Origin: Thermoproteota archaeon
GTDB lineage: Archaea; Asgardarchaeota; Jordiarchaeia; Jordiarchaeales; Freyrarchaeaceae
Direction of reading: 5' to 3'
NCBI GenBank assembly: GCA_029258835.1
Contig: JAPDJY010000006.1
Coordinates: 1-64,000 of the forward strand
DNA: 64,000 nt
Part shown: positions 1 through 64,000 of the stretch, piece by piece
Layout: each line of letters starts with the position of its first letter
How positions within the stretch are numbered: the first letter of the stretch is position 1
Program-made: the position numbers and the translations under genes
The notes under the pieces: generated by a model
Seen by the model: the letters and a program-made list of their open reading frames with translations, nothing else
Told to the model about the DNA's origin: nothing
The model's database searches: none

Positions 1-438
1 GTCGCATCTGCCAGAGTTTAAAGCCTCTAGGGCAGCCACCCTCTCAAGGTACTGACGTGAGATGGCCTCAATACGTTCCAAGTCCTCCTCCACAAGTCCA
101 ACCGCGGGTATACACTTAGCTATAACCCTAGGAGCGTAGACTAAAGGGTTGTCACACCTGAAAAAGACCGTTGCAGCCGAGGAAACAATAAGTGACAGGC
201 CGGCTCTCTCACTCCTATTTGACGACCCATCGACGCCTATGGTGAGTGCGTCCCTAGCAGCCGGGTTAACGTCCAGCTCGACCAGCTCAACGCTGCCCTC
301 AACGTTCTCCGCAGCCCTAATCATTGAAAGGTAAGTCTTGTAGAAGCGCTCCGCCTCGTCCCCCAGCATCCTCAATGCCTCATAGAAAAGTTGCCCATGG
401 CGCAGCTCTCTCTCCTCAAGTATTTTAAGAAGGTTCAA
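1..438 (-). CDS. nurA: NurA-family nuclease, N-terminal part (runs off the window edge)
   Basis: Not in the ORF track. TTG start overlaps the herA stop (TTGA). Open frame to position 1: MNLLKILEERELRHGQ...LTIGVDGSSNRSE...SRQYLERVAALEAL, with the NurA VDGS motif and a conserved R-x-x-L-E helix. Confidence 0.75.
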   Translation of the reverse strand, partial: MNLLKILEERELRHGQLFYEALRMLGDEAERFYKTYLSMIRAAENVEGSVELVELDVNPAARDALTIGVDGSSNRSERAGLSLIVSSAATVFFRCDNPLVYAPRVIAKCIPAVGLVEEDLERIEAISRQYLERVAALEALNSGRCD

Positions 439-2039
439 GCGTTTAATCCCTCCGCAAACTCCCTATGCAGCTCAAAAACGGTTTTCCGTCCATACCCTAG
501 TCTTATATCTCCCTTCTCTATAGCAACACATATAGGCTCCCTTATCGGGGTAGCCATCCCAGCCACTAGGAATTCGCCTACGCCGAGCCTAGGCAGGATC
601 CCCCTTATCTCTGGGAAATCAGTGTAGCTTTCAATAGCGCTCATGTCACTTGCAGCAGTAAGGCAGCCACAGAACAAAGTGTTAAGGTTAGAGAAGACAG
701 CCTTAGAAATACGTGATATCCGCTGGTTTATTATGGTAAGGTTCGCGCCAAACTTACGTCCCTCCTCCGAAAGACTGGTTATCTTCCCCAAGCAAAGGAA
801 GGGCTTCCCAACAATAACCTGAGAGTAAGCCCCACCAGTTTCAGGAATATAATTCTTCGCCTCGTCGATTATGAGGTGTATCGGGTACCGCATCCTCAAA
901 ATAAGATCTGCAATGGTTCCGAGCTTAGCCTGCCTAGCCTCAAGGGGATCCTGGGAAGCGTCTATGACAAGTATCCTGTTAGCAGCAAGCCTCCAAACCC
1001 TAGCGTAATCATTCACGCTACTGCCATTAAAGAATTCCGCCCCAAGAGTCCGGACACGCTTCTCAATGGCGCTACTCCACACCCTACTAGACTGATCCTT
1101 ACTGTAAAACTCGCTCAGCCAATCATTAACGTACCGCATGAACTCTTTAGCATTAAGCCCAACCTCGCCACACATGAAATCCATAACGAAAAGGTCGGAT
1201 GCAACCTCAACAGCCTTCCGAGCCTGCGAAGGCAAAACGTCAAGCTTAAGAAGCTTAACAAGACTCCCCGAGTCGGTGGGAATTACGGGAAGCTCACAAC
1301 TCTGAAGAACCTCAAACCTACCACAAAGCCTCTCAAGGTTCCCCGTCGCATATTCTCCAGTATGATCCCAAACAACAACGTTAATCTTATGCTTCAAAGA
1401 GGAAAGCCCAACAAGAAACTTAGCAGCAGTAACGCTCTTCCCCATCCCTATACGCGCGAAAATACCAACACCAAGCCTCAAAACAGCAGAAGCGTCAACC
1501 TCAACAGGATAATCAGTCTCCCTAATCCGCCCAACCTCAAAGTACTCATCCTCCCTCTCAGGGTCCTTAAAAAGCATCCTGTAATCATCCCTACCCGCAA
1601 CATAAACAGGGGAACAAGGCTTAGGAGGATGAGAAACACTCACAACACCAGGGCCAGCAGGCCTACCATAAATCCTCAACTCACCATACTTAAGGCTCTG
1701 CTCTAACTGAGGAATCTCACCATAAAGACTCGAAAAATAGTTCAGAACATCCGTGGTAGCCCCCCTAGTAGCAGCATTCAAACATGTAACAAGCCCAATA
1801 ATCCTCAAACCATCATGCCTAACAGTCAACAGCTGCCCCTCATAAACGTAGTCCGAAGCATAATCAAAAACCGCAAAACTACAAACCTTCGTACTCGTCG
1901 GACTAGTTATAAACCCAACAGGAGCCTCCCCTTTAAGGATCTCCTCCTCAGACCTTACATAATCATACTCCTCAACTTCTGAACTCTCAAAGGCACGCAG
2001 CAACACCGGATCAACATCCCCCACCAACGTGCAAACCAC
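435..2039 (-). CDS. herA: HerA-family helicase/ATPase (N-terminal HAS barrel, DUF87)
   Basis: Walker A ARIGMGKS, Walker B LIIDEA, EGRKFG and INQR motifs, N-terminal barrel ending in PPKPCSPVY. Confidence 0.85.
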   Translation of the reverse strand: MVCTLVGDVDPVLLRAFESSEVEEYDYVRSEEEILKGEAPVGFITSPTSTKVCSFAVFDYASDYVYEGQLLTVRHDGLRIIGLVTCLNAATRGATTDVLNYFSSLYGEIPQLEQSLKYGELRIYGRPAGPGVVSVSHPPKPCSPVYVAGRDDYRMLFKDPEREDEYFEVGRIRETDYPVEVDASAVLRLGVGIFARIGMGKSVTAAKFLVGLSSLKHKINVVVWDHTGEYATGNLERLCGRFEVLQSCELPVIPTDSGSLVKLLKLDVLPSQARKAVEVASDLFVMDFMCGEVGLNAKEFMRYVNDWLSEFYSKDQSSRVWSSAIEKRVRTLGAEFFNGSSVNDYARVWRLAANRILVIDASQDPLEARQAKLGTIADLILRMRYPIHLIIDEAKNYIPETGGAYSQVIVGKPFLCLGKITSLSEEGRKFGANLTIINQRISRISKAVFSNLNTLFCGCLTAASDMSAIESYTDFPEIRGILPRLGVGEFLVAGMATPIREPICVAIEKGDIRLGYGRKTVFELHREFAEGLNA

Positions 2040-2194
2040 CCCAAACCTCTAATCATACATGATCACTTAATGCTACACTTCAATTATAAATAATTTTCGA
2101 TCAAAAGGAAGGAAACCCTCCCACATAATATAAATATATGCCGTATTTTATGATAGAACTGTCTTATACATTTTATTTCTTTCTCGGTTACTAT

Positions 2195-2219
2195 TATGTG
2201 AAGGATATTCTTTCACATA
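2195..2219. promoter_or_regulatory. Inverted repeat in the divergent promoter between herA and the wHTH array; candidate operator
   Basis: TATGTGAA-N9-TTCACATA within an AT-rich 380 bp intergenic region. Confidence 0.4.
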
Positions 2220-2418
2220 TTCCTAAGATATACTGCGAAAGAATTTTCATCTAATCGGAAGGATAAATCTATTATAATATATAAGTGGAAGCGTTTATTC
2301 GTGATAGGATTACTCGTAAACCAACAAAAAATTTATAAAGCCCATGTGCTTTTATTTTCATAAAATAACTTCCAGTCGTTCAATTAGTATGGGAAAGATC
2401 AATGCGGGGTAATTTCTG

Positions 2419-2703
2419 TTGGAAGATGCTTTGAAGCTTATCGTAGATCTGGATAGGGCCAAGACGAGACTGGACGTCTTGAACGTTATTTTGGATCATG
2501 GGTCAGTGACTCCGTCGGAAGTTGCTGAGAAGCTTGGTTTAACCCAGAATGCTGTTAACATTGCCCTTCACTACCTTTCGAAGAGCGGTCTTGTGAGGAA
2601 GGTTGAGAGGGGGCGTTACGAAGCTAACTATGCTGTTTTCTGTAAGGCTCTTATCGCTCTTGCCATAAGGTTGAAGGACGTGTTGGGAGGTAGGATTGTA
2701 TGA
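2419..2703 (+). CDS. Small winged-helix protein, array member 1
   Basis: TPSEVAEKLGLTQNAVNIALHYLSKSGLV HTH followed by GRYEANY wing. Confidence 0.85.
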   Translation: MEDALKLIVDLDRAKTRLDVLNVILDHGSVTPSEVAEKLGLTQNAVNIALHYLSKSGLVRKVERGRYEANYAVFCKALIALAIRLKDVLGGRIV

Positions 2704-2972
2704 GTAAGCTTGGGGAAAGTGTTTTGAGGCTTCGAGGAGGAAGCCTTAAGGTTTTGTCTCTTTTAAGCGTGTCCACTAAGCCTCTTAGGCCTAGTGAGAT
2801 AGCTGAGCTTCTGGGTATGCCCTTGAAGGATGTTGGTAAATACCTTGTCCGGCTCTCCCAGAAGGGTTTGGTTTCAAAGGTTGAGGTTAACGGCTCTCCT
2901 TGTTACACTTCAAACTTAGACCTGCTTGAGTTAGTATTGGATCATGAAAGGCGGCTAAGGAACCTTGAGTAG
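2700..2972 (+). CDS. Small winged-helix protein, array member 2
   Basis: RPSEIAELLGMPLKDVGKYLVRLSQKGLV; ATGA overlap with member 1. Confidence 0.85.
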   Translation: MSKLGESVLRLRGGSLKVLSLLSVSTKPLRPSEIAELLGMPLKDVGKYLVRLSQKGLVSKVEVNGSPCYTSNLDLLELVLDHERRLRNLE

Positions 2973-2983
2973 AGGTTTTCTCT

Positions 2984-3289
2984 TTGAAGGTCGACTTTGA
3001 GGATTTTGAGGTGGCCTTCGAGAAGCTTCTTGGGTTGAGAGAAAGCTCCATGAAGGTTTTGCTTTACATTCTTGCTAAGGGCGGCTCTTCGACGCCTAAG
3101 GAGATCGTCGAGGAAACCGGTTTAAGCCAGAATAGTGTTTGGAAGGCTGTTAGGCGGCTTGAGGCTGCTAACCTTATAAGGTCTGTTGAGCGGGGAAGCT
3201 ACGAGGCGAACTATGGCTTCCTCTTAGCGCTTCTCCTCGTGAAGGTTCAGGAGCTCGCTAAAACGTTTAGGGGGGTGAGCGTTGAGTGA
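2984..3289 (+). CDS. Small winged-helix protein, array member 3
   Basis: TPKEIVEETGLSQNSVWKAVRRLEAANLI followed by GSYEANYGFL. Confidence 0.85.
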   Translation: MKVDFEDFEVAFEKLLGLRESSMKVLLYILAKGGSSTPKEIVEETGLSQNSVWKAVRRLEAANLIRSVERGSYEANYGFLLALLLVKVQELAKTFRGVSVE

Positions 3290-3584
3290 GAGGGTGGAGG
3301 GTGGCGCCAGAGCTGGTTTCGCGAAGTTCTTAAAGCTTGGGGAAGCGTCCATGAAGATAATTGAATACGTGCTGTGTTCTCGTACCCCGGTCACTCCGAA
3401 GGAGCTCGTAGAAAACTTAGGTCTTAGTGAGGGTGCTGTCTGGAACGCTCTCAGCAGACTTAGTAAAGCAGGTTTTCTGTTATCCACGGGGAGAGGCGAG
3501 TATGAGGCGAACTATGGTTACATAATCGCAATGGTTCTTTTTGCTCTCGCAGAACTTTTCGAGAAGAGAGGTAGGAGAAGATGA
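3282..3584 (+). CDS. Small winged-helix protein, array member 4
   Basis: TPKELVENLGLSEGAVWNALSRLSKAGFL followed by GEYEANYGYI. Confidence 0.85.
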   Translation: MSERVEGGARAGFAKFLKLGEASMKIIEYVLCSRTPVTPKELVENLGLSEGAVWNALSRLSKAGFLLSTGRGEYEANYGYIIAMVLFALAELFEKRGRRR

Positions 3585-3921
3585 GTGAGGATAGAAGGGT
3601 GAACCCAAGGGCTGTCCTATTCCGCTCTTATGATTTTGAAGGAAGGGTTCCTTGGCTCTTTCATACATCCTTAGAAGGCAGGAGGGTCTGTTCCACCATC
3701 TGAAATTCAGAAGGCTTTAGGAATGTCTCCCTCTAACCTTTCACATTCAGGACGGATCCTTGAAAAGCTCGGCTTGATAACACGGAAACCAGAAGGACCC
3801 CCAAACACGGGTGGTGATTAGCGCGCTTCTATCCATAGTCGTCGATCTCGTGAGGCGCGTTGAAGAACCGGAGCGAAACCTAGAGAAAAAGGTTCCTTTC
3901 ACTCTTAGGCTGGGAAAGTAG
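3581..3921 (+). pseudogene. Frameshifted fifth winged-helix paralogue
   Basis: ATGA overlap with member 4. Fragments in different frames: MSEDRRVNPRAVL / KAGGSVPPSEIQKALGMSPSNLSHSGRILEKLGLITRKPEG / VVISALLSIVVDLVRRVEE. Confidence 0.7.
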
Positions 3922-4003
3922 GATGCTTTAACATTGCACCATCAAGTTTGAAATAGGCGATTTTTAAAAACACTTATTTAATCACGTGGCAAAATTCAAA
4001 AGA

Positions 4004-4018
4004 TATAACACTGTTATA
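4004..4018. promoter_or_regulatory. Palindromic operator TATAACA-N-TGTTATA upstream of the cysteine synthase gene
   Basis: Perfect 7-1-7 palindrome 20 nt upstream of the ATG; identical arms recur at 10691-10705. Confidence 0.6.
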
Positions 4019-4037
4019 GAAATGGGAGGCGCTCGAG

Positions 4038-4955
4038 ATGAAGGTTGCCAATGACATTACCGAGCTCATAGGCGAAACTCCTATGGTCAAGCTAAGGAAG
4101 ATTACCGGGCCAAACGATGCAACGATTTATGCTAAGTTAGAATGGTATAACATTGGTGGATCTGTTAAAGGATAGAATGGCTCTTTACATTTTAGAGTAT
4201 GCAGAGGCTGCTGGAAGGCTGAAAAAAGATAAGGTGATCCTTGAAGCGACATCTGGTAATACTGGGATTGCCATAGCCATGATTGCAGCTGCGAAGGGGT
4301 ATAGGACTGCCATGGTTTTGCCTGAATCGGTGAGTGTGGAGAGAAGGAAAATTATAAAGGCGTATGGAGCAGGCTTGATTCTCTCGCCGGGTGAGAAGGG
4401 TACGTCCGGGGCTATAGAGTTAAAGCAGAAGTTGCTAAGGCGGAACCCGGGCAAGTACATTGATATTGACCAGTTTCGTGACCCGGCGAACATAATGGCC
4501 CACTATGAGACCACGGGGAAGGAGATACTTGAGCAAACTCGTGGATACGTGGATATGATCATCATTGGGATTGGGACGGCAGGGACAGGTGTAGGCGTCT
4601 CAATGAGGGTCAAACAGCGTAACCCCAATTAAAAATTGTAGGTGTAACCCCTAAGCTTGGCGTGAGCATTCAAGGACTCAGAAATCCGAACGAACCATGT
4701 CCAACTCAGCTTTTTAAGAGAATTCTTCGATGAAGTAGTCGAGATCTCGCGGGAGGAAGTGCCAAAAACGTTCGAGGTTGCAGAATGATCGCTCAGAAAG
4801 AAGGGCTGCTAATAGGGATGAGTTCTGCAGCGATCATGTACGTTGCTTTGAGGAAAGCTAAGCAGCTTGGTAGAGGAAAAGTTATAGTCGCCGTGCTGCC
4901 TGACAGCGGATTAAAGTACCTGAGCACGCCTCTCTTTTTAATTAATAATATTTAA
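4038..4955 (+). pseudogene. cysM: PLP-dependent cysteine synthase (CysK/CysM), several frameshifts
   Basis: MKVANDITELIGETPMVKL...GGSVK/DR broken at about 4168 beside the PLP lysine; EATSGNTG; GIGTAGT; further breaks after 4630; ends PDSGLKYLSTPLF. Confidence 0.85.
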
Positions 4956-4982
4956 TAAAGTAACTACTAATAATGGTGGTGT

Positions 4983-5321
4983 TTGGCTATGCGCCCTCCA
5001 TGTGAGATTATCGTACGTTACGTGCTTCCTGCCCTTCGCTCCCTAATCGCTAGAGAGCTTATTGAAAATTATGGTTTCTCGCAGGTGGTTGCCGCTAAAA
5101 AGCTTGGTATTACTCAAGCCGCGATAAGTTATTACTTATATTCTAAGCGTGGTGAAAAGTACTTAAAGAATATCGAATCCATAAGTGAAGTAAGGAAGAT
5201 CATAAAAGACATAGCTGACGAGATAGCTAATGAACGTCTGTCACCTAAGGATGTGATATCTAGGTTTTGCGGTCTTTGTTCACGGCTCCGCGCTGAACAC
5301 TTAATATGTACGCCTTCATAA
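4983..5321 (+). CDS. Archaeal HTH transcriptional regulator with conserved cysteines (COG2522-like)
   Basis: PPCEIIVRYVLPALR, SQVVAAKKLGITQAAISYYL, C-terminal FCGLC. Confidence 0.8.
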   Translation: MAMRPPCEIIVRYVLPALRSLIARELIENYGFSQVVAAKKLGITQAAISYYLYSKRGEKYLKNIESISEVRKIIKDIADEIANERLSPKDVISRFCGLCSRLRAEHLICTPS

Positions 5322-5420
5322 GGACGTTGCCATGCTACCGGATACCTGCGATCTGTGCAGCTAACCTGTCTACGAGTTGCTTTCCTGCTTTGCGTTGGGG
5401 GCGCTAACAGAATGGCCTGA

Positions 5421-5561
5421 TCATATCTGCCGTTTTAGCCATTGCTGCGTCCATCTTTTCAAGCATTTCTCGAAGCAAAACATGTATAGCTTGTTAACGC
5501 AACACGTCTTTCTCGTAACAGGTTTACCTGTAATGACTTTTCCACATACTTGGCACCGCAC
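5421..5561 (-). CDS. Small TRASH/YHS-like metal-binding protein (about 46 aa)
   Basis: GTG after a G-rich RBS; CQVCGKVI...TCC...FCFEKC. This is the plausible part of track ORF 5421..6116, whose remainder is antisense to thi4. Confidence 0.55.
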   Translation of the reverse strand: MRCQVCGKVITGKPVTRKTCCVNKLYMFCFEKCLKRWTQQWLKRQI

Positions 5562-5673
5562 TCTGTTTCCCCCTCCCCCTCTTAGGGAGTATCTTGCACA
5601 AAATTGCTTTTTATCTTTACAATAGTTAAGATTGTTAACACCTTCTACCCAACTCGCTGGGGTAGGTGGAAAA

Positions 5674-6452
5674 ATGAATAATGTAGAGTTTGGCGAGGCA
5701 GTAATTACGCAAGTTATTGTTGAAAACGCCGCAAGAGACTTAGTTAAACTATCTGAAGCTGACGTAGTCATAGTTGGTGCTGGTTCTGCAGGGTTAACAG
5801 CAGCCATGTACGTAGCTAGATCCGGGCTGAGAACTGTGGTGTTTGAACGGAAGCTTTCGTTTGGTGGAGGAATAGGCGGAGGCGGAATGTTTTTCCACAA
5901 GCTCGTTGTCCAATCGCCTGCAGACGAGATCCTAAGAGAGATCGGATGTCCCTTCGAGAAAGTGAGGGAGGGCTTATTCGTAGTTGACACTTCAGCTATG
6001 ATCGCGAAGCTTGCAAGCAGCGCCATAGATGCAGGTGCAAAAATAATCTTAGGTGTAACGGTGGATGACGTCATTTTTAGAGGGAGACGCCAGCCTAGAA
6101 TTGTAGGAGTAGTCATTCAGTGGACGTCCGTTATAATGTCTGGAATTCACGTTGATCCATTAGGCGTCAAGGCTAAGGCGGTTGTCGACTGTACAGGGCA
6201 TGACGCCGAAGTACTAGCTGTAGCATCGAGAAAAATCCCTGAACTAGACTTGCTCGTTGAGGGTGAAAAGTTCATGTGGACGGAGAGGCTGAAAGGCTTA
6301 CTGTAGATAATACAGGTGAGGTCTGCCCTGGATTATATGCTGCAGGAATGTCTGTTGCAGCTCCGTATCAAACCCCTAGGATGGGTCCTATTTTTGGAGG
6401 GATGCTGCTTAGCGGAAGGAGGGTCGCCCAAATAATTAATAAGGAAACTTAA
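5674..6452 (+). pseudogene. thi4: Sulfide-dependent (His-type) Thi4 thiazole synthase, frameshifted near 6285
   Basis: GAGSAG FAD motif, GGGIGGGG, GIHVDP, DCTGHDA; C-terminal [14 protein letters not shown] continues in another frame to TAA at 6452. Confidence 0.85.
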
Positions 6453-6526
6453 AGGCTCTTAACCTCTACTTCAACTAACTTTTTATTCTCCTGATGTAAC
6501 ATCTGTCTTGCTGTGTTCTGGTTAAG

Positions 6527-7336
6527 ATGGTGGATTACATGAATGCGAACGTGCTAAGCGTTAAAGTGGAGGTTAAAAGGGTCGACTTGAGTAGGGGCCG
6601 TGCCGAGCTCGTGAACGACCCTGTAGTCGTTGAGGCTCCTGTTAACCTTCATGTTAATAGGAGATACGTCGCCACACTGCTTGCGTTGCCTGACCAGCTA
6701 AAAGAGCTCTGTGTTGGATGGCTTCTCAGCCATGCAATAATAAAAAAGGTCGACGAGATCTTAAATATTCAGGTTAAGGGTAACCTTGTAAGGGTTAACT
6801 GTCTAGATGAGGTCGAGATGCGGTTAAGGGTTGCGAGTAGGGTTAGCGTCGTCCGCTCTTCGTGTGGTTCCTTAGCGGATGACTTCTATTTTTCAATTGA
6901 CCGTATAAGTAAACCCTTTGTTGCTTCAGATTATACGGTTAAAGCAGGGCAGCTCTTACGGTTTGTTAGCGTCCTTAACAGGAAATCTTCATTGTTCAGG
7001 TTGACTGGCGGAACCCATTCCGCAGCCCTGTTTCATGAAGGCGTTCTGGTAGCTTTCGCTGAGGACGTGGGTAGACATAACGCTGTTGACAAGGTGATTG
7101 GTAGCGCTGCTTTAAGGAGAACTGACTTTTCAAAGTGCGTCTTGGTGAGTAGTGGTAGGCAGCCGGCAGGTATGGTTCTAAAAGCGGCACGTGTGGGAAT
7201 CCCTATAGTGGCCTCCATTGCAGGCCCAATATATTCCGGGGTTGAGGCTGCCAGAAAGACCGGGGTTACGCTGGTCTGCTTTGTTAGAGGACGGAGAATG
7301 AACGTTTACAGCTTCCATGAAAGAGTCGTTCTTTAG
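6527..7336 (+). CDS. fdhD: Formate dehydrogenase accessory sulfurtransferase FdhD
   Basis: SSCG, TGGTHSAAL, EDVGRHNAVDKVIG, SSGR motifs. Confidence 0.92.
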   Translation: MVDYMNANVLSVKVEVKRVDLSRGRAELVNDPVVVEAPVNLHVNRRYVATLLALPDQLKELCVGWLLSHAIIKKVDEILNIQVKGNLVRVNCLDEVEMRLRVASRVSVVRSSCGSLADDFYFSIDRISKPFVASDYTVKAGQLLRFVSVLNRKSSLFRLTGGTHSAALFHEGVLVAFAEDVGRHNAVDKVIGSAALRRTDFSKCVLVSSGRQPAGMVLKAARVGIPIVASIAGPIYSGVEAARKTGVTLVCFVRGRRMNVYSFHERVVL

Positions 7337-7364
7337 GTTAGCCTAAAAACATTCAGCTTCTTTT

Positions 7365-7634
7365 TTAACGTAGGAGCTCATTTAGGATGCTCTCTACCTC
7401 GTCTCTACTTGCAACCTTCCTCACAACCATCTTACCAGTTTTATACAGGCGTATTATAGCATTCTTGAAGGATACGTCAAAAACCAGGTCTGACAGTGAT
7501 TTTTTAACTTCTCCCCGACTTAAGATTTTCTTCATAGCCTCCTCCTTCTTATCGTACTTTAATGTGGCGATAAAGTCCCTTTCTTCACCGCACGCCTCCT
7601 CAATGTGTGCAACATACTCTTTTACCGCAGATAT
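7365..7634 (-). CDS. Small hypothetical protein (about 89 aa) at the end of the iscS-iscU-sufS operon; apparent ATA start
   Basis: Open frame 12 nt after the sufS stop: ISAVKEYVAHIEEACGEE...IRLYKTGKMVVRKVASRDEVESILNELLR; TBP-like LYKTGKMVV signature; no in-frame canonical start until residue 34. Confidence 0.5.
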   Translation of the reverse strand: MSAVKEYVAHIEEACGEERDFIATLKYDKKEEAMKKILSRGEVKKSLSDLVFDVSFKNAIIRLYKTGKMVVRKVASRDEVESILNELLR

Positions 7635-7646
7635 TCTTAACCCCCT

Positions 7647-8873
7647 TCACGCTATTTCCTTCAAAACCTCTACCATGCGGTCAATCTCATCTTGCGTATT
7701 GTAAATGTAAAAGCTTGCTCTAACGGTTCCTTTTAATCCGAGCCTCTGGTGTAGTGGCTGCGCGCAGTGAAGCCCGCTTCTAACCATTATCCCAAATTGG
7801 TCAAGAAGCAAGGCTACGTCGTGATGGTTTACTCCACTAACATTAAACGGTATTATTCCGCCTCTTGCCTTCCTTACGGGCCCGTAAACTTCTACCTTTT
7901 CAATTTCCATAAGCCTTCTTAATGCGTACTCTGTTAATTCCTTCTCGTGTTTTTGTACGTTTTCCATTCCTAACCTTTTAAGGTATCTAATGGCTTCCAT
8001 GAGCCCAACCCCACCGCATATGTTTGCTGTTCCTGCTTCGAACTTCCACGGAAGCTCGTTCCATGTGACCTCGCATGCGCCCTCCCGCCAGTTATACCTT
8101 ACCTCCCTGATCATATCTCCTCCGCCAAGGAACGGCTCCATTTCGCTCAGAACATCTTCCTTACCGTATAGCACCCCTATTCCTGTTGGACCCAGCATTT
8201 TATGTCCGGAGAAGGCTAAGAAGTCAGCGTCTAGACTTTTAACATCTACTGGCATATGCGGAACCGACTGAGCTGCGTCAACCATACAGAGTGCATCGTT
8301 CTCATGGGCCAGTTTGGAGATCCTCTCCACATCATTTATTACCCCTGTAACATTGGACATCTGTGTCACGCAAATGATCCGGGTTTTACTAGTCACAGCT
8401 TGCTCTAGGCTGACATAGTTTAATGTTCCATCATCGTTAATTTGGGCGTATTTAACCCTTGCCCCCTTAATCTTCGAAATCATTTCCCATGGGACAATGT
8501 TGCTGTGGTGTTCCATTAGCGTCACAACTACTTCATCACCTTGCTTAAGCGTCCTTAACCCCCAAGAGTAGGCAACAAGGTTGATCGCCTCTGTCGTGTT
8601 CTTAACGAAAACAACCTCCTCAATCCCTTTTGCATTAATGAACTTCGCTACTTCCTCGTGTGCCTCCTCGTACAGTTCGGAAGCCTCTTGTGAAAGTGTG
8701 TGAACCGCCCTATGAATGTTAGCGTTATGCTCCTCGTAAAATCTTCTAATAACCTCTATTACCTGTCTTGGCCTCTGGGAGGTAGCCGCGTTATCAAAAT
8801 AAATCAACGGTTCACCCTCAATCTTCCTCTGAAAAATCGGAAAATCTTCTCTAACCTTATAGGGGTCAAACAT
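7647..8873 (-). CDS. sufS: SufS-type (group II) cysteine desulfurase
   Basis: YFDNAATSQRP, HANIHR, SGHKMLGP, RSGLHCAQP. Confidence 0.95.
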   Translation of the reverse strand: MFDPYKVREDFPIFQRKIEGEPLIYFDNAATSQRPRQVIEVIRRFYEEHNANIHRAVHTLSQEASELYEEAHEEVAKFINAKGIEEVVFVKNTTEAINLVAYSWGLRTLKQGDEVVVTLMEHHSNIVPWEMISKIKGARVKYAQINDDGTLNYVSLEQAVTSKTRIICVTQMSNVTGVINDVERISKLAHENDALCMVDAAQSVPHMPVDVKSLDADFLAFSGHKMLGPTGIGVLYGKEDVLSEMEPFLGGGDMIREVRYNWREGACEVTWNELPWKFEAGTANICGGVGLMEAIRYLKRLGMENVQKHEKELTEYALRRLMEIEKVEVYGPVRKARGGIIPFNVSGVNHHDVALLLDQFGIMVRSGLHCAQPLHQRLGLKGTVRASFYIYNTQDEIDRMVEVLKEIA

Positions 8874-9377
8874 TTATTTTCTCTCCTCCCCTCTGCTGAG
8901 TTTCTTGGAAAGAACTTTCGCTAACTCCTCCTCTTCCAGCGCCTGCCTTTCCTCAAAAGTTAACTCGTCAGGCAGCCAATCCGGCTTCTCACCTTTCTTC
9001 TTATAGTAAAAGCGTATAGCTCGCCTTAGAGCTCCTACAGCTAATACTCCACAGTGAAACTTTATTGAGGGAAGACCGCCAATCTCATCGGAAACCTGCT
9101 TCCATGATAGACCCCATGCATCCTTCAACTTTTTTCCTTTAACCATCTCCGTCAGAATGCTTGAAGTTGCAATGTTGGCTGCACACCCGTAACTTTCAAA
9201 GCTCGCCCTTTCAATCACATCGTGTTCATCGATCTTAAGGTAAAATGTTATCATGTCCCCACATGCTGGGTTACCGGCGACGGCGTGAACCGTTGCATCC
9301 TCCATCCTTCCAAGGTTCTTAGGGTTCCTAAACAATTCTAAGACTTTCGGACTGTAAGGAAGAGGCATCCTAGACAT
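8874..9377 (-). CDS. iscU: IscU/NifU-type Fe-S scaffold protein
   Basis: YSPKVLELFRNPKNLG, NPACGD, YGCAAN, KFHC; start reassigned to MSRM. Confidence 0.92.
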   Translation of the reverse strand: MSRMPLPYSPKVLELFRNPKNLGRMEDATVHAVAGNPACGDMITFYLKIDEHDVIERASFESYGCAANIATSSILTEMVKGKKLKDAWGLSWKQVSDEIGGLPSIKFHCGVLAVGALRRAIRFYYKKKGEKPDWLPDELTFEERQALEEEELAKVLSKKLSRGEERK

Positions 9378-10612
9378 TACCGGTTTCCCCCATAGACCCG
9401 TAAATACTCCGCAGCCTTCCAACAGCCTCCTCTATTGCATCAAGCACGTAACCCATATCACCATCGGTATGATACCGAGTGGTTTTCATTAAGATGCTGC
9501 CATGCGCCACCTCAAACTCTCTTCCAGTGGCTAAGAAGACATGGCTTGGTTGAAGTATCCTCCTAGTACACGCGCTTCCACTAGAAACATAAACCCCCTT
9601 TAAGCTTAACTCTATCGTTAACGCCTCCCCTTCACACCTGAGAAAGCTTACGTTAACATTGTCCGGCGCCCTTTTCTCCCCAAGCGGCCCATTTAGCCTG
9701 ACGTCGTCCACCCTGTTCAGGACTCCATTAATCAACTTATCCCTCATCCTTTTCACGTGTGCCACGTTCCTGTCAAAATTTCTGAATGCCTCTTCGGATG
9801 CTACAGTAAAGCCGACAATTAGAGGGGTGTTCTCAACGCCTGGCCATAACTTCTGCGTCCCGATTTGCCCCTCCAAGATTCTTTCCAGCTTAACGCCCTC
9901 CCTCACGTAAAGAGCCCCCACCCCTCTCGGGCCCAAAACCTTATAGCTGCTTATCGTCGCCAAGTCAACTTCCACCTTTCCTACATCAAACTTCACCCTG
10001 CCGTAAGCATCCGAGAGATCGGTGTGAAATACTGCTTCGGGGTTTTTGTCCTTCACCACCTCTAAGGCTTCTTTCACCGGTTCAACCGTTCCTATTTCGT
10101 TGTTGACCGCCATCACGCTGACCAGCAACGTTTCCTCGTCAACAGCCTCCTCCAACATTTCAATGCTAATGAAGCCCTCACCATCCACCGGTATCCTCAC
10201 CGTTTTAAAACCATACTTTTCAAGCGTCTGGCAAACGTGGATTATACTTAACGGCTCAATCTCGGAAATAACAATTTTCTTACCTTTCCTCCTTCCTCCA
10301 AAGCACGTTCCCATTAACGCCAAATTGTTGGCTTCGGTTTCCCCTGGAGTGAAATTTATTTCCTCCGGGTTTCTAGCACCTATAAAACCGGCTATCTTCT
10401 TCGCCGACTCCATAATGACGTCGTAAGCCTCCCATCCTAGCTTGTGGGTGAGCGTAGGGTTCCCATACGCCGTCCTGTTAAAGTAAGGTATCATGGCACT
10501 TACTACCTCATCCGGAACAGGACTTGCATTCTCGAAATCCAAGTAAACCTCTCTCTAACCCTGCATGGGCCTTAATTAGCTCTTTTACATCGCCTGTCAA
10601 TTCCACCACCAA
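9370..10612 (-). CDS. iscS: IscS/NifS-type cysteine desulfurase; N-terminus apparently frameshifted at about 10550
   Basis: VYLDFENA, YGNP, SSYKVLGPRG, SSGSACT; upstream VVELTGDVKELIKAH is out of frame across a GA repeat. Confidence 0.85.
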
Positions 10613-10690
10613 GCCGAGCGAAAAACCATTAAATTCGCTCTTCCATCTTCCTTTTTGACACTAATTAACATGTTTATCCTAATCGCAACT

Positions 10691-10705
10691 TATAACAATG
10701 TTATA
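10691..10705. promoter_or_regulatory. Palindromic operator TATAACA-N-TGTTATA upstream of iscS-iscU-sufS
   Basis: Same arms as 4004-4018. Confidence 0.6.
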
Positions 10706-10901
10706 ACTAGTGATTATAAACATTTTTGCAACATAAATATTCGCATGAGAAACTGTCATTGACTATTCATGGGGAACGTCCTCTCCTTAACAAGCCAGAC
10801 GTCTAACGCCGACTTAACGTTAAATGAACCCTAAGATGTTATATTAATATTTAAAATGAAGTTTGAATAATAAACACTTGCTTAGTGGAGGATAAGAACG
10901 T

Positions 10902-11530
10902 ATGGTTGATTTTACCCTTTCAGAGGAGCAAGCTGCTCTGCGTGAAAAAGCACGCAACTTCGCTCTTAATAAGGTGCTTCCTGTTGCTTCAAAATATGAT
11001 AAAACCGGCGAGTTTCCCGGCTCAGTGATAGAGAAGGCGCATAAGGAAGGTTCAGTCTTCATGTTGGCAATGATGACGTTCGTGCATACCCGCCCTGCAA
11101 TCGGCGCTATGGCGACAGTGCTCGTTAAGCAATGGAATACGTTATTAACTATGCTAAGCAACGGGGAGCCTTTGAACGTAAAATCTCAAGTTTTCAGGCT
11201 ATCCAACACATGATAGCTGACATGTATGTCCGCATTGAAGCTATGCGGCTGCTAACTTGGAAAGCCGCATGGCTTATTGATCATGGGGGTGAAGACGCTT
11301 TCATAGCTGCCAGCTGCGCCAAGCTCGTCGGGTCAGAGGATGCAATGAAAATAGTCACCGCCCTCCAAATCTACGGTGGCAGAGGATACTTGGAAAGCTG
11401 TCGCATTGCGAAGCTGTTTCGAGATGTAAAACTGTATCAGATACGTGAAGGAACCTCTCAAATCCAACGCCACATTATCTCACGCTACTTCTTCAGGGAG
11501 TACAAACCAACTATGAGAGGGTCTTACTAA
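10902..11530 (+). pseudogene. Acyl-CoA dehydrogenase remnant (large internal deletion plus frameshift)
   Basis: N-terminal DFTLSEEQAALREKARNFA joined directly to C-terminal YAKQR.AFERKISSFQAIQ, QIYGGRGY, RDVKLYQIREGTSQIQR. Confidence 0.85.
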
Positions 11531-11627
11531 AGCGAAGGCGCCCCGTCCCTCTTCTCAATGTGCCGTTTTCCAGAATCGGAAAGGAGAAATTCTCTTTTTT
11601 GTGTCGTTTAACTGTAATCCTCCTCTC

Positions 11628-12563
11628 TCATGGCATTTCTCTCAGAGTTAGTTCAAGAATGCGTCTTTCATTCCCGCGGAGAACGTCGACACGTACCGCC
11701 TCTCCCACCTTCCTCTTGTGGATCTCTCTAAGCAAGTCCTCAACGCTACGGATAACTACTCCATCCATGCGTAAGATTATGTCGCCTGGCTTTATCCCTG
11801 CCAATTGTGCCGGCCCCCCATCGACAACTCTCGTCACGAGCACTCCGTTTACAAGTGGCAAGCCGTATTGGCGTGCTATTCTCTCGGTGAGGCTTAAGCC
11901 TATTATGCCAATCCAAGGCTTCGCAGAGACCCTTTCCTGAATTATTTCCATAGAACACTTTTTAGCTAGGTTTATAGGAATAGCAAACCCTATTCCCTGG
12001 GCGAAGGGTACTATAGCCGTGTTTATCGCGACAACTTTTCCTTGGAGGTCTACTAGAGGGCCACCGCTATTACCTGGATTTATGGCGGCATCGGTTTGTA
12101 CGAGATTTTCTAACAGCTCTGTTTCAGCCTCTATAGTCCTGTTTAAGGCACTTATAACTCCTGAGGTCACCGTCGGCCCTCCAGCCAGCCCAAATGGGTT
12201 TCCAATAGCGTAAACTCTCTGTCCAACTCTCAACTTGTCAGAGTCCCCGAGTTCCGCTACAGGCAGCCCGTCTCTATCAACTTTTATAACTGCTATGTCA
12301 TGTACACCGCATGTTCCGACCAGTACCCCTTCCAGAACCTCTCCATTCCACAGCGTTACTGCTATCTTTCTTGCTCCCCTGACCACATGATTATTGGTTA
12401 AAATGTATCCTTTCGGATCAATTATAGTTCCAGAGCCAACACCCTTCACAGGGACAACCTGGTAAAACATATGATGAACAAGTCTGATCGTACTTATGTT
12501 CACAACACTTTTACTCACCTTCTCTAAAACATCAAGGACAGCATCTTCATCAAATGACGACAT
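11628..12563 (-). CDS. htrA: HtrA/DegP-like serine protease with one PDZ domain
   Basis: TNNHVV, HDIAVIK, DAAINPGNSGGPL, C-terminal PDZ. Confidence 0.93.
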   Translation of the reverse strand: MSSFDEDAVLDVLEKVSKSVVNISTIRLVHHMFYQVVPVKGVGSGTIIDPKGYILTNNHVVRGARKIAVTLWNGEVLEGVLVGTCGVHDIAVIKVDRDGLPVAELGDSDKLRVGQRVYAIGNPFGLAGGPTVTSGVISALNRTIEAETELLENLVQTDAAINPGNSGGPLVDLQGKVVAINTAIVPFAQGIGFAIPINLAKKCSMEIIQERVSAKPWIGIIGLSLTERIARQYGLPLVNGVLVTRVVDGGPAQLAGIKPGDIILRMDGVVIRSVEDLLREIHKRKVGEAVRVDVLRGNERRILELTLREMP

Positions 12564-12819
12564 TATAACACCTCCCCCCTTAAAGAACTAATTTCTCTAA
12601 AACGCTATTTATGGACCTTTCTATAAGAAAGGTGTAGCCTCCTCGCAACGCACCCAATCAACGACCACAACACTTTGAGGTTGAAAATGCAGCCATCGCC
12701 GCTCTTCACGTCACTTCCCATAGCTGCTACCGGCTGCCATTACGCTTCATCCCTGTTACTTTGATTTTAACCACTTAAAAAATGGGAGAGGAAGCATCCC
12801 CCGTCTTTCGATTGTTTCT

Positions 12820-14007
12820 CTACGTGAGCTCCTTGTGTTTCTCCTGTATTTCGTCGGCTAACCTATCTAGTTCTTTGAAGTCTCCATCCTTTGGACGCCC
12901 TTTTATAATGACGGGTTCAAGTAATTCTACCTTTAAGTTTGATAGTAGCCCTTTAATCTGTTCAAGCATTTTCCCTCCCCAACCGTAGGATCCGATCACC
13001 GACGCATACCTTAACTTCGGTCTTAATGCGTTTGCGAGGTAAACTGCATAAACGACTTTTGGGTGGGGACCTGTGAGGACGGTGGGCGACCCTACTACGA
13101 TCGTAGCCGCATCAACCAGCGCCATGGCAAGCTTTCCAATGTCCACCCTAGATAAGTCAAACCGCTTCACGGCCACCCCTCTCTCGATTAAGGCCCCTAC
13201 AAAGTAGTCAATCATTTCCTTGGTGCTGCCATGCATGGAGATGTAAGGTAGCACCACAATGTTTTTGGGTGGTGAGTAAACCCAGTCTTTATACGCTTCA
13301 AGTATGAGCTCTGGTTTATCATAGATCGGGCCATGACTTGGAGCTATAACGTCTATTTGCAGGTCCTTTATTTTCTCTAGGTTTTTCCGTATTGTATTCC
13401 TGAATGGCATCATTATCTCTGCGTAATATCTTTTAGCTGCTTCATGGATTGTTGCTTCATCACTCACGTATAAGTCTGAGGTTGCAAGGTGGGATCCAAA
13501 CAGGTCACATGTGAAAAGTATCTTATCCTCTACCAAGTACGTGAGCATAGTCTCAGGCCAGTGAACCCATGGAGCATGAATAAACCTTAATGTTCTATCT
13601 CCTAATGATACTTCCTCACGATCTTCAACGGTCCTAATCCTGTCCTCAGGGACTAGAAGCAACTCCATAAGTAAGTTCTTACATTTAGGTGTTGCAATAA
13701 CTATGGCATCTGGGTACGCCTCCAATATTTGAGGTAATGTGCCTGAATGATCCTGCTCCGCATGATTCACGACGACATAATCTATTTTTCTAACATTCAA
13801 CTCTTCTAATTGTGTTATCAACACATTGCTCATAGTCGGGTCAACAGTGTCTATTAACGCCGTCTTCTCACTTCCTTTAACTACGTATGCATTGTAGCTT
13901 GTCCCGTCGGGCAACGGGATTAGCTCGTCGAAAAGCCTCCTATCCCAATCTATAGCACCAACCCAGTAAACTCCCTTCCTTACCTCTCTAGGCTTCACAT
14001 TAATCAC
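12820..14007 (-). CDS. fprA: Flavodiiron protein FprA
   Basis: [32 protein letters not shown], flavodoxin GSYGWG. Confidence 0.95.
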
Positions 14008-14165
14008 TCCTCTTTTTCAAACTGGTCCTTTGACGCCCCGCATACGGGACAGACCCAGTCATCCGGCAACTCCTCAAATGGCGTTCCCGGATCCACCCCG
14101 GAGTCAGGGTCACCTTTCTCCGGGTCATACACGTATCCACAAACCGTACACACCCACTTTGCCAA
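14004..14165 (-). CDS. rub: Rubredoxin (53 aa)
   Basis: Not in the ORF track: [53 protein letters not shown]; GGAGG RBS. Confidence 0.97.
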
Positions 14166-14735
14166 CAAAATACCTCCATTTCAGTGTAGAGTCGCATTAA
14201 ATAAGTTAACAGTCGTTTATTTTATATACTTTCGCATTCTCTCAAGCTCATAGAGGCTCCTTTTTTACGTGTCAACCTTCACCAGAGCGGAGTGGTTAAA
14301 CATGACACGACACTATGTGAAGAAGTGAAGACGTGCTCACAGTCAGAGAAGAGGAGAAGAGATTACTGGTTGAGAAACTGAACGCTAGGCGAGGTCTTCA
14401 ACGCTTCTAAGAGACGAATGCGGATCCCTGGCAAGTTTAAAGGCGAATGGATGGATGAACCAAAAGGAAAGCCAAACCTCATTAATCTATAAGATTCTTC
14501 ATGGTTTCCTTCTTCAGCAACTTTTCTATTAACGCCTACGTGAGAATGACAAATCCGAAGCCCTTTCTCCTAGTAATACTGTTTAAGTGGTGATTTTCCT
14601 CGTTGACCGTCCCCCTTTACTCGTCTCAAACCCCAGCCTTATTTTCCTCTATTCGCATGTTTTAGATTCTTACCTAAAATTTAAAAATCAAAATCTCTTT
14701 CCATTGAATAAGCCATTTTCGGTAGGGTTTTAACT

Positions 14736-15092
14736 ATGAGCTTCGATGTGAAGGCTCATTCGAAGAACGATGGGAAAAAAGTTGCTGACGTGGTGAGGCG
14801 CTTACTGGACCCCCGATCGAAAACCATGTACTCGATAATTGAGACCCTCCTAGACGAGTTTAAAGGGAGTGCTGTCCCTGCCTCGGTGGTCAGAAGCAAA
14901 CTGGGCCTCCCAAAGCAGGCTGTTACTAACTCTGCTAGGAGGCTCGAGGAGGAAGGAATAATAGTTAGGACAAAGGATGGTTACGCTCTTAATTACGGTT
15001 TCCTCATTAAAGTATTACTACATGCAGTGGCCGATCTCTCCAAACGTTTAGAGGCCATTGAGAGGCAAGTTACTAAGACGTCTGCTGTATGA
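14736..15092 (+). CDS. Winged-helix protein, sixth paralogue of the 2419-3921 array
   Basis: PASVVRSKLGLPKQAVTNSARRLEEEGII, GYALNYGFL, coiled-coil tail. Confidence 0.8.
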   Translation: MSFDVKAHSKNDGKKVADVVRRLLDPRSKTMYSIIETLLDEFKGSAVPASVVRSKLGLPKQAVTNSARRLEEEGIIVRTKDGYALNYGFLIKVLLHAVADLSKRLEAIERQVTKTSAV

Positions 15093-15185
15093 GCCGCTAA
15101 ACGTCTTCACCATTCACCACGTCTCCCCGCTTAGTGCTAGGGACATTTAACTTTAATCTTCTCTATTAGTGATGGAGGGTTAGCC

Positions 15186-17299
15186 TTGGTTTTTTACGTT
15201 TCCTTTTGCTTCCATGTTAACATGTGGCATGCCGAGTACACGGATGAGCATGTTATACGTCGCTTCCCTAACCTTTACCGTGGGCTCCTAGATTTCTTGT
15301 GGACTAACCCCGACGTTAAGGCTGGGACGTTGAGGTTTCAAGAACCATTCCTTTCTTAGAGCGGGTTGCACCAGACGTACTGGACGGGATAAGGGAAGGC
15401 GTCAAGAAGGGACGGTTTGAAATCATACTCGACACGTGGTCTTTCAGTTTAGCTTCGATGCACACTGAGAACGAGTTCGACCTCCAACACAGCTTAGCCG
15501 TCACACGTCTCCGTGACGTCTTCGAGAGAACCCCAGAAGGATACTTCCCTCAGGAGGGTGCCTACCACCCGTCCCCCTACCTCCTAAGTAAGAATGCAGT
15601 TAAATTCCTGCTCCTCAGCTACTTTCAGACTCGCGAATTCGAAAGGAGGATTGCTGGGACTTTAGGGTTCACGTTGTTGAGGGCGACTTCTCCGTTAAAA
15701 TGCCTGTTATAATGCACGTCTCGAACGTTTCGGCAAACCCGCTTGAGCTAATCAGGAGTCGCGGGGAAGCAAGTGGAGGCCTAGTGGTTTTAGACTATGC
15801 GGAAGCTGCAAACCCCCCAAATCCTCGTTCAGCAGGCTGAATTAATGAGAACGCTGGACGACGTCGATTGCATTGCCAAGTGAAATAGCTGAAAAGGCTC
15901 CTCGATGGTTAACTCTAAGCCTCCTAGATTCAACATGGGCTTTAGGCTCCCATGACCATGGCACGTGGGTTAGGGACCCGTGGGATCAGCATCTTTGGAC
16001 TCTTAACGAAAAGGCATGCTACGAAATCATGAAGGCTGAGTGGTGGCTAGGTAAGGCGAAGGAGAAGGGGTTAAGGGTTGACTGGGAAGAGAGGAAGCTG
16101 CTTGAAGCTAAAAAGTGGCTTCCGCTAGGGCAGAACTCGGATAAGTTTAGCTGGGAACCCTAGGGTGAAAAAAGGATACAGGGGGAATACGAGTTCAGGG
16201 TTGCATCCGAGTATGCTCAAGTAGCTGGAGTGCTTCTCAGCGAACACCTCATAGACAAGGAGAAGCCACCTGAAGGTGCAAGGACGTTCCTTCTCTACAA
16301 TTTCCACAACTTCGACATTCCTACTATGCCGTTAAGGGTAAACTTGGAATTTGAAAAGGAAATGTTCGAGCCCAGCAATCTCACTCTAAATGTAGACGGC
16401 TATCCAGCTCCATGTGACCTCATAAACCCCCGACCTCTCCCCGGACGGCCTTATACGCTCAGGCACACTAGTATTCATAGAAAACGTGGAGTTGGGTGTA
16501 AAATGGGTTTTAACCCTTCGCAGCGGAACACCTCCCAAAGGGGAGGGGCAGACTTAAAGTGTCGGAGGAAGAACTAGCTAACGATAAGATTAAGGCTACA
16601 TTAGAGGATGGTGCTCCCGTATCACTCACGGACTTAGAAAATGGCATATCTTACAGTGAAAATGGCCGCTTCATGACTCAAAGGTTCTCCTTTAAAGAGA
16701 ATGGGCAAGCGTCAGAGGCAAACGTTATGGTGACCAATACAGGGAAGAGAGGCGTCTATGCAGAGGTCACCGTCCACTTTAAACCGGTGGAACAAGTATT
16801 AGTGGTAACATCCTACAGAGTTTACAGTAGTCTGCCCCTTTTAGAAATCGAAACAACTCTACGCTTCTCAGGAAGCCTTACTGGAGTGATTGAACCCTCA
16901 GTCATACATCCCGGCTTCCCCAGACCAAGGGAGCTTTGGAGGGAAATAGGAGGACACATTAATAGAGTAACTATTGAGAAGGGGAAAGCTAGGTTTTTAC
17001 TAGCCAATAACTGGCTGGCGGCATGCAGCGGCGATAAAGGGTTAATGATCGCAGGAGACGGTTTAACACGTGCCTTAAAGGAAGTACGTGAATCTAATCA
17101 GGAGATAACCCTCTTTAGGGCCGAAACCATGTTTAAAGCCAACCAGTACGAGCATTTTACTGGAAGCTACAAGATAAGAACCGCAATAATCCCCTTGAAG
17201 GGATCGCCAACAAGCGAGGACGTAGCCCTTGCAAAAGCATATACCTTTAGCCCAAAACAAATACATTTAACCCACTTCGATGGACCAAGATTTGAATAA
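15186..17299 (+). pseudogene. Fragmented GH57/GH38-like glycoside hydrolase
   Basis: N-terminal FCFHVNMWH, GVKKGRFEII, PEGYFPQEGAY, WLPLGQNSDKFSWEP and a beta-rich C-terminal fragment across at least five frames. Confidence 0.65.
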
Positions 17300-17382
17300 C
17301 ATTGAAACAAAAGGGACAGGTTAACGCCCAATAAACTTTAAAATTGCTTCGCATGGGCTGTTTCTCTCTGTAAAGACGCCTC

Positions 17383-18258
17383 CTACAGTGCGCGCAGCCT
17401 CTCTGGCCTCAGGCTAACCTCTCCATTTAGAGCTAGCCTTATTACCTTTAAGATCTCCTCTTTGTCTTGGGGCAGTGTTCCACCTATTGGAAGGTAGTTT
17501 GAAGCGTGATTACTCCTGAAAATACAGTCTGAAAGCTCTAATTCCTTAACAAGCACCTCCATTTCCTTTAGGACTCCTTGAACCGTCTGAGGCTGAAAAA
17601 GTCCCTCTTCAGCCTCCCTGTAAAGTTGCGTCCCTGGAACAAGCATAAGAGTTAGCGCTCCAATAAACGGCGGGTCTATCTCATTAAGAACATTAGCTGT
17701 GCCCTCAGCATGTTCCCTCCACCTTTCTCTCCCACCTAAGCCGAGAATAATAGTTACCGAAAGAGTTATCCCTGCATCCATGAGCCTCTTGCACGCTTTA
17801 ATGGTCTGCTTAGCGTTCACTCCCTTTCTAACTCTTCTTAAAACGACATCGTCGCCCGACTCGACGCCCAAGTACACTATTTTAAGACCTGCCTCTCTTA
17901 ACTCACTCAACTCATCAGGCCTCTTCCTTAGGGCGTCCTGCGCACAGGCATAGACACCAACTCTCTCAAGCCTAGGGAAAACAGCATTAAGGAGCTCTAA
18001 GATCTCCAGAAGGTCTCCAGTATCCATGCAGAGCGCATTAGCGTCAAGGAGGAAAACCCTTCTAACCCATGGCCCATATATTTTCCTAGCCATGAGAATG
18101 TCTTCCTTCACCTCATCAACCGGCCTTACATAGAATTGCTTTAACAAGTTTGACCCACAAAAAGTACACTTATTATATGAGCAGCCAACTGTCGCTTGGA
18201 TAAGCAAGCTATGCGCCTCGCTTGGCGGCCTGAAGACCGGCTCAACGTACCTAACCAT
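17383..18258 (-). CDS. Radical SAM protein, function unknown
   Basis: RPPSEA, GCSYNKCTFC, YLGVESG, FRSNHASNY. Confidence 0.9.
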   Translation of the reverse strand: MVRYVEPVFRPPSEAHSLLIQATVGCSYNKCTFCGSNLLKQFYVRPVDEVKEDILMARKIYGPWVRRVFLLDANALCMDTGDLLEILELLNAVFPRLERVGVYACAQDALRKRPDELSELREAGLKIVYLGVESGDDVVLRRVRKGVNAKQTIKACKRLMDAGITLSVTIILGLGGRERWREHAEGTANVLNEIDPPFIGALTLMLVPGTQLYREAEEGLFQPQTVQGVLKEMEVLVKELELSDCIFRSNHASNYLPIGGTLPQDKEEILKVIRLALNGEVSLRPERLRAL

Positions 18259-18270
18259 TTCCTCCCTCCT

Positions 18271-19095
18271 TCACGTTCCAATTCTCAGCTTCTCGGTAAG
18301 GTTTCTCAGCGTCCTAACAGCACTTAAGGCCGCAAGGTAGCTTGTTTCCGGGTTCTCAGGGCTGGGATAGTTATGTGTTACACAAAGAAGCCTTCCAAAG
18401 CTTCCCTTAGCATGGATCTCATGTACATTCCTATTTATCGTCGGGTCTGCAATCACCTTAACCTTCGTCCTGTCAGCCCCTATCCCTGCAAGGCTCAGGG
18501 ACAACGCCACGTTGATCCCCTTAGGGAAGAGTGGGGCCGCCTCCCTAGCTGACCCCTCAAAAAGGACTGTGGGCCTAGTCACCTTGTCCAAGTCTATTCC
18601 TTTCGATTCAACGTACCTGTTGCCCTTAAATGCTCTAGGCGGCTTTCTCGTAACGAGCTCCACCACCTCCAGCTCCTCCATAGCTGCGGCTTTAACAGCG
18701 TCCAGCCCGCTTATCGCCCCGGAGGGAATGTATACGTGCACATCCCTCTCTCTTAATATCTCAACGATTCTATCGTAGAGTTCCTGATCGTGAAATGCTC
18801 CAACACTTAAAACCATCAGGTCCTTTCCGGCCATCAACACCTTCTCTCCATACTCCTTCACGGCGCTTGGAGCAGCCGCCTCAACAACCAGGTTTACGGC
18901 CTCGTCTCTGACGATCTCATCGATGCTCCCCGCAACTCTCACCCTTCTCTTTAAGGAGTCAGCTAGCCTCCTCGCTTTTTCGCCATCCAAGTCAAATAGG
19001 TAGACGAGTTCCACGTCGCCGGCTCTACCCTCATCAATAGCTCTAGCTAGGATGCCTCCAATCACGCCGCAACCCACGATGGCGACTCTTATCAA
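18271..19095 (-). CDS. nadX: L-aspartate dehydrogenase
   Basis: GCGVIG, PSGAISGLD, FPKGINVA, NVHEI, NPETSYLAALS. Confidence 0.93.
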   Translation of the reverse strand: MIRVAIVGCGVIGGILARAIDEGRAGDVELVYLFDLDGEKARRLADSLKRRVRVAGSIDEIVRDEAVNLVVEAAAPSAVKEYGEKVLMAGKDLMVLSVGAFHDQELYDRIVEILRERDVHVYIPSGAISGLDAVKAAAMEELEVVELVTRKPPRAFKGNRYVESKGIDLDKVTRPTVLFEGSAREAAPLFPKGINVALSLSLAGIGADRTKVKVIADPTINRNVHEIHAKGSFGRLLCVTHNYPSPENPETSYLAALSAVRTLRNLTEKLRIGT

Positions 19096-19196
19096 AAGCG
19101 CCTCCTCCTACCGCTTCTAAGCATAACGAACCTTCAATCCAGTAGCAGCCATAAAACTTACGTGAACCAGTAGATGATAAGTGTTATAAAAAAAGT

Positions 19197-19862
19197 TTGG
19201 GTTGGCCCTCAATGTACGCGGCCGTTGTTAAGGTTGGAGGAAGCCTGGCACGCCTCAAAAAAGACATGTTACGCCTCTGCGCCTCCCTATCACGCCTAGC
19301 TCAGCGCTATCAAATGCTTATCGTCCCAGGAGGCGGGGCGTTCGCCGATAAGGTGAGAGAAGCCTACCGGAGATTCAGGCTGAGCGACGACGCGGCACAC
19401 TGGATGGCGCTTACAGCGATGAACCAGTTCGGCTTCATGCTGGCAGAAATGGTTGGGGTGGAAGCGGCGGAAAGACCCTCCGAAGACGGGAAATCCATTG
19501 TCCTGCTTCCATTTAGAATCATGCTAGAGGACGATCCTCTCCCCCACAGCTGGGATGCGACATCCGACTCGGTAGCAGCCTACATTGCGTGGAAGTTCGG
19601 CATCGCAAAGGTCGTGATCCTCACCGACGTCGATGGCGTCTTCTCGTCAGACCCTAAGAGGAATCCTAACGCTAAGCTGCTCCGCGAGGTGAAAGCGTCG
19701 AAGCTAGCTGGCTTCAAAAAGGCTACAAGCGTCGATCCGCTATTCCCTAGGCTCATAGGAAGATACCGCCTTAAAGCATGGGTTTTAAACGGGAAGCATC
19801 CGGATAGGCTGGAGCAAGTGCTGTTAGGCGGAAAACCCGTTGGAACCAGAATTCTAATCTGA
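19197..19862 (+). CDS. mfnE: Amino-acid-kinase family protein, probable methanofuran kinase MfnE
   Basis: KVGGSL, PGGGAFAD, AHWMA, LPHSWDATSDS, TDVDG; near mfnB. Confidence 0.8.
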   Translation: MGWPSMYAAVVKVGGSLARLKKDMLRLCASLSRLAQRYQMLIVPGGGAFADKVREAYRRFRLSDDAAHWMALTAMNQFGFMLAEMVGVEAAERPSEDGKSIVLLPFRIMLEDDPLPHSWDATSDSVAAYIAWKFGIAKVVILTDVDGVFSSDPKRNPNAKLLREVKASKLAGFKKATSVDPLFPRLIGRYRLKAWVLNGKHPDRLEQVLLGGKPVGTRILI

Positions 19863-20561
19863 CCCTCTCAGGAGCATGTCCGGGCTCTTAAGGATCGTTT
19901 TTATCGCATCCCTCAGCCAGAAAACCTCCGTCCTCCAGTCAACATCAAGGTAACCTCTCAGCTCAAGCCAGTTTAGCACCTTCCTAGTCGAGCTTAAGTT
20001 AAACCCCATCTTCTCGCTGAAACGGCTGATCCCTCCTACCTCGCCGTCATAAGCGTCCAGAACGCTCAGGATGGGAGCAGCCTTCTTAACCAAGAGCGCC
20101 AGCAGCCTCCTAAGCGATAAGGAAACGTTCAACCCGGTCACGGCGCTCGTGCCAACGACGGGGACGTCGCCGGGAATGCCCAGAGCCTCCCTAACCTCCT
20201 CTGGCCTGCGCGCCCCATCGATATCCTGCTTGTTCGCCATAACGACGCAGACGACCCCCGGCAGAAACTCCTTAACCTCCCTCCACACGGTTAAAGCCTC
20301 CTCGTCCCTCCTCTCGTCTGCACTGTCAACAACGAACAAAACCCCGTCAGCCCCCTTAGAAAGAATCTCCCTTAAAACCCTAAAATGCTTTAATCCTGGG
20401 GTGCCGAAAAGGTGTATGGTTAACCCGCTAACATCGGTTTTTCCGTAGTCAAGCGCAACAGTTGTCCCATGCTTCTCAATGTTAATACTATCCCCACTTG
20501 AAAGCGCCTTCACAACACTCGACTTACCGGCACGAAACCCGCCAGTAACTAGGATCTTCAA
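19854..20561 (-). CDS. MglA/Arf-like small GTPase with a C-terminal winged-helix domain
   Basis: GGFRAGKS, TTVALDYG, GTPG, NKQD, TSA; C-terminal ISRFSEKMGFNLSSTRKVLNWLELRGYL. Confidence 0.85.
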   Translation of the reverse strand: MKILVTGGFRAGKSSVVKALSSGDSINIEKHGTTVALDYGKTDVSGLTIHLFGTPGLKHFRVLREILSKGADGVLFVVDSADERRDEEALTVWREVKEFLPGVVCVVMANKQDIDGARRPEEVREALGIPGDVPVVGTSAVTGLNVSLSLRRLLALLVKKAAPILSVLDAYDGEVGGISRFSEKMGFNLSSTRKVLNWLELRGYLDVDWRTEVFWLRDAIKTILKSPDMLLRGSD

Positions 20562-20691
20562 ACCCGACCCACACAACCCCTCTAAAAACCGAAACTCACA
20601 GGGAAAAATCCACCCTAAAAATCTTTTGGAACACCCCACAGGAAACAATCAACACAAAATGCTAACGAGCTGAAAAAGAAAAATTAAAACC

Positions 20692-21447
20692 CTAAATCCC
20701 CGCTTTAACGTCTACGCCACAAGCCCTTCCCTTCTCCGCCTCCCTAATGGCTCTAACCAGCTCTTCAACTCTCGTACGCGTTATACGACCCCTCAACCTG
20801 TCAGCTCCCTCGCATGCAGCCCCCCTAACCCCAACTATGTCCGCTCCAACCCTAACAATTAAGGGCAGCTCCTCCTTCCTCAGTGAGCCAGCCAAGGCCA
20901 CCGTCAACCCCCGCTCCTTCGCAAGGGAAACAAACCTCTCCACACCATCCAAACCCCATAGGTCCAGCAGGCTTAAGCCATCCTTAACAGCGGTGTCAAC
21001 CATCGCCACGTCAGCGCCCGCAGCCTCCACAATGGAGGGAACAAGGAACGGGTCAACAGCCCCAACCATCTCAGCGTCAGCATACCCTGCAAGAACAACT
21101 TTAACCTCAGAGCTAAACTCCTTAACACTCCTCACAGCCTGCTTCGAAAGGTGAACAGCAGAATCAAAGCTCCTCACACCGTAAAGCCCGATTTTAACGT
21201 AGTTTGCCCCGCTCACAGCAGCCCCAAGAGCCGCCAGAGCCACAGTGCCAGGCTTGTCGGGAACATCCCCAACAGTGGCACTAACCTCAATACCCCTCGG
21301 AACCACAGCCCTGATCCTCCGGATCACCCAAGGAAAATTCGCACCCAAACTACCCTCTGCAGGATTCTTCACGTCTATGATATCAGCCCCTCCGGCAACA
21401 GCCTCCAAGGCCTCAAGCTCGTCAACAGGACTCACCAGAAGCATCAA
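20692..21447 (-). CDS. mfnB: (5-formylfuran-3-yl)methyl phosphate synthase MfnB
   Basis: LLVSP, DIIDVKNPAEGSLGA, YVKIGL, DTAVKDG, LAGSL, GVRGAAC. Confidence 0.95.
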   Translation of the reverse strand: MMLLVSPVDELEALEAVAGGADIIDVKNPAEGSLGANFPWVIRRIRAVVPRGIEVSATVGDVPDKPGTVALAALGAAVSGANYVKIGLYGVRSFDSAVHLSKQAVRSVKEFSSEVKVVLAGYADAEMVGAVDPFLVPSIVEAAGADVAMVDTAVKDGLSLLDLWGLDGVERFVSLAKERGLTVALAGSLRKEELPLIVRVGADIVGVRGAACEGADRLRGRITRTRVEELVRAIREAEKGRACGVDVKAGI

Positions 21448-22042
21448 AGCAACCACCACCAGCCTAAACACCACTAACAACAAATAAAATATTTACCTTT
21501 CGTTTAAAGCCATCAATCGCAAAAAGAAGCCCGCACCCAATAACCCCATCCATCCGGCATCCTCAACCCCCCGTCACCATACCAAGGAAAACATCTCACC
21601 CCCCGCATACCCCTCTCAAGATCATACCCGCCAACCAACCCTCGAAAGCCACCACGAGCCTCCACCCACTCCCTCCACCACCGCCCTCAAAACGAAAGGC
21701 ACCCCTCAGCCACCCTGCAAAATGCCGAAGCCACGGAGCTTAAGCGGGAAACCAACTCGAGAAACCAACAAGAAACACCCAAAAACCGGCAATCCACACG
21801 TCCAAAGGCTCCAAGGCCTCCAGCCACAAACCCATGAAAAGATGAAATCACCATCGGAAAATGTCAAAAAGCAATGCAGACTCTACACTCAAGATCATCC
21901 TCATCCCTCAAGAGGTCAGAGGGGTCAGACCTATCATCGTCTGCAAACTAAAAAACAACCCAGAAGCCAATAAAAGTTTCGATACAAAAACCACCCAACT
22001 ATAAAAAGTAATAAAGATAAAAGGGGAGATACCCCGCAAAAC

Positions 22043-24403
22043 CTACTTCTTCTTCCGTATAAGCCTAGGCAGCAACGTCGGGTCAATGATCCTGCTAGGC
22101 TTCCAGCCCCTATCCTTAAGCTCCCTCAACAGATCCTCCTTAAACGTTATAGGAATATCCCCCTCAACCCTGACAAGCTTATGGATATCATCAGGCCAGT
22201 CCTTACCCAAGTACTTCCTCGTTAAGTCAATGTAATGGCTCAACTTTATAGCCCTACCCTTCGTAGTGTCATTCGGCCTCATGCAAAGCTTCGCCGTCAA
22301 CACTATACATTCTTCCATCGTGTCCGCTACAACTATCAGGTGCTCCGGCGTTGGACCAACGTAAACCCTATCACCCGTCCTCGCATCATACACGTACCAA
22401 TCCTCATCTATATCCGCCCTACCAAGGTACTGCCTCCTATACTTCGCCCCATGAGGACCTACTATCACCGGTACACCCCAGAAATTAGTTCCAGTAGCTA
22501 TGCTCGCCGCCTTCTGCGAATAAGCCCCCCACGCCACTCCAACTGCCCCTACGCGGTTTAAAATGTAATCGGCGATTTCCTCGAAGTTACCCCTCAGGTT
22601 TCTTCTGGCGAATATGCTTGCTATCTTTATCGCTGCACCCGTTATATGTGGATTTGAAACACATGACCCAACGTTTACCAGTCCTCCTGCCTCGAAAGCT
22701 CCTGAATATTTTTCGTAGAGTGTTTTTCCTTCTTCATCCCTGTACCTTGCAATGTCCATTGCTGAGCATCCACTAGCAACCACTATGTACCTTCTCTTTA
22801 GGAACTCTTCAGCCATTAAAGCCACTTCGTGTGTTCCCTTAGGATAGTTAGCGCAGCCTACGTAGGCTACGACTCCCGGTATTTCACCGAGAACTATTGG
22901 TGCACCTACCTCTCTTATTTCAGTATCTCTTATTGGTCCTCTACCAGCACGCATCTTATACTTGTCCTCTTTAATCTGCTTTTCAGCTGCCTTCACTATC
23001 AAGTCGTGGATTGGTATTCCCTGTGGGCAGGCTTGACTGCACCTGTTGCATGCGACGCATGGGTCGTAGAGGTCTGCAAGCATGTTTAGGTTGCCTTCGG
23101 CTGCTGCTTTGACCGCGTAGCCTATGGGTAGGTCCTCTGGGCATGCTCTCTGGCATGTGAGGCAGAGGGTGCATTTGGATGCCCATTCGATGAGCTTTTT
23201 CTTGTCTGGTATTACCTTAAACTTCTTTCTTAGTGGTGCGAGTTTCATGGCTACTCTTACGGCAACTTCTCCTGCTTTCTCCGGGTCAGATATGAAAACT
23301 CCGTTATTGGTTTGTTCGAGTGCTCCTTTAACTAGGTCTTCCACTATTTCGTCTGTTGGGTCGTTTGTTCTGTCCGGTAATCCTCCTGCGTTCTTCTCGT
23401 TTGTGGCGATGAATGCCGCCTTTATCCTTCTAGCCTCTAGAATGTTGTCCGTCCTTATGCATTGCTCGTCTACCATGATGACGTCTGGAACTCCTGACCG
23501 GATTATCTTTAGTTGTCTAGCTAGGGAGCCGACGATTTTATACTTGGGGTCGTACCTCGTGAAGTCTATGGCTGTGCAGCATATTCCGCAAACTTCTACT
23601 TCGTCCTCAAGCCTGTGCTCTCTGAGGTAGTCGATGACTCCTATTGCGGGAAGCACGTTGTGGCCTATTGCCAAGACCACGGGTTTGGTTACATCTATCG
23701 TGCCCATCCCTATGTCTACTAGGGGTGCTTCAGGATCTCCCTTCGGGAATCCTAAGGTTACTATCTGGACGAGGTCTGCGACCTCCATTGAGATCTGGTC
23801 CATGAACCCTACGTGAAGAGCCTTGGCTTCGAAATCTAAGTAGTTGCTTTCCTGTCCTGTATGCGTGGCTGAGAGGCAGTGCATAATGTTTTCGTCGACA
23901 TAGTCGAGTACTGGGATGAGGTCTCTCAGAACTTTGGGTCTTACACCACATATGGTTCGTGTTACAGGTGCTTCGACTTCTATCTCGTCTCCAAGGTCTA
24001 TCGGGTAGTCGGGACCATATTTATGGATAAGCTCGCGGAGCAGGTGTCTTGCGTGTCCTGCGTGAGCGGCACAACCCATAAGGCAGGCTAACAAAACAAT
24101 TCTTCCCTGCTGGTCTTCGATATTAAGGCCGCACGCCCCCCTCTTCCCGGCGGTGAGGTCGCAGTGTCCAAAGGTGCATAGGCAGCACCTATCACAGAAG
24201 GGTGCATAAAATGGCCTGTACCTTTTTAAAAGTGTGTGAGCCCAGCTTCTTGTTGTTAGGATGTCCGGGAAAGGTGTTGGTCCTTGCGGCTCCCATTCTT
24301 CTTCCTCTTCTATGATTTCACCTATGTACATCTCTAAGTTTTTGAAGGATGCTATACCTGTTGTTAATGAGTCTGCTTTTATTTTTGCGGCTGGTCTTAC
24401 CAT
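22043..24403 (-). CDS. cdhA: Acetyl-CoA decarbonylase/synthase alpha subunit (CODH)
   Basis: CDRCCLCTFGHCDL, IGHN, GICCT, DEQC, two extra CxxCxxCxxxCP motifs, VGC, SGC, GSCVSN; start reassigned to MVRP. Confidence 0.97.
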   Translation of the reverse strand: MVRPAAKIKADSLTTGIASFKNLEMYIGEIIEEEEEWEPQGPTPFPDILTTRSWAHTLLKRYRPFYAPFCDRCCLCTFGHCDLTAGKRGACGLNIEDQQGRIVLLACLMGCAAHAGHARHLLRELIHKYGPDYPIDLGDEIEVEAPVTRTICGVRPKVLRDLIPVLDYVDENIMHCLSATHTGQESNYLDFEAKALHVGFMDQISMEVADLVQIVTLGFPKGDPEAPLVDIGMGTIDVTKPVVLAIGHNVLPAIGVIDYLREHRLEDEVEVCGICCTAIDFTRYDPKYKIVGSLARQLKIIRSGVPDVIMVDEQCIRTDNILEARRIKAAFIATNEKNAGGLPDRTNDPTDEIVEDLVKGALEQTNNGVFISDPEKAGEVAVRVAMKLAPLRKKFKVIPDKKKLIEWASKCTLCLTCQRACPEDLPIGYAVKAAAEGNLNMLADLYDPCVACNRCSQACPQGIPIHDLIVKAAEKQIKEDKYKMRAGRGPIRDTEIREVGAPIVLGEIPGVVAYVGCANYPKGTHEVALMAEEFLKRRYIVVASGCSAMDIARYRDEEGKTLYEKYSGAFEAGGLVNVGSCVSNPHITGAAIKIASIFARRNLRGNFEEIADYILNRVGAVGVAWGAYSQKAASIATGTNFWGVPVIVGPHGAKYRRQYLGRADIDEDWYVYDARTGDRVYVGPTPEHLIVVADTMEECIVLTAKLCMRPNDTTKGRAIKLSHYIDLTRKYLGKDWPDDIHKLVRVEGDIPITFKEDLLRELKDRGWKPSRIIDPTLLPRLIRKKK

Positions 24404-24680
24404 TTTAACCCTCCATAACTTTTTCCTTATGAGGGGCTCCCGTGGAAATGGGAGTGTAAACTTTGTTTTAAAAGTTTCGTCTATGCTCTTTAACATGCAT
24501 TTTAATCTAATAATTCTCACGTTGCTCTTCCAGTTACAATAGTAGTTTATTTTGAAGCTAAAGGCTGACTACACCATTAATGCATAACTCAAGAGAAAGA
24601 AAGGAAATTTTCCATCCCCACCATTATCCTTCCAAATGATAGTTAAAGCATTAACACTGTAATAAAAAGGAGAGGGGGGT

Positions 24681-25562
24681 TTATAGCCCTAGCTCCTTCA
24701 GATAGATAAAGTGCTTCCCCAAGTTTCCTCCATAGTTTCCGGCTGTTATTTTGACTACGCCAGGCATTTCCATGGCTGCCTTTATTCCGTCCCTCATTGC
24801 TTGCTTTACGACGTCGAGTGTAGTTCCGTTTATCACAACCTCGTAAGCGCTTCCTACTCCTTCAGGTATTTCGCTGTCCTCAACTTGCTCCCTTAATGTT
24901 GGGCATAGTTTATGGTTCGTCGTAGCCTTCATGAACTTATACTTTAACGATCCAACTTTACTGCCGCTTCTGCATATTCCTCCAGGGAAGGGAAGTATCA
25001 CGTTGTCTATCTTCTGTATGGCTTCTACTGCTGCCTCGGTTGCTGCAAGTCCCTTCTCCCAGTCCTCAGCTAGCACCATGAAGTTTCCGCCAGCCACACC
25101 CTTCCTAACCCCCAGCTCCGCCTCCATCTTGAATATGCCTTCCATTACCGGTATCTCGTATATTGTCCTTCCAGCCAGCTCGCTCTTCCTCTGGAAGCCG
25201 TCGCCAAAGTACCTCATCTTCGCTCCGGTATCAAACTTCATTTCAGGATCTTCCATGGCATCAAACACTGCTGTCGTTGGACAGGTGAGAACACACTGCC
25301 CTATCCTGTTAAGTAGCACGTGGTCAAGGTTCTTCTTTGACGCGAAAAACATCACTATTACTCCTGGCCGTCCATCAGGAGTCTCCGATGATGGAACAAA
25401 CTTGTCTATTCCCGCTTCAGCGTCGCAGGCTATGGTTGAAGTTGCATACCCGGTAACCACGGACGCCGCTATCTTAGCCCACTTCTCACTAGCGGCAGTT
25501 ATTAGAACTCTCGCAGCCCAAAGGTTAAAAGCTTCAGCAAAAGTATCTTCTACTTCAACCAC
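24681..25562 (-). CDS. ftr: Formylmethanofuran:H4MPT formyltransferase
   Basis: EDTFAEAF, TPDGRPG, RIGQCVLTCPTT, SGSKVGS, AGNYGG. Confidence 0.97.
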   Translation of the reverse strand: MVEVEDTFAEAFNLWAARVLITAASEKWAKIAASVVTGYATSTIACDAEAGIDKFVPSSETPDGRPGVIVMFFASKKNLDHVLLNRIGQCVLTCPTTAVFDAMEDPEMKFDTGAKMRYFGDGFQRKSELAGRTIYEIPVMEGIFKMEAELGVRKGVAGGNFMVLAEDWEKGLAATEAAVEAIQKIDNVILPFPGGICRSGSKVGSLKYKFMKATTNHKLCPTLREQVEDSEIPEGVGSAYEVVINGTTLDVVKQAMRDGIKAAMEMPGVVKITAGNYGGNLGKHFIYLKELGL

Positions 25563-25746
25563 AAGTTTCCCCTCCTTTCCTAAGTGTGGAAAAACCCTTC
25601 AGAACCCATAAAAGATTCTTGCTCCTAACTTAAGAGGTTTACGTTCAACCATAATTAACCTTTAATCGTGTTCTATTAGGCAGAAACCTTTTTAGGCTGG
25701 GTGGTTAGATGAAGGAGTGCATAAAGCATGTTAAGGGTGAATTGTC

Positions 25747-26583
25747 TTGGAGGAAGTTGTTAAGATTGGTGTGGTTAAGACTGGCAACATTGGTACAGCT
25801 CCTCTTTTAGAGCTTTTGCTGGACGAGAGAGCTGATAGGAAGGACATCGACGTGAGGGTAGTAGGCTCTGGGGCTAAGCTTAACCCCGAGCAAGCAGAAG
25901 AAGTTGCTAGGAAAGTGCTCGAATTTAACCCTAACCTCGTACTTACTGTAAGCCCTAACGCCGCCCTTCCAGGACCAAGTAAGGTTAGGGAGGTACTGGC
26001 TGAAGCAGGTGTTCCAACGATAGTGATCTCCGATGCCCCTGGGAAGAAAGCTAAGGAAGATATCGAAGGAAAAGGTCAAGGGTACATTATTATAAACGCA
26101 GACGCTATGATCGGAGCAAGAAGAGAGTTCTTAGACCCCATTGAAATGGCACTCTTCAACGCTGACGTAATAAAAGTCTTAGCAATCACAGGAGCCCTCA
26201 CGGTGATATACCAAGAAATAGATAAAGTTATAGATGCGATAAAAAAAGGCGAACAGCCCACTCTGCCAAGAATAGTGGTTAATAAGAACGTGGCTGTTGA
26301 AGCCGCAAACTTCAGCAACCCGTATGCAAAAGCTAAGGCGATAGCAGCTTACGAGGCCGCATCCACAGTAGCAGACCTCAACGTTGAAGGCTGCTTCAAA
26401 GTTCAGGAATACGAAAAGTACGTTCCACTTGTTGCAGCCGCACATGAGCTGATGAGGCAAGCTGCTCTACTAGCTGACGAAGCAAGGGAACTGGAAAAGG
26501 CGGGCGACAGCGTCCTGAGAATGCCCCATAAAAAGTCAGGGGAAATAGTTTCAAAGCGCGCTTTAATATCGAAGCCCTCCTAA
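25747..26583 (+). CDS. mtd: F420-dependent methylene-H4MPT dehydrogenase
   Basis: GNIGT, LLDERADR, SPNAALPGP, MIGARREFLDP, AHELMR. Confidence 0.97.
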   Translation: MEEVVKIGVVKTGNIGTAPLLELLLDERADRKDIDVRVVGSGAKLNPEQAEEVARKVLEFNPNLVLTVSPNAALPGPSKVREVLAEAGVPTIVISDAPGKKAKEDIEGKGQGYIIINADAMIGARREFLDPIEMALFNADVIKVLAITGALTVIYQEIDKVIDAIKKGEQPTLPRIVVNKNVAVEAANFSNPYAKAKAIAAYEAASTVADLNVEGCFKVQEYEKYVPLVAAAHELMRQAALLADEARELEKAGDSVLRMPHKKSGEIVSKRALISKPS

Positions 26584-26912
26584 ACCACCTCTACCTCTCC
26601 ACCATTCATCACCCATTTTTTATGAATGCTTCCAAATCCAACTCTCTCCTGTATGCCTTTACATGATTTAGGCTTTTACCTGATTCTTTGAGTTTTCCTG
26701 ATTACTTGTACATTTAATTATGATTGATTATGATTGAGAGGAATTCTCTCTTTTATTTAAATATGATTTATAAGAATTAACTTTTCCTTTCTCTTTCGGT
26801 AAACTTAAAAAGCACGGGGATCTTCTCATTCAGAAAAGGCTTTCTAATCTACACTAGTAGGTCATTTGAAATGTATGTTGAAGTTTATGTTAAAGTTTTA
26901 GGGTGTCCGAAA

Positions 26913-28112
26913 ATGAGCTTGAACATCGAGGTTTGCAAAGGAGTTGGAGTACCCACGTCTCAGCTCGCAATGGAAATGGTTGAAAGGAAAGGGAGAGGTC
27001 ATCCAGATGTAATATGTGACAGGGCGGCCGAGGAGCTCAGTGTAGCGCTCAGTAAGTACTATCTTGAAAAGGCGGGGAGGATTCTCCATTTTAACACTGA
27101 TAAGGCGCTTCTGGTTGGAGGACAGGCTAACGCGGTTTTCGGCGGAGGAGAAGTGATAGAGCCAATGTACTTGCTTCTAGTGGGCAGAGCTGCTCTAAAC
27201 CTGCCTAGTGGCGAAAGGGTTCCAATAGGTAAACTAGTGGTTAAAACAACTAGGGATTGGATATCTAAGGAGTTTCGGTTCCTTGATCCGTTTACTGACA
27301 TAATAGTAGATTACAGAATAAAGCCTGGAAGCGTGGATCTAGTGGAGAACTTCGAGCTTGGAGTAGATGTGCCTAGGGCGAACGACACAAGCTTTGGAGT
27401 AGCCTTCGCGCCTCTAACCGAGACGGAGAGGCTGGTGTACATGACGGAGAAAACACTTAATTCTCCTGAAGTCAAGAAGCTCCACCCTGAGATAGGAGAA
27501 GACATAAAGGTTATGGGTGTAAGACGGAACGACAGGATCGATCTCACCGTTGCATGCGCCGTCATATCAAGTCTAACGCCAGACAAAGACCACTACATGA
27601 ACGTGAAGGAAACAGTTAAGGAGATTGTTTACAAGTTAGCGTCTGACATAACAGAAAAAGAAGTAAACGTAGAAGTAAACACCGCCGATGAACCCGAAAG
27701 AGACGTCTTCTACCTAACAGTAACAGGAACATCAGCAGAGCATGGAGACGATGGACAAGTTGGGAGAGGAAACAGGGTGAATGGGCTGATAACCCCATAT
27801 AGACCCATGACCCTTGAAGCAGCGGCAGGGAAGAACCCGGTAAGCCATGTTGGTAAAACCTACAACATAGCTGCAAGAAAGATAGTGGAAAAGCTCGTTA
27901 AAGAAGAGCAATCAGTAGAGCAAGCATCCTGCTACATAGTTAGCAGAATAGGAAAACCCATAAATCAGCCACAAGCAATAAACATCGAAGTGTACACAGA
28001 CTCTCCCTTAAACGTCATAAGGTCAACGGCTGAAAACATCGCACAGGAAGTCATGGACGAAATGCCATTAATATGGAAAGGCTTCATAGAAAAGCAATAC
28101 GAACTCTTCTAG
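26913..28112 (+). CDS. mat: Archaeal S-adenosylmethionine synthetase
   Basis: [48 protein letters not shown]. Confidence 0.96.
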
Positions 28113-28367
28113 CATAACTCAGCGACCTTTTATTCACGATATAGTTCATTTCAGCATCAAAACAGGAATGCTAGGAAAGAAAACAGGAGGAAAGGGGGAA
28201 AATAGCTACTTAGCATTTAGTCCATTAACGACGCTGCCGGTCTACATCTTGTTCCTCCGCTACCCAGTATCGATTATATTTTTCCGTATTCGAAAATTGC
28301 CCTATGAAAAGGAGAGAAAAAATTAATTAGTTTAGATGGTTAGGTTAAACTTGCTGGTGTGGCCTGT

Positions 28368-28522
28368 GGGCGGGTAGTCTAGAGCTGGGTTGACTGGCGG
28401 AGAACTTGGTATGACACGATGGATTAAACAGGGTCCATCGCGTGATGCCGGCTTCGGGAGCCGGCGGTCCCGGGTTCGAAACGTGCACTGGATTGCACGC
28501 GAGACTCCTGGCCCGCCCACCA
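28368..28522 (+). tRNA. tRNA-Pro(CGG) with three introns (15/16: 28383-28404; 25/26: 28416-28446; 59/60: 28481-28505) and encoded CCA
   Basis: Spliced sequence GGGCGGG-UA-GUCUAGCUUGGUAUGAC-G-CCGGC-UU-CGG-GA-GCCGG-CGGUC-CCGGG-UUCGAAU-CCUGG-CCCGCCC-ACCA folds as a cloverleaf; BHB motifs at the junctions; TTAAA box about 23 nt upstream. Confidence 0.92.
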
Positions 28523-28765
28523 TATTTCTCTTAAGACCTTTTCCCTTAAGATTCCTTTGATTATACTTTATTCACTTTAGCTTGCAAACGGTGCATTTTT
28601 CCCGTTTCAAATGCTTTTTTGTTTGTTAGCAGTAAGCACGTGTTGCTTTTTTGGTCATTTAAAGGTAATATTTTTCACTTTGCATGTTACCTTTTTATTT
28701 TTAGTTTTTCTTGTATTTTCATGTCTTTACGTCTTTACGTGTTCGGTGTTGAGGTGGTGGTGTTA

Positions 28766-29371
28766 TTGAAGTTTCTAGCTCCGACGTGGGATGAAATATA
28801 TTTTCTTACGTTTAAAGTGGCTAGAATGATTTTAGAGGATGGTGTTAACTTCGATGTTATCGTTGGGATCGCTCGTGGCGGCTGGATTGTCGCCCGCATG
28901 ATGTCTGATCTGCTTTCAATTAAGAAGGTAGCCTCTATCACCGTGGAGTTCTACTCGGATATTGGGGAAAAAATGGAAGAACCCGTCGTTTCACAACCCA
29001 TATCAATCGACGTCCAAGCTAAGCGTGTGCTTTTATGCGACGACGTGGCTGATAGCGGTCATAGCCTGCGTGTGGCCATTAACCATCTGAAAGACAACGG
29101 AGTTACCAGTCTTAAAGTTGCTACCTTGCATCTAAAGCCGTGGAGTGTGGTTACCCCTGACTACTATGGGGAGGTTACGGATGCTTGGATAATTTACCCT
29201 TGGGAGCTTTTCGAAAGCGTGGAAAGCCTCTCTAGGAAGTTTGAAGCTAAAGGCTGGACGAGGGATGAGATCGAGCGCTTCCTTCTAAACATTCCAATTC
29301 CATTGAAATATTTAGATCCTTTACTTAAATGGAGAGAGATGTTCATGTTAGCATGGAGGGGTGGGAGGTGA
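28766..29371 (+). CDS. Type I (purine) phosphoribosyltransferase
   Basis: GIARGG, VLLCDDVADSGHSL, WIIYPWE. Confidence 0.9.
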   Translation: MKFLAPTWDEIYFLTFKVARMILEDGVNFDVIVGIARGGWIVARMMSDLLSIKKVASITVEFYSDIGEKMEEPVVSQPISIDVQAKRVLLCDDVADSGHSLRVAINHLKDNGVTSLKVATLHLKPWSVVTPDYYGEVTDAWIIYPWELFESVESLSRKFEAKGWTRDEIERFLLNIPIPLKYLDPLLKWREMFMLAWRGGR

Positions 29372-29943
29372 TCTTGGCTAGCTTGGTAGACGAGTTAAAA
29401 ATTGGAATATGTGGTATTAAGGCTGTATGTATCGACGTTGATGAGGCTCTGAGCACGGCTAGACGTGTTGAAACGTCGCTGGAGGTCACTGTTCAACTTT
29501 TTGACGCTTCGCTTGTTGCCACATGGGAGCACGTTTTCTTTAGCGCTTTAAATGCAGTTAAAGCATTTAATGATGGAAGGAAAATAGCTAGAACGCTTGG
29601 AATGGAGTGCCTCCTCCACATGTCTGGTCAGAGGCAAATAAACATCGCACTGAAAATGTTTGGTTTAAAGCCTAAAATTAGAGAGCTAGGAGCTTTGATC
29701 ATAAGTAAAAGTGAGAAACGCATTAAAAGTGCAATTCAAGAGCTTGTAAACCGCTTAGGAGGCGTAATGGAAGATAGCGTACTCGAGCTTAACTTAGAAA
29801 AGGCTGAGAGGGTAAAGGAAGCCTTCAAGGTAGGGGATGAAGAGCTCGCTGCAGTTAAAACGTCGAAGCGAGAAAACTCTCTTTTTGAAGCGTTGGTTAA
29901 GTGTTGCATTGAAAGAAGTGCCATAATGCTCCTAGAGTCATGA
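29368..29943 (+). CDS. cgi121: KEOPS subunit Cgi121
   Basis: QLFDA..VAT.EH, IARTLGMECLLHMSGQRQI..AL..FG. Confidence 0.88.
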   Translation: MILASLVDELKIGICGIKAVCIDVDEALSTARRVETSLEVTVQLFDASLVATWEHVFFSALNAVKAFNDGRKIARTLGMECLLHMSGQRQINIALKMFGLKPKIRELGALIISKSEKRIKSAIQELVNRLGGVMEDSVLELNLEKAERVKEAFKVGDEELAAVKTSKRENSLFEALVKCCIERSAIMLLES

Positions 29944-30591
29944 TTAACCTCTCTTTAACGGTTTTCCTAGAACCTTCTCTAAAGCCTCTAGTGAGATGGC
30001 GCCTTCCCTAACTATTAATGGTAGCTTTTTTGTTAGGTCCACAACCGTAGACGCTACTCCCTTCGTTCTCCCCCCATCAAGTATTAAGTCTAGTGATGAG
30101 CCTAGTTGGGCGGCAACTTGGTTGGCGTCGGCCGCTGGAGGGGCGCCAGAGATGTTCGCGCTCGTACCAGTAATTGCTCCCCCCACCTTCTCTGCTATTA
30201 ACTTGGGAACAGGGTGATTTGGAACCCTTAAACCTATGTTTTCCTTCCCTCCCGACACCTCTCTTGGTATAGGTGTACGTTGTTCGAGTATAATGGTCAA
30301 CGGTCCCGGCCAGAATTTTTCCGCTAAGGTGAGCGCTTCAGGAGTGAAGTAAGCGATTTTTTCAGCTACATTTAGACTGCATACTAAAATAGGTATCCCC
30401 TTCTCAATCGGTCTCCTTTTAGCTTTCAGTAGCTTTCTGACAGCTTTCTGACTGAATGGGTTTACTCCGAGGCCATAAAGCGTATCTGTAGGATATGCTA
30501 CGATGCCTCCCTTTCTTATTATCTCGGCTGCAAGCTCAGCCGCTTCAGCGAGTTTTCCCCGTTTAACCTTAACTATCTTCGCTTCAGTCAC
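29944..30591 (-). CDS. sua5: L-threonylcarbamoyladenylate synthase, short TsaC-type
   Basis: YPTDTLYGLG, KRRP, WPGPLT, RVP, TSANISG, ASTVVD; no C-terminal SUA5 domain. Confidence 0.92.
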   Translation of the reverse strand: MTEAKIVKVKRGKLAEAAELAAEIIRKGGIVAYPTDTLYGLGVNPFSQKAVRKLLKAKRRPIEKGIPILVCSLNVAEKIAYFTPEALTLAEKFWPGPLTIILEQRTPIPREVSGGKENIGLRVPNHPVPKLIAEKVGGAITGTSANISGAPPAADANQVAAQLGSSLDLILDGGRTKGVASTVVDLTKKLPLIVREGAISLEALEKVLGKPLKRG

Positions 30592-30675
30592 GTTTTCCTC
30601 CTCGCTTCCCGTTTAACCTGTTAAATGGGCGGAAAGAAAAATTTAACTTTTTAGAGGTTTTATTGCCTTCCGGTT

Positions 30676-31689
30676 GTGGTGGCATTGGACACCGCAGTTG
30701 TTCTAGCTGCTGGCATGGGGCGAAGAATGGGCGTTCTCTCTAGGTTTTACCCTAAACCGCTCATTCCCGTGGCTAATAAGCCAGTTATCGATTGGGTTTT
30801 TTCGTCACTTTCAAATGCAGGGGTCAGAAGATTCATAGTGGTTGTTGGGTACATGGGAAGCGTTATTAAACGTCATATTGAACGTTACTTTAGCAATGTG
30901 GACGTTAAATGTGTTTATGCGGATGATTACGTGAAAGGGGCAGGATACTCCCTTCTCGCCGCTGAGGGTTATGTTTCAGGGGATTTCCTACTTAGCCCCG
31001 CAGACTTAATCTTAGACCCCAAAATAGTTTCAGGGTTGATAAAGGCGTCTTCGAGGCTTGGCGTTCCACTTCTCGCTACGGGAAGCGCTAAAAGGCAGGG
31101 AACAGCCATCTCCACTAGTGGAGGAATGTGTGGAAGCGTAGTGAGCATGAAGAAGGGATGCGGGGTTGAGCGCGTTTGCATCGGCTTAGTTGCATTAGAC
31201 TCCTCGTTCTTCAATTGTTTACGAAGAAGCATCAACAATGGGGAGGGAAGTGTTGTTTCAGCATTAGACCTTTACATTAGGGAAGGAGGGTGCCTTAAGT
31301 TTATCGATTTCCCAGAAACATGCTGGTTTGACGTCGACACGATAACTGAAGTTCTAAAGGTAAACAGTTACCTTCTAAACGCCGGCATAATTCCTCAGAA
31401 TAACTTTTATGTTCCCCCCGGTGAAGTATGGTCCCTTTCATGTAGAGAAGAGAGTATTACTCGTTCTACTGTATTTGGACCCGTACTCTTTAACCCGGAA
31501 TGCTCTATTGAGGGATCGAAGCTAGGACCTAACGTCTCGCTTAATGGTGGCGTTTCATGCAAGAAAGCCATAGTTTCTGATGCTGTCGTTTTTGGGAGGT
31601 GTAAGCTGAAGGGGGTTGTAAAGAGCGGCATACTCTTTAATAACATGTTTTTCAGCGAGGGCACCCGCATTGAGCAAGTACCGTGTTAG
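30676..31689 (+). CDS. Sugar-phosphate or polyol-phosphate nucleotidyltransferase
   Basis: LAAGMGRRM, PKPL, WFDVDT, short C-terminal beta-helix-like repeat. Confidence 0.85.
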   Translation: MVALDTAVVLAAGMGRRMGVLSRFYPKPLIPVANKPVIDWVFSSLSNAGVRRFIVVVGYMGSVIKRHIERYFSNVDVKCVYADDYVKGAGYSLLAAEGYVSGDFLLSPADLILDPKIVSGLIKASSRLGVPLLATGSAKRQGTAISTSGGMCGSVVSMKKGCGVERVCIGLVALDSSFFNCLRRSINNGEGSVVSALDLYIREGGCLKFIDFPETCWFDVDTITEVLKVNSYLLNAGIIPQNNFYVPPGEVWSLSCREESITRSTVFGPVLFNPECSIEGSKLGPNVSLNGGVSCKKAIVSDAVVFGRCKLKGVVKSGILFNNMFFSEGTRIEQVPC

Positions 31690-32290
31690 AAGACTTTTTC
31701 AACCATTAGTTTCTTCGTTAGCGTTGCTGTTCGCTAGGATCGGCTTAAGGCCGAATCATGTAACCGTTGCATCCCTTATAACAACAGTTTTTGCATCAGT
31801 CTCCCTAGCTTTAGACCTCCCTCTCATGTACGGAATTCTACTCTTTACTTCAGGCTTGTTGGATGGAGTTGATGGAGCATTGGCACGGTTAACTGGGTCC
31901 TCTTCATCTTGGGGCGGCTTCCTCGACTCATTAAGTGATAGGTACGCGGACGTCATAGCTATCATAGGCTTTCTTTTCTGGAAGGAAATGAAAGGCTTCA
32001 AGCTTTTATTCCCTGTTGAGTTGTGGGTAGCCTTAGCCGTAGCTGGTTTCTTAATGGTAAGTTATGTTAGGAGTGAGGGGGAGGGTGTAGGTGTCCCTCT
32101 TGATGTGGGGTTAGCCGCTAGATCTGAGAGGCTTCTCATCCTTTCAACCTCGTCGATGCTTTATCCCTTAGCGTGGTTCTCCCCTTGTTTAGGTTTAATC
32201 GTGTGCTGCGTGTTGGCTCATCTAACAGCCATCTACAGGTTCGTCTTCGCCTCCGTTAAGTTAAAATTAAGGTATGAGGACTCTTCATAA
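31670..32290 (+). CDS. CDP-alcohol phosphatidyltransferase (archaetidylinositol-phosphate synthase-like)
   Basis: PNHVT, DGVDGALAR...GGFLDSLSDR, SYVR, RSERL. Confidence 0.9.
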   Translation: MSKYRVRRLFQPLVSSLALLFARIGLRPNHVTVASLITTVFASVSLALDLPLMYGILLFTSGLLDGVDGALARLTGSSSSWGGFLDSLSDRYADVIAIIGFLFWKEMKGFKLLFPVELWVALAVAGFLMVSYVRSEGEGVGVPLDVGLAARSERLLILSTSSMLYPLAWFSPCLGLIVCCVLAHLTAIYRFVFASVKLKLRYEDSS

Positions 32291-32319
32291 CACCGGCTTT
32301 AAGGGGAGCGGTACTTCGT

Positions 32320-32826
32320 TTGCTTGCCCATGTTATTTTGTCATCCCTGTTAGAGGCTAAGGTAGATTTCGCCGTTTCAGTGCCAGCTTCACTCTTCGCT
32401 GAAGTGCTAATGAAAATAGAAAGCTATGGAATCAAGCACGTAATTGTCACAAGGGAGGAAGAAGGTGTTGGGGTAGCCGCTGGTGCATACCTTGGAGGGA
32501 GGAGGCCTGCTATCCTCATGCAGAATAGTGGGCTTGGGAATTGTTTAAATGCTCTTCTCTCTCTCAACAAGACGTTCGGTATTCCGCTTCTAATGCTCAT
32601 TGCCCAGAGAGGGTGGAGAAGGGAGAAGATTGTTGCTCAGATCCCGATGGGCGAAGCAACTATTCCCATCCTAAAAGCCGCGTGCATTCCCTTTTACCTG
32701 CCTGGCAGCCTTCAAGAGTTAAGCGTTGAAATAGTGGAGGCCGCTGAGCTAGCATGGGTGAGGGAGCTGCCTGTCGCCGTTATAGTTAGAGAGGGGTTGA
32801 GGAATGAAGAGAATAGACGCCATTAA
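32320..32826 (+). CDS. comD: Sulfopyruvate decarboxylase alpha subunit
   Basis: [38 protein letters not shown]. Confidence 0.88.
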
Positions 32827-33367
32827 AGCCGTTGTAGAGGAGTTAGACGATGAGCTGGTGATATGCAATATCGGCTTTCCTTCCCGTGAACTCTATAGTG
32901 TAAAGGATAGAGATGCAAACTTTTACATGCTAGGATCTATGGGGCTAGCCTCGTCGATAGGCTTAGGCCTAGCTCTTTCAACCAAAAGGCAAATTGTGGT
33001 CTTCGACGGCGACGGCTCTCTTCTTATGAACTTAGGCTCGCTTGTAACGATAGCGAATCAAGCGCCTTCCAACATGATTCTTATAGTTTTAGATAATGCC
33101 TCTTACGCATCTACGGGAGGGCAGCCAAGTTACACTGCTGGAAAAACTAACCTCGCTAAAGTGGCCATGTCCGTAGGGTTCGAAAACGTGTTTGAAGTTG
33201 AAACCGTCGCCGAGCTGAAAAAGTCGTTTAGGAGTGCAAAGGGGAAGCTTTCTTTCATACTGGCAAAAGTGGAGAAGGGTAACGCTGACGTACCAGTAAT
33301 ACCACTTTCACCCTACAAGATTAAACGGCGCTTTATGAAGTGCATCAAGAAAAATCATTGTCATTAG
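32804..33367 (+). CDS. comE: Sulfopyruvate decarboxylase beta subunit
   Basis: [38 protein letters not shown]. Confidence 0.9.
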
Positions 33368-33598
33368 ATTTCTAATTGAATTTTCCATGGAATCAACATT
33401 GCTTACACTGACCTTAACTCGAAATGGTTTAAACAGGTAAATATTCTACTTGTACATCTTAAGCTTACAACGTCTTTTTCCCACTTTTCCACGTTATCTC
33501 TTACCATAAAGAAAGTGTTTTTTACTTTTCAAGTTTAAATCCTTATGACCTGTCGCCGCTATGAGAGTTGCCATTATAAGGGTTTAAACCTCGAATAG

Positions 33599-34871
33599 TT
33601 GTTGCCCTTTGGGGGTGTTGGCTTGAGGGAGTTCTACTATGAGTGTTTTGAGTGTGGCGAGCTGTTTCAGCCTGTAGGACATATGATCGAGTGTAGTGAG
33701 TGTGGCAGCATCCTCCAGTATTTTTACCCTAAACTTAAGATTAGGCGGTTTAACGATTTAGTTTTGCCATTTATGAAAGGTGTGTGGATCTTCCAGAAAG
33801 TGCTCCCTATAAGGTGGGTTCATACCAGTGCTGTTTCTCTAGGTGAAGGAGGGACGCCTTTAACGCTTAGCAAGGCTGCCATGGACTTTATTGGGGTGAA
33901 TAATGTATCAGTTTTCTTGAAGAACGAAATGCTGAATCCAACTGGAACGTTTAAGGATAGGGGTTCTGCCGTGTCTCTTTCCGTTTTTAAAGAAAGAAAC
34001 ATTTTAGAGGTCTCCTTAGCGTCTCTTAGCGATACTTCTGCTTCCTACGTGGCCTACAATAGGGATGCAGGAAGAAAGATTGCTATTTTCTCCCCTTCAC
34101 GGCAGCGTATTGTTGACGGTGAGGAGAGTGTGGTTACAGTCTCGGTTGAAGGAGCTTTTCATGATGCTGAAGCTATGGCTAGAGCTTTCGCTGAAGGGGC
34201 TGGGTTCGTTTTCGACGGCGGCTTCAAAAATCCTAATATGACTGCTGGCCTAGAAACATTAGCGTATGAAATACTAATTCAACTCTACCAGAAATACGGT
34301 AAACGGCTGAAGGAAATGATCGAAAAACGGGAAAGTATGGTATATTCATCCTACAGCTAGTGGAAGCACGCTGATCGCATGGTATCAGGCCTTAGATAGA
34401 ATGAATGAGTGGGGGATCATAAAGGGTTTTATCCGTCTCGTCTGCGTTCAGCCTGAAGGATGCCCCTCTATCGTGGATCCAGCTTTGAAAAAACTAAAGA
34501 AGCTGGAGGCCCCGATTAAGTCGGAAACTTGGGTTAAGGAGTTAGAAGTGGAATGGCCAAAGGAAAGCTATCCCTACGTAAGATATGTTGTCTCTGAGAG
34601 TGACGGCTTATTCTGTAAAGTTAAGGAGAAGTCGGTAAGAGGTGTTTATTGTTTATCTGGAGAATTTTTCGACGTGCAGGTTTCAGCCTCAACCGCAGTA
34701 TCCTTAGCCGCCATCGCAGAACTGTCAAGCAACTTCGAGAGAGGCGACTTGGTGATCGTAAGCCTTACATGCGGAGAACAAACCCAAGAGATATCCAAAG
34801 GGCGCGCTGTCGGCCCGGTGTCCACTACTACATCCATCGAAGAACTAATCGAAAAACACCTCAACCTCTAA
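33599..34871 (+). pseudogene. Threonine-synthase-like PLP enzyme split by one extra base in an A run at about 34323
   Basis: N-terminal CxxC..CxxC, SLGEGGTPL, NPTGTFKDR; removing one A joins MIE to NGKVWYIHPTASGS...RLVCVQPEGC. Confidence 0.75.
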
Positions 34872-35005
34872 TCCTTCAGCCAATCACACCCACCTGCAAG
34901 TGATTTTCTGCTGGAATCAGCGTAGTGGGGGGAACGAAATAATAAGAATGAAATAATAAATCTACTTGGGCGCTCGCTAGCAAGGAAAACTTGTAATAGT
35001 GTAAG

Positions 35006-35243
35006 AGGTGGGGTTCAGCTTACATGGGTATTTGTAAGCCTTGGGGTTCATTGGGCTTGGTCCTCCTCTTGGGTTCATCGGAGGCTTATCATCGCCTTTA
35101 CCCCCGTTCGTGGTAACCCTTCCGGAGCCCTCATGGGTGCACCTTTCCGCCTTTTCATCAACCTTGTTAGGGGCCTCGAAACCAAGCGGTTGGAAGGTGC
35201 TCGGACCCCGGGGAAACCCACACATCTTAAGGTAACCTCACCT
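35006..35243. mobile_element. Structured intergenic element; probable remnant of a tnpB 3' end (omega-RNA-like)
   Basis: Terminal complementarity AGGTGGGGTT/AACCTCACCT and nested stems; minus-strand peptide YLKMCGFP...PPMNPRGG..PMNPKAY resembles archaeal TnpB tails (from memory). Confidence 0.45.
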
Positions 35244-35402
35244 ACTAAATATCATATTCACCCACCAACCATCTAACTGTTACGCTAGGCGTTGATTCCT
35301 CCTTATTACTGGTTTATCGCCTCGATGTGGATGAGAAATCGTGTTCTGCGTAAGTTTTAAAGGCTAATTGCGTAAAAACGTTAGGAGGCTAAGCGATGCC
35401 GG

Positions 35403-36200
35403 GTGAATTCGATGTGTCCGCAACTTTTTGGTCTTTCACCAGTAATAAGAGGGAGAAAACCTAGAACTTCGGGGTTAACGTCTATTATAGATAGAGGGAT
35501 CCCTGTCTCCGAGCTGAGGGGGCTGATGGAAAACGCCGGAGAGTACATTGATCTATGCAAGTTCGGCTGGTGCACCTGGCTTCTTATGCCTGAAAGGCTA
35601 GTAAAAAGTAAGATAGAAGTTTGCGAAGAGTTTGACGTTAAGGTTTTGCCTGGCGGATCAAGCATTGAGGCCGCTTTCATTAGAGGGAAGGCTGAAGAAT
35701 TCCTTAGGTTCGTTAAGGAACTTGGTTTTACATCTATTGAAATATCAAGTGGTATAGCGAATATTTCCATTGAAGAGAAGCTTAGACTGGTGCGGTTGGC
35801 TAAGGACCTCGACTTTTGCCCTGTTATTACGGAGGTTGGCAGGAAGGATCCTAAGGAAGACTTAGCCTTACCTCTCAACGAGCGGATAAGGTTGATGAAG
35901 CTTGAACTTGAGGCTGGAGCTGACTACGTGGTTGTGGAGGCTAGGGAAAGCGGGAAAGGCATTGGACCCTACAACGCTAAGGGAGACGTTAAGGAGTCTT
36001 TCGTTGAGGCGATAGTGCGTGACGTACCAGTTGAAAAAATAATCTGGGAGGCCCCCTTAAAGTCGCAGCAGGTATGGCTGATTAAAAGGTTTGGGCCTAA
36101 CGTAAATCTGGGAAACGTTCAGGTAGGCGACGTGATACCCCTAGAGACGCTTCGTCTAGGTCTCAGAGGCGACACAATGCTCAAGTTTCTCTTAAGCTAA
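35403..36200 (+). CDS. comA: Phosphosulfolactate synthase
   Basis: KPRTSGLT..IDRG, KFGW.T, EISSG, EVGRK, EARESG, WEAP.K.QQ, NVNLGN, LETLRLGLRGDT. Confidence 0.95.
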   Translation: MNSMCPQLFGLSPVIRGRKPRTSGLTSIIDRGIPVSELRGLMENAGEYIDLCKFGWCTWLLMPERLVKSKIEVCEEFDVKVLPGGSSIEAAFIRGKAEEFLRFVKELGFTSIEISSGIANISIEEKLRLVRLAKDLDFCPVITEVGRKDPKEDLALPLNERIRLMKLELEAGADYVVVEARESGKGIGPYNAKGDVKESFVEAIVRDVPVEKIIWEAPLKSQQVWLIKRFGPNVNLGNVQVGDVIPLETLRLGLRGDTMLKFLLS

Positions 36201-36212
36201 GGATGGTTAACT

Positions 36213-36917
36213 ATGAAGGTCAGGGTGGCCTTCGGGGAGAGGGGGGCTCTCCTGGCTGCAGAGCGGGGACACATAGTTATAGTTGTAGACACGCTTAGAG
36301 CCAGCACGACGGTTACCACGGCCTTAGAGAACGGTGCCGAAAGGGTGATCCCCGTAAGAACCGTGAAGAACGCCAAAAAGCTTTTTCAAAGTTTAGTTTC
36401 TAAGCATCCTAGGGAGAAGGTTGTCCTCGCAGGCGAGAGGAGGGGGTTACGGATCCCCGGATTCGACCTTGGAAACTCCCCCCTCGAGTTCACAAGGAGT
36501 GTTGTTGAAGGGAAAATCGTAATCTTGACGACGACAAACTTCACGAAGGTCGTCTCCTCCGCCCTTAAGGCCCCATTCATCATGGCAGGCTGCCTAAGGA
36601 ACGCCATGGCGGCAGCTTCCCTAGCAATGCGGGAGGCAGCTAAGCAAGGCAGGAACGTGACGATCGTTCACTCAGGGCGGAAGGGCTTTTTCACCCCGGA
36701 AGACTACATCACCGCGGTCGTGATAAAAAACTTCATGGAAGGGAGACGGGAGCCTGAAGGCTTTGAAAGATGTGTTTTCAACTCGCCAAGCGCTAAGTAT
36801 CTTGCCTCGATAGGGTTAGGGGAAGACGTAAAGTACTGTGCACAGCTAAACCAGAGCAAAACAGTGCCGGTGATCGAGTTTACCTCCTTTGTAGGAAGGT
36901 TGATCAGTCCTTTTTAA
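36213..36917 (+). CDS. comB: 2-phosphosulfolactate phosphatase
   Basis: VDTLRASTT, GERRG, FDLGNSP, TTTN.T, ED. Confidence 0.93.
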   Translation: MKVRVAFGERGALLAAERGHIVIVVDTLRASTTVTTALENGAERVIPVRTVKNAKKLFQSLVSKHPREKVVLAGERRGLRIPGFDLGNSPLEFTRSVVEGKIVILTTTNFTKVVSSALKAPFIMAGCLRNAMAAASLAMREAAKQGRNVTIVHSGRKGFFTPEDYITAVVIKNFMEGRREPEGFERCVFNSPSAKYLASIGLGEDVKYCAQLNQSKTVPVIEFTSFVGRLISPF

Positions 36918-37596
36918 TCCAAACAACCCTACGCTTATCATACGGTTTGCCTTTAAGGTAGAACACGCGTAACCCATACTCCCATGCAAGCTGCTGTAAT
37001 GCCGCAACAGTCACCCTCGTCCCATCTGTCACGTCTATTATCGGCTCCGACTTCGCCAAAAGCTTTTTCACTACGTTCTCTGCAACCCTATATATTTCTT
37101 CATAGTCGTAGAGGACGTCCTCGCTAACCCATAATATCTCCGCCACCTCTGTTCGTCCACTAATCTTCCCCTTCATCTTGTCCTCCGCAATAAAAACATA
37201 CTTGTTCGGGGCTATGCCCTCCTGCTCCTTAAGACGCCACCCAATCTCTCTTATTAGAAAGGGTTCTGAGTCGAGAGTTGCAACACACGAAAGAGGGGCA
37301 TGCACATTCAGGTAGCGTCTTACCGCCTGCAACATCTTAGGATTGATCATCGCATACTTTATTTTCCAATCCCGGTAACGGACAATTACATTACTATTCT
37401 CCAGTGCTTGAAGGTTAAAGTAAAGCTTCGCGTCGGAAACCTCCTTAGGGGTAACCCCAAGCACCTTAGCTAAAGCATACCTTAACTCGATTCCCGTCTT
37501 AGGCCCATCAAGTAACTCCTTCAATATAATGCGACGTGCTTCAACACCCCCCACGGCACGAACTATGGTCATTAACGATTGGTTCAAAACAGACAC
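36904..37596 (-). CDS. Regulator with N-terminal winged helix and C-terminal CARF-like Rossmann domain
   Basis: ARRIILKELLDGPKT...LYFNLQALENSNVI (ArsR/PadR-like); VATLDSEP and IIDVTDGTRVTVAAL...VFYL (CARF-like). Confidence 0.65.
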   Translation of the reverse strand: MSVLNQSLMTIVRAVGGVEARRIILKELLDGPKTGIELRYALAKVLGVTPKEVSDAKLYFNLQALENSNVIVRYRDWKIKYAMINPKMLQAVRRYLNVHAPLSCVATLDSEPFLIREIGWRLKEQEGIAPNKYVFIAEDKMKGKISGRTEVAEILWVSEDVLYDYEEIYRVAENVVKKLLAKSEPIIDVTDGTRVTVAALQQLAWEYGLRVFYLKGKPYDKRRVVWIKKD

Positions 37597-37719
37597 CACA
37601 ACTCCTCTTTTAGTACCACCCTCCACTCGATCAGTTAAAAAGATGAAAACAAAAAATAATAAAATTTTCCGAAAGCGCCTCCGCAAAGCAAATGGCAAAC
37701 TGAAAATCAAATACGCCTT

Positions 37720-37764
37720 ACTTAGCTTTTAACTTGGCTATTGTTTAGCTATAGTTTAGCTATA
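37720..37764. repeat. Four imperfect direct repeats of about 11 bp (consensus NYTTAGCTATW)
   Basis: acttagctttt-a-acttggctatt-gtttagctata-gtttagctata, upstream of the wHTH-CARF gene. Confidence 0.5.
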
Positions 37765-37851
37765 TGAAAGCCAAGGATCATGTGCTCTCTACGTTAGCAA
37801 CGGGAGGCGTCAAAGAACCTATAAACCACGAAAAAGGGAAAAAAAATAAAT

Positions 37852-38736
37852 TTAACCTTCACTACCTTTCTCTTCCTCATCAAACTTTTTGACAAGCTTT
37901 ACCGGGATCCCAGCCCATACGCTATTGCTCGGAAGCTTGGCTCCCTTCGGAACCATCGAATATGTGCCGATTATTACGTTGTCGCCTAGCTCCGCCCCGG
38001 GCCACACGAGCGAGCGAAACCCGAGCACACACTTGCGTCCTACCTTCGCTTTAGCGAATAGAATGGTGTCCCCTTCTATTGCGTGCCCAGCAATGCAACT
38101 GTATGCTCCCATTACTGTTCCATCCCCTACCTCTGCTAGGTACGGGTCTAGGATCGTTGCAGGGAAAACGTTTTTTCCCACCTTAGCGCCTAAGGCCTTA
38201 TACATCAGGCGGCTCAGCTCGGCTCGTCCCCATGGCCCCTCACCGAAGAAATTTAGGAATGTCCCGGTTATTGTGGCGTTTAGTATAAACTGTCTTACGA
38301 CAGGGTTTGCTGGAGTGTACGGGTACCTTCCTTCAGGTATCGGTTTAACAAGGATCTTAGCGAAGACCAGCAGGTAGAGGAAGTAAATGAACTTTGCTAT
38401 TACGTGTACTATCGGTATTGCTGCTAGGATCAAGGCTACCGTTGCGGGGGTTAGCGTGATGGTTAACCCTCCTAATGTTAATGTGGGGTAGCCCAAGATA
38501 GGCCAGAGAACCGGGTAATTCACGTAGAACGTGTCTAGAACCCATTGTAGCACTTTAAAGGCTACGAAGATAATTGATGTGACTGTTAGGAATGTTAGGA
38601 TCGCTGGGGCTATAAGGAATAAGTTGTGCCGTACTGCAAACCAAGTGTTCGCCCTTCTGAGAGCCCTCGCCTCCTGCTTTAACTCTTCCTGTGTTAGTAT
38701 CTTAGCGTTCTGCCTGTCGGCACCTTTACCGTTCAT
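37852..38736 (-). CDS. Membrane protein with a C-terminal hexapeptide-repeat (LbH) acyltransferase-like domain
   Basis: Two to three TM segments, PEGRYP, LGAKVG, hexapeptide repeats, VWAGIP. Confidence 0.8.
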   Translation of the reverse strand: MNGKGADRQNAKILTQEELKQEARALRRANTWFAVRHNLFLIAPAILTFLTVTSIIFVAFKVLQWVLDTFYVNYPVLWPILGYPTLTLGGLTITLTPATVALILAAIPIVHVIAKFIYFLYLLVFAKILVKPIPEGRYPYTPANPVVRQFILNATITGTFLNFFGEGPWGRAELSRLMYKALGAKVGKNVFPATILDPYLAEVGDGTVMGAYSCIAGHAIEGDTILFAKAKVGRKCVLGFRSLVWPGAELGDNVIIGTYSMVPKGAKLPSNSVWAGIPVKLVKKFDEEEKGSEG

Positions 38737-38872
38737 GTGGACACCTCGCTTATCAGCCTTCCTTAAGCTTTCCTTAATACTTTCCTTCTAAGATTTATAA
38801 TTTTTCAAAACATCACCATCTCAGAATTAAACGCCTTTACGCCTTTAAACATTGAAAAATCGAGGTATTCCA

Positions 38873-40288
38873 TTAAAGCCCCATTTTGCCGGGGTTTAAT
38901 ATGCCGAGTGGGTCGAAGGCTTTCTTTATTGCCCTCATGAGCCTCAGGGACGTTGCTCCATGGATTCTCTCCATGTATTCTGCTCTTAGAATTCCTATTC
39001 CATGCTCCCCGCTTATGTTTCCTCCGAGTTTAACTGCTAGCTCATATATTTCCCTTGCTAGGTGCCGCATTTTTTCCCATTCCTCTCTGCTAGTTGGATC
39101 CACCATTATTCCTGAGTGGCAGTTCCCATCCCCTGCATGCCCATAAAGGCACACCGGTATCCCGTATTTTTCCGAGATCTTGTGTACCTCCCTGATGAAG
39201 GCTGGGAGTTTTGAGAGAGGGACGCACACGTCCTCTGCCTCATATATTCTAACCCTTCTCCGGTCAACATTCATTATCGCACCACCTACAAGCTCCCTCC
39301 CCGTTAAAAGCTTCTCCTTTTCGTTTGGATCGTCAGTCCACTCCGTTTTCCCACCAAGCTCCTTGCATGCTTCAACTATGACCTTAATTTGATGCTCTAC
39401 TTCTTTGGCTTCCCCCTCGACCTCGAAGTAGAGGGCTGCCTCAGCCTGAGGGAGGTTGAGGGAAGGCATGTACCTGTTAACGGCTTCTATGGATTTCCCG
39501 TCCAAGATCTCTATTGCTGACGGCGTAATCCTCCTTAGAACCGTGTTCGCTACCCTAGCCGCCTTAGAGATGTCTTGGAAGTATGCTACAGCCACCGCAG
39601 ACATTTCAGGTATTGGGAGAACCCTGAGGGTTGCCTCCGTTATTATTCCAAGCGTCCCTTCCGACCCTATGAAAAGCTGGAGGAGGTCGTATCCTAAACA
39701 TCTTTTAAGGGTTTTCCCTCCAAGCTTTAATATTTCACCTGAAGGGAGAACCACTCTTAACCCTAGAACGAAGTTCCTAGTTACCCCGTACTTCACCGCG
39801 TGCATCCCACCTGCGTTTGTAGAGATCATCCCGCCGATGGTGCACATCTTCTTGCTACCCGGGCTTGGAGGGAAGAAGACGCCGTGCTCCGACAGCTTCT
39901 TGTTTAGTTCTTCAGGGACGATCCCTGCCTCAACCGTAACGCAGAAGTTGTCGGAGTCCACCTCTAAGATCCTATTCATCCTGCTTAGGTCTACCACTAT
40001 TCCTCCGTAGAGTGGAACGGCTCCGCCGCAGAGCCCTGTCCCGGCCCCCCTCGGCGTTACAGGAATCCTTTTTTCAGACGCTATCCTCATGATCCCTGAA
40101 ACCTGCTCCGTGGTTTCAGGAATGACTACCACGTCTGGGAGGGCGCTGAAAAGGGATGCATCGCTAGAATAAACATATCTTTCAACTATATCCGTCTTAA
40201 CGTTTTCACGCCCTAAGGTTTCCACGAGTTTTTCAATAACTTCATCGTCAACCTTACTGAAACCGCGCTCCTCCTCCAACGGGGACAC
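38873..40288 (-). CDS. FAD-linked 2-hydroxyacid oxidase/dehydrogenase (GlcD/Dld family)
   Basis: PRGAGTGLCGG, TIGG..STNAGG, GSEGTLG, HAGDGN.H, GEHGIG, LNPGK. Confidence 0.92.
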   Translation of the reverse strand: MSPLEEERGFSKVDDEVIEKLVETLGRENVKTDIVERYVYSSDASLFSALPDVVVIPETTEQVSGIMRIASEKRIPVTPRGAGTGLCGGAVPLYGGIVVDLSRMNRILEVDSDNFCVTVEAGIVPEELNKKLSEHGVFFPPSPGSKKMCTIGGMISTNAGGMHAVKYGVTRNFVLGLRVVLPSGEILKLGGKTLKRCLGYDLLQLFIGSEGTLGIITEATLRVLPIPEMSAVAVAYFQDISKAARVANTVLRRITPSAIEILDGKSIEAVNRYMPSLNLPQAEAALYFEVEGEAKEVEHQIKVIVEACKELGGKTEWTDDPNEKEKLLTGRELVGGAIMNVDRRRVRIYEAEDVCVPLSKLPAFIREVHKISEKYGIPVCLYGHAGDGNCHSGIMVDPTSREEWEKMRHLAREIYELAVKLGGNISGEHGIGILRAEYMERIHGATSLRLMRAIKKAFDPLGILNPGKMGL

Positions 40289-40303
40289 CTTAAGCTCCTA
40301 TGG

Positions 40304-43300
40304 TTAGCATGATATGGAATGCTTCTCGACATTCCTTAAGGCTTCAAGGTGCTCGTTTAACGACTTTACCGAAAGCTTCTTCCCGCTCTTCCTTATACGC
40401 TCCAATGCGTCAACAATCGCCTTAGCCATCTTCAGGTTTGTTACGACCGGTATGTTGTACTCTATGGCTTTCCTCCTTATCATGTACTCATCTTTCAGCA
40501 TTTCAGCATATTTCTCCAGCGTCCCTGTCCGGGGAATGTTGATAACCAAGTCCACCTGCCTGTTTAAAAGGAGATCTCTTATGTTGGGTTTCCTTTGAGG
40601 TTCACTTATCTTATAGACGACATTCACGTTCTTTATTCCCGCTTTAACTAGAGCCTCCGCAGTGTGTTCAGTAGCGTAGATGGAGTAGCCCATGTCTGAA
40701 AGCTTCTTAACGATTGGTGTTATCTCCCGCTTAAGCCGCCGTCCTCCAACGGTGACAAGTATGTTGCCTCCTCCCAATGGAACGTTAAACTCGGCTGCCA
40801 GCAACGCCTTTATGAACGCCTCCTCTAAGCTGTCCCCCAAGCACGCCACCTCTCCCGTTGAAACCATTTCAACACCCAAAACCGGATCGGCCCCATCAAG
40901 CCTCATAAACGAAAACTGGGGAACCTTAACTCCTACGTGAGGCAGGTAAGCTGGCTTCTTAACGTTCAGCTCTTTAAGCTTCCGCCCTAGCATCACCTGG
41001 GCTGCAACCTCCATCAAGTTTACACCAGTCGTCTTGCTGACGTAGGGCATGGAGCGGGAAGCTCTGAGGTTACACTCTATAACGTAAACCATTCCGTCCT
41101 TGACCAAGTACTGAATGTTAAATGGCCCCTTTATCCTTAGGGCTAAGGCTATCTTACACGTGTAATCTTCAATGGTTTTAACCACGTCTTCGGGAAGGCT
41201 GAAGGGTGGTATGCTCATCGTTGCATCGCCGGAGTGTACTCCTGCATCCTCCACGTGCTCTATTACAGCCCCAATCAGCACGCTCTCCCCGTCGCTCACC
41301 CCATCAACCTCAACCTCCCTCGCCCCCTCTATGAACTTTGATATGACCACTGGGTGCTCCCTAGAGACGGAGGATGCCAAAACCAAGAAGTCTTCGAGTT
41401 GCTCCTCGGTATACGCAACCCTCATAGCGGCTCCAGACAGGACGTAGCTTGGACGTACGAGAACAGGATATCCAACCATCCTCGCAAACTCCTTGGCTTC
41501 CTCGAGGGACGTAAGCTTGCTCCATGGAGGTTGAGGTATCCCAAGCTCTTCTAGGAGGGAGCTGAACTTAGCTCTGTCCTCAGCCCTGTCAATGTCCTCC
41601 CCCGCCGTCCCTAGGATCTTGACTCCTGCCTTAGCAAGCTTGGGCGCTATGTTATTTGGTATCTGCCCTCCAACCGATACTATGACCCCTAAGGGCTTCT
41701 CCTTCTCATAAATGTCTAAAACCCTTTCAAAGGACAATTCCTCGAAGTAAAGCTTGTCGCTTATGTCATAGTCCGTTGAAACAGTTTCCGGATTATAGTT
41801 TATGATTATGGCCTCGTCGACGCCGTTGTCTTTGAGGGCGAAAACCGTGTTGACGCAGCACCAGTCAAATTCCACAGAGCTCCCTATTCTGTACGTCCCC
41901 GCGCCTAGAACAATAACCTTACTGTTTCCTTCAAAAGTTATATCGTCCACCTCGCCCCCATACGTCAAGTACAAGTAGTTTGTTTTCGCGGGCCACTCTG
42001 CTGCAAGCGTGTCGATCTGCTTAACGACGGGAACTATCCCCAACCTTTTCCTGATCCTTCTGACTTCCAGCTCGTCTATCCCAAGGTACATGGATATTTG
42101 CTGGTCGGAGAATCCTGCCCTCTTCGCCCTGAACAGCAGGTCCTTAAGCTCCTCTTCTTCAAGGCTGTCAACCCCTCTCCTCCCGGCCTCTTTAAGCTCA
42201 TCCTCCAAGTCCACTATGTTCTTTATCTTCTGTATAAACCACCTGTCAACGCCGCTTAACTCGTGGATCCTATCAACACTCAGCCCGTACTTTAAGGCTT
42301 TAACGATCTTGAAGCATCTCTCATCGGTTGGGTGTGCTAGGACGTATTCGATGTGCTCGAGCGGCTCAGGTTTCTCCTCGTCAACGTTCCCTACAAGCCC
42401 AATCTTCCCTATATCCAGCATCCTCACCGCTTTCTGTATAGCCTCCTCAAAGCATCGACCTATAGCCATCACTTCACCGACGCTCTTCATCTGAGGCCCT
42501 ACCTCACGGCTGACGTTAGAGAACTTCTGCAGGTCCCAGCGGGGAAACTTGACTACGATGTAGTCTAGGGCTGGCTCAAAGCACGCCGTAGTAACCATAG
42601 TCACCTTATTCATAAGTTCTGGAAGGGTGTATCCTACAGCCAGCTTAGCTGCAATGTACGCTAATGGGTAACCTGTAGCCTTCGACGCTAAAGCGGAGGA
42701 ACGGGAAAGACGCGCATTAACCTCTATAACCCTAAACTCCTCACTTTCAGGATGCAATGCATACTGTATGTTGCACTCCCCAACTATCCCCAGAGACCTT
42801 ATCACCCTTATTGACGCATCCCTAAGAAGGTGGTACTCCCTGTTGGTGAGCGTCTGACTAGGCGCTATAACTATCGAGTCACCCGTGTGAACCCCCATAG
42901 GGTCAAAGTTCTCCATGTTGCAAACCGTTATGCAGTTATCCTGGTAGTCCCTCACCACCTCATACTCGATCTCCTTCCACTTCCCAACATACTCCTCCAC
43001 TAAAACTTGACTGATCCTGCTCTGAGCAAGCCCCCTCCTGCTAATCTCAACTAGTTCCTCCCTGTTCCTAGCCACCCCTGACCCCCGTCCCCCAAGGGTA
43101 TAAGCCACCCTAACTATAACGGGGTACCCTATCTCCTCCGCAACCTCCAAGGCCTCATCAACCGAGGATGCTGGACTGCTTTTAAGGACGGGGACGCCGG
43201 CTTCGATCATGGCTTGCCTGAAAAGCTCCCTATCCTCCGTTACCTCTATCGCCCTTATGGGCGTTCCTAAAACCTCCACTCCATACCTGTCAAAGACTCC

Positions 43301-43621
43301 TCTCTTGGCGAGTTCCACCCCGCAGTTAAGAGCGGTCTGCCCTCCGAACCCCAAAAGAACACCGTCAGGTCTTTCTTTCTCGATGACTCTCTCAACAAAC
43401 TCGGGGGTTACGGGGAGTAGGTAAACCCTGTCAGCCATCCGAAGATCCGTCTGAATAGTTGCGATGTTAGGGTTAACGAGAACGGTTTCTATCCCCTCCT
43501 CCTTCAACGCTTTCAACGCTTGGCTCCCCGAGTAGTCAAACTCGCCAGCCTGCCCTATCCTTATGGCTCCACTACCCAGAATTAACACCTTATTTACCCA
43601 TTCAAACCGAGCCACTTTCAC
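40304..43621 (-). CDS. carB: Carbamoyl-phosphate synthase large subunit
   Basis: GQAGEFDYSG, two ATP-grasp domains, MGS domain. Confidence 0.98.
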   Translation of the reverse strand: MKVARFEWVNKVLILGSGAIRIGQAGEFDYSGSQALKALKEEGIETVLVNPNIATIQTDLRMADRVYLLPVTPEFVERVIEKERPDGVLLGFGGQTALNCGVELAKRGVFDRYGVEVLGTPIRAIEVTEDRELFRQAMIEAGVPVLKSSPASSVDEALEVAEEIGYPVIVRVAYTLGGRGSGVARNREELVEISRRGLAQSRISQVLVEEYVGKWKEIEYEVVRDYQDNCITVCNMENFDPMGVHTGDSIVIAPSQTLTNREYHLLRDASIRVIRSLGIVGECNIQYALHPESEEFRVIEVNARLSRSSALASKATGYPLAYIAAKLAVGYTLPELMNKVTMVTTACFEPALDYIVVKFPRWDLQKFSNVSREVGPQMKSVGEVMAIGRCFEEAIQKAVRMLDIGKIGLVGNVDEEKPEPLEHIEYVLAHPTDERCFKIVKALKYGLSVDRIHELSGVDRWFIQKIKNIVDLEDELKEAGRRGVDSLEEEELKDLLFRAKRAGFSDQQISMYLGIDELEVRRIRKRLGIVPVVKQIDTLAAEWPAKTNYLYLTYGGEVDDITFEGNSKVIVLGAGTYRIGSSVEFDWCCVNTVFALKDNGVDEAIIINYNPETVSTDYDISDKLYFEELSFERVLDIYEKEKPLGVIVSVGGQIPNNIAPKLAKAGVKILGTAGEDIDRAEDRAKFSSLLEELGIPQPPWSKLTSLEEAKEFARMVGYPVLVRPSYVLSGAAMRVAYTEEQLEDFLVLASSVSREHPVVISKFIEGAREVEVDGVSDGESVLIGAVIEHVEDAGVHSGDATMSIPPFSLPEDVVKTIEDYTCKIALALRIKGPFNIQYLVKDGMVYVIECNLRASRSMPYVSKTTGVNLMEVAAQVMLGRKLKELNVKKPAYLPHVGVKVPQFSFMRLDGADPVLGVEMVSTGEVACLGDSLEEAFIKALLAAEFNVPLGGGNILVTVGGRRLKREITPIVKKLSDMGYSIYATEHTAEALVKAGIKNVNVVYKISEPQRKPNIRDLLLNRQVDLVINIPRTGTLEKYAEMLKDEYMIRRKAIEYNIPVVTNLKMAKAIVDALERIRKSGKKLSVKSLNEHLEALRNVEKHSISC

Positions 43622-44784
43622 CGCTCCTCCACGTATTTTATGAACAGGTCGAAGAGGAACTCTGTGTCAAAGGGCCCGGGACTGTGCTCCGGGTGAAACT
43701 GGACAGAGAAAGCCTGCCACCTCCTATGCCTAACACCCTCGACCGTTCCATCATTAGCGTTAACAAAGGAAACGGTTAATCCAGTTTCCGCTAGGGACTC
43801 TTCACTAACAGCATATCCATGGTTCTGCGTCGTAACATAGCACCTCCTAGTTTCAACGTCCATGCACGGTTGATTCTGAGACCTATGCCCATACTTCAAC
43901 TTGTAAGTGTCTCCTCCACACGCAAGAGAAAGGATCTGATTGCCAAAGCATATCCCGAAGATGGGAACTTCTCCTAAGAGTCCTCTAACCGTTTCCACTG
44001 TTTCACGTGCACGCTTAGGGTCTCCAGGACCATTACTTATAACAACACCAGAAGGCCTACACTCCAAAACTTCATCCGCACTCGTATCATATGGTACACG
44101 GATAACCCTTACACCCCTCCTCAAAAGCTGACGCAGGATGTTAAACTTGACCCCGCAATCCAGCAAGACAACGGTTCTCCCTCTATCACCGTAAACCACC
44201 GGCTCATCGCAGGAGACCTCGGATACAAGATTCCTCTCGTTCGGGTCATGAACATGCCGCACCTCCCTTAAAAGCCTATCAACGTCAGGCTCCACGCCTT
44301 CATCGCAAACCTCTAAAACACCAAGCATAACCCCCTTAACCCTAAGCTTCTTAGTCAACTCCCTCGTGTCAACCCCCTCAATCCCCGGAACCCCCTCCTC
44401 TTCCAGCCACCCACTAAGACTCTTAACAGAACTCCAATGGCTGGGGGTCTTACAACACTCGTGGACGACGAACCCCTGAACCTTGATCCCATCAGACTCG
44501 AAGTAGGCAGGCAACCCCCAACTATCAACAACGCTCCACGAAGGAACGCCATAATTCCCCACAAGCGGATACGTTAAAACAAGAATTTGCCCGTGATACG
44601 ACGGGTCAGTTAAACTCTCAACATAACCAACCATACCCGTGTTAAAAACAACCTCACCGGAGACGCGGCCCACAGCGCCAAATCCGTACCCGAGAAAAAC
44701 GCTTCCATCCTCTAACACTAAGGCTGCATTCCTAACCTTCCAACCCGTCGAGGCCAACGCTCCAAAACCCTCAGCAAGTTTCAC
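43618..44784 (-). CDS. carA: Carbamoyl-phosphate synthase small subunit
   Basis: GEVVFNTGMVGY, SNGPGDP, GICFG, QFHPE. Confidence 0.98.
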   Translation of the reverse strand: MKLAEGFGALASTGWKVRNAALVLEDGSVFLGYGFGAVGRVSGEVVFNTGMVGYVESLTDPSYHGQILVLTYPLVGNYGVPSWSVVDSWGLPAYFESDGIKVQGFVVHECCKTPSHWSSVKSLSGWLEEEGVPGIEGVDTRELTKKLRVKGVMLGVLEVCDEGVEPDVDRLLREVRHVHDPNERNLVSEVSCDEPVVYGDRGRTVVLLDCGVKFNILRQLLRRGVRVIRVPYDTSADEVLECRPSGVVISNGPGDPKRARETVETVRGLLGEVPIFGICFGNQILSLACGGDTYKLKYGHRSQNQPCMDVETRRCYVTTQNHGYAVSEESLAETGLTVSFVNANDGTVEGVRHRRWQAFSVQFHPEHSPGPFDTEFLFDLFIKYVEER

Positions 44785-44922
44785 AACAAAATTATTTAAA
44801 ACTTACGATACTCCCAGAACACATCCGCACAATAACGTTGAAAAATCGGTATGGAACCAGTACGGGGAAAGCAGGGAACAGCAATCCTCTCTTCATTAAA
44901 AAATGATAAGAGAGGAGACATT

Positions 44923-46023
44923 TTATTCCTCTTCTTTCACAAATTTTTCCTTTAACTTCTCCAGAACTTGCGGCAACGTCGTGTACTCCATTTCATCGGG
45001 GCCAAGCCTGTGGAACATGAAGGGGCCATGTCTCCTCATATAGTCGGCTATCTGGTTGGCTATTCTTCTCGCCTCGTCGAAGGCTGGGTCGTCGAACAGG
45101 TCTGCTGGGCCTATTAACCGCCCGTCTGAGACCTGGAAGCCTAATGCTATGATCCGTGGTGGCCCGTCAAAGCGTGTACACTTCGCATCCTTCTGCGACA
45201 CAGGCATCAGCGGGCCCACATGCGAGCCACGCATCCACCCGGCCACCAAGTGTGGGAATGCGAAGGGCTCTAAGACTTCTCCTAGAGCTGGTAGCCCATG
45301 TTGGGCTCGTACGACTGCACATGGGTCGTCTTTCCCCACGTATCTTCCTGCGATTAGTGAAAGCCTTGTTATCGATATCGAGGCTGCGGGAGTTCCGTCC
45401 TTCTTGTACACTTTGCGGATTACGTATCGTCCAGGTGTTCCTATTATAGCGAGTAGGTCGTAAAGGTCTTCAGGGCAGGACAGTTTTACGTGTTGATGTT
45501 CTATAACGTCGTAGATCTCGAAGACGAATCCGTCGTGCATGGATGGGTCTATTATTAATCCTGCAGTGTTAAATGGATCTGCGAAGATCTTATAGAGTGG
45601 GAGGTTGAACGCTCCTGGCTCCGTTTTGTCAGCCATGAAGCATACTATCGGGTCCGACCTTCTCTCCTCGAACTCTAGTTCTGCTACTCCTGGCCCCATT
45701 CCTCTCACGTTTCCCGAAAAGGTGTCCTTGAGCAGGTCTTGTCCCGCGGCGTAGAGTTTTAGTTCTCGTGATACTTCGGCTGCCTTTTGGAGCGTGTCCC
45801 ATGCAAGCTTGTGGACTTCGGGGTTTGCTTCCCCCTTTCTGTGGCTCATTATGAGCTCTAGGTCGTCTCCGCAGTTGGTTACGTAGTAGTCTATGATCAC
45901 TCCCTCATCTGCCCCTTTCTGGAGGCTTTCCTTTGCTACCTCTATACATTCGTCATATACTATGTGGTGTCCTGCGAGGGATCCTATATCTGCTTTTATA
46001 ATCGATACGGTTACTTTAGGCAT
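44923..46023 (-). CDS. fbp: Fructose-1,6-bisphosphate aldolase/phosphatase
   Basis: KADIGS..GH, GDD, LYAAGQDLL, DKTEPG, YVGKDDP, WMRGSH, EYTT; start MPKV. Confidence 0.97.
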   Translation of the reverse strand: MPKVTVSIIKADIGSLAGHHIVYDECIEVAKESLQKGADEGVIIDYYVTNCGDDLELIMSHRKGEANPEVHKLAWDTLQKAAEVSRELKLYAAGQDLLKDTFSGNVRGMGPGVAELEFEERRSDPIVCFMADKTEPGAFNLPLYKIFADPFNTAGLIIDPSMHDGFVFEIYDVIEHQHVKLSCPEDLYDLLAIIGTPGRYVIRKVYKKDGTPAASISITRLSLIAGRYVGKDDPCAVVRAQHGLPALGEVLEPFAFPHLVAGWMRGSHVGPLMPVSQKDAKCTRFDGPPRIIALGFQVSDGRLIGPADLFDDPAFDEARRIANQIADYMRRHGPFMFHRLGPDEMEYTTLPQVLEKLKEKFVKEEE

Positions 46024-46242
46024 GTTCTCCCTCTCCTTAAGGGGGCTATACGCCTCCCTCATAACAAGGTTATTTTGCATGCCTTATGTTTTTTGTTATC
46101 GCTCCCCGCCGCAACCGCCTCCGCCCCTCGTAAGAGGCTTCGCCCTCAAAGCCGATTATTACGTGTCCTTGCTTGTCTTCGAAGCTTGTTGCTGCGGAAA
46201 CTTTATATTTCAATTCTTTTTTCTGAGGGGTGTGGTCTGGGG

Positions 46243-47070
46243 GTGATCTTGGTGGACGGGGCTGGCCTTGGTTTCGCTTTGGCCTTCAGCATACTTTACC
46301 CTCTATGTGTGTGTGTTCTGCTTTGGAGGTGGCGGTTTGGCTGGGAACCTCTTAAGCCTCTTGCAGTCGCTTTCATTGTCGGATTAGTGATGTTTTATGT
46401 TGCCTACCTGCGCAAAGTTTATGCTTTATTCTTGTCTGGTGTTGGGCTCTACGCGGTCGACCTTGTAGCCACCGGCTTCGTGGAGGAGGCCGCTAAGCTT
46501 CTGGTGCTCTTCATTCCAGTGGTTAAACGGAGGGTAAGCGTGGAAACGGGGCTTTTCTACGGTATGGTGGCTGGCTTGGGTTTCGGTGCAGGTGAAGCCT
46601 TAATAGTATTAGCCGACGCCTCCCTCGCAGTCCCCGTCTTGGTTAACATCTGGCTCCTCCTTTACTGGTTGGAGGTGAGCGGTGCTCTGGTAAGCCTCCC
46701 GGAGCTCATCTGGCTCATCGATTTCACCCTCCTCTACTTAGCCTTCAATTTAGCCTTGTCTCTTTCTGTTCCATCCGTCTTCGGAGTGTCTCTTTTAGGG
46801 GTTTACGAGCGTTCCATAGTTGTCCTCTTGCATGGTGCTCTCACGGGCATTGTTGGGTGGGGTGTAGCTAGGAATGCTACCGTTAAGTTCTACCTTCTCG
46901 CAGTCGGCTTGCACATACTCGTCGACTTCTTCGCCGTCCTTTACATGCTAGGCCTGGCCAACGTGACCGTGGTGGAAGTGATCTTGACCGCCATCACGGT
47001 TCCCCTTTTCCTGTACCTTCTATGGAAATCTACTCCCACCCAAGGCGATGCACTTACTCCATTGGCATAG
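46243..47070 (+). CDS. PrsW-family intramembrane protease
   Basis: VEEAAK, GLGFGAGE, LHG, LHILVD, multiple TM helices. Confidence 0.8.
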   Translation: MILVDGAGLGFALAFSILYPLCVCVLLWRWRFGWEPLKPLAVAFIVGLVMFYVAYLRKVYALFLSGVGLYAVDLVATGFVEEAAKLLVLFIPVVKRRVSVETGLFYGMVAGLGFGAGEALIVLADASLAVPVLVNIWLLLYWLEVSGALVSLPELIWLIDFTLLYLAFNLALSLSVPSVFGVSLLGVYERSIVVLLHGALTGIVGWGVARNATVKFYLLAVGLHILVDFFAVLYMLGLANVTVVEVILTAITVPLFLYLLWKSTPTQGDALTPLA

Positions 47071-47211
47071 GCTCAGCATGCCCCCACTCTCTCCCACTCT
47101 TACCTACCTTTAACGTTCCCCTTGCATGCTTCCCCCCAGCAGGGATCTTCTACGCTTGTTTTTTCCATAGGTTTATATTTTGGTGATCTTTCTGTTTTGA
47201 ATGTGGTCGTA

Positions 47212-49038
47212 ATGGAGCAGGAGGCTTTTTTTGAGGAAGCCTTCTTTACTGGAAGGAACATTGGCCGGGCTGTCCAATGGTGTAAGGATAGGGAAGGTAA
47301 TGTTATTGAGGTGAGAGTTCAGGGTGTTTGGCGAGAGAGCGGAGAGCACTTTAGAGGGAAAGGAAGGCTTTTAGAAGCTTATTCCGGCTTCCTTAGTAGT
47401 TATATTGCCGTGTTGTTGGAGTCGGGTAAGCGAGGAGGGGACTGGGTAAGGAAAGGCTCCGTGGTAACCGTCGGTGGGCCTAGGTCTAAGTGCGACGTTC
47501 AAGCGTTAAATCTTGTTTTTAGAAATTACCTCAAGAGAGATACTTCGCAGATGGAGTTTTTTGATGCCAACCACTTCGCTTCGGCTTTGAGGTGGCTTCG
47601 AAGAAATATTCTCCTCAGACGTGTTGTTGGCAAGGTCGAGGGGGTCTGGTCTCGGAGCGGGGCTAATTTCATGGGCGAAGGCGAAGTAATCGCCGTGGAA
47701 GGAGGGGTTAGAGGGTTCTTCGTGCTAGAATTAAAGCGTGGAAGAGTAGGCGGGGAGGAGCTGGAGGAAGGCTCACTAGTGTCCATCGGCTCCAACCCCC
47801 TTGTAATCAATCACTTAGCATCCTTCCTAAAGGGCTCGGCATCCTCCTTGAATCTCGTCCTGAAGAGGGGGGCTGAGGCTCTCCGCTTCATTGCGTTGAA
47901 AACCGGTGGAAGCAGCATATTGAAAAGTAGAGGTGCCACTATTCTTCGAAGCAGCGTAACGAAGCTTTCAAACTACCTCTCCTCCCTCAGAGGAAGCTTT
48001 CCGATTGCCCGTTCAGTTGGAAGGCCAGATGTTGTTGTTAGCAAGATGCTTTTTAAGCCCAAGCAAGCTAGGGCAGAGCTTGTGGACGGATACGTGCTGA
48101 AGGTTCGAGGGTTAACGGTTTCCTATGGTAAGAACGTTGTTTTGAGGAACGTCACCTTCTCCCTGAGGGAGGGGGAGATCCTAGGTATAGTGGGCGAGTC
48201 TGGCAGCGGGAAGACCACTTGTATGAAGGCCCTGATAGGTGAGCTAACACCTGACGCAGGTGAGGTCACCATCTGCGGCTTTCCCCCGTCTGACAAGGAC
48301 TCTGTGGCCCCGCTAATAGGGTACGTGCCTCAAGATCTAAGCAGAATGTACGACAACTTTACCCCTATGGAGAACATAGTGTACTTCGGGAGGCAGTATG
48401 GTATTCCAGAGGATGAGCTCATAAAAAGAGGGAAAAGAATCCTTAAAGATCTAGAAATATTCACTAAGGGAAACGAGAAAGTTGGCAGTTTGAGCGGCGG
48501 TGAAAAGCGCCGTGTCAGCATTGCGATAGCCCTCGTCCATTATCCTAGGATCCTCTTTCTAGACGAGCCAACAAGCGGCTTAGACCTTGTAAGGCGCCAC
48601 GAGCTTTGGAGCTACCTCGAGAAAATAAACAGAACATATGGTACCACGCTCGTCGTGATAACCCATTACCCCTCAGAAGCCGACTACTGCGACAAAGTAG
48701 CGGTCTTCATGAAGAATAAAGGGTTCATCGACTTTGGAACTCCAAAGGAGCTCGTAGCCAAGCTTCCGGGAAGCGGCTACGCCATAGGCCTCGTCCTCGA
48801 AGAGGACGAGCCAGAAGCTGAAGAACTAATAAAGAGCACCGAGGGTGTAAGCTACGTTTTCAGAATAGGGCCATACTATAAGGTGCTTGTTGGAGTCGAA
48901 GACGGTGGCGCTGTTCTAAGAAAGATCCTAAGCCGCCTCTCATCGAGGGGGATCAAAGTCTACAAGGTTGAGCCTAGAGTCGAGGTCAATTTTGAAGACT
49001 ACTTCAGGTATCTGACTGGTACAGGAAAGGAGACGTGA
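47212..49038 (+). CDS. ABC-2-type ATPase with an N-terminal extension of about 290 aa containing a duplicated domain
   Basis: GESGSGKT, LSGGE, LDEPT, THY; N-terminal repeats V.GVW..SG..F.G.G...V.(V/I)G. Confidence 0.88.
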   Translation: MEQEAFFEEAFFTGRNIGRAVQWCKDREGNVIEVRVQGVWRESGEHFRGKGRLLEAYSGFLSSYIAVLLESGKRGGDWVRKGSVVTVGGPRSKCDVQALNLVFRNYLKRDTSQMEFFDANHFASALRWLRRNILLRRVVGKVEGVWSRSGANFMGEGEVIAVEGGVRGFFVLELKRGRVGGEELEEGSLVSIGSNPLVINHLASFLKGSASSLNLVLKRGAEALRFIALKTGGSSILKSRGATILRSSVTKLSNYLSSLRGSFPIARSVGRPDVVVSKMLFKPKQARAELVDGYVLKVRGLTVSYGKNVVLRNVTFSLREGEILGIVGESGSGKTTCMKALIGELTPDAGEVTICGFPPSDKDSVAPLIGYVPQDLSRMYDNFTPMENIVYFGRQYGIPEDELIKRGKRILKDLEIFTKGNEKVGSLSGGEKRRVSIAIALVHYPRILFLDEPTSGLDLVRRHELWSYLEKINRTYGTTLVVITHYPSEADYCDKVAVFMKNKGFIDFGTPKELVAKLPGSGYAIGLVLEEDEPEAEELIKSTEGVSYVFRIGPYYKVLVGVEDGGAVLRKILSRLSSRGIKVYKVEPRVEVNFEDYFRYLTGTGKET

Positions 49039-50204
49039 GGTGGAGCCACTTGGTTAGGGTTGCCGGAAGCTTCATGAGGATCATGTCGCTTGTCCGAAAA
49101 GAACTTGAGGTCATAGTTAAGGATCGCATGGCCCTCATCGTCTTAATCCTCCTTCCAACTCTGATCACGTTCAGCCTAGGTGCGACACAGTTCAGAGTGT
49201 TAACCCCTGCAGACTACGCCAAGGTGGCTGTTATAGATCATGACACGAGCGAGGGTGACCCTCACTACGACTTCTCCCAAGCTTTCTTCTGGGATATGGT
49301 TGCCAACGCTAATGATAGCACGTGCATAGTCTTCCCTCTTCCCAGCGAAGACTTAGCCTACTACCTGCTCTGGCAAGGAGACATAGACGCCATAGTAGTC
49401 ATACCATTTGGCTTCGAAAGCCACCTAGCAAGTAACAGAGATCCAAACGCCCCCGTCCCGGTGCCAGCGTATGTTAACGTAACCCTTGACGGTACAGACC
49501 TTGAAAGCCAGGGAAAAGTCATTGACTGCTTAACCAACGCAATAGCAGATTTTAAAGTAGAATTTAACTTCACAAGGGACGAAGTGCTTCCCGCGATGAC
49601 CGCCGTCATGGGGCCAACAAAGGAGCAAGGCTTTGACCTGAGAGTAACCGTCCCACTCATTATCCCCCTACTTCTCATAGGTGGAACAATGATCCTTACC
49701 AGCCAATGCATCGTAGGAGATGTACCGCTGAGAAGGCTCCTGCTCACCCCTGCAAGCAAATCTGAGGCGATAATAGCTAAAACAATTGCCTACCTTGTAA
49801 CCAGCCTGTTTCAAATACAATTAATAATGGGAATACTCATCCTTGTATATAATTACCAGCCTGCCGGACCGTACTTCCAGCTTGTTTTATGCCTTCTCAT
49901 TATAGCGTTCTTCGGCATCGTCCTCGGGATTTTCATATCCGTCGTTAGCAACTCGCGTCTTCAAGCAAACCAGTACTTTATCTTCGCCTTCCTCAGCCTA
50001 CTTGTGATAGAGTTGGCTGTACCGGTGGCGGACGTCAGGAATGCTAACCCGCTTCACATGGCTCGTGAAGCCATAGTTAACATCGCGTCACGAGGTCTCC
50101 CATTCTACGACGCCATGCCGCCGATTCTAGGAATACTCGCTGTTAGCCTAGCCTTTTTCGTGTCGGCTCTAGCCGTGTTCTCGGTCAAGAAGACTCTGGT
50201 TTAG
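49035..50204 (+). CDS. ABC-2 permease
   Basis: RKEL..IVKD, extracellular loop, LRRLLLTP.S, C-terminal TM bundle. Confidence 0.88.
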   Translation: MRWSHLVRVAGSFMRIMSLVRKELEVIVKDRMALIVLILLPTLITFSLGATQFRVLTPADYAKVAVIDHDTSEGDPHYDFSQAFFWDMVANANDSTCIVFPLPSEDLAYYLLWQGDIDAIVVIPFGFESHLASNRDPNAPVPVPAYVNVTLDGTDLESQGKVIDCLTNAIADFKVEFNFTRDEVLPAMTAVMGPTKEQGFDLRVTVPLIIPLLLIGGTMILTSQCIVGDVPLRRLLLTPASKSEAIIAKTIAYLVTSLFQIQLIMGILILVYNYQPAGPYFQLVLCLLIIAFFGIVLGIFISVVSNSRLQANQYFIFAFLSLLVIELAVPVADVRNANPLHMAREAIVNIASRGLPFYDAMPPILGILAVSLAFFVSALAVFSVKKTLV

Positions 50205-50216
50205 GAAGGAGGAGCC

Positions 50217-51185
50217 ATGGGAAAGGAGCGAGATATAGAGCTTGAAAGGGTCTACGTGAACATAGGAAAAAAGGTTATCCTTGAGGACGTGAGCTTCTAT
50301 GCTGAGAAAGGCGAGGTTTTAGCTATAATAGGAGGTAGTGGAGCTGGGAAGACGACGTGCTTAAGGGTGCTAACTGGGCAGATCCCTCCTTCGAAGGGCA
50401 AAGTGCAGGTTGCAGGGGTAGATGTGCTGAGAGATAGGGAATCTCTGAAGGATGTTTTAGGTTACGTTCCCCAGCTTGAAGAGGTTGGGTTATACTACGA
50501 GTTTTCAGCCATCAGGAACGCTGTTCTCTTCGGGAGAATGTACGGGATCCCTAAGAAGGATGCCGAGAGGAAGGCAAAGGAAATATTGACGATTTTAGGG
50601 TTTAAAAGCGAGGAGCTTATGAGGAAGCCTGTCGGCAAGCTTTCCGGCGGCGAGAGGAAGAGGGTCTCCATATGCGTCGGCTTAATTCATGAACCACGTG
50701 TCCTGCTCCTAGACGAACCTACAACAGGTCTCGACGCACACCTGAGGATAGACGTGCTAAATTACTTAAGGGACATTAACAAGAAATACAAGGTAACGAT
50801 CGGCATAGTGAGCCACGACCTGGAAACCGCAGAGTTCTGTGATAGAGTCGTCGTGCTGGATCGAGGGCGTGTGATGATTTTTGGAAATCCTAGGGAATTT
50901 GTTGAACGCGTCCCTGCAGGATACGCCTTCATCGTCTCGTTCGGAAAGCTTGGAGAAAGAGATCTTTCTAGGATTGAGAGGATAAGGTTCGTCACTAGAG
51001 TGTTGCAAGTAGGCAGAGGAACGGTCAAGGTGTTCGTTAAGAGAATCGAGGAACCCCTCAATCTCTTGGTCGAAGAGCTGGAAAGGATCGGATTGACGCC
51101 TTCCAGCATAGTCTCAAGCGACATAACATTCACGGATTATTTCCGGCTGAGTGCCTTAGAGAGGGAGGAAGAAACCTACTTTTGA
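50217..51185 (+). CDS. ABC-2-type ATPase
   Basis: GGSGAGKT, LSGGE, LDEPTTGLD, SHD. Confidence 0.92.
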   Translation: MGKERDIELERVYVNIGKKVILEDVSFYAEKGEVLAIIGGSGAGKTTCLRVLTGQIPPSKGKVQVAGVDVLRDRESLKDVLGYVPQLEEVGLYYEFSAIRNAVLFGRMYGIPKKDAERKAKEILTILGFKSEELMRKPVGKLSGGERKRVSICVGLIHEPRVLLLDEPTTGLDAHLRIDVLNYLRDINKKYKVTIGIVSHDLETAEFCDRVVVLDRGRVMIFGNPREFVERVPAGYAFIVSFGKLGERDLSRIERIRFVTRVLQVGRGTVKVFVKRIEEPLNLLVEELERIGLTPSSIVSSDITFTDYFRLSALEREEETYF

Positions 51186-52003
51186 AGGACGCTTACTGCA
51201 GCAGCCATCGCTACAGCCCCTAAATACTCGTTGGGAGGCGCCGCCCTTGACGTGTCAATGATAACCTTTCTCATGTTCGCGTAGAGTGCACCGTAGGATC
51301 TGCCAGAGCCCAAGTGAACCAAGGTCCTGTAAATTAGGTTTCCCGATATCCCGTCAGGAGCTATTATTACGTTCGCTCCCTCAGAGACAGCATTCTCTAT
51401 TAAGATTTGGTAGTGTTCGGCATTATAGCCTCTCTCCCTTAGGTTGGCTGCAACAACCTCGGCTTCCCTTATCGTTGCGTCAACTCTCTGGCTCCGCCCC
51501 ACGTCCCCCAGCCTCCCTCCCGAAAGAACGGATATTTTTTCCTTCATCCCTATTTTTCTAAGAAAGTTGGCTGCTTCAACCGCCAGCCTCACCTTTTCCT
51601 CGACGTTTCCTCCCTCGTCTACCCCTACCGGGGCGAACATGAATTGGTGGTTCTTCGCTGTTTCTAGGAGGGCTACCCTAAACGTCTTATTCACTTTAAA
51701 TTTTGCCTTCACCTGCTTCAGGAACACCGATGAACTCAGCGTTCCTCTTACGACCCCATCCACCTCCCCTGAAGTAAGCAGCCTCAGAGCTTCCTCTTCA
51801 GGGCTGCTTGAAGGTAGAAACTCTACCTCGTGCATATGCCCCTTCAGTTTTTCTTCTCCTATAAGGGTTGGCTCGGGGAGTCCCTCAGCTCGGAGAAGCC
51901 TTACCGCCGCTACGAGCCTTTCTACCGAGTGTGGCTCCCCTACGCCAACGATCACCCTCACCTTGCTCCTCCTGGCATGCTCGAGGATCCTCGAGAATAT
52001 CAC
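51176..52003 (-). CDS. mtxX: Methanogenesis marker protein 4 / MtxX
   Basis: VRGTL, APVGVDEG, LSGGR.GDVGR, ILIE, PDGISGNLIYR, DTSR. Confidence 0.9.
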   Translation of the reverse strand: MIFSRILEHARRSKVRVIVGVGEPHSVERLVAAVRLLRAEGLPEPTLIGEEKLKGHMHEVEFLPSSSPEEEALRLLTSGEVDGVVRGTLSSSVFLKQVKAKFKVNKTFRVALLETAKNHQFMFAPVGVDEGGNVEEKVRLAVEAANFLRKIGMKEKISVLSGGRLGDVGRSQRVDATIREAEVVAANLRERGYNAEHYQILIENAVSEGANVIIAPDGISGNLIYRTLVHLGSGRSYGALYANMRKVIIDTSRAAPPNEYLGAVAMAAAVSVLQK

Positions 52004-52014
52004 TTCCCTTCCCT

Positions 52015-53085
52015 CTAAACGATTTTTTCATGCGCTTTCTCGAGGGCTAACCTCACCAGTTTTATCGCGTTTTCAACGTCATTAATGTTTAAGACTTCCA
52101 CTGGGGTGTGAATGTAGCGTGTCGGTATCGAAAGGACGGCCGCTGGCACCCCTCCCCGTGCTAACGCTATTTCTGTTGCATCCGTTGTCCCTCCCTCAAA
52201 TACTTCTAACTGGTAGGGGATATTGTTTTCCTCAGCCGTCTCTATTAGCAGACTTCTTGGAAGCGGGTGGGATATTAACCCTCCCCCGAGGCTTTCACGT
52301 CTACCGTCGGCTACGGTTATGGCTGGACCCTTGCCTAGTCTGACTGGAACGTCGCGTTCCTCCACTCCAGGATAGTCTCCTGTAGCCGTCACGTCTATGG
52401 CTATTCCCATGTCTGGGTTGATCGAGAACGTCGAGGTTCGCGCCCCCCTAAGACCTACCTCCTCCATGACCGATGCAACACCGTAAACGTCCACTTCAGG
52501 GTCAATGCTCTTCATTACTTCTATTAGAATTAAGCATCCCACCCTATCGTCAAATGCCTTGCCGCAGAGATGGCCATTCTTTAATTCTATCATGTCTCCA
52601 ACCCACGTTATCGGGCTTCCCACCTTCACCCCCCACTTCTCAGCCTCTTCCCTACTAGTTGCCCCTATGTCTATGAACATCTGATTTCTCTCAACTGTTT
52701 TTTTGCGTCTCTCCTCTGGCAGCAAGTGGGGAGGTGTTGCCCCTATCACCCCCGGAATGCTTTCTTTCTCAGTGTGCACCAGAACACGCTGGTTTAAAAC
52801 GGTCTGGTCAAAGAACCCTCCTAGGTAAGCAAATCTAATGAATCCTTCCTTCTCTATGTACTTGACGACCATCCCTATCTCGTCCATGTGGGCTGCTATC
52901 ATAACTTTTAACCGTCCTTTCCCTCCCTTTTTAATGCAAATTAGGTTTCCCAACCGGTCTTCCCGTATCTCGTCGACGTGCCCTTCGAGTTCTTCTCTAA
53001 TTATCTTCCTTACATTTTCTTCATATCCAGGTGGTGCACAAGCCTCTACAAGCCTTTTTAAGGTCGACTTCAAGCTTTCACCCAT
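52015..53085 (-). CDS. M42-family (TET) aminopeptidase
   Basis: AHMDEIG, KAFDDR, EEVGLRGA, DVT, GGTTDA, RYIHT; start reassigned to MGES. Confidence 0.95.
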   Translation of the reverse strand: MGESLKSTLKRLVEACAPPGYEENVRKIIREELEGHVDEIREDRLGNLICIKKGGKGRLKVMIAAHMDEIGMVVKYIEKEGFIRFAYLGGFFDQTVLNQRVLVHTEKESIPGVIGATPPHLLPEERRKKTVERNQMFIDIGATSREEAEKWGVKVGSPITWVGDMIELKNGHLCGKAFDDRVGCLILIEVMKSIDPEVDVYGVASVMEEVGLRGARTSTFSINPDMGIAIDVTATGDYPGVEERDVPVRLGKGPAITVADGRRESLGGGLISHPLPRSLLIETAEENNIPYQLEVFEGGTTDATEIALARGGVPAAVLSIPTRYIHTPVEVLNINDVENAIKLVRLALEKAHEKIV

Positions 53086-53176
53086 CTGATGGCACCCCCA
53101 ACAACACGTTAAATGCTCCCCTCTTAAACTATTCTCGCCCCCTCGCAGGATTTGCCTTGCGAAACAGTTAAAATTT

Positions 53177-53328
53177 GGTAGGTGTTTGTGAGTGCTGGTC
53201 TGGCCACAGGGTGGCCTATGAGGGCGGAACCTTTGGACGTGGGGCTCCGGGGTCCCCCCCGAAAGCCCCATCAGAGGCGTACGCCTCGATGACGGGGAAA
53301 CGCCTGACAGACCAAAACACACACTACC
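53177..53328 (+). mobile_element. Structured intergenic element; probable remnant of a tnpB 3' end (omega-RNA-like)
   Basis: Closing stems GGTAG/CTACC and TGGTCTG/CAGACCA; hairpins GGCCAC/GTGGCC, TGGGGCT/AGCCCCA, GAGGC/GCCTC; peptide NLWTWGSGVPPKAP...MTGK resembles TnpB tails (from memory). Confidence 0.45.
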
Positions 53329-53369
53329 CATAAAAACCTATCAAGCGTAACCCCTACATCCCTGAACGT

Positions 53370-53927
53370 TTAGGCTTGAAATGTTAGAGTAAGCATGTTT
53401 CCGAAGAAGAATGAAACCAGAAAGCTTATTGTTATGATTGGAATGGCTGGAGGGAACCATTGAAGGTATCCCTTGATACCCCTGCTTGCCCTCGACTTGT
53501 CAGCTTTATCATGGCAGCACGAATAAACCTCCCTTTCCCCTCTAGCAGCCTGCAGGAGGATCCTCACCGAGGAGAATGCCCCCAATAATATGAAGAAGTT
53601 TACTGTCAATGTGGCAGGGAATAGTAAGGGCGATCTACCTGCAGTAGGTGCGAGGATGGACGTTAAAATGATGGCTTTACAGTCCGCTCCCCCAAGAATT
53701 CTAAACCGGTGCAGTAAGTATGCAAGTGATAACGCTGCTACTATATCCATGTATGCCTCCTCAGGGAGAAGCAACAGCATTTTAACCTTTAAGGTCATTA
53801 ATGCGATTCCCAGCGTAAATGGTGCAATCCAAACCTTATTTTGAACCATTTTGCTTTTCACGTCCAAGTATGATGCGTAACTTAGGGTTAAGAGTGCTAC
53901 GGTAAGTGAGAGGATTTGGAGAACACA
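53370..53927 (-). CDS. A24-family prepilin/preflagellin peptidase (start uncertain)
   Basis: YASYLDVK, GGADCK, P.IP.I...F; frame is open upstream of the track start. Confidence 0.75.
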   Translation of the reverse strand, partial: CVLQILSLTVALLTLSYASYLDVKSKMVQNKVWIAPFTLGIALMTLKVKMLLLLPEEAYMDIVAALSLAYLLHRFRILGGADCKAIILTSILAPTAGRSPLLFPATLTVNFFILLGAFSSVRILLQAARGEREVYSCCHDKADKSRASRGIKGYLQWFPPAIPIITISFLVSFFFGNMLTLTFQA

Positions 53928-53946
53928 CCTCAGGGGTATACCTCCT

Positions 53947-55692
53947 TCACTCGTGAGCGAAGAATACCTTTATTTCCGGAGTAACCTCGTCCACCCTGCA
54001 AAAACCGTACCGTTCAAACTGTACGAGCTGGCCTTCGCTAAGGTTCCTGCACTCCGGCTCTCCTAGTCCCTTTACAGCCTCCCCGTCCGGCTTGATAACG
54101 GTGATTGGAAGGCACCCGTCAACGGGAACCCAGTGGATGATCGGAGCTTTTCTCCCTCTAGCTTCGCTAACATCCAAACTGTGAAATACGCCTAAAGGCG
54201 GAGATGAACGTTGAACCTTAAAGTTCAGTAAGTCCTTGAGTCTAACCATGGAGTCCTCCTCTAGACGTTTCGCATCATCTCTATCTATGTAAACACGTAC
54301 CTTCCCCTCCTCAACTCGGACCTTCACTATCCTCCTGCCTCGCTCCGGAAAGTCCGGGTGGAGGGGTGGATGAGCGGTAAGCGTATCAACAGTCACACCT
54401 TCTATGACTAGTTCAACAGGCTTCTCAACGAAAAAATACCTGTTTGCTTCAGGATCCACTATGCGTCTATTAATCGCATACAGCATCTCAGGACTATACT
54501 CCACATCAATCATGCTCAGCCCAAGGCTGAGCATTGACTCCCTTAAGGCCTTAGGCTGGATTCCTCTCTTTTGAAGCGATTGGAGGCTCCACGTGCGGGG
54601 GTCACTCCAACCCATGTAAACTCCCTCTTCTATTTTCTTCCTTGCCTCCGTCTTACTAAGCTTTAACCCCTTAAAGATAATCATTCCATAATGTATAAAC
54701 TCCACTTCCGGCCATCCATATATCTTCCACACAAACCTCTCGATGACGTCCTCTTTGAACAGGTCTTTCCCTCTAAGTATGTGCGTCACCCCTAGCAGAT
54801 GATCATCTATCGCCCAGGAGAACTCTAAAAGTGGCCAGACACGATATCTTGACCCGACCCTTGGGTGTACCCTCTCGGAAATACGCATTATAACATGATC
54901 TCTTATGGCAGGGTCAGGCTGGTCCATCCCCGTCTTTAACCTTACAACGGCCTCTCCCTCGCCGTAAACTCCGCTAAGCATCTCATCCCATTTCTCAAGG
55001 TTCTCCTCGACGCTTGTCTCCCTATGAGGACAGGCTTTCCCTTTCTCCTTAAACTTCCGCCGCCACTCTTCACGTTCACAAGTGCACACGTAAGCATATC
55101 CTCTTCTGATCAAGTCCTCACAGTACTTGTAAAATATGGGGATCCTATCCGACTTGTAGAATTCCCTATGCCATTTAACACCTAGCCAACGCAACCCTTC
55201 CCTTATTAGCTCATAAGCTTCGCCCACAACGAACTTTTCCCCCCCTCCAATCGTGTCGTCGAATACCAAGAGAAGTTCTCCATCATACTTCTTCACATAC
55301 TCGTCGTTTAAAATCGCCATTCTGGCATTCCCTATGTGAAGGGGCCCTGAAGGATACGGGGCGAGCCTCATGACAACTTTCTCATACTTTTCAACGTTTG
55401 GAAGAGGAGGCAGCTCCCTTTCCTCCCTCTTTTCCCTCTCCTTCATCATTTCAGGTGCAATCTCTGAGAGCTTCGCTTTCTGAACCTCTAAGGGCATCTT
55501 GTTTACTTCCTCCACCAGACCCAAGACGACGCTAAGAACCTCCTTAGCTTTCGACCTGAGCTCCGGCATTTCGGACAGAATCTTCCCTAACACCGCCTTA
55601 GGATTAGCCTTCCCTCCATACTTCACCGCATTAGCAAGCACGTGCTTAAGGAAAACCTCATTTAACTCTGGTGAAGCCTCCACCACAACCAC
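53947..55692 (-). CDS. gltX: Glutamyl-tRNA synthetase
   Basis: RLAPYPSGPLHIGN, THILRGKD, LSKT, QFERYGF. Confidence 0.97.
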   Translation of the reverse strand: MVVVEASPELNEVFLKHVLANAVKYGGKANPKAVLGKILSEMPELRSKAKEVLSVVLGLVEEVNKMPLEVQKAKLSEIAPEMMKEREKREERELPPLPNVEKYEKVVMRLAPYPSGPLHIGNARMAILNDEYVKKYDGELLLVFDDTIGGGEKFVVGEAYELIREGLRWLGVKWHREFYKSDRIPIFYKYCEDLIRRGYAYVCTCEREEWRRKFKEKGKACPHRETSVEENLEKWDEMLSGVYGEGEAVVRLKTGMDQPDPAIRDHVIMRISERVHPRVGSRYRVWPLLEFSWAIDDHLLGVTHILRGKDLFKEDVIERFVWKIYGWPEVEFIHYGMIIFKGLKLSKTEARKKIEEGVYMGWSDPRTWSLQSLQKRGIQPKALRESMLSLGLSMIDVEYSPEMLYAINRRIVDPEANRYFFVEKPVELVIEGVTVDTLTAHPPLHPDFPERGRRIVKVRVEEGKVRVYIDRDDAKRLEEDSMVRLKDLLNFKVQRSSPPLGVFHSLDVSEARGRKAPIIHWVPVDGCLPITVIKPDGEAVKGLGEPECRNLSEGQLVQFERYGFCRVDEVTPEIKVFFAHE

Positions 55693-55949
55693 CCTGAAGA
55701 AATATCTTCCTTCTCCTCAAAGAGGATAGACTAAAGTTACCTTTAAAAATCCCTCCCCCTCACCGGATGCAAACCCCGAAATTTAATTAGAAGGTAAAAC
55801 CTCATCAACTAAACAATCAGCCTCTCTCCCTTAAACGCTTAGGAACGCTAGATTACCTCATGGAGCGCTTTGACTCGAAAGTTTTAAAATCACGTTGCCT
55901 CCTCGAACCTACTGGCGTAGGCTGCCTCCCTTACGTGAGGGGTGTCATA

Positions 55950-56633
55950 TTGATAAAGGTGATTATCTTCGACCTTGACGGAACCCTAATAGATACTAGG
56001 GAACGCTTCTTCATGGTTTTCAATAAAACATTGGAGTCCTTCTCCCTAAACCCCCTAACTAAAAGGAGATTTAACGAGCTCTACTCGAGAGCATCCCTAG
56101 ACGAAGCTATTCCTAAAGAACTTCAAAAGAATTTTTGGGAAAAGTTTCTCCACGACTATGGTAGAACATGCTCAGAGAAGGATTCACCCTTCCCCGGAGT
56201 AAAGAATGTACTCAAGGTGCTTAAGAGGAAGGGGCTAAAGATCTGTGTCGTCACAGGGAGGGCCTGTGCGGAAAGCGACGTCTGGACGGAACTTAAAAAA
56301 CACGGCCTGGCCGAGTACGTCGACGCTGTGGCTTCAAAGGATGTGAAAGTAAAAGATCATTTCTTCAAGGACGAAGAGGTCTCCCGTATCTTGGCAAAGT
56401 TGAGTGTTAAGCCTCATGAATGCTTGATCGTCGGAGACTACCTCGCTGACATAGAAACAGGAAAAAAGATGGGTTCTCTCACCGTAGCCGTACTAAGTGG
56501 AGGCGTTAAGAGGGAAGTTTTAGAATCAGCCGATCCCGACCTCGTATTGGAAAGCGTCAACGACCTTCCTAGCATAGTAGATATTCTCGCTTCTAAACCC
56601 TCCAAAAAAGGATGCTTAGAACTTAACATTTAA
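55950..56633 (+). CDS. HAD-family phosphatase
   Basis: FDLDGTLIDT, VTG, VGD...D. Confidence 0.9.
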   Translation: MIKVIIFDLDGTLIDTRERFFMVFNKTLESFSLNPLTKRRFNELYSRASLDEAIPKELQKNFWEKFLHDYGRTCSEKDSPFPGVKNVLKVLKRKGLKICVVTGRACAESDVWTELKKHGLAEYVDAVASKDVKVKDHFFKDEEVSRILAKLSVKPHECLIVGDYLADIETGKKMGSLTVAVLSGGVKREVLESADPDLVLESVNDLPSIVDILASKPSKKGCLELNI

Positions 56634-56644
56634 CACTAACATAA

Positions 56645-57490
56645 TCATGGCGCTCTAAGCATTTTCTCCAGTTTCTTCCTGCTTTCAACCAGCCCTCTAA
56701 GAGAATGCACCTCTAAAATGACTGGCACCTCGATCTTTCTCATGAATGGAAGTAGTACGTCAAACCTTATCTTTCCCTCCCCAACAGCTAAATGCTGGTC
56801 GGATTTCCCGTCGTTGTCGTGGACGTGGAAAGCAACCAAATAATCCTTCAAGGACGATATGAACCTCAAGTGTCCCTCCTCTGTTATCCCCCAAGTGTTG
56901 GCATGTCCCACATCGTAAACCACGCCCACATTTGAATCTAACCCTTCTAAGAACGATGTGAACTCCTCGGGGGAGACTAGGAGGTGCCTGTTACTTGCTC
57001 TCTCCTTATTCTCTAAACCCAGCACGACACCTTCCTCGGAAGCATATTTTGCAAGCGATGAAACCGCCCTCTTAGACCTGACCCATGCCTTACTAAAAAG
57101 CCCTGGAGGGTAGTCTCGGGATAGTGTGCCACAGTGAACGGTTAGGTAGCATGCATCCAGCAACCCAGCCAGCTCCACACATTTCCTAGTCGCCTTCAGG
57201 GAAGCCTTATACGTGTAATCGCAGAGACTTGCGAGGTTAATGTCAATGTATGATGAATGAAGAGCGAGGCGCAAGCTGAGCGAATCAGCCAGCTCAGCCA
57301 GCCTCCTCAAAGCCTCCCCTTCCACCCTCGCTGGGTTGAAAAGCGGCTCCTCACACTTAACCTCGACAATACTGAACCCGCTATCAGAAAAAAACTTTAA
57401 AATTTCCTCAAGGGTACCTTCGAAGTTCACAAGGGTAGCTGCTCCGATAATCACCTGCTCCACCCTCGCAAACGCCTTTTCCCTTTCCAA
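56645..57490 (-). CDS. Sugar-phosphate isomerase/epimerase (xylose-isomerase-like TIM barrel)
   Basis: INLAS, TVHCG, LEN, DVGHA, HVHDNDG..DQHL..GEG.I, LEV. Confidence 0.88.
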   Translation of the reverse strand: MEREKAFARVEQVIIGAATLVNFEGTLEEILKFFSDSGFSIVEVKCEEPLFNPARVEGEALRRLAELADSLSLRLALHSSYIDINLASLCDYTYKASLKATRKCVELAGLLDACYLTVHCGTLSRDYPPGLFSKAWVRSKRAVSSLAKYASEEGVVLGLENKERASNRHLLVSPEEFTSFLEGLDSNVGVVYDVGHANTWGITEEGHLRFISSLKDYLVAFHVHDNDGKSDQHLAVGEGKIRFDVLLPFMRKIEVPVILEVHSLRGLVESRKKLEKMLRAP

Positions 57491-57506
57491 GCCTCCCAGC
57501 CAATCT

Positions 57507-57746
57507 TTATATGGAAGAAACTATCCTTTCCAAGACCCTCTTACCCTCGTCTGAAAGGGCAATCCCCCCTTCCTCCTCCCTGACAAGCCCTATTTCTAGG
57601 AAAACGTTAATTTTCGCTTTAACAATCCTCTCACTTACACCAGAAAAATCGGCTATCTCGCTTATAGAGGTAGCCCCCATTCCTAGTGCAAGAAGAACCT
57701 TCACGCCTCCCTCACCTATAAGCTGCGCCTCCGGAATAACCCTCAT
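57507..57746 (-). CDS. Small winged-helix protein
   Basis: SISEIADFSGVSERIVKAKINVFLEIGLV...LSDEG. Confidence 0.75.
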   Translation of the reverse strand: MRVIPEAQLIGEGGVKVLLALGMGATSISEIADFSGVSERIVKAKINVFLEIGLVREEEGGIALSDEGKRVLERIVSSI

Positions 57747-57753
57747 CTAATAA

Positions 57754-58416
57754 TCACCGTCCCTCACCACTAATTCTGAAATCGAATTTTGAAAGATCTA
57801 TTATTAGAAGGCGATCGGCTTCATACGGCTCCAACGACTTAAGCTTTATCACGACCATGTTCCTCTTTATCTTCCGTATTTCCGGGTTCAACTTTTCACT
57901 ATGCAGCTTCTCCAGGAGAAACTCTATGAACTTGGATGGAATCTCTCTCACCTCTCCACTAATAATCATTTTCCCAACATCTCCAAGAAAGTACTGGCTG
58001 TTCCTGCCTCCGCGGCGGATGCTAATTAACCCCGCATTCAGCATTCTCTTTACATGCCATCTAACGGTATCATGGTGGAGGCCGGAGAACTCTACAATAT
58101 CCCCCTGCTGAACCCCCGGATTCTCGGCGATAAACTCGAATATTCTTCGCGCATTCTCATTTCTTAAAAGGAGGAAGGCCTTCTCGGTCCTAGCATCCCT
58201 TAAATATTTGGGGTAAAAGACCGCTCTCCCACCACACTTCGTTTTCTCGAGCAGCCCTCCTGCCTCAAGCACCCTAAGGTGCCACGCCAACGTCCCAGTA
58301 GGAATGGACAGTTCATTGGCAATCTCAAAAAAGTATGCCCCTGGATTTTCACATATCCAACGATAAATCTCTTGGCGAACCGGGTGTTGAAGACACCCTA
58401 AACGCTTACTTAACAA
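57754..58416 (-). CDS. Tandem winged-helix transcriptional regulator (COG3398-like)
   Basis: Two R..I...I.ENPG......L..H...L repeats. Confidence 0.85.
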   Translation of the reverse strand: MLSKRLGCLQHPVRQEIYRWICENPGAYFFEIANELSIPTGTLAWHLRVLEAGGLLEKTKCGGRAVFYPKYLRDARTEKAFLLLRNENARRIFEFIAENPGVQQGDIVEFSGLHHDTVRWHVKRMLNAGLISIRRGGRNSQYFLGDVGKMIISGEVREIPSKFIEFLLEKLHSEKLNPEIRKIKRNMVVIKLKSLEPYEADRLLIIDLSKFDFRISGEGR

Positions 58417-58668
58417 AAAACATCACCAACCACGTTATCAATACGTTAACGCCTCTATCTTTTATTTAAGCAAACCATTAAATAATATTTACTGAAACTC
58501 TAACCTTAAGCTTTTAAAATAAGGTTAAAGGTGGGGGAGCGTTACGTGGATTCCGAATGTTGAAGGAATACCCACTGAGAGCTTAGGGTGCATCAGTAAA
58601 GGAAAAAAGTTTTTTATAATTTAGCGTAGAGTTGAAGGTAAGGTGGCTTCTTCTTCGAGGGTTCGGAG

Positions 58669-59589
58669 ATGCGTTCGGTGTCCGTAGTAGTTTGCACGTT
58701 TAACCGTAAGAAGGACATTGTCGAATGCGTGGAAAGCATCTTAAATCAAGATTACCCCGACTTTGACGTATGGGTTATCGACGATGCATCGACGGATGGA
58801 ACAATGGAAGCTCTGAGGGACGCCTTCTCGGGGGAAAAGAGGCTTCACCTGATAAGGAACGAGGTTGAACTTGGAAACACTCTCTCCAGAAACATTGCCA
58901 TGCGTACTTCGAAGGGTGAAATAATCGCCTCGACGGATGACGACTGCATCGTCGCCGAGGACTGGCTTTCAAACTTGGTAAAGGTGTTTGACGAAGGAGA
59001 CGACATAGGACTCGTATGTGGACGAGTCCTACCGATCTTCTACACCCCAGTACCAGAATGGCTTAAACCCCCAATCTACCCCATACTAGCCATTAGAACC
59101 GAAAAGGAAAGAACAGAGCACCTCAGCCCTTACGGCTGCAACATGGCTGTCCGGAGAGACGTGATGGAAAAAGTAAACTATCTCAACGAGGACATAACCC
59201 GGAAGCATGGAACCCTCTACTCCGGAGAGGACACCGACCTAGGATTAAGGGTGCGCGCCGCAGGGTACAGGGTCGTCTACACGCCTGACGCAGTGGTAAA
59301 ACACAAAATGTTCCCCTACAGGCTTACAAGAGAACACTTCATCGAGAGAGCCCTCTACTTCGGAATGTCCGAAGTAATGTTCTCCGGCAAGAACACTTGG
59401 GGGATCCTCGACGCAGCAGCCAACATAACAGCATACTTCATAAGATACATCATCAGGCCAAGATTCTACAATTTAACCCTAATAGCCTACAAGTTCGGCT
59501 GGCTCCTTAAAGCCCTAGGGGGAGGAGAGGAAGAAGCCACCAAAGCAAAGGAATGGTTCATGAGGTTCGCGCAGAAAGCAAAAAAATGA
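58669..59589 (+). CDS. GT2-family glycosyltransferase
   Basis: VVVCTFNR, DDASTDGT, TDDD, GEDTDL. Confidence 0.92.
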   Translation: MRSVSVVVCTFNRKKDIVECVESILNQDYPDFDVWVIDDASTDGTMEALRDAFSGEKRLHLIRNEVELGNTLSRNIAMRTSKGEIIASTDDDCIVAEDWLSNLVKVFDEGDDIGLVCGRVLPIFYTPVPEWLKPPIYPILAIRTEKERTEHLSPYGCNMAVRRDVMEKVNYLNEDITRKHGTLYSGEDTDLGLRVRAAGYRVVYTPDAVVKHKMFPYRLTREHFIERALYFGMSEVMFSGKNTWGILDAAANITAYFIRYIIRPRFYNLTLIAYKFGWLLKALGGGEEEATKAKEWFMRFAQKAKK

Positions 59590-59619
59590 AGTAAAAACGT
59601 AAAAGGAAAGGTTAGCAAA

Positions 59620-59967
59620 ATGATGAAGCACGTGAATAAATACTGCGCCTCCGAAAGGCTGAAATCCCTCTCAATAATATCCTCAGTAGTGATCTCAAGG
59701 CACATGGCGTACCTAAACGGCGGCAAGGAGCCGGAAGGCCAGGACGTCCTCCTATGGATGCTAGACGCTGTGTGCAGCGAAGCAGACCTCCTGGCAACAA
59801 CGGCCAGTTCAACCATCCTAAAGCAAGCATCCTCCCTCCTGAAGATGGCCAGGGAGAACGTTGCAACAGGAAAACTAGACGAAGCCCTGAGAAAAATCTC
59901 GGAGGCAACGACTAGGATAACCACCCAAGCAGACTACGCCCTAAGAAAGCTTGAAGAAAAAGATTAG
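59620..59967 (+). CDS. Hypothetical helical protein
   Basis: Protein-like amphipathic helices; follows the GT2 gene on the same strand. Confidence 0.6.
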   Translation: MMKHVNKYCASERLKSLSIISSVVISRHMAYLNGGKEPEGQDVLLWMLDAVCSEADLLATTASSTILKQASSLLKMARENVATGKLDEALRKISEATTRITTQADYALRKLEEKD

Positions 59968-59980
59968 AAAAATTAGCTTT

Positions 59981-60496
59981 CTAAGAAGCCTCAACAGAAT
60001 ACACCAGAATCATACGGTAATCCTGGTTGAACGTTACAGCGTAGGGCATCGAAGTTTCATTGCCAAACTTGGGAACCATCCCGAAGCACTGGTCAACAAC
60101 CCTCCAACCGCTAGGCCAAACATTCTTGAGCAACATCGCTGAAACGATAAGGTATCCTTCTCCCTCAACGTTTAGCGTCGCAGTCGGGTTAAACCACTCC
60201 TGAAGCCACGTTGCGCCAGAGTAGTGCCAGCCAGTAGTTCCGTTACCTACAGTGAACGCAGCCTTAACGCCAGACGAATCCACAGCAATGAACACGAACA
60301 GGATTAAATCCCCACTTTCCTGAACGTAATACGCTGGAACCCTCAGCGACAGGCTGTAGCTTGAGCAAGCCCTCGCTTGTCTTTCTCCATTCACGCTCAC
60401 CGGGGGTGCTAAGGCAAAGCCGGCAATAGATGGCGCCATTGCGACGAGTACCATTGAAACGAGCAAAAGGGCGGTAAACACCTTTAACTTCAACAT
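59981..60496 (-). CDS. Hypothetical secreted or membrane-anchored protein
   Basis: Signal-peptide-like N-terminus (KLK plus hydrophobic stretch); GGAGG RBS. Confidence 0.65.
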   Translation of the reverse strand: MLKLKVFTALLLVSMVLVAMAPSIAGFALAPPVSVNGERQARACSSYSLSLRVPAYYVQESGDLILFVFIAVDSSGVKAAFTVGNGTTGWHYSGATWLQEWFNPTATLNVEGEGYLIVSAMLLKNVWPSGWRVVDQCFGMVPKFGNETSMPYAVTFNQDYRMILVYSVEAS

Positions 60497-60644
60497 TCAG
60501 CCCTCCACTTTGCACCTCTCCAGAAAACAAAGCTACACCATAATATAACTTTAACGTAACTTCCAGATTTTCTTTCCTCATAAGGGGTATGAAGGCACGC
60601 AATCCCACATTTTGGTTTTGAAGTGGGTGTTACCCCCCTGCTGG

Positions 60645-60696
60645 GGGTGGTCCCCACCTCCACCAGCAGTTTAGGGAGGTGGTTCAGCCCTCACCC
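60645..60696 (-). promoter_or_regulatory. Eukaryote-like SECIS element overlapping the vhuU stop codon
   Basis: Helix I GGGUG/CACCC; core UGAA/GGAC (tandem G.A pairs); helix II CCACCUCC(CU)/(GG)uGGAGGUGG; unpaired AAA 11 nt after the core UGA. Confidence 0.75.
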
Positions 60697-60833
60697 AATA
60701 CTACCTCTTTCTCGGCAACTTTCCTGCCCTTGTGGTCCACCACGATTAGATGTGCTGAGCATGCCAGTCAGCAGTCATAGGCTCTCATAACCATCTCGAT
60801 CAGGTTCAGAAGCTTGGGGTCAACGTCCACCAT
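60684..60833 (-). CDS. vhuU: Selenocysteine-containing hydrogenase subunit VhuU (Sec UGA at 60768-60770)
   Basis: MVDVDPKLLNLIEMVMRAYDC-U-LACSAH-LIVVDHKGRKVAEKEVVLGEG; GGAGG RBS; supplies the C-terminal Ni-binding motif missing from vhuA. Confidence 0.92.
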
Positions 60834-60885
60834 TAATCAATCCCTCCACAACTTTTCATCCAAATTGGGAAAACCCTTATGCGTC

Positions 60886-62214
60886 CTACTTAAACCATGG
60901 TTCTGGAAACTTTAACTTCTCGTGTATTTTATCCTCGAATATCTGCTTCGCTGTAACTAGCATCGACTTCTCCACTGCTGCGATGTTATTGTTTGTTGCC
61001 ACGATCAGGTTCGCCTTCTTTATCACTCCCTCGTCATCCGTCCAGTAGTTGTAGATGAGCGTCCCTCTGGGGGCCTCAACGATCGCTACCCCCACGCCCT
61101 CCTTCGGAGTCACCGTTTCAAGCTTAACGTCGGCACTAACTATTTCAGGATCCTCTAGCAGCTTCTTAGCTTTTTCAACAGCCTGAACCAGCTCGATTAT
61201 CCTAGCCCAGTTGTAGGCAAGAGTTGCATGGCATGGTCTCCCAACAGTGTCCCTGAACTCCTTAAGGAGCTCCTGGGCTTTCGGCGTCTCCATCCTGTCG
61301 GCAACGTTGATCCTCGCCAGTGGACCTGCACGCCATATTCCGTCAGGGTAGCCGGCAGGCTTAAAGAAGATGTGCGTAGCGTACGAGTGAGGGGCGACAC
61401 GCTCTCCGGCGTACTTGAGGTAGTCCCCCTTCGGGAAGTCCGCTGCAACCTTACCGTCAGGGTCCATGACTCTAACCGTCGCCTTGGGATCATAGATTGT
61501 GTGAACTCCCTCAACGTTCAAGCCAATGTAATATGTGGGCACAACTCCGAGCTTCGTGATCACGTCAAGGTATCCTTCAACGATCTTCCTCGTCACTTCA
61601 ACGGTGAAATCAGCCAGTTCCTCGCCCTCATTGACCAGTTTAAGCAGCTCATCCCTTTCCTCCTCGGTTAACCGTTTAGCCATTCCTCCCGGAATCCCCG
61701 TGACAGGGTGGACAGAGCGGCCGCCCACATACCTGCAGATCGTCTGACCAACACGCATAAGAGCTATAGCCTTCTTAGCAGCGTCAGGCATGTTCTTGAT
61801 TATCCCAACAAGGTTCCTTACGGATGGATCGGCGAATGGACCAGCCAGAAAGTCTGGTGCGGCTAGAGCATAAAAGTGCAGTGCATGACTTGAAATCTGC
61901 TTACCCTGCATTAAAAGGTCTCTAAGCTTCACCGCTGCAGAGGGTGGAGTAACATCCCATGCAGCCTCAACAGCCTCTAAGCTGCATACGTGATGGGGCT
62001 CAGGGCATATCCCACAGATCCTCGGAGTCAGCCGTGGAGCCTGCTCTGCGAGACGCCCTTCAAGAAACTTCTCAAACATGCGTGTGAGAGTGATGCTAAA
62101 CATCAGGTCGTCCACTTCGCCCCTCTCGTTCAGCTTAAGAACTATTTTCGCATGACCCTCAAGCCTCGTCGCAGGCTCAATAACAATAGTCCTTTCCTCA
62201 CCCATTTTCCCCAC
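60886..62214 (-). CDS. vhuA: F420-non-reducing [NiFeSe] hydrogenase large subunit, N-terminal part
   Basis: TRLEGH, RICGICPEPH, EAPRGTL, IVAT; ends without DPCxxCxxH. Confidence 0.93.
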   Translation of the reverse strand: MGKMGEERTIVIEPATRLEGHAKIVLKLNERGEVDDLMFSITLTRMFEKFLEGRLAEQAPRLTPRICGICPEPHHVCSLEAVEAAWDVTPPSAAVKLRDLLMQGKQISSHALHFYALAAPDFLAGPFADPSVRNLVGIIKNMPDAAKKAIALMRVGQTICRYVGGRSVHPVTGIPGGMAKRLTEEERDELLKLVNEGEELADFTVEVTRKIVEGYLDVITKLGVVPTYYIGLNVEGVHTIYDPKATVRVMDPDGKVAADFPKGDYLKYAGERVAPHSYATHIFFKPAGYPDGIWRAGPLARINVADRMETPKAQELLKEFRDTVGRPCHATLAYNWARIIELVQAVEKAKKLLEDPEIVSADVKLETVTPKEGVGVAIVEAPRGTLIYNYWTDDEGVIKKANLIVATNNNIAAVEKSMLVTAKQIFEDKIHEKLKFPEPWFK

Positions 62215-63129
62215 CTACTTCCTCCTGTCAGTTACCGCCCTCGGTATTATCGCTGATGGAAGAGTAAACCTGCTGAACGTGCCGACAACATCCTTAACAG
62301 CCTTAACAAGCTCCTCAGGACTGACCGACTCGTAATCCACAATCGACGCCAGCGCGCTAAGCATCTTAGCCCCCTGATCCAACACGTTAGGCCCGGGACC
62401 CATACACCCCTTGCAAGGGACCCCCGCAGACGGACACACCGCGCCGCACCCCGCCCTAGTCGCAGGACCCATGCAGATGTACCCTTGCTCCAGCAGGCAC
62501 TTCTCAGGGTCAGGTATGCCCTCAAAGTCCCTCTTAATCTTCTTAACAACCACAACGTCCGATTTAACACGTGGACACTCGTCGCAAAGGGTTCTCTCCT
62601 TAAGCTTCGGCATCTCTCCTTTAAGGAGGCTAGTTAAAACCTCCGCTATCAGCTTAGGCTCAGGAGGACACCCCGGCACTAACAAGTCATACTTGACGAT
62701 GGACGGATTCGGCTTCACGTAGTCAAGCATCTTGGGAACCACCCTGTCGGGTATCCTCCCATCAACTACGCTCTCAGCCTCCATGAACTTACGCCTCAAA
62801 GCCTCATCGATAGGGTAGAGGTTCAGAAGCGCCGGAAGCCCCCCGAAAGTGGAGCATGCACCATAAGAAACCAGCATTTTACACTTCTGACGTGCAAGCT
62901 TCAACAAGTGAACATCCTCTTCCGTCCTGCAGAAACCCTCTGTGAGGCCAAGATCCACCGAGCCGTCGGGGAGCCCCTCAAGATCCTTAAACTTATAATC
63001 CACGACAGTATGCCAAAAAACTATGTCAAGCTGCGGGATCACATCGAGCAACGCCTCATGCAAGTCTAATAGACTCTGCCAACAACCCCAACAGCTACTG
63101 AGCTGAATGAATGCTACCTTAACTGGCAT
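62215..63129 (-). CDS. mvhG: F420-non-reducing hydrogenase small subunit
   Basis: SSCWGC, GAC, PGCPP, CDECP, CLL.QG.ICMGP.T.AGC...C....PC.GC. Confidence 0.93.
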   Translation of the reverse strand: MPVKVAFIQLSSCWGCWQSLLDLHEALLDVIPQLDIVFWHTVVDYKFKDLEGLPDGSVDLGLTEGFCRTEEDVHLLKLARQKCKMLVSYGACSTFGGLPALLNLYPIDEALRRKFMEAESVVDGRIPDRVVPKMLDYVKPNPSIVKYDLLVPGCPPEPKLIAEVLTSLLKGEMPKLKERTLCDECPRVKSDVVVVKKIKRDFEGIPDPEKCLLEQGYICMGPATRAGCGAVCPSAGVPCKGCMGPGPNVLDQGAKMLSALASIVDYESVSPEELVKAVKDVVGTFSRFTLPSAIIPRAVTDRRK

Positions 63130-63142
63130 GTTAAAACCTCCA

Positions 63143-63559
63143 TTATCCTTTTCGAAGCGGGCTTGGCCCAAGCTCCTTAAGTTTTTTAACAAATTCTTCG
63201 ACTGCGTTTACGAGCTCTGCCCCCTCGCTTGCCGATATCCATTTAAGCATTAACCTGTCGGGGTTTAAGCCTAGCTGATGTAGCATCGCCCTTAAGAGGG
63301 CGATCCTGCGTTCAGCACGGTAATTTCCTCTGACGTAGTGGCAATCTCCGGGATGGCAGCCGGCAACTAGGACGCCGTCGGCGCCCAGCTCGAAGGCTTT
63401 CAGGACGAATTGGGGGTCGACTCTGCCGCTGCATAAAACTCTGATGATTCTGATGTTTGGCGGGTACTGCATCCGGCTCGTGCCGGCCATGTCGGCTCCT
63501 GCGTAACTGCACCAGTTACAGAAGATGCCTAGGATCTTGGGTTCGAAGCCGTCGCTCAT
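63143..63559 (-). CDS. mvhD: Hydrogenase [2Fe-2S] subunit MvhD/VhuD, all-cysteine form
   Basis: FCNWCSYAGAD, CSGRV, GCHPGDCHY, WISASEG. Confidence 0.95.
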   Translation of the reverse strand: MSDGFEPKILGIFCNWCSYAGADMAGTSRMQYPPNIRIIRVLCSGRVDPQFVLKAFELGADGVLVAGCHPGDCHYVRGNYRAERRIALLRAMLHQLGLNPDRLMLKWISASEGAELVNAVEEFVKKLKELGPSPLRKG

Positions 63560-63882
63560 TTCCATCATCTCCTTCATATAGTGAGGGGATGGTAAAGGTA
63601 AAAACTCGTATTTCACGAGCTTCTTTCCTTATTTTAAAGTTTCGGGAGAGGCTGCGTGTCACCCTTTAAGGCTGAAGCCATAGGTGGCTGCCATGTTTCT
63701 TAGGTCGTTGAGGTGGGGAACGGTGGAACATGTTTTTTCAACTTTGTTGCGAGACGTCGGCTCGGAGGGATTCTGGGCTTTCAGCGGAAAAGATAAATAT
63801 TTTTAGTAGTCTTAAGTTGGTTGCGTTAGGGGGGCTCCCCCCGCAGCTGCATGGTTACTTTAAAGCTTGAAGGAGGCTCTTT

Positions 63883-64000
63883 ATGGGTGAGAAGGTGGGC
63901 GAGGAACCGCGGGTAGGCGTTTTCATATGTCATTGCGGCACCAACATTGCCGGCGTAATAGATGTTGAGGAACTGGTCAGGTATGCTTCGAAGCTTCCCG
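63883..64000 (+). CDS. hdrA: Heterodisulfide reductase subunit A, N-terminus (partial)
   Basis: MGEKVGEEPRVGVFICHCGTNIAGVIDVEELVRYASKLP; GGAGG RBS. Confidence 0.92.
   Translation, partial: MGEKVGEEPRVGVFICHCGTNIAGVIDVEELVRYASKLP

Follow-up and report, generated by a model that had tools for sequence, protein, structure and literature searches.

An array of winged-helix paralogues inherited with an extra herA-nurA pair in Jordarchaeia is a candidate regulator or DNA-targeting set

An extra herA-nurA gene pair of a Jordarchaeia archaeon lies back to back with an array of small winged-helix genes, and we consider this array, at a probability of roughly 55% and on the strength of sequence comparisons, to be a dedicated regulator or DNA-targeting set of the extra HerA–NurA machine. 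HerA–NurA is the archaeal DNA-end-resection engine. We found no description in the literature of a module joining an extra HerA–NurA pair to a fixed-order winged-helix array, in line with a preliminary description of the locus, which had not recognised it as a described system. The overall interpretation offered there, a heteromeric DNA-binding complex rather than a set of independent regulators, was partly supported.

Results

Organization of the locus

The window (the whole stretch of 64,000 nucleotides that was analysed) is the start of a contig in a Jordarchaeia (Asgard) MAG, and nurA is truncated at the contig end to its N-terminal 146 codons (1–438, minus strand); the rest of the gene lies on another contig of the same genome (C72:6629–7288). 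A herA-like hexameric-ATPase gene (435–2039, minus strand; 534 aa) overlaps nurA by 4 nt and is divergent from the array, from which it is separated by a shared AT-rich control region of 379 nt (2040–2418) with a GC content of 30%, compared to 47–53% in the flanks. The array follows on the plus strand with w1 (2419–2703; 94 aa), w2 (2700–2972; 90 aa), w3 (2984–3289; 101 aa), its sister paralogue w4 (3282–3584; 100 aa) and the pseudogene w5 (3581–3921), which shows at least three frame changes compared to intact orthologues. The displaced sixth member, w6 (14736–15092, plus strand; 118 aa), is found 11 kb from the array. Every coordinate of the preliminary description was reproduced, including the position of nurA directly after herA, the AT-rich region common to herA and the array, the four intact genes followed by a frame-broken fifth, and the junctions between them (4-nt overlap for w1/w2, 11-nt gap for w2/w3, 8-nt overlap for w3/w4 and 4-nt overlap for w4/w5).

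Conservation of the module in related genomes

The array, herA and nurA were found together in every related genome in which the locus is assembled, with reshuffled flanks. The two operons stand back to back on all 12 contigs that have both sides assembled (three lineages, HerA identity 60–85%), and no further gene was common to different families in the 16-kb neighbourhoods. Recurrence of the entire block in relatives puts the arrangement far beyond chance, and gene order across these lineages shows that both operons are passed on together as a single unit. A search of 10 Jordarchaeia relatives detected w2 orthologues in all 10 (one as a contig-edge fragment), and a search of 30 other Asgard genomes in none; w2 and the HerA clade of the locus occurred in the same genomes, and the latter was likewise found in 0 of these 30. 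The module is most likely lineage-specific and vertically inherited in Jordarchaeia.

Translational coupling of the paralogues, as proposed earlier, held in part. The array genes overlap at three of the four junctions in this locus, and they overlap or nearly abut in Jordarchaeales and Freyarchaeia, but the coupling is not kept in the deepest lineage, where gaps of 19–251 nt were observed. The number of members also varies, as one lineage carries an extra gene, w0, and has a single gene in place of w3 and w4.

Characterization of the HerA–NurA pair

The HerA of the locus matched Pfam DUF87 (PF01935) at 46.4 bits (cut-off 23.2), its orthologues were likewise above threshold, and the Walker A (G-x-G-K-S-x-T) and Walker B (D-E-A) motifs are invariant in four clade members, including one of 39% identity. 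Orthologues are 84–85% identical within the same family, 70–72% in Freyarchaeia and 60% in the deeper lineage. For the HerA N-terminus there was no match to the Pfam HAS-barrel, and the NCBIfam model HerA_Thermprot aligned residues 62–238 to model positions 20–188, far below its cut-off. The nurA fragment is 75–79% identical to the N-termini of orthologues of 410–418 aa that matched Pfam NurA (PF09376) at 41–43 bits (cut-off 21); full-length orthologues overall scored 36–43 bits, and the 146-aa fragment of the window alone gave no Pfam NurA match. The catalytic motifs of NurA have been defined as I (xDG), II (LDG) and III (AH) (PMC13748450). The fragment carries motif I (D-G) as GVDGS together with the conserved Glu, the full-length orthologues have kept motifs II and III, and D91-G92, E153, D172-G173 and A361-H362 are invariant in a NurA alignment that includes canonical NurA proteins. 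With these motifs intact, the HerA–NurA pair of the locus is most likely catalytically competent. In two of the three lineages nurA is followed by gene X, an orphan with a 300-aa product, whose absence beside nurA in the deepest lineage counts against our preferred reading of the array.

The pair had been thought to be a secondary one, and this view was borne out. A complete nurA-herA-mre11-rad50 operon was found elsewhere, on contig C17, and besides it a second, widely conserved nurA-herA pair. In the HerA tree, the C17 copy and its orthologues make up the canonical clade, and the HerA of the locus, rather than grouping with the housekeeping proteins, falls into a separate clade with a long stem (support 100/100) that is nearly limited to Jordarchaeia. 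Similar to the canonical HerA–NurA of Sulfolobus, Pyrococcus and Thermococcus (herA-mre11-rad50-nurA), the pair displays a herA/nurA gene overlap, Walker motifs and NurA motifs I–III. However, its HerA is only about 25% identical to canonical HerA, orphan X and the divergent winged-helix array are present, and neither mre11 nor rad50 was found at the locus in any lineage's copy. A canonical operon for DSB end resection was ruled out by this missing linkage and by the position of HerA outside the mre11/rad50-linked clade; phylogeny and gene content show that the locus does not hold the housekeeping repair pair.

An alternative explanation is that HerA–NurA(-X) serves in defence or conflict as a DNA-degrading effector against mobile elements, silenced or triggered by the winged-helix proteins, much as in defence islands with their wHTH regulators or with Csa3 beside CRISPR-linked HerA/NurA. 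Such CRISPR-linked pairs are known in Thermoproteales (PMC3396285, PMC3973734), which speaks for this function, as do the top HerA profile matches, which were PADLOC defence-type HerA models (5e-23, partial matches), the NCBIfam anti-phage HerA scores, which about equalled those of repair HerA models, and the matches of w proteins to Csa3/CasR (wHTH parts only) and AbiEi. PADLOC models gave no match to NurA. Two observations speak against a defence function, which we regard as unlikely. The flanks hold metabolic genes, and cas, integrase and further defence genes are absent from them. The module was also found in every Jordarchaeia relative searched, is vertical and evolves slowly (dN/dS 0.03–0.15), unlike defence genes, which are usually distributed in patches. 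Compared to SIR2-HerA, DUF4297-HerA and Cas HerA/NurA with Csa3, the shared trait is a non-housekeeping HerA with a nuclease effector, and the CRISPR-linked cases also have the wHTH regulator Csa3 nearby; in contrast to these systems, the present module has no cas or defence context, is core and vertical within one class, and its w proteins carry no CARF or other sensor domain.

The winged-helix paralogues

Matches above the Pfam cut-offs were obtained for w1, an ArsR/MarR-type protein (MarR_2, 37.6 bits; HTH_24, 29.2 bits), w2 (HTH_IclR, 25.7 bits), w3 (MarR_2; HTH_24, 34.3 bits) and w4 (HTH_11, 29.5 bits; HTH_24). We confirmed the wing motif G-x-Y-E-A-N-Y in w1, w3 and w4; w2 is without it. 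The AlphaFold2 model of w3 (pLDDT 90) consists of a1-a2-a3-aR, a wing (beta hairpin) and a5, with a long C-terminal helix at the end, and its best structural matches were ArsR-type proteins (2oqg, TM 0.75). By the Pfam matches of w1–w4 and the fold of w3, the array proteins belong to the winged helix-turn-helix (MarR/ArsR/TrmB) clan. The profile of the winged-helix family matched TFE, IclR, ArsR and Lrs14-like wHTH structures. With the ArsR/SmtB repressors (PDB 2oqg, 6j05, 3f6o), in which the dimer interface is built from a1 and a5, the w proteins share the a1-a2-a3-aR, wing, a5 topology and a length of about 100 aa (TM up to 0.75). Membership of the ArsR/SmtB family was rejected, as HTH_5 (PF01022) scored 17–21 bits against 22 and HTH_metalloreg (NF033788) 16–32 against 55; the fold is nevertheless closest to ArsR-type structures. 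Unlike the ArsR/SmtB repressors, the w proteins show no evident metal-site motifs, and there are six fixed paralogues per array here compared to one autoregulated gene there.

Orthogroups w1, w2, w3/w4, w5 and w6 were all strongly supported in the tree, and the order of the array is therefore older than the split of the lineages. The w1 orthogroup comprises 8 rows (support 96/86), a starred clade of 14 rows unites w3 with w4 and places the lone gene found in the deeper lineage beside w4, and the w6 orthogroup is starred as well. The product of w6 is 51% identical to that of Freyarchaeia, where the gene is contiguous with the array. The most conserved member is w2, with 77–91% identity across two families, and the dN/dS range given above holds across all genes of the module (0.09–0.14 for w1, 0.03–0.14 for w2). 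Orthology and substitution rates show the paralogues to be held in fixed order under strong purifying selection.

The breaks in w5 over 3623–3725 were common to independent metagenome runs (X2 and X3), which rules out an assembly error as their cause and makes w5 a real pseudogene; a further 1-nt deletion at 3763 was present in at least one of these runs. Intact orthologues exist in G001, G004, G006, L047, L036 and L045. The gene decayed independently at least twice, in this species and in G008/G009, and so not every member of the array is essential.

It is also conceivable, though improbable, that the array encodes general DNA-binding proteins, namely nucleoid-associated proteins or global transcription factors similar to Lrs14, Sta1 and TrmBL2, which would have genome-wide roles and merely share the bidirectional control region with herA. 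The proteins are small and highly conserved, as such a role would have it, and the NCBIfam models for Lrs14, Sta1 and MreA matched them weakly, as did the structures of ST1889, an Lrs14-like protein and TrmBL2. Similar to the Lrs14/Sta1 family of Sulfolobales (ST1889 2d1h, 6cmv), which comprises small wHTH proteins with regulatory and nucleoid functions and to which profile and fold matches are weak, they are of comparable size, combine a wHTH with a C-terminal helix and occur as several paralogues per genome. However, the Lrs14 model reached 20–24 bits (NF040939, 19.9–23.7) against a cut-off of 90, which led us to reject membership of that family, and the array is never parted from this herA-nurA pair though all other neighbours change. 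The Sulfolobales paralogues are dispersed, with no fixed-order array tied to herA-nurA, and histones have generally been reported from Asgard archaea, which also counts against general DNA-binding proteins. The pI of the paralogues ranges from 4.6 to 9.8, and because several members are acidic (4.6–5.7), the chromatin-like role raised in the preliminary description is unlikely.

The shared control region

TATA-like boxes are located at about 2084–2093 on the herA side and about 2332–2338 on the array side, and blocks of the control region are conserved within the family. Two inverted-repeat modules, A (2117–2157) and B (2268–2308), have the same architecture, with arms CCTATCA and TGATAG(G) 26 nt apart and a TATA-like box inside. 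In this genome the left arm of module A is degenerate, as is that of module B, whose right arm (GTGATAGGA) is intact. Each control region, in Jordarchaeales as in Freyarchaeia, contains two copies of the pattern CCTATCA-N26-TGATAG. Five genomes were searched for it, and it was found only in this intergenic region in G001, G004, G006 and G009, and in the intergenic region plus three other sites in G008; the reversed pattern, used as a control, gave 0 matches. This confinement of the operator-like motif in four of five genomes further argues against general DNA-binding proteins. The preliminary description had set aside a role as regulators, but inverted repeats that are almost unique to the shared control region point to a local operator-binding (regulatory) role at minimum, as predicted from the motif. 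Our preferred reading is weakened by the arms not being found in the deepest lineage, by the degenerate left arms here, by the lack of conserved start/stop overlaps in that lineage and by the repeated decay of w5. A further point against it is that in this family w6 lies far from the array and without an operator, as no inverted-repeat module was found upstream of it.

Discussion

In the reading that we favour, one operon would supply HerA as an extra motor and NurA as an extra nuclease, joined by protein X in two of three lineages. The divergent operon would supply five to six winged-helix proteins of the ArsR/MarR type, which diverged from each other long ago and carry distinct, conserved recognition helices. 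Similar to ArsR-type proteins, the w proteins would dimerise via a1 and a5, as homodimers or mixed dimers, and bind DNA, at minimum at both inverted-repeat modules, which bracket TATA-like boxes. Once bound, they would set the expression of both operons and possibly also steer the HerA–NurA(-X) machine, which would process DNA ends by translocation and degradation like canonical HerA–NurA, to particular DNA. An argument against this reading is its lack of parsimony, as six regulators would serve one small operon.

Alternatively, though with low probability, the six paralogues might join via their C-terminal helices into a stoichiometric hetero-oligomer that would attach to the HerA hexamer or the NurA dimer, or load it, as a site-recognition module, with a logic like that of FtsK gamma on KOPS. 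There, a motor of the FtsK-HerA superfamily is guided by winged-helix DNA readers; the analogy is functional only, as FtsK carries its winged helix as a fusion with the motor and acts without a nuclease, whereas here the readers are separate genes. Six fixed-order orthogroups with a distinct conserved recognition helix in each, the overlapping or near-abutting genes in Jordarchaeales and Freyarchaeia, the conservation of w2 above that of HerA between families (77% vs 70–72%) and operator half-sites 33 bp apart, beyond the usual span of one wHTH dimer, are consistent with such a complex. However, w5 decayed independently in two lineages with the other members intact, gaps of 75–251 nt lie between members in the deepest lineage, w6 is unlinked in this family, and the number of members differs by lineage (w0 extra; w3/w4 single). 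A sequence-reading hetero-oligomer of six paralogues physically coupled to the HerA hexamer and the NurA dimer, with X as adaptor, is doubtful; if true, it would provide a motor-nuclease with a programmable head for DNA targeting, a machine type undescribed in archaea.

No Asgard NurA has been studied experimentally, and the four NurA paralogues of Freyarchaeum are left unexplained in a review (PMC13748450). For one of those paralogues the locus supplies a context, that of a core class-wide module with six specialised predicted DNA readers, the orphan partner X and a control element of its own. Should the readers control or direct the machine, this would be a tractable example of specificity given to a generic motor-nuclease, and the module offers a defined protein set and a putative operator of about 40 bp in a lineage near the eukaryotic stem.

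Organization of the locus

The window takes up the initial 64 kb of contig C5 in a metagenome-assembled genome that comprises 2.7 Mb on 91 contigs (completeness 94.7%, contamination 6%). At the start of the window, nurA (1-438, minus strand) is truncated by the contig start, its other 219 codons lying at the end of another contig of the same genome, C72, and herA (435-2039, minus strand) overlaps it by 4 nt. An intergenic region of 379 nt, with a GC content of 30% compared to 47-53% around it, separates herA from a plus-strand array of small paralogous genes, which consists of w1 (2419-2703), w2 (2700-2972), w3 (2984-3289), w4 (3282-3584) and a broken fifth gene, w5 (3581-3921), with successive junctions of -4, +11, -8 and -4 nt. 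On re-reading the sequence, every coordinate of the preliminary description held, as did its assignment of the array to winged-helix proteins: all four intact genes matched winged-helix-turn-helix Pfam families above the cut-off, and the motif GxYEANY was found in w1, w3 and w4.

An Rfam search of positions 1900-4100 returned nothing near threshold, and a scan for sigma-70 promoters and terminators is uninformative for an archaeon. Two RNA-library contigs of a marine-sediment metatranscriptome run (X18) were exact matches to 2060-2295 and 2421-2661, which lie in the control region and in w1; with a depth of 2 they hint weakly at transcription and are insufficient for a claim about expression.

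An additional HerA-NurA pair and the associated gene X

In the same genome, contig C17 carries nurA-herA-mre11-rad50 as a complete operon, so that the canonical repair operon exists separately from the window pair. At L028:4326-7070 and L029:5677-8701 (contig C2) lie a second nurA-herA pair, which has orthologues across many Asgard families, and a third HerA, whose partner is a protein of 509 aa without a Pfam family; including a copy on contig C9, the genome has five HerA-type genes. The HerA tree separated the window clade, a 100/100 group with a long stem, from the clade linked to mre11/rad50, so that this HerA is not the housekeeping one; its identity to the canonical HerA was only about 25%. 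Divergent HerA paralogues that grouped loosely with the window clade (the C9 copy and those of two other genomes, G029 and G039) had no winged-helix arrays nearby. Given that the HerA Walker motifs were invariant across the clade and that NurA kept all three motifs (I, II and III) set out in a 2026 review (PMC13748450), the pair is probably enzymatically active. According to the same review, Freyarchaeum has four NurA paralogues and no Asgard NurA has been characterised (PMC13748450).

Directly 3' of nurA, both the window's side (Jordarchaeales) and the sister family (Freyarchaeia) carry a gene of about 295-305 codons, here called X (C72:5734-6627, locus L035, in the window's genome; orthologues at L014:5147-6064 and L015:5844-6734), whose versions in the two families share 37% identity; in the deepest lineage, X did not adjoin nurA. 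It matched no Pfam family, and a profile search of 1.84 billion representatives gave only three significant clusters, so by this search X is an orphan with no functional lead. The structure predicted from an eight-row alignment was unusable overall (pLDDT 45), and residues of about 131-192 were the sole stretch to reach pLDDT values of 56-83, with a winged-helix-like H-H-H-beta-beta order; the model suggests that X may hold a winged-helix-like stretch there. An hhalign comparison of X with the w family was not significant (probability 3.5%), and in an Atlas feature search the values for X did not exceed 0.84.

Conservation of the block as a unit

Three of four same-family genomes had a HerA orthologue of 84-85% identity, the fourth having only a fragment of w2 at the edge of a contig, and all six sister-family genomes had one of 70-72% identity. 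A more distant orthologue (60%) was found on a contig of a genome labelled Heimdallarchaeota, and the same layout recurred on one Logan contig; these two contigs (L036 and L045) represent the deepest lineage. The co-occurrence of the array with herA and nurA was borne out in these relatives, as nurA-herA lay back-to-back with the array on all 12 inspected contigs that had both sides assembled. Orthologues of w2 were present in all ten Jordarchaeia relatives (one being the contig-edge fragment) and in none of the 30 other Asgard genomes searched, which is the same distribution as that of the HerA clade; a search for w2-type proteins gave about 24 clusters. Scans of genome contigs and metagenomes with the HerA alignment recovered only loci of the Jordarchaeia/Freyarchaeia type; a 39%-identical HerA labelled ‘Korarchaeota’ was a singleton, whose 5.4-kb contig ends at herA and lacks the upstream side.

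The tree of 44 array proteins resolved well-supported orthogroups w1, w2, w3+w4, w5 and w6, together with w0, which was confined to the deepest lineage. Since the position in the array matches the orthogroup, the array order is older than the lineage split, and w3 and w4 are, judging from this tree, the products of a later duplication. All genes of the module (herA, nurA, X and the w genes) had pairwise dN/dS values of 0.03-0.15. The block is flanked by unrelated metabolic genes, and the 16-kb neighbourhoods contained no further gene common to both families; that the locus is a defence system is, in our assessment, a less likely reading. The deepest lineage has, within its control region, an ORF of 63 codons that contains two CxxC pairs (L036:8606-8797; zinc-ribbon-like, below Pfam thresholds), and its w6 is followed by a 205-aa gene without a family (L036:5081-5698), at the matching position of which L045 has a 62-codon ORF truncated by the contig end.

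Decay of w5 and displacement of w6

The broken fifth gene is the orthologue of intact w5 genes of 107-129 aa in relatives, and contains at least three frame changes in the window. Contigs of public metagenome runs were aligned to the window to check these breaks. The independent run X2 (depth about 40-50) was identical to the window across 3623-3725, a stretch that holds two of the breaks, and both X2 and one contig of a further run, X3, had an extra 1-nt deletion at 3763. Because these runs carry the same breaks and the additional deletion, w5 is a genuine pseudogene in the natural population and no assembly artefact. A w5 remnant of 28-34 codons was also seen in two related genomes, G008 and G009. 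Frameshifts also split both the cysK-like gene (4038-4960) and the thi4-like gene (5632-6452) of the window, but X2 and X3 lack these, with indels exactly at those places (4167, 4629, 4716, 4780, 6284 and 6438), so that these breaks, unlike those of w5, are specific to this strain or to its low-coverage (about 6x) assembly.

A sixth member, w6, lies at 14736-15092 and is 51% identical to the Freyarchaeia w6. Between it and w5 lie 11 kb of genes for sulfur and Fe-S metabolism (3585-14735; cysK, thi4, sufS/iscS/iscU-like and others). Since Freyarchaeia and the deepest lineage have w6 directly adjoining the array, the window's family has undergone either an insertion of this block or a splitting of the array.

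These observations bear on the stronger claim of the preliminary description, that the paralogues may form one stoichiometric heteromeric complex. A complex prediction for w1, w2, w3 and w4, which took an alignment of each protein as input, returned scores of 0.03 and 0.02, the mark being 0.32, and speaks neither way. A single heteromer of all six is possible, but w5 has been lost repeatedly, the number of members differs among lineages, members are 75-251 nt apart in the deepest lineage, and w6 is unlinked in the window's family.

Fold of the w proteins and a candidate operator

In the AlphaFold2 model of w3 (pLDDT 90), for which the family alignment of 44 sequences served as input, helices a1-a2-a3 are joined by the recognition helix, a wing formed by a beta-hairpin, and a long a5. 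The best structural matches of the model were ArsR-type repressors (2oqg, TM 0.75; 6j05; 3f6o), with further matches to TFE-alpha, ST1889 (Lrs14-like) and AspA, which binds centromeres, and the family profile matched TFE, IclR, MJ223, ST1889 and ArsR/CzrA among PDB sequences. Curated ArsR and Lrs14 models stayed below thresholds for the w proteins, which we therefore assign only to the general winged-helix clan with an ArsR-like topology. The recognition helix was distinct and conserved for each orthogroup. Isoelectric points ranged from 4.6 to 9.8, with w5 and w6 often acidic; this spread and the acidic members are at odds with a function as bulk chromatin proteins, and a role of the array as global nucleoid proteins is less likely.

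In both families, the control region harbours two copies of one module, in which a spacer of 26 nt with a TATA-like box lies between the arms CCTATCA and TGATAG(G). The left arms are degenerate in the window's genome, and the Freyarchaeia control region (L015:9862-10396) is better preserved. In G001, G004, G006 (a complete genome) and G009, the pattern was confined to this intergenic region, and G008 had it there and at three other sites without the AT-rich spacer; a reversed control pattern had no match. Genome-wide, the window's genome gave 11 loose matches compared to 9-14 in shuffles, and thus no regulon signal. The module was not found upstream of w6, and neither it nor a comparable repeat was found in the deepest lineage. 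We infer that the pattern is as expected of an operator read by DNA-binding proteins encoded at the locus. Three direct repeats of the GGAAGGA(T)A type lie in the control region (2108-2116, 2200-2207 and 2258-2265), with counterparts in relatives immediately to the left of each inverted-repeat module, and could constitute a second binding motif.

Overall, literature searches found no description of a HerA-NurA pair joined to a winged-helix array, in line with the first impression that the system was undescribed. At the level of sequence comparison, the block is shown to be a class-specific module, conserved as a unit. The most economical reading, to which we assign a probability of roughly 55%, is that the array would serve as a dedicated set of regulators and/or DNA-targeting proteins for an extra HerA-NurA machine, possibly including X.

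Follow-up and report, generated by a model that had tools for sequence, protein, structure and literature searches.

A proline tRNA gene interrupted by three introns at non-canonical positions in a genome placed in the Jordarchaeia

Gene anatomy and genomic context

The window, by which we mean the whole 64-kb stretch of DNA analyzed here, carries a tRNA-Pro(CGG) gene with introns at tRNA positions 15/16, 25/26, and 59/60 (Table 1). The flanking genes encode methylene-H4MPT dehydrogenase, Ftr, AdoMet synthetase, a phosphoribosyltransferase, Cgi121, and Sua5. On the upstream side, AdoMet synthetase, Mtd, and Ftr represent methanogen-type C1 enzymes. Within 2 kb on the downstream side lie the genes for Cgi121, a KEOPS subunit, and Sua5, both belonging to the t6A tRNA-modification pathway. 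The assembly is a metagenome bin of 2.72 Mb that is 95% complete, with an estimated contamination of 6%. The AdoMet synthetase encoded beside the tRNA gene was 86-87% identical to its counterparts in two Jordarchaeales/Jordarchaeum genomes, and the next matches were from Jordarchaeia and Freyarchaeota. These matches point to an Asgard archaeon of the class Jordarchaeia as the host, and not to a member of the Thermoproteales; the placement uses this one marker, and kinship in the genome collection agrees with it. The Thermoproteales, with Thermofilum as the example, which an earlier note on this DNA had named as the main source of multi-intron tRNAs, are thus not the lineage of this genome.

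Table 1. Location of the features discussed in the text. Positions are those of the window unless a locus or contig is named.
Feature	Position	Strand	Description
TATA-like box, A/T-rich	28316..28330	+	About 40 nt upstream of the mature 5' end; putative promoter, leader of about 15 nt
Open reading frame overlapping the gene	28332..28523	-	63 aa
tRNA-Pro(CGG), whole gene	28368..28522	+	155 nt, four exons, three introns, encoded CCA
Exon 1	28368..28382	+	tRNA positions 1-15: 5' acceptor strand, U8, A9, 5' D-stem strand GUCU, A14, G15
Intron 1	28383..28404	+	22 nt, 15/16, D-loop; relaxed BHB (HBh'-like)
UUGAC in intron 1	28390..28394	+	Resembles UGAC of exon 2
Exon 2	28405..28415	+	11 nt, positions 16-25: remaining D-loop (G18 G19 A21), 3' D-stem strand UGAC
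UGAC ending exon 2	28412..28415	+	
Intron 2	28416..28446	+	31 nt, 25/26; strict hBHBh'
UGAU ending intron 2	28443..28446	+	Resembles UGAC of exon 2
Exon 3	28447..28480	+	Positions 26-59: anticodon arm (CGG), variable loop, 5' T-stem strand, T-loop through A59
Intron 3	28481..28505	+	25 nt, 59/60, T-loop; strict hBHBh'
Exon 4	28506..28522	+	Positions 60-73, then the encoded CCA end
T-rich tract	28525..28542	+	Directly after the CCA end; putative terminator, from sequence reading
Cgi121	29329..29943	+	KEOPS subunit
Sua5	29944..30591	-	
EndA alpha	L143:1210-1782 (C1)		190 aa
EndA beta paralogue	L144:862-1788 (G000:C6)		Both EndA domains
RtcB	G000:C1:78966-80273		
tRNA-Pro(UGG)	G000:C31:3295-3480	+	Five insertions
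tRNA-Pro(GGG), probable	G000:C8:18238-18423, on the reverse-complemented contig	-	At least three insertions

Removal of the three introns yielded a 77-nt RNA that ARAGORN folded as tRNA-Pro(CGG). The fold shows an acceptor stem of 7 bp rich in G/C, the T-loop UUCGAAU, and an encoded CCA end, together with U8, A14, G18 G19, A21, U33, and A73. The canonical cloverleaf was thus restored by intron removal, and the 77-mer aligned over its full length with Asgard tRNA-Pro genes that are uninterrupted. Exon 1 was invariant in all five orthologues and identical or nearly identical to the corresponding part of the uninterrupted Asgard genes. The D-loop part of exon 2 belongs to a 9-nt D-loop with 17a, and this exon showed a single substitution among the orthologues (U17 to A); exon 4 was invariant except for a substitution of U60 in one of the five. 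Each of the four orthologous loci has a comparable TATA-like box (AAAATTTAATTA), similarly spaced from the gene.

ARAGORN reported no tRNA anywhere in the 64-kb window. Rfam reported no family at the gathering score, and no tRNA match even at E<=10 on a 500-nt slice of the locus. The expectation of the earlier note that standard scanners may miss this gene therefore holds for ARAGORN and for the Rfam tRNA model. A custom search was set up that looks for pairing acceptor stems and BHB-like jumps and accepts only parses yielding a cloverleaf; it did not start from the parse of that note. It returned this parse (tRNA-Pro(CGG); introns of 22, 31, and 25 nt at the three sites given above and none at 37/38) as its best solution, tied with a variant in which intron 1 measures 20 nt. 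The parse was thus borne out by the independent search, by the ARAGORN fold of the spliced RNA, and by the alignments described below. When the interior of the gene was shuffled with its dinucleotides preserved, none of 300 shuffles yielded any tRNA solution. Four metagenome runs, all consisting of DNA contigs, were compared with the locus. A 208-nt contig from a hydrothermal vent (run X2) spanned window positions 28306-28513 with zero differences; this run may be the source sample of the genome.

Splicing motifs, conservation, and intron boundaries

All three introns presented the motif in the orientation of the canonical archaeal intron, that is, in the order outer helix, 3'-site bulge, 4-bp central helix, 5'-site bulge, and inner intron hairpin. 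In the central helix, an exon strand pairs with the 3' portion of the intron, and the cut falls after the second bulge nucleotide. Taking 3-nt bulges that flank a 4-bp helix as the BHB criterion, introns 2 and 3 have strict hBHBh' motifs, and intron 1 has a relaxed HBh'-type motif. In intron 3, the central helix UUCG/CGAG forms all four pairs between the bulges AAA and ACU; the inner helix is 6 bp long, and the 5-bp T-stem serves as the outer helix. Intron 2 likewise forms all four central pairs (UAUG/CGUG) between the bulges ACA and AUG, with a 7-bp inner helix; in its 4-bp outer helix, D-loop bases pair with the 5' anticodon-stem strand. The central helix of intron 1 (GUCU/GGAG, bulges AGA and AAC) forms three of four pairs around a conserved G.G mismatch, with a 5-bp inner helix and one possible outer pair. 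This motif reading reproduced the helices and bulges given earlier for introns 2 and 3, as well as the description of intron 1 as relaxed by one G.G mismatch. Intron 1 is supported little by its motif alone and, since its BHB is relaxed, its exact cut sites rest on comparison with uninterrupted relatives and not on the motif.

Marck and Grosjean are said to have described, in 2003, the canonical archaeal tRNA intron as lying at 37/38 with a strict hBHBh' motif. The introns studied here share with it the geometry (a 4-bp central helix, two 3-nt bulges, and a cut after the second bulge nucleotide) and the enzymes. Unlike it, none of them lies at 37/38, and each BHB forms at the cost of the mature D-stem, anticodon stem, or T-loop.

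A DNA search revealed an orthologue of 157-158 nt in all four genomes of a sister genus in the same family, each with three introns at the same sites. The exons of these orthologues differ at few positions, and the introns have diverged in sequence and length. In the five-orthologue alignment, 94% of the cells in the nine proposed helices pair; when the 3' partner strand was slid by 1-3 columns, pairing fell to 36-55%. Seven pairs had changed on both sides, compared with 1.8 expected, and none of 500 shuffles reached seven, although such counts overstate the number of independent events because the set comprises only five related sequences from two genera. Two compensatory pairs were located in the inner helix of intron 1 and three in that of intron 2. 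In the central helix of intron 2, only the intron strand varies (CGUG, CAUG, CGUA, and CAUA), and it always pairs with the fixed exon strand UAUG. In the T-loop, exon position G57 has changed to A, and intron 3 shows the matching change of C to U. A global alignment to uninterrupted Asgard tRNA-Pro(CGG/UGG/GGG) genes, made without reference to any motif, contained exactly three insertions of 22, 31, and 25 nt. The 9-nt D-loop AGCUUGGUA was identical in this gene and in the uninterrupted Asgard tRNA-Pro genes, which sets intron 1 at 22 nt. None of the 80 loci around AdoMet synthetase homologues had an adjoining tRNA-Pro gene.

Two stretches inside the introns, UUGAC in intron 1 and UGAU at the end of intron 2, resemble the UGAC that ends exon 2 (Table 1), and such repeats could mislead boundary calls. 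A parse with one intron of about 52 nt that begins after the UGAC in intron 1 was also considered and rejected; it had no BHB at its 5' site, and the resulting D-loop lacked A21.

The evidence on the boundaries, on the integrity of the gene, and on the origin of the sequence bears on three other explanations of the locus. One is that the gene is real and at least one intron boundary differs, as with a 20-nt intron 1 (gene positions 17-36, leaving an 11-nt D-loop) or with intron 2 cut at 21/22, so that the D-stem would end in UGAU. The custom search scored the 20-nt intron equally, and the 31-nt gap can shift from one alignment to another, since intron 2 ends in UGAU, which resembles the end of exon 2. 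However, the 9-nt D-loop of the uninterrupted relatives is reproduced only by a 22-nt intron 1, and a strict BHB for intron 2 is formed only at 25/26. The four orthologues, moreover, keep UAUGAC at the end of exon 2 and vary at the 3' end of intron 2 (UGUA, UGCA, UAUA, and UAUG), so a cut at 21/22 would break their D-stem. The invariant exon end next to differing intron ends fixes the 25/26 boundary, and we regard a shifted boundary as very unlikely.

The locus could instead be a decaying pseudogene, a former tRNA gene that has accumulated insertions and yields no working tRNA; tRNA-Pro(UGG) could read CCG by wobble, so the CGG isoacceptor may be dispensable. The pattern of change speaks against decay to such a degree that we consider it extremely improbable: there are few exon differences over five genomes, substitutions and indels in the introns preserve the helices, all cloverleaf stems and conserved bases are intact, and both the TATA-like box and the CCA end are conserved. 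The gene is also the only CGG isoacceptor found, a blastn-short search of the genome having returned no second one, and CCG makes up 14 of the 88 proline codons in seven neighboring genes. There is next to no likelihood that the structure is a chance resemblance, an assembly artefact, or part of the minus-strand open reading frame. The sequence does come from a metagenome bin with some estimated contamination, and the reading frame does overlap the locus, but the failure of all 300 shuffles to give a solution and the recurrence of the same architecture in four other assemblies and one metagenome contig argue against chance and artefact. Length differences between the orthologues are not multiples of three and fall within hairpin loops, which does not fit a coding sequence.

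Splicing enzymes and a model for maturation

Two PF01974 paralogues were found in the genome. The EndA alpha protein matched the catalytic alpha subunit of Aeropyrum pernix (3p1z_B) with an E-value of 4e-46, and it keeps the catalytic Tyr/His/Lys as well as the GPGIDHAP and SVRKKF segments. Its alignment with the A. pernix protein was ungapped through the Crenarchaea-specific loop and placed K45 opposite K44 of A. pernix, a residue whose role in the EndA loop has been described (PMC5829648). The beta paralogue has an Ala at the position of the catalytic His of Methanocaldococcus jannaschii EndA, as expected of a structural beta subunit. Its open frame covers 308 aa, and use of the first ATG would place about 110 aa rich in Ser/Thr/Pro N-terminal to the EndA domains, reflecting either a mis-set start or a real extension. 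An RtcB gene was identified with an E-value of 1.6e-182. Kaneta et al. described (alpha-beta)2 EndA with an L1 loop in Asgard archaea and linked it to a broad substrate range. Judged by its two paralogues, the EndA of this genome is predicted to form a complex of this (alpha-beta)2 type with the L1 loop. The earlier note had argued that a broad-specificity endonuclease would be needed and had suggested examining the endA subunit architecture; the genome encodes the appropriate type, an alpha subunit plus a non-catalytic beta subunit.

Taken together, we assign a probability of roughly 93% to the reading that the locus is a functional single-copy tRNA-Pro(CGG) gene of Jordarchaeia, transcribed as a precursor of about 170 nt whose three BHB introns are predicted to be spliced by EndA and RtcB to a 77-nt tRNA. 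The precursor would start about 15 nt upstream of G1, as suggested by the conserved TATA-like box. The introns in the D-loop, at the junction of D-stem and anticodon stem, and in the T-loop would each pair locally with exon bases to form a BHB. The (alpha-beta)2 EndA would then cut six times, after the second nucleotide of each 3-nt bulge, and RtcB would ligate the four exons, giving a 77-nt tRNA with its CCA end already in place. RNase P would trim the leader, and the 3' trailer would also be trimmed; since the CCA end is encoded, no CCA addition would be needed afterwards. Each BHB uses bases of mature tRNA helices or loops, so the precursor would have to refold after splicing.

The suggestion that the 11-nt exon between introns 1 and 2 imposes an order of splicing was not supported, as the BHBs of the two introns share at most one exon nucleotide (U17). 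The intron 1 hairpin was suppressed while intron 2 was present in this genome and one orthologue (two of the five), but not in the other three. In nearest-neighbor ensembles, the probability of the central BHB helix was near 0 for introns 1 and 2 and at most about 0.3 for intron 3. The folding model prefers symmetric internal loops and is therefore unsuited to the question of splicing order. A more far-reaching idea, which we hold to be rather unlikely, is that intron 1 is read only in a certain fold, for example after removal of intron 2, so that the order would be obligatory, and that the 15/16 and T-loop introns, which are common to the proline isoacceptors of the Jordi-/Freyrarchaeaceae, would be old and retained elements and not recent insertions.

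Interrupted tRNA genes in the genome and in other archaea

Across the whole genome, only 12 tRNA matches were obtained with Rfam, and ARAGORN made 23 calls, several of them with implausibly long introns (450-700 nt) and apparently spurious. ARAGORN and the Rfam tRNA model thus miss most tRNA genes of this genome, and automatic annotation would give a badly incomplete tRNA set. The custom search was applied to 3609 of 4281 candidate spans and required an encoded CCA end and at most four introns, so that it represents a partial census; it gave 17 confident tRNA genes (score >=16.5). Twelve of the 17 had at least two introns, which agrees, as far as an incomplete scan can tell, with the trait reported for Jordarchaeia that most tRNA genes have several introns. 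At least three introns were predicted in nine of the 17, namely Ala (GGC, UGC, and CGC), Leu (UAG), Arg (UCG), Lys (UUU), Ser (GGA), Ser (CGA, with four introns), and the tRNA-Pro(CGG) gene itself. The latter is therefore unexceptional within its own genome.

For tRNA-Pro(UGG) and tRNA-Pro(GGG), the custom scan gave only spurious solutions, and both genes were read by alignment to uninterrupted relatives. Relative to uninterrupted Asgard genes, tRNA-Pro(UGG), whose CCA end is not encoded, contains five insertions. Those at 15/16 and about 25/26 measure 16 nt and about 22 nt, a 15-nt insertion interrupts the anticodon at 34/35, and the remaining two occupy the variable region (21-28 nt) and 58/59 (28 nt). 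The probable tRNA-Pro(GGG) gene has at least three insertions (29, 54, and 22 nt), of which the 54-nt block may correspond to two adjacent introns, and its T-loop is uninterrupted. In one genome of the sister genus, the three introns of tRNA-Pro(UGG) occupy exactly the sites found in the tRNA-Pro(CGG) gene studied here; tRNA-Pro(UGG) of one Freyrarchaeaceae genome has the 15/16 and 59/60 sites in common, without 25/26. Among these proline tRNA genes, intron 1 is recognizably alike at its start (AGC) and end (GCGGnGAA); for introns 2 and 3, the likeness is confined to position.

According to published surveys, heavy interruption of tRNA genes is the norm in this group of archaea. Introns were reported in 92-95% of the tRNA genes of Atabeyarchaeia/Freyarchaeia, often several per gene and at non-canonical sites (Valentin-Alvarado et al., 2024; PMC11291895). 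Goswami et al. (2026; bioRxiv 10.64898/2026.10.13.758758) counted about 2.0 intervening sequences for each tRNA gene of Jordiarchaeaceae and as many as five in one gene. They also reported that tRNAscan-SE misses introns in the D-arm, that canonical BHB motifs occur mostly in the T-arm, that EndA is present as two paralogues, and that different tRNA types have almost no introns in common. The tRNA-Pro(CGG) gene resembles the published Jordarchaeia tRNA genes in its lineage, the shortness and non-canonical positions of its introns (the median in the published set is about 22 nt), the two-paralogue EndA, the weaker D-arm motif missed by annotators, the canonical T-arm BHB, and the lack of intron copying between tRNA types. 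It shows no difference in kind from them. The gene is accordingly a clean example and not a discovery, and it adds no new kind of biology.

Multi-intron tRNA genes of the Thermoproteales, for which the record summarized in PMC4033280 from Sugahara et al. (2008) gives a maximum of three introns, are alike in carrying several BHB or relaxed introns at non-canonical sites and in being served by an (alpha-beta)2 EndA with a specific loop. The Thermoproteales belong to a different phylum, however, and many of their introns (28%) fall into families shared between tRNA types (bioRxiv 10.64898/2026.10.13.758758); in the outline given by Fujishima et al. (2010), these multi-intron tRNAs spread by intron transposition. 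Here, the lineage is Asgard, and a blastn-short search of the genome with the whole precursor as query located none of the three introns a second time; only intron 1 resembles an intron of other genes, the D-loop intron of the other proline isoacceptors.

The gene matters mainly for the annotation of tRNA sets. It also offers a test substrate, in that one short precursor combines two strict BHB motifs and one relaxed motif and has natural orthologues with compensatory changes; this combination suits it to measuring the substrate range of Asgard EndA, which the published surveys leave unmeasured.

A related tRNA-Pro(CGG)-like gene was observed in metagenome runs X1-X3, on contigs that overlap window positions 28443-28477 and come from a related organism that is more abundant in these samples. 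Like the present gene, it has a D-loop intron ending in GAGCGGAGAA, but its positions 22-60 are contiguous, with introns 2 and 3 absent. This relative provides a natural contrast of intron presence and absence.

Follow-up and report, generated by a model that had tools for sequence, protein, structure and literature searches.

A split [NiFeSe] hydrogenase large subunit with a predicted selenocysteine-containing VhuU in Jordarchaeia, and a Cys preceding selenocysteine in all Asgard VhuU genes examined

Background

The closest described counterparts of the locus reported here are the Vhu hydrogenases of Methanococcales (M. voltae Vhu; 9sfi/9t1s), whose large subunit is divided into VhuA and VhuU at the same point. 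As in Asgard archaea, methanococcal VhuU is encoded by about 50 codons, has selenocysteine (Sec) at the first ligand position and carries a C-terminal extension, and the operon includes the D and G subunits. The methanococcal motif reads D-P-U-Y-S-C, whereas the Jordarchaeia gene has D-C-U-L-A-C. Published models describe the methanococcal SECIS as a GAA_A-bulge type, in contrast to the kink-turn element overlapping the stop codon that is found here. The unsplit MvhA (group 3c [NiFe], 5odc_F) shares the fold and the Ni motifs, but it is a single polypeptide with Cys and a D-P-C motif, compared with the split, Sec-type D-C-U enzyme of this locus.

Asgard members of the same VhuU family (about 50 aa, a single Sec, and a lokiSECIS or type I eSECIS-like element) are known from Lokiarchaeota and Freya-/Atabeyarchaeia. 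In Lokiarchaeota, VhuU was described as a selenoprotein of about 50 aa, the stop codon of which can belong to the SECIS core, and tRNA-Sec was found paired with EFsec (PMC4989117). In Freya-/Atabeyarchaeia it was listed as the 'small subunit (~50 aa) of NiFeSec' (PMC11291895), and the FrhA/MvhA/VhuU family was reported in 68% of the Sec-using Asgard genomes (PMC11227280). The original Jordarchaeia paper gives only HdrA, Prx and MvhD as selenoproteins (PMC9723677), and a 2026 review gives the motif as UxxC only (PMC13188914).

The initial annotation of the present locus spoke of a hidden VhuU; this description does not hold, as VhuU is an already published Asgard selenoprotein (PMC4989117, PMC11291895, PMC11227280). 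The split and the Sec codon are real yet known, and the Jordarchaeia copy is a new addition to the published Asgard VhuU. The only new point appears to be the clade-wide D-C-U, which has apparently gone unremarked; no mention of the Cys before Sec of Asgard VhuU was found in the searched literature.

Results

Organisation of the locus

The window, i.e. the whole stretch of 64,000 nt that was analysed, lies on contig C5 of a metagenome-assembled genome (MAG) of 2.72 Mb (91 contigs, 94.7% complete). Candidatus Jordarchaeum and Jordarchaeia MAGs are its nearest genome records (82-85% identity), and Freyarchaeota come next. The locus forms the 3' end of a Jordarchaeia (Asgard) operon, mvhD-mvhG-vhuA-vhuU, with the following features:

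63883..64000, plus strand: 5' end of the divergent hdrA (ORF list and Pfam)
63143..63616, minus strand: mvhD (FlpD/MvhD family), first gene of the operon, all-Cys (PF02662, 190 bits)
62215..63192, minus strand: hydrogenase small subunit, MvhG/VhuG type (Pfam PF01058 Oxidored_q6, 71 bits)
60886..62214, minus strand: vhuA, [NiFeSe] hydrogenase large subunit (PF00374, 96.7 bits)
60834..60885, minus strand: spacer of 52 nt between vhuA and vhuU, with a Shine-Dalgarno-like GGAGG at 60843-60847
60684..60833, minus strand: vhuU, predicted selenoprotein gene of 49 codons (translation, homology and 25 orthologues with the same TGA)
60771..60773, minus strand: TGC Cys codon before the Sec codon, at the Pro position of canonical enzymes
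60768..60770, minus strand: UGA, predicted Sec codon, at the first-Cys position of the D-P-C-x-x-C-x-x-H motif
60651..60687, minus strand: predicted Loki-type (eukaryote-like, type I) SECIS (motif scan of 25 loci and covariation)
60634..60647, minus strand: second hairpin, CCCCC-AGCA-GGGGG, just 3' of the SECIS

MvhD covers positions 1-123 of the 123 of the Pfam profile PF02662 and its gene has no in-frame stop or TGA, in agreement with the all-Cys form initially assigned to this partner. The small subunit probably starts downstream of the listed TTG. The full hdrA encodes 658 aa, also without TGA, and extends beyond the window to C5:65859; its product matches Fer4 domains and a Pyr_redox_2/FAD domain in Pfam. 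The Jordarchaeia locus has adjoining MvhD and HdrA of the Cys form in divergent orientation, in contrast to the hdrA-vhuD tandem of described Asgard VhuU loci. Seven FlpD-type domains are encoded in the genome, and two of these, VhuD paralogues on contigs C31 and C7, carry two TGAs each. The genome has both Cys and predicted Sec versions of VhuD, the copy adjoining vhuA/vhuU being the Cys version.

VhuA is 439 aa long when started at ATG 62205 or 442 aa when started at GTG 62214, and its gene stops with TAG at 60886-60888. It contains the N-terminal R-I-C-G-I-C motif. The C-terminal Ni motif D-P-C-x-x-C-x-x-H was sought in the VhuA ORF and is absent; the ORF ends before it. The best solved relative is the 418-aa alpha subunit of a split VhuA, 9sfi_g (467 bits), to which VhuA residues 7-423 align over residues 4-417 of 418, and the match to MvhA (473 aa) extends only over MvhA residues 5-412. 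ORF and structure alignments therefore bear out, with all coordinates and lengths, the initial view that the large subunit stops before its second Ni-binding motif.

VhuU and its in-frame UGA

The vhuU gene lies in a frame different from that of vhuA. It starts with ATG at 60833, has an in-frame TGA at 60768-60770 and stops with TGA at 60684-60686; 21 residues precede the in-frame TGA and 27 follow it, which gives 49 sense codons. Read through, the peptide contains R-A-Y-D-C-U-L-A-C-S-A-H and has 28 residues up to the His, followed by a tail of 21 residues. The small ORF behind the 52-nt gap, with its own ribosome binding site, is therefore found as first annotated. The motif form U-x-x-C-x-x-H is present; the D-P-U form is replaced by D-C-U.

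No family was matched in a Pfam search with the VhuU peptide. VhuU residues 3-32 align with the C-terminus of MvhA (about residues 422-452), and the peptide also aligns with the solved 27-aa chain 9sfi_M (...Y-D-P-X-Y-S-C-A-A-H). In these alignments the TGA falls on the first ligand (Cys/Sec) of the motif and the preceding Cys on the canonical Pro, so that the proposed VhuA/VhuU split with Sec at a Ni-ligand position agrees with both MvhA and the 9sfi chains.

The initial annotation had made its reading dependent on the letters at 60768-60770. This TGA is covered by contigs of four public runs (X5, X6, X8 and X11; three DNA libraries and one metatranscriptome library), and no other letter was seen. 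Because these four runs carry it and the same codon is present in 25 Asgard genomes, the UGA is genuine and not a sequencing error. The contig from the RNA library covers 60717-60963, running from the end of vhuA through the spacer into the beginning of vhuU, and is unspliced, with no joint; DNA carry-over is possible in this library, hence the contig is no proof of transcription.

Conservation in Asgard relatives

A six-frame search of 60 relatives for a small ORF with one TGA yielded the same ORF in 24 further genomes, or 25 together with the present one. The genomes belong to six families of the phylum, and each of the 25 encodes D-C-TGA-[L/I]-x-C-x-A-H in this frame, followed by a conserved tail similar to those that extend FrhA and methanococcal VhuU. 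The junction could be read in 24 relatives, each with a conserved VhuA tail, a stop codon, a spacer of 12-68 nt and a conserved Met (ATG) of VhuU. The spacers contain a GGAGG- or GAGG-like site ahead of the vhuU ATG. The VhuA tail is ...KLKFPEPWFK followed by the stop in the present genome, and the consensus of the relatives is ...L-K-L-P-E-P-x-x-K.

When VhuU was used as the query of an exhaustive protein search, no more than 11 matches came up, because gene callers stop at the TGA. Variants from this search had D-C-C, D-P-W or D-C-W, the last with the TGA translated as Trp.

SECIS element and second hairpin

The predicted SECIS starts 84 nt downstream of the Sec UGA with a CUGA core, and the UGA of this core doubles as the vhuU stop codon. 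The stem (60675-60683 / 60653-60661) consists of 8 Watson-Crick pairs and one A/G mismatch and closes a 13-nt loop with AAA; the GA at 60651-60652 completes the kink-turn core (UGA...GA). The element falls within the type I eSECIS-like criteria of PMC11227280 (5'-GA...[G/A]A-3', a 7-15 bp stem allowing up to 2 mismatches, and 8-20 nt in the apical loop) and fits the published models of both PMC4989117 and PMC11227280. The described Asgard VhuU elements have an AUGA core and a loop of 11 nt, compared with CUGA and 13 nt in Jordarchaeia. The first core base, C instead of the usual A, is unusual but not unique: the base ahead of the UGA is U or C in the Freyarchaeia-like copies and A in most others.

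A single-sequence fold of the SECIS region was not significantly more stable than shuffled sequences (z = -1.66), and the support for the element comes from covariation and not from folding energy. In a consensus fold of 18 orthologous sequences, all 7 stem pairs showed compensatory changes on both sides (9 of 11 pairs overall). The letters of the stem are wholly replaced among the 18 orthologues with the pairing retained, and a covarying SECIS follows each vhuU copy examined. The second hairpin, with its G-C-A-rich loop, was found at each of the 18 loci in the alignment, with covariation in one of its four pairs.

Sec machinery

The initial annotation also depended on a Sec machinery in the genome, and this was found: SepSecS, SelB, a PSTK-like gene, SelD and a putative, intron-bearing tRNA-Sec are encoded. 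SepSecS (TIGR03531, 485 bits) and SelB (TIGR00475, 297 bits) score above the cut-off, the selB gene being cut by the end of contig C13. The PSTK-like protein is covered over its full length at 149 bits, compared with a curated cut-off of 290. SelD (TIGR00476, 218 bits) has itself a TGA at the G-U-S-C-K site. Inserts of about 30 nt with stop codons interrupt conserved motifs of the SelD and aIF2-gamma genes. Two genes for HycI-family proteases are also present.

The tRNA-Sec(UCA) gene is located at C13:12407-12558. The distance to selB, on the other strand, is about 11.4 kb, an arrangement that resembles the pairing of tRNA-Sec and EFsec in Lokiarchaeota (PMC4989117). The acceptor stem of the tRNA measures 9 nt, its anticodon is UCA, its variable arm is long, and the G-CCA end is encoded in the gene. 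Three insertions are present: the D-loop contains one of about 17 nt, and the other two, of 24 nt and 18 nt, are located at position 37/38 and in the T-arm, respectively. These are putative introns, with boundaries deduced from the sequence. Only after in silico removal of the three insertions did ARAGORN call a full-length tRNA-SeC(tca). The insertions explain why the gene escaped other calls: ARAGORN with and without intron mode found no tRNA-Sec in the genome, Rfam RF01852 gave only a tRNA-Met (31 bits), no match came from C13:1-16000 in a scan by Rfam E-value, with the unspliced gene scoring sub-threshold, and a regex-and-stem search missed it. The route to the gene was a weak Rfam match with the anticodon loop CUUCAAA in the complete genome of a Freyarchaeia-like relative, from which BLAST led to C13. 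A 'tRNA-???' with a four-base anticodon on contig C14 was considered as tRNA-Sec and rejected, as it is a tRNA with a non-canonical intron.

The Cys before Sec

D-C-U is invariant in the 25 Asgard VhuU genes examined, while neighbouring positions vary. Methanococcales VhuU has D-P-U (9sfi_M, P0009) and unsplit Asgard homologues have D-P-C. The Cys for Pro, which had been annotated as unusual, is indeed so in comparison with the D-P-U of Methanococcales; within Asgard it is not, since the orthologue alignment has D-C-U in 25 of 25. Judged from these alignments, the Cys before Sec is the rule across the Asgard VhuU clade and no oddity of the Jordarchaeia genome, and D-C-U is a clade-level variant that gives no ground to exclude the gene from the VhuA/VhuU family.

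The Cys is kept in the rare Sec-to-Cys variants (D-C-C). These look degenerate: one has Phe for His and no upstream large subunit, and the spacing is altered in another. At the Pro position, Asn or Leu occurs in other split, Cys-type small subunits, so Pro is not obligatory there. In VhuA, 21 of 23 Asgard split enzymes have a Cys at residue 157 (Cys157), five residues ahead of G-G-R-x-x-H-P; the corresponding residue is Val in both the methanococcal VhuA chain and MvhA.

Discussion

The base call, the conservation of the codon, the Sec machinery and the SECIS all favour reading the UGA at 60768-60770 as Sec. We consider it highly probable that the locus encodes a Vhu-type [NiFeSe] hydrogenase of group 3c, the large subunit of which is formed by VhuA together with a Sec-containing VhuU. 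Two other explanations of the gene structure were weighed against this. If the TGA were a real stop, the large subunit would be decaying or non-catalytic, without C-terminal Ni ligands, and the 49-codon ORF would be an artefact. Standard gene callers do end at the TGA, vhuU itself terminates with TGA, and the VhuU peptide has no Pfam match; against this stand the L-x-C-x-A-H and the tail kept in frame after the TGA in 25 genomes of six families, the covarying SECIS behind every copy, and the complete Sec machinery with further UGA-containing genes in the genome. Conservation of the split gene in 25 genomes rules out a pseudogene, and a true stop has next to no probability. Alternatively, vhuA and vhuU could be one gene with a tRNA-type (bulge-helix-bulge) intron, spliced to an unsplit subunit, a thought encouraged by the stop-bearing inserts of about 30 nt in SelD and aIF2-gamma of the same genome. 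The conserved junction is evidence against a single spliced gene, as the VhuA tail, the stop, the GGAGG-like spacer and the VhuU Met are kept in 24 of 24 readable relatives. In addition, the methanococcal homologue is proven to consist of two chains, solved at 418 aa and 27 aa, and the RNA-library contigs carry the unspliced junction. A single intron-split gene was rejected on the conserved junctions of the relatives, and we regard it as very improbable.

For the Cys beside Sec the balance is less one-sided. It may have no redox or ligand role and be a tolerated replacement of Pro that was fixed in the Asgard Vhu ancestor; the Asn and Leu at the same position of other split Cys-type small subunits are in line with this. 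However, the Cys is found in 25 of 25 Asgard VhuU despite variable neighbours, and it is retained in the D-C-C variants, whereas drift would be expected at a neutral site. We give neutrality a substantial chance, somewhat short of even. The invariance of the Cys is evidence for selection, and the alignments argue for a fixed, selected trait of the Asgard VhuU clade.

With VhuA and a Sec-containing VhuU as the preferred reading, the following assembly can be proposed. VhuA would provide the N-terminal Cys pair and VhuU the C-terminal pair, Sec22 and Cys25. SelB/EFSec and tRNA-Sec would decode the UGA at 60768-60770 as Sec, directed by the kink-turn-type SECIS. By analogy with Methanococcus Vhu and with [NiFe] maturation, VhuU would then join VhuA and complete the Ni-Fe site, with Sec22 as a terminal and Cys25 as a bridging ligand. 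As in homologous systems, one of the two HycI-family proteases would cut off the 21-residue tail after His28, following metal insertion, and the conservation of the tail fits a role in recognition during maturation. Together with MvhD and the divergently encoded HdrA, the enzyme would probably form an electron-bifurcating or electron-confurcating Hdr-Mvh complex.

Candidate roles of the Cys beside Sec include a selenenylsulfide, a proton relay, an extra ligand, a function in maturation, or none in the case of a neutral change. In mammalian thioredoxin reductase, the adjacent Cys and Sec of the C-terminal Gly-Cys-Sec-Gly form a reversible selenenylsulfide. That protein is unrelated, its dyad is no metal ligand and it lies on a flexible C-terminus, so the comparison is an analogy only. 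In VhuU, a reversible selenenylsulfide may act as a 'safety catch', shielding the Ni-bound Sec under oxidation, or the extra thiol may serve as a proton relay or ligand. With low confidence, we prefer a redox-protective or proton-relay partner of Sec. That the Cys-Sec dyad and VhuA Cys157 together give rise to an active-site chemistry without precedent in Methanococcales or sulfate reducers is conceivable, though rather unlikely. A literature search found no discussion of a Cys-Sec dyad in hydrogenases.

Conclusions

In Jordarchaeia, standard annotation cuts short the catalytic subunit of an enzyme central to energy metabolism, and if VhuU were overlooked, the Mvh/Vhu hydrogenase would be taken to lack two of its four Ni ligands. 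Because the family and its SECIS have already been published, the main value of the present locus is its correct annotation. The Cys in place of the canonical Pro, ahead of the predicted Ni-binding Sec, is a clean and clade-wide active-site difference in the Asgard VhuU examined.

tRNA-Sec and intron-like inserts

The gene for tRNA-Sec was located outside the window, on another contig (C13) of the same genome (G000). It appears to contain three predicted insertions, one of approximately 17 nt in the D-loop, a second of 24 nt at position 37/38 and a third of 18 nt in the T-arm, and it was invisible to ARAGORN and Rfam until these were taken out. The same tRNA-Sec gene is present in a Freyarchaeia-like relative (L081), with insert lengths that differ from those of the G000 copy. 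Non-canonical introns were found in many tRNAs of G000, and inserts were also present in two protein genes, likewise located outside the window.

G000:C13:12407-12558, + strand, tRNA-Sec (anticodon UCA, 9-nt acceptor stem, encoded CCA)
G000:C82:1217-2251, - strand, SelD (TGA at the G-U-S-C-K site, C82:2222-2224)
G000:C27:~25527-26153, - strand, aIF2-gamma (P-loop G-H-V-D-H-G-K-T interrupted by a TGA-containing insert of 30 nt)

The SelD insert is 30 nt long and lies within the conserved S-D-V-Y/A-M-G motif. It includes a TAA at C82:1973-1975 as well as an internal stem, and resembles an mRNA mini-intron of the tRNA type.

Surroundings of vhuU

A second small hairpin was found 3–4 nt past the SECIS element of vhuU.

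60634-60647, - strand, second hairpin (C-rich stem, A/G-C-A loop)
59981-60496, - strand, ORF of 171 aa, directly downstream of vhuU
L076:5831-8905, + strand, ORF of 1024 aa, beyond hdrA (locus L076)

The hairpin was conserved throughout the alignment of Asgard vhuU 3' regions (18/18) and is not followed by a T-run. It is not included in the published SECIS models of PMC4989117 and PMC11227280. Neither of the two ORFs had a Pfam match.

Variants of VhuU and VhuA

Deviating vhuU copies were present in two relatives, and one position of VhuA distinguished most Asgard split sequences.

L075:2268-2417 (G008:C227), + strand, orphan vhuU-like ORF of a Freyarchaeia-like genome
61735-61737, - strand, Cys at VhuA residue 157

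In the orphan ORF, upstream of which the large-subunit gene is absent, Cys replaces Sec (D-C-C-L-S-C-S-A-F) and Phe occupies the His position; the protein library cluster representative P0003 is the same Cys form. The vhuU of L055 (G017:C49) has a TAA 7 codons past the His, with the remaining tail and the SECIS approximately 50 nt further on; either the tail is shortened in this copy, or genome G017 carries an error or an insert there.

In the alignment of VhuA, residue 157 is Cys in 21 of the 23 split sequences from Asgard archaea, whereas methanococcal VhuA and MvhA have Val and unsplit Asgard homologues have Glu or Gln at the equivalent position.

Follow-up and report, generated by a model that had tools for sequence, protein, structure and literature searches.

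A predicted eukaryote-like SECIS whose core UGA is the stop codon of vhuU in a Jordarchaeia (Asgard) archaeon

We interpret a minus-strand RNA element of the window (the whole stretch of 64,000 nucleotides that was analysed, from contig JAPDJY010000006.1) as the SECIS of the vhuU mRNA in an Asgard archaeon of the class Jordarchaeia, belonging to the published eukaryote-like kind known as lokiSECIS or Asgard type I; we predict that it directs the insertion of selenocysteine (Sec), and put the probability of this reading at about 0.88. An accessory hairpin (60647-60634) and a closing helix (60697-60692 / 60629-60624) most likely turn the element into a three-way junction, the 5′ strand of which consists of the last vhuU codons. 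The eukaryote-like SECIS, and the use of a single UGA as both its core and a stop codon, extend with this element to Jordarchaeia.

The vhuU gene, its operon and its two UGA codons

On the minus strand of the window, the hydrogenase genes follow each other in the order vhuD, vhuG, vhuA and vhuU:

63143 to 63616, minus strand: vhuD/mvhD, Cys form without an in-frame TGA (PF02662, FlpD, 190 bits)
62215 to 63192, minus strand: vhuG, hydrogenase small subunit (PF01058)
60886 to 62214, minus strand: vhuA, large subunit without the C-terminal Ni-binding motif (PF00374, NiFeSe large subunit, 96.7 bits)
60684 to 60833, minus strand: vhuU, selenoprotein gene for the C-terminal piece of the [NiFeSe] hydrogenase large subunit (49 codons; stop included in the coordinates)
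60768 to 60770, minus strand: Sec codon UGA of vhuU (codon 22), at the first Cys position of a DPCxxC-type Ni-binding motif

VhuA is 82–85% identical to its relatives in Candidatus Jordarchaeum and Jordarchaeia MAGs, with 85% identity to that of Ca. Jordarchaeum sp. LHC_1308. As deduced from the sequence and the frame, vhuU starts at the ATG in 60833-60831 of the minus strand, and its product ends in RAYDCULACSAH, where U is the in-frame UGA, followed by a tail of 21 residues. Pfam gives no match for this 49-residue peptide; an in-frame TGA occurs at the identical position in all vhuU orthologues. The stop UGA (60686-60684) lies 84 nt, or 27 codons, past the Sec UGA, and the coordinates agree with the claim of a previous sequence-only reading of this DNA that this stop is at the same time the core UGA of a SECIS. 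In a metatranscriptomic run, contigs span 60717-60963, which covers the vhuA-vhuU junction and the Sec codon and not the SECIS, at a depth of ca. 2.5 that might include DNA carry-over; the sequencing runs contain no variants within the SECIS element.

Beside the operon, the window also contains the start of an hdrA gene (63883-63999, plus strand), reading ...VFICHCGTNIAG. Both the hdrA and the vhuD of the operon are Cys forms, and Sec forms of hdrA-vhuD are found on contigs C31 and C7 of the same genome.

Anatomy of the SECIS core and upper arm

The 52 minus-strand letters that the sequence-only reading gave for 60645-60696 are exactly those of the sequence, and they can be divided into the following parts:

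60686 to 60690, minus strand: GG 60690-60689, pairing with CC 60650-60649, and a 3-nt k-turn-type bulge, G-C-U 60688-60686 (constrained fold and structure evaluation)
60684 to 60686, minus strand: UGA, the vhuU stop and the 5′ half of the SECIS core (U-G-A columns invariant in a 12-sequence alignment)
60675 to 60683, minus strand: helix II, 5′ arm, A followed by CCACCUCC (ca. 97% of cells paired; both-sided changes in six of nine pairs)
60662 to 60674, minus strand: apical loop of 13 nt, CUAAACUGCUGGU, with the conserved AAA 60672-60670 (three A columns invariant in 12 of 12 aligned sequences)
60653 to 60661, minus strand: helix II, 3′ arm, GGAGGUGG followed by G (alignment pair counts and consensus)
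60651 to 60652, minus strand: GA, the 3′ half of the SECIS core ([G/A]A in every orthologue)

The two halves of the core would be held together by sheared pairs between G60685 and A60651 and between A60684 and G60652. From k-turn rules we also infer the geometry of the bulge at 60688-60686, in which the base before UGA (C60687) would be the second bulge nucleotide; by the same rules, a pyrimidine at this place appears structurally plausible.

Reading and comparison thus bear out that the element is of the eukaryote or Loki type, with a tandem G.A core formed by UGA...GA, a helix II and an unpaired AAA, which is situated, as had been claimed, 11 nt past the core UGA (60672-60670). A helix II of approximately 10 bp had also been proposed; the helix is there, but it spans nine positions, with eight Watson-Crick pairs and an A.G at the first position. 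The upstream strand falls inside the last vhuU codons, in agreement with the view that the 5′ arm is coding, and an upper helix of 8–9 positions together with a 3′ side reading GGA sets the element apart, as anticipated, from the GAA/A type of Methanococcales.

Comparative evidence for the SECIS fold

Thermodynamics alone do not mark out the SECIS, and a single-sequence z-score is not discriminating in such GC-rich sequence. The 81-nt context has a z of -0.62 and a different fold as its MFE, the isolated 83-nt element has a z of -1.64 and, in longer context, the nearest-neighbour MFE favours a non-SECIS fold by 1–7 kcal/mol in this particular sequence. The evidence that lifts the SECIS fold above chance, which we consider strong, is instead comparative.

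The fold, defined by a nine-position helix, the loop AAA and a 3′ [G/A]A, occurs after vhuU in all 11 Jordarchaeia genomes. A covariance model, built from only five sequences of one family of these elements (f1), recovers six orthologues of a different family (f2), with E values from 6e-8 to 2e-4, as well as the hdrA-vhuD SECIS on contig C31 of this genome (E 4e-4). In the 12-sequence alignment, 97.6% of the cells pair, versus 46–58% when the partners are slid, and both-sided changes are seen in eight pairs overall, six of them within the nine pairs of helix II; none of 500 shuffles reaches any of the observed measures. These pair counts come from the model-based alignment A5, which leans toward the structure of the model, and the RNAalifold consensus agrees with it; MAFFT alignments A1, A2, A7 and A8, in which the 3′ arm was split or shifted by one column between families, were left out of the counts. 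None of the 12 aligned sequences departs from the UGA, the three A's of the loop or the final A of [G/A]A. Conservation and covariation of the fold after orthologous vhuU genes, by which the sequence-only reading proposed that it be judged, are therefore both found, in 11 of 11 genomes and in six of nine helix pairs, respectively.

A strict motif scan of the 2.72-Mb genome returned five matches, versus zero to one in shuffled sequences, and three of these are situated behind genes with an in-frame TGA, namely vhuU, vhuD and selD. The vhuD SECIS, on contig C31, has an AUGA core and a loop starting with UGAAAG, and the selD SECIS, on contig C82, has a GUGA core and a type II loop. The fold that the sequence-only reading suggested looking for behind other UGA-containing genes, such as hdrA and selD, is thus seen after hdrA-vhuD and after selD.

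Elsewhere in this genome (G000), a second Sec-type vhuD on contig C7 ends in ...LKREANEPEGGNP before its stop, and its eight final codons overlap with a SECIS-like element of the AUGA...GA form (ca. 13405-13520, plus strand); here the UAA stop lies in the apical region and is followed by a hairpin with an AAGCG loop. Another strict-scan match, on contig C32 (ca. 13592, minus strand), is a UUGA type II SECIS-like element with the stem AAGUUUCCG/UGGAAACUA and the loop GAAACAUCC..GGAUGA, with no recognisable selenoprotein frame upstream.

The Rfam SECIS models gave no match over the whole window at the gathering score or, at E ≤ 10, over 60400-61000, so the eukaryotic models that the sequence-only reading had proposed as a check do not find the element. 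The model R1 found only three of 20 loci from other Asgard families, being too lineage-specific. Within the spacer that follows vhuU (60515-60589, minus strand), Rfam gives weak matches resembling C/D boxes, ceN28 with 17.8 bits and SNORD65 with 14.8 bits (E 0.6–2), far below threshold.

A probable accessory hairpin and closing helix

Three further segments make up the lower part of the element:

60692 to 60697, minus strand: 5′ strand of the closing helix P1, UGGGUG, in codons 46-48 (L-G-E), pairing with 60629-60624 in both the MFE and the centroid of the isolated element
60634 to 60647, minus strand: accessory hairpin P3, CCCCC-AGCA-GGGGG, 3 nt past the core GA
60624 to 60629, minus strand: 3′ strand of P1, CACCCA, which closes the three-way junction (folding and structure evaluation)

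The accessory hairpin is present in all 29 Asgard vhuU elements. Its stem takes at least 10 different sequences (CCCC/GGGG, GCCC/GGGC, ACCU/GGGU, CUCU/AGAG and GCGU/ACGC, among others), its loop is of the GCA type, CGCAA in 12 of them, and it scores higher than shuffled controls. It also occurs, with other stem sequences, behind the selD SECIS and both vhuD SECIS elements of this genome. For the isolated 83-nt element, the three-way junction is both the MFE and the centroid, with -38.2 kcal/mol.

A helix equivalent to P1 varies between U-A, U.G and C-G in family f1 and comprises 8–11 bp in family f2. The closing helices are AGGGUAU/AUACCCU, GGGU/GCCC and GGGC/GCCC in genus g2, and AGAGAUUG/CAAUCUCU in genus g3; in other Asgard families they reach 10–14 bp, as in GGAGC..GUGAC..GGCG / CGCC..GUCAC..GCUCC. 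Matched arms give lower energies than mismatched ones (-18.5 versus -13.4 kcal/mol), in a comparison that is confounded by kinship. An outer closing helix is likely across Asgard vhuU SECIS, as judged by duplex energies and direct reading, with few independent changes within the class.

The sequence-only reading had placed helix I between GGGUG 60696-60692 and CACCC 60649-60645. This pairing clashes with the conserved hairpin at 60647-60634, and the distal pairing is the one found in the MFE and the centroid; the partner of the 5′ strand is thus probably the distal CACCCA (60629-60624), reached across the accessory hairpin in a three-way junction. More generally, we propose a three-armed, k-junction-like architecture for the SECIS of Asgard vhuU, composed of a closing helix (the last ca. 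eight vhuU codons with the 3′ flank), a kink-turn arm and an accessory hairpin with a GCA(A) loop, in which the core drifted to YUGA in Jordarchaeia and the stop was uncoupled in a sister genus; for this proposal as a whole we see even chances. The main texts of Mariotti et al. 2016 (PMC4989117) and Huang et al. 2024 (PMC11227280) describe no junction and no second hairpin.

Alternative explanations

The sequence-only reading envisaged a two-helix SECIS with the proximal helix I (60696-60692 / 60649-60645), which would toggle, as a switch, with an exclusive hairpin formed by CUGCUGG 60669-60663 and CCAGCAG 60644-60638 plus GGUGG/CCACC. This sequence permits either pairing, folding of the 81-nt context yields the alternative hairpin as the MFE (-32.3 kcal/mol) and the proximal RCCC tracks a U-to-C change in one orthologue, G004. 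However, the proximal helix I would use up nucleotides of the hairpin that is seen in 29 of 29 Asgard elements, family f2 is without any proximal partner and, over the same 83 nt, the two-helix fold reaches -19.6 kcal/mol versus -33.7 to -38.2 kcal/mol for the junction. The switch fares no better, because the complementarity CUGCUGG/CCAGCAG is missing in all orthologues, whose apical loops read CGAAACGCCGU, CAAAAUAACGGCGC, UGAAACCCC and similar, and helix II of the SECIS survives wholly or mostly in the free MFE of nine of 11 orthologue elements, five of which fold identically whether or not this helix is enforced. We consider this toggling design improbable, and treat the alternative hairpin as a by-product of the repeated G/C-rich words of this sequence.

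Two other explanations question what the UGA or the hairpin stands for. The frame remains open for 17 further codons past the stop UGA, with a SECIS nearby, so that this second UGA (60686-60684) might itself be Sec, or be read through, and extend VhuU to the UAA at 60632-60630. This is very unlikely: the downstream frame is not conserved, with another in-frame UGA three codons later in family f2 and a UAA after the same 27 codons in genus g2, the 27-codon tail has a fixed length across 30 loci, and the second UGA sits inside a SECIS core that the ribosome must by then have unwound, an argument also made in PMC4989117. Reading of the stop as a second Sec was rejected on the grounds of the downstream frame. 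Least probable of all is a structure unrelated to Sec, be it a GC-rich hairpin that arose by chance, a kink-turn like those of C/D-box sRNAs or an intrinsic terminator. The z-scores are indeed unremarkable (-0.62 and -1.64), a loose version of the motif arises by chance a few times per 4 kb and Rfam matches sR10 weakly over 60657-60716 (12.9 bits, E 1.1), but this score is far under the 45-bit threshold of sR10, and covariation and the invariant UGA, AAA and [G/A]A columns argue against a chance hairpin, as do its constant place after an in-frame-UGA gene in over 25 lineages and the recurrence of this design at the other selenoprotein genes of the genome. A SECIS of the Asgard kind is thus our preferred reading.

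The stop codon in the SECIS core across Asgard archaea

In a protein search, 226 of 301 Asgard genomes had relatives of VhuU, amounting to well over 100 loci and, among the matches listed, nearly all contain one in-frame TGA. In the 30 Asgard loci that were fetched (L041-L070), the distance from the Sec UGA to the stop is invariably 84 nt, and the stop UGA is the core UGA of the SECIS in 26 of them; the same holds for this genome and for all six genomes of genus g3. This layout looks ancestral for Asgard vhuU, given that the spacing from Sec to stop is fixed at 27 codons in 30 loci.

In the sister genus g2 (Jordarchaeum; L042-L044), the 27 codons end in a UAA stop, which an AUGA core follows at a distance of 21–25 nt. 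Its whole SECIS, with a canonical AUGA, is thus in the 3′ UTR, and this natural separation of stop from core suggests that their overlap is tolerated, and not required.

The core UGA is preceded by the third (wobble) position of the last Gly codon. This base is C in this window, U or C in the six g3 genomes, and A in g2 and in 19 of 19 loci of other Asgard families; eukaryotic and Asgard cores described so far have A, rarely G, at this place (AUGA or GUGA), which is absent here. In all 19 loci from outside Jordarchaeia, the final letter of the last sense codon is A, implying that RNA structure imposes selection on this wobble base.

Selenocysteine machinery of the genome

The assembly (2.72 Mb, 94.7% complete) contains SepSecS (484.7 bits), a fragment of SelB (296.9 bits) where a contig ends, a PSTK-like gene whose 152 bits fall under the curated cut-off, a selD with an in-frame TGA and two vhuD paralogues, on contigs C31 and C7, with two TGA each. 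Published work already documents the use of Sec in Jordarchaeia (PMC9723677; PMC11227280, where one genome of Jordarchaeia encodes a VhuU with Sec).

In this genome, RF01852, aragorn with and without introns, a pattern search and a cmscan of C13:1-20000 did not detect a tRNA-Sec; with intron search included, only 25 tRNAs were recovered. RF01852 did not retrieve a tRNA-Sec from any of the 11 genomes of the class either, and its matches resemble tRNA-Leu(UAA). The tRNA-Sec of MAG LHC_bin_1308 is drawn in PMC9723677, and this MAG may be one of the 11 genomes in which we detected none. Because the same search fails in every genome of the class, the absence of tRNA-Sec counts as a weak negative.

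Only two genes of the L7Ae family (PF01248) are found in the genome, with 127 codons, the size of ribosomal proteins. Published searches for SBP2 in Asgard archaea found none (PMC4989117, PMC11227280).

A model for the decoding of both UGA codons

When a ribosome stands on the Sec UGA (60770-60768), the junction, which starts 73 nt downstream, would still be intact on the free 3′ end of the mRNA and could, via a putative kink-turn-binding archaeal SECIS factor and/or aSelB, direct Sec-tRNA(Sec) to UGA-22. Upon translation of the last ca. eight codons (43-49), the ribosome would unwind the closing helix and the core, so that UGA-50 would enter the A site in the absence of a SECIS, recruit a release factor and be read as a stop.

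The overlapped vhuU codons encode the C-terminal tail past the conserved His. In the large subunits of [NiFe] hydrogenases, the tail that follows the conserved His is removed by a maturation protease. The peptide should then constrain the RNA only weakly, since the overlapped codons encode a tail that would be cleaved in maturation, and the RNA would be free to evolve under it. That a ribosome reaching the stop has already melted the SECIS, as the sequence-only reading proposed, we count as supported, and Mariotti et al. 2016 drew the same inference (PMC4989117).

Comparison with known systems

The stop-in-core layout in vhuU is not new, because it was already published for Asgard archaea in 2016. 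Mariotti et al. (PMC4989117) reported that the core UGA of the Lokiarchaeota VhuU.1 SECIS doubles as the stop, and argued that UGAs so close to a SECIS escape being recoded by it; Huang et al. 2024 (PMC11227280) generalised the overlap of SECIS and stop in Asgard archaea. Our element shares with the lokiSECIS of VhuU.1 the vhuU gene, the kink-turn-type core UGA...[G/A]A, a stem of nine positions, the A-rich start of the loop and a core UGA that is the stop. It differs from it in the core, CUGA here and AUGA in Loki, in the 3′ half of the core, GA here and AA in Loki VhuU, in the loop, with 13 nt (CUAAA...GGU) versus 11 nt (AAAAA...AG), and in the A.G at the first position of the stem. The main text of PMC4989117 presents a single stem-loop, and describes neither an accessory hairpin nor a closing helix as seen here.

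The type I model for eSECIS-like elements of Asgard archaea (PMC11227280) comprises a GA_[G/A]A core, an upper stem of 7–15 bp with at most two mismatches and an apical loop of 8–20 nt, and our element falls within it; it is likewise located at the 3′ end of a selenoprotein gene of the frhA/vhuU type, in a genome with Sec enzymes. The main text of that paper considers only AUGA and GUGA cores, does not contain the term CUGA and includes no three-way junction. Its motif for the frhA lower stem, [U/C]GG_C[C/U][A/G], is matched by genus g2 with UGG_CCA, and by this window with GG_CC only.

With the eukaryotic SECIS of type I (SECIS_1, RF00031), the element has in common the tandem sheared G.A core, helix II, an unpaired AAR ca. 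11 nt from the core and a UGA upstream. In contrast to eukaryotic elements, it has no Rfam match, carries C instead of A/G before UGA, has a shorter helix II and overlaps a coding region, where its eukaryotic counterparts are placed in a long 3′ UTR; no SBP2 is known from Asgard archaea. The SECIS would resemble the eukaryotic type in its working but belongs to the Asgard kind. The SECIS of Methanococcales and Methanopyrus occupies the 3′ end of the same selenoprotein gene family, also in an archaeon; unlike these GAA_A elements, ours is without a long GC lower stem, a GAA/A bulge or an upper stem of 3–6 bp, and its 3′ side is GA instead of a single A. The k-junction of Wang et al. 2014, a paper cited as ref. 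69 in PMC11227280, is reportedly a kink-turn to which a third helix, placed on the non-bulged strand, is added so that a three-way junction results; this topology resembles the junction proposed here at the level of secondary structure.

In all, the accepted picture is unchanged, and what our analysis adds to it is incremental: the YUGA core, the sister genus with an uncoupled stop and the three-armed architecture. The pyrimidine before the core UGA, the separation of stop and core by 21–25 nt in g2 and the conserved third arm, absent from published models, are natural variants useful for dissecting the signal. The accessory arm and the closing helix, should they prove necessary for function, would offer handles toward the missing archaeal SECIS-binding factor.
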